Source: Candidatus Altarchaeum sp.
GTDB lineage: Archaea > Altiarchaeota > Altiarchaeia > Altiarchaeales > Altiarchaeaceae
Assembly: GCA_018260615.1 (NCBI GenBank)
Contig: JAGWDQ010000023.1
Span: 1-12,879, forward strand
Direction: 5' to 3'
DNA length: 12,879 bases
Shown: piece by piece, positions 1-12,879 of the stretch
Layout of the letters: each line of letters starts with the position of its first letter
Position numbering within the stretch: the stretch's first letter is position 1
The notes under the pieces: model-generated
What the model was told of the DNA's origin: nothing
The model's input: the letters and a program-made list of their open reading frames with translations, nothing else
Databases searched by the model: none
Position numbers and translations under genes: made by a program

Positions 1-54
1 TTAATTAATAATTTACAAGAATATAAGTGGCCTACTTTCATATGCTACATAACC
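1..54 (-). mobile_element. Probable terminal end of an insertion sequence that continues beyond the left window edge
   Basis: On the minus strand the AlbA-family ORF loses homology exactly after ELIVN (family continues NALIHRDY). The sequence switches to GGTTATGTAGCATA (revcomp of 41-54), which matches 11 of 14 bases of the IS6-family IS257/IS431 end GGTTCTGTTGCAAA. The partner end and transposase are not in the window. Confidence 0.45.
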
Positions 55-918
55 ATTAACAATCAATTCTTCAAAGACCTCTCGTGGAATTTCCAAACGC
101 CCCGGGCTATTAAAACTTTTTTCAACCTGAACTACATGGAGATTTCTTATAATAAAATTCATCGTTTTTTCAAGTATTTCCACAATGTTTCCTTCAAACG
201 GACCTGCTTTGTCGCGAAATTCTGTGCCCGAAATTTCATTTCCTACAAACGAAACACACAGAACTGTAAACATCGGCTTGTATCGTTGCGGATTTTTTCC
301 AAATAAAAGCAGCCCGGATAATGTCAAATTTTCACCTTTTGCAAAGCCCATGTTATTTAAAATTTGCGGGAGTAATTGATTCAATGTATCAAGACCTTTT
401 CCTGTTTTCTTTTGGACAAAATCCCTGAAGACATCAATATTAATATCGTGAAAAGTACTATTTACAACCTGCTCTTCATCGGCAGCAAGATTACCGCTGC
501 TCTGAAGCATCCGCAACAATTCATCATTAGATACCACTTTCCTTTTACCGGAACCGTTCTTTACCCAGATAATTCCTTTGTTATCTCTGTATGGCTTATC
601 GCTGCCTTCTTTTATACGGACGAAAATCAATGTCTGCTCATTTACCGAAACCTGCTCGGTAAAAATTGTGACTGGACTTTTAACATTGTCGGAAGCAGCA
701 TTTGCCAATAACTGATTGGTTGCCTGTATTTCACCATAAGACAAACCGTTTAAGTCCCCTGTTTTATCATTAACGCCAATTATTATTAATCCTCCATACG
801 AATTGGAAAAAGCAACCATTTCTGTTGCAATGCTGTATGCATCGTTTACTCTTTCTTTAAACTGAACGGTGCTGCTCTCCCCTCTTGCAATTACATTTAG
901 CAGTTCTATTGGTTTCAT
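13..918 (-). pseudogene. AlbA_2 (Schlafen-like) domain / RecG-C-terminal-like (HATPase_c_4) protein, C-terminally truncated
   Basis: N-terminal AlbA_2 motif (RGESSTVQFKE...MVAFSNSYGGLIIIGVND), then LTLSGLLLFGKNPQ and LEIPREVFEELIVN. It ends with the unrelated tail GYVAYESRPLIFL instead of the ALIHRDY...SPG...RNP...GTG region present in the paralog at 4816-6219. Confidence 0.8.
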
Positions 919-956
919 AATTTATAAAATTATAGGTTAATATAATTATAAATTAA
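919..956 (-). promoter_or_regulatory. Putative archaeal TATA-box promoter for the AlbA_2 gene
   Basis: Minus-strand TTAATTTATAA (946-956) about 28-38 nt upstream of the ATG, plus TTTATAAA 2 nt before the ATG. The same two elements precede the paralog at 6219. The region is AT-rich, so support is limited. Confidence 0.35.
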
Positions 957-987
957 TCTAAAATTATATGTTGATAAATTTAAATTT

Positions 988-1038
988 TTAAAATCCGAAT
1001 TTATCCCACTTTTCATCAACCCTTTTCTTTAATTCTTT
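988..1038 (-). repeat. Diverged duplicate of the UbiD/MqnL gene 3' end (relic reading KELKKRVDEKWDKFGF*)
   Basis: 991-1037 aligns to 2829-2875 at 41/47 nt (offset 1838). Translation matches the gene's EIKKRVDEKWDKFEFG* at 13 of 15 residues and ends in its own TAA (988-990). Confidence 0.9.
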
Positions 1039-2807
1039 TTACACCCTACCTTTTCATATACTTTTACTTCTTTATCTCCTTCACACATCTTGCTACCGCT
1101 TATTTCAACAAAGTCAACATCTTTTGAGAAATTTATTTCTAATGTGTAATTTTTTGTGTTTTTTGTTAAATTAGAATTTTCTTCGGGCTGAAAAATATCT
1201 AAAAACATCCTTATGCCGCTTTTGTTAGCGTCTTCGTAATTTATACCATAAGCATTTAAAATTACTGCTTTCGGATTATTGCATTTGTCTATTGAAAGAT
1301 ATAGCGTTTTATTTTTACATAAATTTTCTGTTTTTCCTCCATAAACCTTCCACGAAATATGGAAATTTTTAGTTTCGCTGCCACTTCCCACATATTCATA
1401 TTTATAAATTTCATCAATCGGATCATTGGCTACTTTGGAGTTAAATTTCATAAAATAACTTGATAATGAAAATGTTCCATTTCCGTATGTCTCATCATCT
1501 TTATAACAAACATCAAAACATTTTGTATATTCTGCCTTGCACTTGTTAGACATATACGCATCAATGGATTTTTCAAATCTACATGAATACTGTGTCCCAT
1601 TTATTTGTTTAATTTCGTATTTATCGCATTTTGATAAATTGAATACCTCAATTTTTCCCAAATTTCCGGAAATTTCAAAAATAACAAGATTGTCTTTATT
1701 GGAAAATACTGCCATAGTTTGATTTTTTATTAAAAGGGTTGAATTATCCATCGCAATTTTCGTTTCTTTTTGTAAAAATTCAAGGAGTTTGGATGTATCA
1801 TTTAATTTTTTATCCAATGTTTCAATATAATACTTGTCTCCATCAATGGCCTTTAAAATTCTAACGTAATCTGATGTGTACTCAATATCATAGTACCATG
1901 TATATGCACCATACCGACAAGCAGATATATTGCTTTCATTCCGCCAGCCATAACGATACCAGTCATAATCCTGAACCAAATCATCATTAAACTTTATCAA
2001 CATGGAATTGTTTGTAATATTTTTGACAACCCCTTTATCTATAATTTCATCAATTGTAAATAAGCAGGCACTTCCATTTATTAGCTTTGGCTTTAAATAA
2101 TTCTTTGTTATTGTTAAATTCCTGATACATTTATTACCTTCTTCTATATCTATACACCCATAAATGGACTTTAAAATTATCTTTTCGGCATCTGTATTAA
2201 ATCCAAAAGCGTTATTCCAGCCAATATCAAGATAGCAAAAAAATGGTGGTTCAGTTACTGAAATATCTCCAAATATGCCGTAAATTATTAAAGTGTTATT
2301 TTCTTTCTTTATATGCACGGGTGCAAATGTCCCAAAATAAAGTCCCATAAATCCTTTGCTCATATCAACATAATATTCGGGAACATCGTCATAAAAATAC
2401 CACGATAAATTTGAATAATTTCCATAAGACGCATACATCATATATACTTCATCATCAGAAGGATGACTACAACGGGAAAAACAATAATGATTACAGTCCA
2501 AAGGTGTTGAAAAATTTGTAAAATTTGACAATGAAGATGCTATTATATTGGATGGAATAAGATGTGTAATATTTTCATAGGCAATATTTTCATCATAAGT
2601 CAAATTTATACTTTCACTTTGGGTCAAATTTATACTTGCGTTTTCGGTTTTGTTTAATGTTAATTCTGTCTTTGTTAAATTCATACTCTCATTTTCTTTT
2701 GAATATGATTCCGGTGCTTTTTTGGATTCGGAATGAAAATAAAATAAAAAAATACAAATACATAAACACAAAATTCCTACCAAAATCCACAAATTTTTAT
2801 TTTTCAT
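1029..2807 (-). CDS. Hypothetical membrane-anchored, Cys-rich, sequon-rich surface protein (592 aa)
   Basis: Long ORF. Basic N-terminus plus hydrophobic segment (LWILVGILCLCICIFLFYF), about 29 N-X-S/T sequons and about 20 Cys by hand count. No family recognised. Confidence 0.8.
   Translation of the reverse strand: MKNKNLWILVGILCLCICIFLFYFHSESKKAPESYSKENESMNLTKTELTLNKTENASINLTQSESINLTYDENIAYENITHLIPSNIIASSLSNFTNFSTPLDCNHYCFSRCSHPSDDEVYMMYASYGNYSNLSWYFYDDVPEYYVDMSKGFMGLYFGTFAPVHIKKENNTLIIYGIFGDISVTEPPFFCYLDIGWNNAFGFNTDAEKIILKSIYGCIDIEEGNKCIRNLTITKNYLKPKLINGSACLFTIDEIIDKGVVKNITNNSMLIKFNDDLVQDYDWYRYGWRNESNISACRYGAYTWYYDIEYTSDYVRILKAIDGDKYYIETLDKKLNDTSKLLEFLQKETKIAMDNSTLLIKNQTMAVFSNKDNLVIFEISGNLGKIEVFNLSKCDKYEIKQINGTQYSCRFEKSIDAYMSNKCKAEYTKCFDVCYKDDETYGNGTFSLSSYFMKFNSKVANDPIDEIYKYEYVGSGSETKNFHISWKVYGGKTENLCKNKTLYLSIDKCNNPKAVILNAYGINYEDANKSGIRMFLDIFQPEENSNLTKNTKNYTLEINFSKDVDFVEISGSKMCEGDKEVKVYEKVGCKKN
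2599..2637. repeat. 15-bp direct repeat at 24-bp period inside the surface gene (SINLT x2)
   Basis: GTCAAATTTATACTT at 2599-2613 and 2623-2637, each copy encoding an NLT sequon. Confidence 0.7.
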
Positions 2808-2822
2808 TTTTGTGTTAAAAAT

Positions 2823-4292
2823 TTACCCAAACTCAAATTTATCCCACTTTTCATCCACCCGTTTCTTTATTTCTTCGCTCATTTCAGCAACCTCTAAATT
2901 TAACTCTTTATTAACCTCTTCTTTCCACTTCCTCGTTGCATCTATTCCCATTTTTGAGGATAAAAATTTAAATTCCGACGCATTTTCAAGTGCATCTGCA
3001 GGAGCATTCTCTATAATAACCACATCCCTTTTTGGCTCAACCCTGCTGCCCGTAACCCATAAGACATCTTCAATATTCTGAACATTTACATCCGCATCAA
3101 CAACAATAATTATTTTTGTAAACATCATCTGTCCAAGCCCCCAAAGTGCAAACATAACCTTTTTTGCATGCCCGGGATACTTTTTGTTTATAGAAACAAC
3201 ACACAGATTATGAAATACGCCTTCAACCGGAAGATTAATGTCGTTAATTTCCGGAATCAAAATTTTTATAAAAGGAAGAAATAACCGCTCCGTTGCCTTT
3301 CCGATATAAGCATCCTCCATCGGCGGAATTCCCGTAACCGTTGCAGCATAAACCGGATTTTGTCTGTGGGTAATGCAAGTCACATGAAATACGGGATAAT
3401 AATCAACAGAGGAATAATAGCCCGTATGGTCTCCGAAAGGACCTTCCAACTTTCTTTCCCCGGGATTGACATAGCCCTCAAGCACTATTTCCGCATTTGC
3501 CGGAACTTCCATATCAATTGTTTCGCATTTAACGAGCTTTACACTTTTTTCCCTTAGCAATCCTGCAAAAAACACTTCATCAAAATTTTGCGGAAGCGGT
3601 GCCGTTGCCGCATACATACCTGCGGGCTCGCATCCGATTGCAACAGCCACCTCTAATTTTTTATTAAATTTTTCCGCCCTGCTATAATGTTCCGCTCCGT
3701 CCTTGTGGATGTGCCAGTGCATTCCCGTTGTGTTTTTATCAAAAATTTGCATGCGGTACATTCCGACATTTCTCATTCCTGTTTCAGGGTCTTTTGTAAA
3801 TACCATCGGCAATGTTATAAATCTCCCCCCGTCATCAGGCCATAATTTTAATACGGGAAATTTGAACAAATCAACCTTGTCTTCATTTATTATTACTTCT
3901 TTACATTTCCCGCTTTTAAATGTTTCCGGAAAATACGAAGAAAAGTCCTTTAATTCCTTCAGGAGATGCAGTTTTTCAAAAAAGCCGCCCGGCTTAAATT
4001 TAAGAAATTTTAAAAATTTATCACCGAATGATTCAAAATTTTCTGTATTCAGTGCTAATTTCATCCTTTCGGTTGAGCCAAAAATGTTTGTAACGACGGG
4101 AATTTCGGAAATTTTTCCGTTATTTTTAACATTCTCAAAAAACAGAACTTTGCTGTTTTCTCTGTATTTTCGTGACACACGGGCGGTTATTTCTGAAATT
4201 TCAAGCTCGCAATTGACCTCTTCTTTTATGTGATGGACTAAATTTCTCCTTTCAAGTTCATCCAGAAATTCCCTTAAATCGTCGTAAGACAT
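2823..4292 (-). CDS. ubiD: UbiD-family prFMN-dependent decarboxylase, menaquinone (futalosine pathway, MqnL/SCO4490) type
   Basis: Motifs DLREFLDELE, WPDDGGRFIT, RNVGMYRMQ, GMHWHIHKDG, EGPFGDHTGYYS, KMGIDATRK. mqnA lies nearby on the same strand. Confidence 0.93.
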   Translation of the reverse strand: MSYDDLREFLDELERRNLVHHIKEEVNCELEISEITARVSRKYRENSKVLFFENVKNNGKISEIPVVTNIFGSTERMKLALNTENFESFGDKFLKFLKFKPGGFFEKLHLLKELKDFSSYFPETFKSGKCKEVIINEDKVDLFKFPVLKLWPDDGGRFITLPMVFTKDPETGMRNVGMYRMQIFDKNTTGMHWHIHKDGAEHYSRAEKFNKKLEVAVAIGCEPAGMYAATAPLPQNFDEVFFAGLLREKSVKLVKCETIDMEVPANAEIVLEGYVNPGERKLEGPFGDHTGYYSSVDYYPVFHVTCITHRQNPVYAATVTGIPPMEDAYIGKATERLFLPFIKILIPEINDINLPVEGVFHNLCVVSINKKYPGHAKKVMFALWGLGQMMFTKIIIVVDADVNVQNIEDVLWVTGSRVEPKRDVVIIENAPADALENASEFKFLSSKMGIDATRKWKEEVNKELNLEVAEMSEEIKKRVDEKWDKFEFG

Positions 4293-4328
4293 TTTAAATT
4301 TTATTAATTTTTAAATTGCAGAGATTTA

Positions 4329-4356
4329 AAAATCTCCGAGCGTAAGCGAGGTGATT
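4329..4356. repeat. REP-like imperfect hairpin, second copy at 12684-12711
   Basis: AAAATCTCCGAGCGTAAGCGAGGTGATT vs AAAATCTCCGAGCACAAGCGAGGTGATT: 26/28 identical, with both differences in the loop. Confidence 0.8.
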
Positions 4357-4364
4357 AAATTTTA

Positions 4365-4467
4365 GGTAGTGACTAATAGGTAATGCTCCCTAAAATAAAT
4401 TGGGGTGATAATACATTAAAAGTTGAGCGTGTGTGTCAGCATTTATCATTACTTGTTTATCACTACC
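4365..4467. mobile_element. 103-bp MITE-like element with IS1-type terminal inverted repeats
   Basis: Left end GGTAGTGACTAATAGGTAATG and right end (revcomp) GGTAGTGATAAACAAGTAATG match at 16/21, with the first 8 bases identical. No coding capacity. No perfect target-site duplication. Confidence 0.7.
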
Positions 4468-4742
4468 AACTTTTTGTTAACCATTTTGGATGATTCCTTC
4501 AAGGTCTTTCCAAGATTGTAAAAATTTAGGGAATTCAAAATAACTCCCGGAGGATATGTTTTATTTTTCATTCCTCTCTTACTAAACTTTCTATTACAGT
4601 CCTTACAATAAAACAACTGCACGGGACCAAATTTTGTTTCTTGTTTGCCTTTCCGGATTACATTATTTCCACTGCATTTTGGACATAAGACATCGGTTTT
4701 TATTTCAATAACATAAATTTGTTGATTTTTATTACTCCACAA
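4449..4742 (-). pseudogene. Truncated IS1/IS6-type transposase N-terminus (Zn ribbon + start of HTH)
   Basis: CPKCSGNNVIRKGK...QLFYCKDCNRKF Zn-ribbon followed by YPPGVILNSLNFYNLGKTL. No DDE domain. The last six codons and the stop come from the MITE end. TTG start with an in-frame stop immediately upstream. Confidence 0.75.
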
Positions 4743-4771
4743 TCATCACTTGTGGTTATTATGTTTGTTTT

Positions 4772-4816
4772 TAATCGTGCAATTAATCGTTCCCTAATCG
4801 TTCCATAATCGTTCCC
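4772..4816. repeat. 11-bp tandem repeat TAATCGTTCC(C/A) x3 plus one degenerate copy
   Basis: Copies at 4784-4794, 4795-4805 and 4806-4816, with degenerate TAATCGTGCAAT at 4772-4783. It begins at the stop codon of the upstream AlbA_2 gene. Confidence 0.9.
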
Positions 4817-6219
4817 TAAAACTTTTTTATATATCTGACTGACCTTCCTTTACCCTCCTGCGTTATCAGACCTTTGTCCAGGAGATCATGGATATCTATG
4901 TATGCTGCTTTCTTTCCGACATTGTTCAGTTCCTGATACTTCTTATTCGTGATATATGGATTCTCGGTGAAATAGTGAAGGCATGCAACCTGTCGGTCAT
5001 TTAACTCAATACCTCGTTTTTTCATTTCGGGAATTAATATCCCTTCCCCACTGGATCTGAAAATTACCCTGGTTTCTAATCCTCCGGTTTCAAACTCCGG
5101 TTCAGGTATGCCCCATTCATTACACAAATCGCGGACAAAATAGATTCCTGTGCCGTACTTTTCTATATAACCAATCTCTCGCATCAACTGGCACAAAATA
5201 GGATTTCTTGGCATATGAAGTGGTTTTTGCGGCGTTACTCCTTCCGGGAATCTACCTGGACTTATAATCTCAATCCGGGAATCAAATATAAATATCCTTA
5301 TGTCCGAAGGGATTGTGTACTCTCTGTGAATCAATGCGTTCAGGATTACCTCTCTAACTGCTTCTGCAGGATATTCCAATTTGTCTATTCTTCTAAAAGA
5401 CAAACCAGTTCTAAAACCAAACAATCGCACATTTTTTTTGACAAATCCCTCTGCCTGTTTGAGCATTTCCCACAATGTACCTGAACAATCTATGCTGTCT
5501 ATTGTGGTTCTTGATAACTCATCACCTCTGAACCGTGCACATAAAATTCTGAATGGCATGAATATCTGTGGATTTTTACCAAAAAATAGAATACCTGAAT
5601 TAGTGATCACAACCTCTTTATTTACTATTTTGGCACAACAGATGTTTCTTAAAAAATCACTAACATTCATCTGAGAGGGATGTGGAATTTTCCTTGCAGA
5701 AAATCGTTCATCCAGAAACCATTTGACCTTTTCCTCATCAATATCTTTCATACATGCGCCTTCACAAATTTCAGAGTCCCAATATTTATTCCTCTTTTCC
5801 ATAATAATTCTTTCAATTTCTTCCGGAGGGATTACAGGATTTTCTGTTCCGACTCTTTTGTAAGCAACTCCATCTAAATAATATAATTTATTAAGTCCTT
5901 CTTTTACTGTAACTTTTATAACCTTCTCCCTGCCGTCCCCATGAACAGTAATTTCCGGAGTTATTTCCGGCTTTATCTTCTGCCTGACTTTCTGAGATAT
6001 TGATCTTAAGGTGGGGTCAGAGACCTGCTGTCCGACCAGGGTCTTATTATCAATTCCGAAATATACTGCCCCGCCCTTGTGGTTCAAAAAAGCACAGAGC
6101 GCTCTCATGCCCTTTTCTAACTGGGCGGTTGATTTCTTAAATTCCACTTCCTCGGTTTCACCGTTTTCTATAATTTCATTGAGTTCTTTGAGTTGTTTTT
6201 GATTCGTTTTTTGATTCAT
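4816..6219 (-). CDS. AlbA_2 (Schlafen-like) + HATPase_c_4 (RecG C-terminal-like) + winged-HTH protein (467 aa)
   Basis: ENGETEEVEFKKS...AFLNHKGGAVYFGID; YPAEAVREVILNALIHREY; IEIISPG; PRNPILCQL...IEKYGTGI; C-terminal LNDRQ...ITNKKYQEL...DLLDKGLITQEGKGRSVRY. Confidence 0.9.
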   Translation of the reverse strand: MNQKTNQKQLKELNEIIENGETEEVEFKKSTAQLEKGMRALCAFLNHKGGAVYFGIDNKTLVGQQVSDPTLRSISQKVRQKIKPEITPEITVHGDGREKVIKVTVKEGLNKLYYLDGVAYKRVGTENPVIPPEEIERIIMEKRNKYWDSEICEGACMKDIDEEKVKWFLDERFSARKIPHPSQMNVSDFLRNICCAKIVNKEVVITNSGILFFGKNPQIFMPFRILCARFRGDELSRTTIDSIDCSGTLWEMLKQAEGFVKKNVRLFGFRTGLSFRRIDKLEYPAEAVREVILNALIHREYTIPSDIRIFIFDSRIEIISPGRFPEGVTPQKPLHMPRNPILCQLMREIGYIEKYGTGIYFVRDLCNEWGIPEPEFETGGLETRVIFRSSGEGILIPEMKKRGIELNDRQVACLHYFTENPYITNKKYQELNNVGKKAAYIDIHDLLDKGLITQEGKGRSVRYIKKF

Positions 6220-6260
6220 TCTTTATAAACTATAAGATATGTATGATTATTATAAATTAA
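6220..6260 (-). promoter_or_regulatory. Putative TATA-box promoter for the AlbA_2 gene, overlapping the mqnA stop
   Basis: Minus-strand TTAATTTATAA (6250-6260) and TTTATAAA 2 nt before the ATG, same layout as 919-956. Confidence 0.35.
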
Positions 6261-7165
6261 ATTTTCAGAAAATTCAACTTCGGAACATCAGAAATTATCC
6301 CATACCTTTTCGCATACTCATAAAAATTTAACAATGCATCTGTCTCTTCTTTTCCAAAATTATAAGATAAAGACGAAATGTGAAATTTGACACTTTCCCT
6401 TTTTAAATTTCCTTTTACCTCGTCCATAACATTCTCAAAATTTTTGTATGCATAATTGAGCGAAGTCGTGAGCAATTCAGAAAACCATTTTATTTCTTTG
6501 TACTTTTCTTCTGCACTTTTCTTATTTATAAGCCATAACGCATAAACCATACCTTTTTCAGGCGAGGTTATTTTATTCCACTCCTCCCCCAAGTCAATCA
6601 CATTTAAATTTTTAAATTTTTCCCCTGCTGCAATTCCATCATCGCCGATAAATAAAGCCGCATCGCAATTTTCAAAATCGCAAGATTTTGAAAATATCCG
6701 AACATCAGTGAGGTTATTTTCAAAATCGCAAGATTTTGAAAATATCCGAACATCAGTGAGGTTATCATCAAATGTCCCGGACGAATTGGAAATTTTAAAT
6801 TTTGCATCAATCCCTTTGACTTTGAGAATTATTTTCAGCATTGCAACCGAAGTAGCGGAATTTGATGGCAGACAAACGGACGAAATTTCTTCCGGATGTT
6901 TCTTTGTGATTAGAATTATGCTCCCGGTTTTTCCTTTTGCACTTATTGAAAAATTTGGCAGTATGAGAAAATTTTCAGGATGTCTGGCATAGATAATTGA
7001 AGATACCGGTGCAATGTCGAGCTCCTCGTTCAAAACCATCTCTCCGAGTTGCGGCGGAAATGCGGAGTAAAATTTAAGGCGGGCTTTAAAATTTCCAAAA
7101 TTTTTTTCAATGTAATGATATGGAAATACAATATTTCTAAAAGGTGTGCTTCCTATTTTTAACAT
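6257..7165 (-). CDS. mqnA: Chorismate dehydratase MqnA (futalosine pathway) with an internal repeat insertion
   Basis: Motifs LKIG...N, PPQLGEMV...ELDIAPVSS, SISAKGKTGSIIL, SATSVAMLKIIL, DAALFIGDD, DLGEEW, MVYALW are typical of MqnA/COG1427. Confidence 0.88.
   Translation of the reverse strand: MLKIGSTPFRNIVFPYHYIEKNFGNFKARLKFYSAFPPQLGEMVLNEELDIAPVSSIIYARHPENFLILPNFSISAKGKTGSIILITKKHPEEISSVCLPSNSATSVAMLKIILKVKGIDAKFKISNSSGTFDDNLTDVRIFSKSCDFENNLTDVRIFSKSCDFENCDAALFIGDDGIAAGEKFKNLNVIDLGEEWNKITSPEKGMVYALWLINKKSAEEKYKEIKWFSELLTTSLNYAYKNFENVMDEVKGNLKRESVKFHISSLSYNFGKEETDALLNFYEYAKRYGIISDVPKLNFLKI
6668..6765. repeat. Perfect in-frame 48-bp tandem duplication, each unit carrying an 11-bp-stem palindrome
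   Basis: Unit period is 48 (CAAAATCGCA at 6673 and 6721), encoding NLTDVRIFSKSCDFEN x2. Each unit contains TTTTCAAAATC-GCAA-GATTTTGAAAA. Confidence 0.95.
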
Positions 7166-7238
7166 TTTAATGAAATGAGTGTAAGTTAGCGTATTAATAA
7201 TTATCTTTCGTTAGTGAAATTCAACATTCTGATTTTAT

Positions 7239-7292
7239 ATTTAAAAAAATTTAATATATAATAAATTTAATTATTAAAAAAATTTAATTATT
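7239..7292 (+). promoter_or_regulatory. Putative promoter/operator upstream of the ABC-2 operon
   Basis: 7239-7280 matches 9138-9179 at 38/42. Contains an A-run followed by TTTAATATA (BRE/TATA-like) and two copies of AAATTTAATTATT (7263, 7280). Confidence 0.5.
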
Positions 7293-7334
7293 CAATAAAA
7301 CTAATTATAATTATTAAAAAAAAAATTTAACAAA

Positions 7335-8321
7335 ATGTCAGAAATAAAAGTTGAAAATTTAACCAAAAAGTTTAACGGATTAGTTGCAGTAGATAATATT
7401 TCATTTAGCATAGAAGAAGGTGAAATTTTCGGATTGCTCGGACCAAACGGAGCCGGCAAAACGACAACAATATCCATGCTTTCAACAATATTGGAGCCCA
7501 CAGCGGGAACTGCCTTTGTAAGCGGATTTGATATAATTCACGAGCAAAGTGAAGTGAGAAAATCAATTGGTATTGTTTTTCAGGACCCAAGCTTGGATGA
7601 AGAACTGACCGCTTATGAAAACATGGATCTTCATGCCCGGCTTTATCGTATTCCGAAAGATGTAAGGCAAAGAAAAATTATTGAACTTTTGAAACTTGTT
7701 GAACTGGAAGAAAGAAAAAACGATTTGGTAAAAACATTCTCGGGAGGAATGAGAAGGCGATTGGAAATTGCGAGGGGCTTGCTGCATGAACCAAAAGTTC
7801 TTTTTCTTGATGAGCCGACTCTCGGACTGGATCCGCAAACAAGAAACCATCTGTGGGGATATATTCAAAAATTAAACAGGGAGAAAAATATCACGGTAAT
7901 TCTCACAACTCATTACATGGAAGAGGCGGATAAACTTTGTAATAATGTTGCAATAATAGATAAAGGAAAGATTGTTACTTTGGATACTCCTAAAAATCTG
8001 AAAGATGCGATAGGAGGAGATGTCATTACGATTGAATCGTCTGATTGCGACAAGATTGAGTCAAAACTTAAATCGCTTCAATGGATTAAAAATGTCCAGT
8101 CGGACAATAACTTTGTTGCTATCAATCTGCAAAATGCCGAGGAACACATTGCAGAAATTGTTAATATCTCAAATAGTTGCGGATATTCTATTCACTCTCT
8201 TTCAATTCATAAACCCACTCTGGAAGATGTGTTTTTGTATTTTACCGGTAGAACCATCAGAGAAGAAGAGGCGAGTACAAAAGACCATGCGCGTATGATG
8301 GTGAAAATGAGGAGAAAATAA
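7335..8321 (+). CDS. ABC-2 exporter ATP-binding subunit (DrrA-like)
   Basis: Walker A GPNGAGKTT, signature FSGGMRRR, Walker B LFLDEP, H-loop LTTHYM, and C-terminal PTLEDVFLYFTG. Confidence 0.95.
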   Translation: MSEIKVENLTKKFNGLVAVDNISFSIEEGEIFGLLGPNGAGKTTTISMLSTILEPTAGTAFVSGFDIIHEQSEVRKSIGIVFQDPSLDEELTAYENMDLHARLYRIPKDVRQRKIIELLKLVELEERKNDLVKTFSGGMRRRLEIARGLLHEPKVLFLDEPTLGLDPQTRNHLWGYIQKLNREKNITVILTTHYMEEADKLCNNVAIIDKGKIVTLDTPKNLKDAIGGDVITIESSDCDKIESKLKSLQWIKNVQSDNNFVAINLQNAEEHIAEIVNISNSCGYSIHSLSIHKPTLEDVFLYFTGRTIREEEASTKDHARMMVKMRRK

Positions 8322-8380
8322 AACAAAAAAATAAAACAAAAAACAACATAAAAATAATACTATAAAAATAATACTATAAA
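8315..8380. repeat. Two adjacent short tandem duplications (13 bp x2; 14 bp x2.4)
   Basis: AAAATAAAACAAA x2 (8315-8340) and ATAAAAATAATACT x2 plus ATAAA (8348-8380). Confidence 0.7.
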
Positions 8381-8382
8381 GA

Positions 8383-9129
8383 ATGGATATCATTTATACT
8401 ATGTGGTTAAGGAACATAAAGCGATACCTTCGCTCTAAAAGCAGGATAATCGGCAGTTTGGGAATGCCTTTATTCTTTTTATTGATACTTGGTTTTGGTC
8501 TTAATTCGGTAGTAAACATTTCCGGTGGAAATAGCTATGTGGTCTTTATCATTCCGGGAATAATTGCTATGAGTGTTTTATTTACCTCAATATTTTCAGG
8601 CATTCAGATAATCTGGGATAAACAGTTTGGATTTCTTAAAGAAACATTGGTTGCTCCTGTTTCAAGAATGGAAATAATGCTGGGACAGACAATAGGCGGC
8701 GCTACGACAGGATTTATTCAGGGAATCCTTATTTTGATATTATCTTTGTTTATAGGTCTGAATACTACGAACATATATGGATTTTTGATTGCGTTCGTAT
8801 TTATGCTGCTTATTGGTCTTTGTTTTACCGCTCTTGGCATAGCGATTGCAACCAAAATGGAAGATATGCAGGGATTTCAGCTGATTATGAATTTTCTGGT
8901 TTTTCCTGTTTTTGGGCTTTCAGGAGCAATATTTCCTATTGCGACATTGCCTTCGTGGTTACAGTTAATTACAATGATTGACCCTTTGACTTATGGCGTT
9001 GAAGGAATAAGATATGGTTTATCAGGAACATCTTTTATAAATCCTCTTCTAAGTTTTGTGGTTTTAGGCGGATTCACCATAATTATTGTAATGATTGGTT
9101 CCCATTTATTCAAAAAAATAAAAATATAA
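8383..9129 (+). CDS. ABC-2 type permease (DrrB-like)
   Basis: About six hydrophobic segments; FIIPGIIAMSVLF, DKQFGFLKETLVAPVSR, LSGAIFP, DPLTYGVEGIR. Directly follows the ATPase gene. Confidence 0.95.
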   Translation: MDIIYTMWLRNIKRYLRSKSRIIGSLGMPLFFLLILGFGLNSVVNISGGNSYVVFIIPGIIAMSVLFTSIFSGIQIIWDKQFGFLKETLVAPVSRMEIMLGQTIGGATTGFIQGILILILSLFIGLNTTNIYGFLIAFVFMLLIGLCFTALGIAIATKMEDMQGFQLIMNFLVFPVFGLSGAIFPIATLPSWLQLITMIDPLTYGVEGIRYGLSGTSFINPLLSFVVLGGFTIIIVMIGSHLFKKIKI

Positions 9130-9179
9130 ATTTAATTATTTAAAAAATTTTAATATACAATAAATTTAATTATAAAAAA
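9128..9179 (+). promoter_or_regulatory. Putative promoter/operator upstream of the COG1361-ABC operon
   Basis: Near-copy of 7239-7280 with TTTAATATA. AAATTTAATTAT occurs at 9128 and 9162. Confidence 0.5.
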
Positions 9180-9209
9180 TAAATCAAAAATAAAATCAAA
9201 ATCATTAAA

Positions 9210-10760
9210 ATGGAAAATCAGCACAACAAAAAGGAAAATAACAAAACAAAAAACGGCAAAATAAACCCGGCAAAATTAATTTCAGGAATTGGTCTCATTG
9301 GAATTTTTGTCCTGATGTTTTGTATTTTAATTGTAAACGCAAATGTGCAGGCAATAGATGTGCAAGCAGCGCAAAGTCAGGTAACTTCAGCAAGTCCGTC
9401 CCAGATTTCAATTGACTTCAAAACAGTTCAAATTTCAAAAATTTATCCGGATTCAGTCGGAACAATAAGTTTCATCATTGCCAATGTTGGCGGATTGCCG
9501 GCAGAAGAAATTGAAATTTCAATCCCTTCATCCCAGAATTTTCACATCGGAGACACGATAAAAATCGGAACTTTGAATCCGGGAACCCAGCAAGGTCTTC
9601 AGACAACGATAAAGGCAGGCAACATTATGCCCGGAACTTACACAATTACAGTAATGACAAAATACAAAAAGCAAAAGCAGACAAGTGATGGAATTGACCG
9701 TATGAGTGTAGATGAAAATTTTTACATCCCAATAAATGTTTATGCACCCCCAACGACAGAGTTAACAGTTAAAAATAAGGACTTATTCCTAAACAAAGAG
9801 CAGGAATTAAATTTAGAAATAACTCCAAAGACAAATTTAGGAGATACAAGCGTTGAACTGATTTCCGATTGTTTGCAGGTTGTCGGAAATTCAAAAATTT
9901 ATGTAGGAAATTTAAATGCAAACGAAGGCAAAAAGCTGATGTTCGCAGTAATTCCTGTAAAGAAGGAATGCAACGCAAAGCTAAATCTGATTTATAAAGC
10001 TGGGGACTATGAAACGGAAACATTAAATTTCGGATTAAAGGTCAGCGAGATTTTTGTTGATTTTTTGACGGAAACCGAAAGAAAAGAAATTTCTCCCGGA
10101 GATGGTCTGAATTTAACCATTACTGCAAAAAATTTGGGAAATACAAAATTAAACAATGTCAAATTTTCCCTGAATCTTCCCGAGCAGTTCGTTGTTACTA
10201 ATGAGGTATTTTTTGAGGAAATTTTGCCGAATGAAGAAAAGACATTAAATTTTCAGATTTATGTCAGGAGCGATGCGGAAACAAAGCCGTATAAAGGAAA
10301 TTTGACGGTCGTTTATGAAATTTCAGGAAACAAATATGGTATAAGCAAAGATGTCGGAATTGTCGTTGAGGGAAAAATTTTGCTAGTTATCACAAATTAT
10401 GAGATTAAAGAGGACAAAGTTAATGTTGAAATTGCAAATTTAGGAACGAGAACAGCCGACGCAATAATTCTAAAACTTGGAAACGGTTATTGTTATATTG
10501 ATAAGATTGACGGCACCAAGAAAAGAACTGCTGTTTTTCAGTTAAAAGATGTTAAAAGTGCGGATAAACTGACAATTGAATACACTGGCAATAATAACGA
10601 AAGGGTTAAATTTGATAAGGAAATTTCGCTGAATGTCGATGTCAATGCAGGAAGCAAAGGAAATAATGATAATCTTTTAGGAATTTTGGTTCTTGCGGTT
10701 GTGGTTGTCGGAATAATCGGGTTTTATTTTTACAGAAAAAAGAAGAATAAAAAGGAATAA
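9210..10760 (+). CDS. COG1361-type S-layer-domain / CARDB-like (Ig-fold) membrane-anchored protein
   Basis: N-terminal hydrophobic segment; repeated beta-sandwich-type motifs (FIIANVGGLPAEEI, ITAKNLGNTKLNNV, VEIANLGTRTADAI); C-terminal TM helix plus basic tail RKKKNKKE. It sits in the usual archaeal context upstream of a MacB-type permease and ATPase. Confidence 0.75.
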   Translation: MENQHNKKENNKTKNGKINPAKLISGIGLIGIFVLMFCILIVNANVQAIDVQAAQSQVTSASPSQISIDFKTVQISKIYPDSVGTISFIIANVGGLPAEEIEISIPSSQNFHIGDTIKIGTLNPGTQQGLQTTIKAGNIMPGTYTITVMTKYKKQKQTSDGIDRMSVDENFYIPINVYAPPTTELTVKNKDLFLNKEQELNLEITPKTNLGDTSVELISDCLQVVGNSKIYVGNLNANEGKKLMFAVIPVKKECNAKLNLIYKAGDYETETLNFGLKVSEIFVDFLTETERKEISPGDGLNLTITAKNLGNTKLNNVKFSLNLPEQFVVTNEVFFEEILPNEEKTLNFQIYVRSDAETKPYKGNLTVVYEISGNKYGISKDVGIVVEGKILLVITNYEIKEDKVNVEIANLGTRTADAIILKLGNGYCYIDKIDGTKKRTAVFQLKDVKSADKLTIEYTGNNNERVKFDKEISLNVDVNAGSKGNNDNLLGILVLAVVVVGIIGFYFYRKKKNKKE

Positions 10761-10786
10761 AAATAAATTTAAGCACAAAAATAAAG

Positions 10787-11893
10787 ATGATTGACTTTGC
10801 CTTAAAAAATTTATTCAGGAACAAAACCAGAAATGCGTTAACGATTCTGGGAATCGCCATTGGTGTTGCTTTGCTTTTATCCTTGGTAAGTATCAGCGAG
10901 GGAATAAACAAAATGATTTCAAACTTCGGAGAAGGAATGGTTGGAACAATAAGCGTGTTTCCGGAAGGAAAAAGTATGTTTACTTCCGAAGGAGGGCAGT
11001 TATCAAAGGACTTTGCCGATGAGCTGGAAAATTTTGAGGGTGTTGATTATGTTATTCCTTATTACGGGACTCTTTTAAGCAGTGGAAGTATGGGTGGTGC
11101 TTATGCCATGGGCGTTCCTGTGGATAAAGTAAGCGAGGTTGTCGGCGAAGAAATTAAAATTAAAGACGGAAGGATGATTGATGAAGGTGATAAAGGCGAA
11201 AGAGTTGCGATAATTGGCTCAACATATCCGAATTACAAAAATACAAATGTAGGAGATGCAATAAGCATTCATGGCAGGGCTTTTGAAATTATCGGAAAGT
11301 TAGAAGAAGGAAGCGCGAGTGCAGCAGATGTTATATTTCCGATAGAGGCAATACAGGAGATAGACAAAACAGATAAACTAACCGGAATAATAGTCAGAGT
11401 TAATGATGTGGAAAGAACTGAAGAGATTGCCGATGACATAAAATCAACGCTTGGAGTTGAGGCGGAAACATCAAAGGATTTGGTGAGGAAATTTAGCGAT
11501 ATGACTTCTCAAATTGGTCTTATGACTTATGTTATAGGGGGAATTTCTGCGTTAATCGGCGGAATTGGAATTGCCAATACGATGCTTATGAGCGTTTCGG
11601 AAAGAAGGAGAGAAATAGGAATAATGAAAGCAATAGGGGCAACAAAAGGCATGATATTAAAACAATTCTTACAGGAAGCGGTTATGCTCGGATTAGTCGG
11701 CGGAATAACAGGAATAGCACTGTCATTTTTGGGAATTTATATCCTGTCTTTAATGATACCGTTTGCTGCAATGACATTAAATTTAATATTCGTAGGACTT
11801 TTGTTTTCGGTCGGATTAAGCACGATATTTTCTGTCTATCCTGCCTGGACAGCGGCAAAAGTTGATGCGATTATCGCTTTAAAATACGAATAA
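10787..11893 (+). CDS. MacB/FtsX-family ABC permease
   Basis: ALKNLFRNKTRNALTILGIAIGV; extracytoplasmic domain with GRMIDEGD; IGIANTMLMSVSERRREIGIMKAIGA; YPAWTAAKVDAIIALKYE. Confidence 0.95.
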   Translation: MIDFALKNLFRNKTRNALTILGIAIGVALLLSLVSISEGINKMISNFGEGMVGTISVFPEGKSMFTSEGGQLSKDFADELENFEGVDYVIPYYGTLLSSGSMGGAYAMGVPVDKVSEVVGEEIKIKDGRMIDEGDKGERVAIIGSTYPNYKNTNVGDAISIHGRAFEIIGKLEEGSASAADVIFPIEAIQEIDKTDKLTGIIVRVNDVERTEEIADDIKSTLGVEAETSKDLVRKFSDMTSQIGLMTYVIGGISALIGGIGIANTMLMSVSERRREIGIMKAIGATKGMILKQFLQEAVMLGLVGGITGIALSFLGIYILSLMIPFAAMTLNLIFVGLLFSVGLSTIFSVYPAWTAAKVDAIIALKYE

Positions 11894-11894
11894 A

Positions 11895-12569
11895 ATGCTT
11901 GCCATAAAAACAGAAAATTTACAAAAAATTTTTAACAAAGGAAAGAAGAATCAATTTTCAGCAATAAAGGGAATAAATTTAAGCATAGATGAGGGTGAAT
12001 TTATCAGTATTACCGGGGCAAGCGGATGCGGGAAATCAACATTGCTTGATTTAATTTCTACAATTGACTCTCCGACAGATGGAAAAATTTACATTTACGA
12101 TAAGGAAATTTCAAAGATGGGTGACGATGAAAAAGCAATACTAAGGAGAAAAATTTTCGGATTTGTTTTTCAGCAGTTCAATCTGATAAATTCCCTGACT
12201 GTTCTGGAAAATATTACTCTGCCGATGAGATTTGAAAATATAAACAGCAGGAAAGCAGAAGAAAGGGCAAAATTTTTAATTAAACAGGTTGGATTAGAAG
12301 GAAAGGAAAACAATAAAATCAGCGAGATTTCGGGGGGACAGATGCAGAGAGTAGCAATAGCAAGAGCTTTGGCAAATAATCCGAAAATCATACTTGCAGA
12401 TGAACCAACTGGAAATCTGGACTCAAAGAGCGGAATGCAGATTATGGAAATTTTAAAGGACTTGAACAAACAGGGAATAACTCTGATTATAGTTACTCAT
12501 GATTTGAATATTGCTAATACAGCGGGAAGAATAATAAAAATCAGGGACGGAGAGATTGTTGAGAGTTAA
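11895..12569 (+). CDS. MacB/LolD-type ABC ATP-binding subunit
   Basis: GASGCGKST, FGFVFQQFNLI, ISGGQMQRVAIARAL, ILADEPTGNLD, IVTHD. Confidence 0.95.
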   Translation: MLAIKTENLQKIFNKGKKNQFSAIKGINLSIDEGEFISITGASGCGKSTLLDLISTIDSPTDGKIYIYDKEISKMGDDEKAILRRKIFGFVFQQFNLINSLTVLENITLPMRFENINSRKAEERAKFLIKQVGLEGKENNKISEISGGQMQRVAIARALANNPKIILADEPTGNLDSKSGMQIMEILKDLNKQGITLIIVTHDLNIANTAGRIIKIRDGEIVES

Positions 12570-12580
12570 ACAAAATATTC

Positions 12581-12604
12581 ACACAAAGACACAAAGCCAC
12601 AGAG
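12581..12604. repeat. 8-bp tandem repeat ACACAAAG x2 + CCACAGAG, with an inverted partner at 12870-12878
   Basis: GACACAAAG (12588-12596) is the exact reverse complement of CTTTGTGTC (12870-12878). The right side is cut by the window edge. Confidence 0.6.
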
Positions 12605-12606
12605 TA

Positions 12607-12858
12607 TTTTAAAATCAAGAGATTTTAAAAAAATTGAAAATCTCATTTAAAAATGCTTAAAGCATTTTAAATACGAAGTATTTAAAATCTCCGAGCACAA
12701 GCGAGGTGATTTTTAAAGATTGAAAATCTTGCAGATTTTCAGTACAGTTTTCAGTATTTAAAAATCTCACAGATTTTTTTAGATTGAAAACTTGTAGTTT
12801 TCAGTATTTAAAAATCTCACAGATTTTTTAAAGATTGAAAATTCTCAAAGAATTTTCA
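12607..12858. repeat. Array of nine short hairpins (REP/BIME-like)
   Basis: Hairpins at 12607-12630, 12650-12668, 12664-12688, 12684-12711, 12721-12741, 12760-12778, 12785-12803, 12810-12828 and 12836-12858. Eight have perfect 8-11 bp stems with 3-4 nt loops; 12684-12711 is imperfect. Confidence 0.9.
12746..12841. repeat. Near-perfect tandem duplication (period 50 bp) within the hairpin array
   Basis: AGTTTTCAGTATTTAAAAATCTCACAGATTTTTT..GATTGAAAA at 12746-12790 and 12796-12841. Confidence 0.9.
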
Positions 12859-12879
12859 GTATATTTCTCCTTTGTGTCC

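Follow-up and report, generated by a model that had tools for sequence, protein, structure and literature searches.

The window (the whole 12,879-nt stretch that was analysed) carries a ubiD-family gene whose last codons recur behind the next gene on the same strand, so that a single gene, which we call the cargo, lies between two versions of the ubiD 3' end. The features, read along the forward coordinates, are the following:

13..918, minus strand: AlbA_2-family ORF of 301 aa, downstream of the relic (Pfam PF04326)
991..1031, minus strand: relic B, the displaced, ancestral-looking last 13–14 ubiD codons, ending KFGF and then TAA
1028..1037, minus strand: right junction, a 9/10 microhomology between AAGAATTAAA (the cargo end including its stop TAA) and ubiD AAGAAATAAA
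1029..2807, minus strand: cargo, encoding an orphan protein of 592 aa (stop codon at 1029–1031)
2808..2822, minus strand: spacer of 15 nt from the ubiD stop to the cargo ATG (sequence read)
2829..2875, minus strand: repeat copy A, the working ubiD 3' end, with the derived states CGG, GTG and GAG
2823..4292, minus strand: ubiD-family menaquinone biosynthesis decarboxylase, 489 aa, intact, ending KFEFG and a stop (Pfam UbiD_N/UbiD/UbiD_C)

The ubiD product is a TIGR03701 equivalog (611 bits against a cut-off of 496), an assignment that makes ubiD a gene of vitamin-K2 (menaquinone) synthesis, and the gene is 85–89% identical in nucleotide sequence to its orthologs in three relatives, G001, L022 and L023. 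A repeat search returned a direct repeat of 47 nt (991–1037 and 2829–2875) with 41/47 identical positions (87%) and a spacing of 1838, confirming the repeated ubiD end around a single 592-aa gene that the original prediction had described. Translated from the minus strand, the working ubiD end reads EIKKRVDEKWDKFEFG and a stop, and the relic ELKKRVDEKWDKFGF and a stop; the two copies have an exact 20-nt core, GATGAAAAGTGGGATAAATT, in common. When the 2.2-Mb genome was searched with the relic, the ubiD end was the sole match (E 2.7e-9), and the ubiD ends of two congeners were matched with E 1.4e-12 (G001) and 1.4e-14 (L022), so that the likeness is not due to chance. The copies enclose exactly one ORF, on an insert of ~1.79 kb. 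The arrangement is not an assembly chimera, since single unitigs from two sequencing runs span both repeat copies (5450 nt in run X1; 3948 nt, with 9 SNPs, in run X2), at a coverage of ~2100–2700x; run X3 contained next to nothing of the whole stretch. Excision between the copies had also been predicted, and here neither a joint of ~1010 to ~2849 nor a circle junction was present in the Logan contigs, which drop rare variants.

The cargo is predicted to be a secreted or membrane-anchored, glycosylated surface protein, with a membrane anchor or signal at residues about 6–24, 29 N-x-S/T sequons (7.8 ± 2.5 in shuffles) and 20 Cys. Its GC content is 28.8%, against 38.4% for ubiD. Searches of Pfam, NCBIfam and PADLOC gave no family match, and the family and defence searches gave no restriction-modification or defence match. 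Only two distant relatives were found among 1.84 billion representative proteins, and a scan of genome contigs for the cargo family returned only the already-known fragment from Candidatus Altarchaeum sp. CG2_30_32_3053. The AlphaFold2 model is poor (mean pLDDT 43, from an alignment of 4 rows). A second contig, of 19.6 kb, also encodes the cargo. The spacer cannot accommodate a promoter of the cargo's own unless this lies in the ubiD tail, and the cargo is probably co-transcribed with ubiD.

Two congeners, G001 and L022, have an empty site: mqnA, ubiD and an ATP-grasp gene are consecutive, with 1–8 nt between ubiD and the ATP-grasp gene and with one repeat copy, at the ubiD end. Empty sites had been anticipated in relatives, and they exist, but it is the ATP-grasp gene and not the AlbA_2 gene that follows ubiD in them. 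Homology to L022 stops exactly at the ubiD stop (2823), and the proposal that the DNA of the surface gene entered at the ubiD 3' end is supported. In this genome the ATP-grasp ortholog is on another contig, C66, where no third ubiD relic was found before it; behind ubiD of L023 there is no ubiD relic, and no ATP-grasp gene within 6 kb. The AlbA_2 ORF is part of the accessory islet that separates ubiD from the ATP-grasp gene. Probably it represents the first portion of a longer gene, interrupted by a repeat element where the contig ends: a 467-aa paralog aligns to the ORF over residues 12–300, and its residues 293–324 align to C66:110–205. The ubiD to ATP-grasp interval is here a layered islet made up of the AlbA_2-family gene, the repeat element and an AbiEi/AbiEii pair.

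Such an accessory islet in the wider interval would fit the decay of a formerly larger integrated provirus, plasmid or island, with loss of its integrase and of all genes but one. However, the islet genes lie outside the repeat pair, while the repeats enclose one intact, tightly spaced gene and neither fragments of genes nor remnants of an integrase. Homology to the relatives breaks off precisely where ubiD ends. We therefore regard a decayed element as very improbable.

The right junction could be mapped closely. Considering that two cargo homologs end at the same place without ubiD sequence (a fragment in G003 with CKKD-TAA, and P0002 with CKKD), the stop of the cargo ORF is its native one. 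The match at the junction, AAGAA[T/A]TAAA, holds over 9/10 nt and contains this stop codon, and the switch from cargo to ubiD sequence falls within it; a second, unrelated copy of the cargo end narrows the position of the junction to within 4 nt. None of the ubiD sequences compared has the T at 1032. The first 6 nt of the repeat (1032–1037) are thus most likely the 3' end of the cargo gene itself, with a superficial likeness to ubiD, which leaves ~991–1031 (41 nt) as the ubiD-derived relic proper and trims the relic as first described. At its other edge, the relic lacks the final ubiD codon that is present in all relatives, and the DNA beyond it (~990) is not the ancestral neighbour, so that at least one further, unexplained junction has to be placed at ~990. 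No inverted-repeat arm lies at the cargo–relic junction among the 25 longest inverted pairs listed, and no duplicated end of the neighbouring 304-aa gene was found at the G003 cargo fragment.

Comparison of the two copies with ubiD of the relatives suggests which of them is the older. The relic is identical to L022, L023 and G001 at 44/47, 43/47 and 43/47 positions, and the working end at 40/47, 41/47 and 38/47. With four relatives in the polarity comparison (G001, L022, L023 and the outgroup G029), the relic proper agrees, at 5/5 differing sites, with three or more of the four, and the working end does not. The relic thus looks ancestral and the working ubiD end derived and foreign, a polarity that rests on five sites; this agrees with the earlier proposal of a replacement terminus that displaced the old one. 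The divergence between the copies is 13%, compared with 11–15% for ubiD between species of the genus. The last 45 nt of ubiD carry 4 changes specific to this genome, where the gene averages 1.4 per 45 nt, a value of 4 being reached in 12% of windows, and the genome-specific changes upstream of the repeat (2875) showed no clear foreign tract. A putative donor allele, that is, a ubiD ending KFEFG and a stop, was found in no other genome or metagenome contig searched.

The ubiD locus is far from alone in this genome, where scars of its type are very frequent. Two-copy local repeats are direct in 118 cases and inverted in 4; 79 of the 118 direct pairs touch the end of an ORF (of at least 100 aa), with the gene mostly outside the insert. 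The direct pairs are 33–400 nt long with a median identity of 92%. The other scars use unrelated gene ends, and we count about 80–120 sites in the genome. In 71 pairs, the 487 differences between working and relic copies fall on codon positions 1/2/3 as 129/82/276 and, after filtering, as 51/38/123 (z = 7.6 against one third, z = 4.0 against the expectation for decay in situ). The third-position share of 57–58% compares with a ubiD ortholog baseline of 0.65–0.69 and with 0.445 expected for a relic decaying neutrally in place (our own estimate), and suggests that most of the differences arose under coding constraint. At the ubiD locus itself the differences are distributed 2:1:3. The earlier argument that each copy has a history as a genuine gene end is supported by the genome-wide third-position excess, while the counts at ubiD are too few to show it. 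An argument from synonymous sites at the ubiD locus alone was rejected, 3 synonymous among 5 differing codons being indistinguishable from chance. As for direction at the other scars, at 23 usable sites compared with congeners G001–G003 the relic was nearer the congener ortholog in 12 and the working copy in 9, with 2 ties. This split gives no uniform direction, and the sample was not used for direction because some of the 'orthologs' are probably matches to repeat elements.

How, then, might two versions of a gene end come to flank a new gene? The topology resembles insertion with long (variable) target duplication (Nobusato et al. 2000, as cited in Furuta, Abe and Kobayashi 2010, PMC2853133): the direct repeat is longer than 30 bp, its target is single-copy in the empty-site genomes, the insert is short (<20 kb) and has no mobility genes or other mobile-element genes, and the repeat, as often in that class, overlaps a gene 3' end while the gene stays intact. 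Repeats of 46 bp overlapping gene 3' ends are typical of the Furuta data, where the repeats are nearly identical (e.g., 44/46), the hosts are bacteria, the inserts carry restriction-modification genes and the filter let no archaeal case through (PMC2853133). In contrast, our insert has a surface-protein gene in place of restriction and modification genes, it sits in an archaeon, and its two repeat copies are 13% apart, in a manner indicative of two distinct alleles. A duplication made in situ, by staggered breaks ~41–47 nt apart in the ubiD tail, gap filling and later divergence in place of two initially identical copies, would also fit the 13 of the 79 gene-end pairs that are 98–100% identical. 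At ubiD, however, the unconstrained relic would have kept the commoner state at every one of the five sites and the constrained working copy would have taken all the changes; moreover, the copies are as far apart as ubiD genes across species of the genus, and the genome-wide third-position share (0.57–0.58) exceeds that expected of neutral relic decay (~0.445). Duplication in situ is therefore unlikely.

The original prediction pictured the repeats as attL/attR-like sites of a passive or trans-mobilised cassette. It was right that the insert encodes no recombinase: family searches found none in or near it, and no integrase on this contig. The cassette itself fared less well. A 47-nt ubiD-like att served by a recombinase from elsewhere in the cell or from a helper element would account for the exact core in both copies and for a cargo consisting of a single, tightly packed gene. 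There is also a precedent for a substitute gene end: phage 21/e14 in E. coli icd supplies a 3' end whose differences from the native one are largely silent, while the displaced native tail persists on the far side as a pseudo-end. Those elements, however, encode their own integrase and use a defined att core, neither of which was found at the ubiD locus. The whole genome has one match to the tyrosine recombinase family PF00589 (on contig C79), no recombinase lies inside or adjoins the insert, and viral contigs had no copy of the cargo, of its family or of the 20-mer core common to both repeats. On its outer side the supposed att consists of the stop region of the cargo, a microhomology. Furthermore, the ~80–120 other sites, at unrelated gene ends and 33–400 nt in length, are beyond recognition by one site-specific enzyme. 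We consider a site-specific cassette improbable. Integron cassettes (IntI, attI, attC) are likewise single promoterless genes behind a fixed point, with the recombinase not in the cassette, but the ubiD locus has no adjacent IntI-type integrase, no platform and no array. Where an integron cassette would carry its attC hairpin, none of the 25 longest inverted pairs listed has an arm, and the cargo is flanked by direct repeats of the end of a host gene, not by sites of the folded attC type. A dedicated mobile cassette system is not supported.

A closer parallel is the displacement of 3' ends by homology-facilitated illegitimate recombination, as in Rhs C-terminal displacement and in T6SS effector-immunity arrays (Kirchberger et al. 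2017, PMC5361080, which cites Jackson 2009, de Vries and Wackernagel 2002 and Prudhomme 2002). There, too, homology in the conserved part of a gene serves as an anchor, a new 3' end and its cargo are brought in, the far end is joined illegitimately and the old 3' end is orphaned downstream, without an integrase. At ubiD we find the far-side junction at a short microhomology, and a working end that appears donor-derived next to what appears to be the recipient's displaced end, in a small sample (5/5 sites); the codon-position bias across the genome goes in the same direction. What is displaced in the Rhs and T6SS cases, at polymorphic-toxin loci, are long toxin domains of distinct function, accompanied by immunity genes. 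Here, unlike there, 13–14 codons of a housekeeping enzyme were displaced, and about a hundred unrelated core genes have been hit.

The scar is of the gene-end displacement type, integrase-free and common in this genome. We think it reasonably likely that a foreign ubiD tail with its cargo was imported through homology at one end and joined illegitimately at the other, displacing the native tail without a dedicated recombinase. The donor DNA would have come from a diverged Altiarchaeum lineage in which the ubiD tail was directly followed by the surface-protein gene. The near join would be ordinary homologous recombination with the resident ubiD, in or just upstream of its last 40–47 nt, and the far join illegitimate, at the 10-nt AAGAA[T/A]TAAA, ~41 nt before the resident ubiD end. 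The outcome would be a whole ubiD that ends in the imported KFEFG tail and is followed after 15 nt by the cargo, with the native KFGF tail stranded beyond the cargo. Perhaps the same product was reached by another route, a Campbell-type re-integration of a looped-out circle via short gene-end homology; we infer the donor, the order of the joins and the linear or circular form of the DNA, whereas the analysis shows the repeat, the empty sites, the older of the two copies, the microhomology, the absence of a recombinase and a recurrence across the genome that is biased by codon position.

The ubiD locus is valuable as a clean case, with two empty-site relatives, an outgroup for polarity and a well-placed junction. 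Together with the 118 direct against 4 inverted repeats and the 57–58% third-position share, it supports the view that this uncultivated groundwater Altiarchaeum relies on general recombination between diverged alleles, and not on mobile-element enzymes, to take up accessory genes beside core genes. We found no description of such gene uptake in archaea in the literature searched. A more speculative step, to which we assign a low probability, is that a cargo bracketed by two versions of a gene end can loop out by general recombination and re-enter a related Altiarchaeum at the same gene, in an integrase-free exchange. If so, copies of core-gene ends would act as portable addresses, and the exchange would run on the recombination machinery of the cell itself. 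The glycosylated surface-protein gene behind ubiD would then be one circulating unit, and surface variation under pressure from viruses or symbionts may follow.

The 12,879-nt contig (C23), one of 148 in a 2.2-Mb genome bin, carries a direct repeat of the ubiD 3' end, and our repeat search bore out the original prediction in its identity, its spacing and the translations of both copies:

2823-4292, minus strand: ubiD, with Pfam UbiD_N/UbiD/UbiD_C domains
1029-2807, minus strand: cargo ORF of 592 aa, 15-nt spacer from ubiD
991-1037 and 2829-2875: two-copy direct repeat, 41/47 identical, 1838 nt apart

The ubiD product scores 611 bits against the TIGR03701 equivalog 'menaquinone biosynthesis decarboxylase' (cut-off 496). 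The downstream copy (the relic) matches the end of the intact gene (the working end) alone in a genome-wide search, and matches ubiD ends of congeners with E-values of 1e-12 to 1e-14, which together exclude a chance origin. Both copies are spanned by single unitigs (~2100-2700x) from two runs of one groundwater study, the second-run unitig differing by 9 SNPs, and the duplication is therefore not the assembly chimera that the original prediction had considered. These 9 SNPs are spread over 3.9 kb; 7 of the 8 listed cluster in ~290 nt of ubiD (3807-4098), suggesting that co-occurring strains exchanged a small patch by homologous recombination.

Comparison with orthologs shows that the relic is closer to the relatives' ubiD ends than the working end is. 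Relatives' ubiD products are 485-503 aa long (489 aa in the same-genus genome G001 and the metagenome contig L022) and end in KFGF followed by a residue that varies (N, E, R or D); the relic reads KFGF, the working end KFEFG. The copies differ at six sites, and at 5/5 of those inside the relic proper the relic has the state of at least three of four relatives (G001, L022, metagenome contig L023 and outgroup G029), a state absent from the working end. Against L022, L023 and G001 the relic matches at 44, 43 and 43 of 47 positions and the working end at 40, 41 and 38. The copies diverge by 13%, and ubiD genes of different species in the genus by 11-15%. From an identical starting point, the relic, free of constraint, should by now carry no fewer changes than the working end, which is under constraint; it carries fewer. 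Because the relic, and not the working end, keeps the relatives' states, we infer, from few sites, that the working tail arrived with the cargo from a diverged lineage. Changes specific to this genome number 4 in the last 45 nt of ubiD against a mean of 1.4, a mild enrichment (12% of windows reach 4), and their distribution relative to relatives reveals no visible donor tract further upstream in the gene.

No ubiD has the T at 1032, the sixth position at which the copies differ. The native end of the cargo could be located because a fragment in Candidatus Altarchaeum sp. CG2_30_32_3053, 65% identical to the last 84 codons, ends CKKD-TAA at another locus with no ubiD sequence behind it, and the 574-aa homolog P0002 likewise ends CKKD. 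The cargo's own end AAGAATTAAA (1037-1028) overlaps ubiD's AAGAAATAAA with 9/10 positions equal, and the switch from cargo to ubiD sequence falls within TAAA (1031-1028); on this evidence the far junction is a microhomology junction, not an att-site edge. As predicted, the insert encodes no recombinase, the cargo being its sole gene; the only PF00589 match in the genome is on contig C79. A viral contig collection contains no member of the cargo family and no instance of the 20-nt core common to both copies. With a microhomology far junction, no recombinase in the insert and no viral carrier of family or core, the locus does not pass the tests that define a site-specific att system. The observation behind the original prediction is confirmed and its interpretation partly supported, the attL/attR-like reading being the unsupported part.

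Empty sites are present in G001 and L022 (CCXY01000056.1), whose ubiD proteins are 88% and 90% identical to ours. Both have the gene row mqnA, ubiD, ATP-grasp gene, with a ubiD to ATP-grasp gap of just 1-8 nt, and not the AlbA_2 gene that had been expected behind ubiD. In our genome the ATP-grasp ortholog lies on contig C66, together with an AbiEi/AbiEii pair:

C66:2820-4025: ATP-grasp ortholog, 72% identical
C66 (L248):1022-2518: intact AbiEi/AbiEii pair, the immediate upstream neighbour of the ATP-grasp gene (PADLOC scores of 143 and 202 bits; Pfam match to AbiEii)

This pair, which with hairpin repeats precedes the ATP-grasp ortholog, is missing at the corresponding position in G001 and L022. 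C23 and C66 are probably neighbours, since the AlbA_2-family ORF at 13-918 apparently picks up again at C66:110-205, with a repeat element in between; this element has inverted ends and occupies the starts of both contigs. If so, no less than 5.6 kb of accessory DNA would now be layered into the old ubiD/ATP-grasp junction. Positions 1-60 and C66:60-130 contain inverted copies of a ~26-nt sequence (GGCCTACTT...GCTAC...AACC) that resemble the termini of a repeat element interrupting the AlbA_2-family gene, which would explain the contig break. Near its end, contig C70 has a 32-nt copy identical to the C66 version, and the start of C23 shows elevated word depth. A similar sequence follows ubiD in L023, where the ortholog (2940-4451) encodes 503 aa, 14 residues more than the others; behind it, hairpin repeats and unrelated genes stand where the ATP-grasp gene would be.

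Other insertions were seen in the window. Between mqnA and ubiD lies a 1.94-kb insertion (4293-6256) with an AlbA_2 + HATPase_c_4 gene encoding 467 aa and an InsA-like zinc-ribbon ORF of 97 aa; L022 and G001 lack this insertion, their gap being 22-40 nt, and no gene-end duplication was found flanking it. A hairpin-repeat unit in perfect 2 x 48-nt tandem (6668-6763) sits in frame within mqnA, which encodes 302 aa versus 277 aa in G001 and L022, with homology to L022 broken at ~6693-6765. A dispersed hairpin repeat family occurs at 4310-4356 and 12665-12711, and also at 12600-12860. At 4176-4342 the summed word depth of the contigs is about ten times higher than elsewhere (~25,000-28,000 versus ~2100-2700), so this hairpin repeat element is multi-copy in the community.

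The genome was compared with itself for repeats 30-400 nt in length whose copies share at least 78% identity and lie between 50 nt and 15 kb from each other. This returned 118 direct versus only 4 inverted two-copy repeats, counts that are lower bounds since the threshold used was one that the ubiD pair did not reach. In 79 direct pairs one copy lies at an end of an ORF of at least 100 aa, in most cases with the gene outside the insert; these pairs are 33-400 nt long and 78-100% identical (median 92%). Working copy and relic differ at 487 positions over 71 pairs (129/82/276 at codon positions 1/2/3). With pairs dropped if the repeat exceeded 150 nt or the relic sat in a long ORF, 51/38/123 remained, a third-position share of 0.58, slightly under the ubiD ortholog baseline of 0.65-0.69. 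Because this share is far over 1/3 (z = 7.6) and exceeds the 0.445 expected under neutral relic decay with a constrained working copy (z = 4.0), most of the divergence dates from when both copies coded, i.e. in different alleles, with some later decay. The claim that both copies evolved as real gene ends is thus supported for the class as a whole, while the counts at the single locus (2:1:3) cannot show it. Polarity at 23 other sites, a noisy sample, has no uniform direction (relic closer in 12, working copy in 9, ties in 2), as would be expected if the crossover point varied from site to site.

The cargo has one N-terminal hydrophobic segment (~residues 6-24), 20 cysteines and 29 N-x-S/T sequons, where shuffled sequences give 7.8 +/- 2.5; its GC content is 28.8% and that of ubiD 38.4%. 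The structure model was too poor for use. A heavily glycosylated surface or secreted protein is a fair reading of this sequence. Distant relatives number only two among 1.84 billion representative proteins, plus the CG2_30_32_3053 fragment, and the family may fairly be read as tiny and so far confined to Altiarchaeum genomes and unnamed contigs. That fragment (L103:1501-1773 = L249, on contig C17) comes immediately after a gene for a 304-aa membrane protein; its different locus indicates that the family moved or decayed at a second place.

The locus shares its topology with 'insertion with long target duplication' (Furuta et al. 2010, PMC2853133) and also with 3'-end displacement, which has been put forward for Rhs loci and T6SS effector-immunity arrays (Kirchberger et al. 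2017, PMC5361080) and works through homology-facilitated illegitimate recombination. Displacement fits better, because the copies appear to be different alleles and the far junction a microhomology. Alternatively, a looped-out circle could re-integrate by general recombination via short homology, giving the same, here indistinguishable, product. Displacement remains the better fit of the two published models, and the ubiD/cargo locus belongs to an already known kind of scar.
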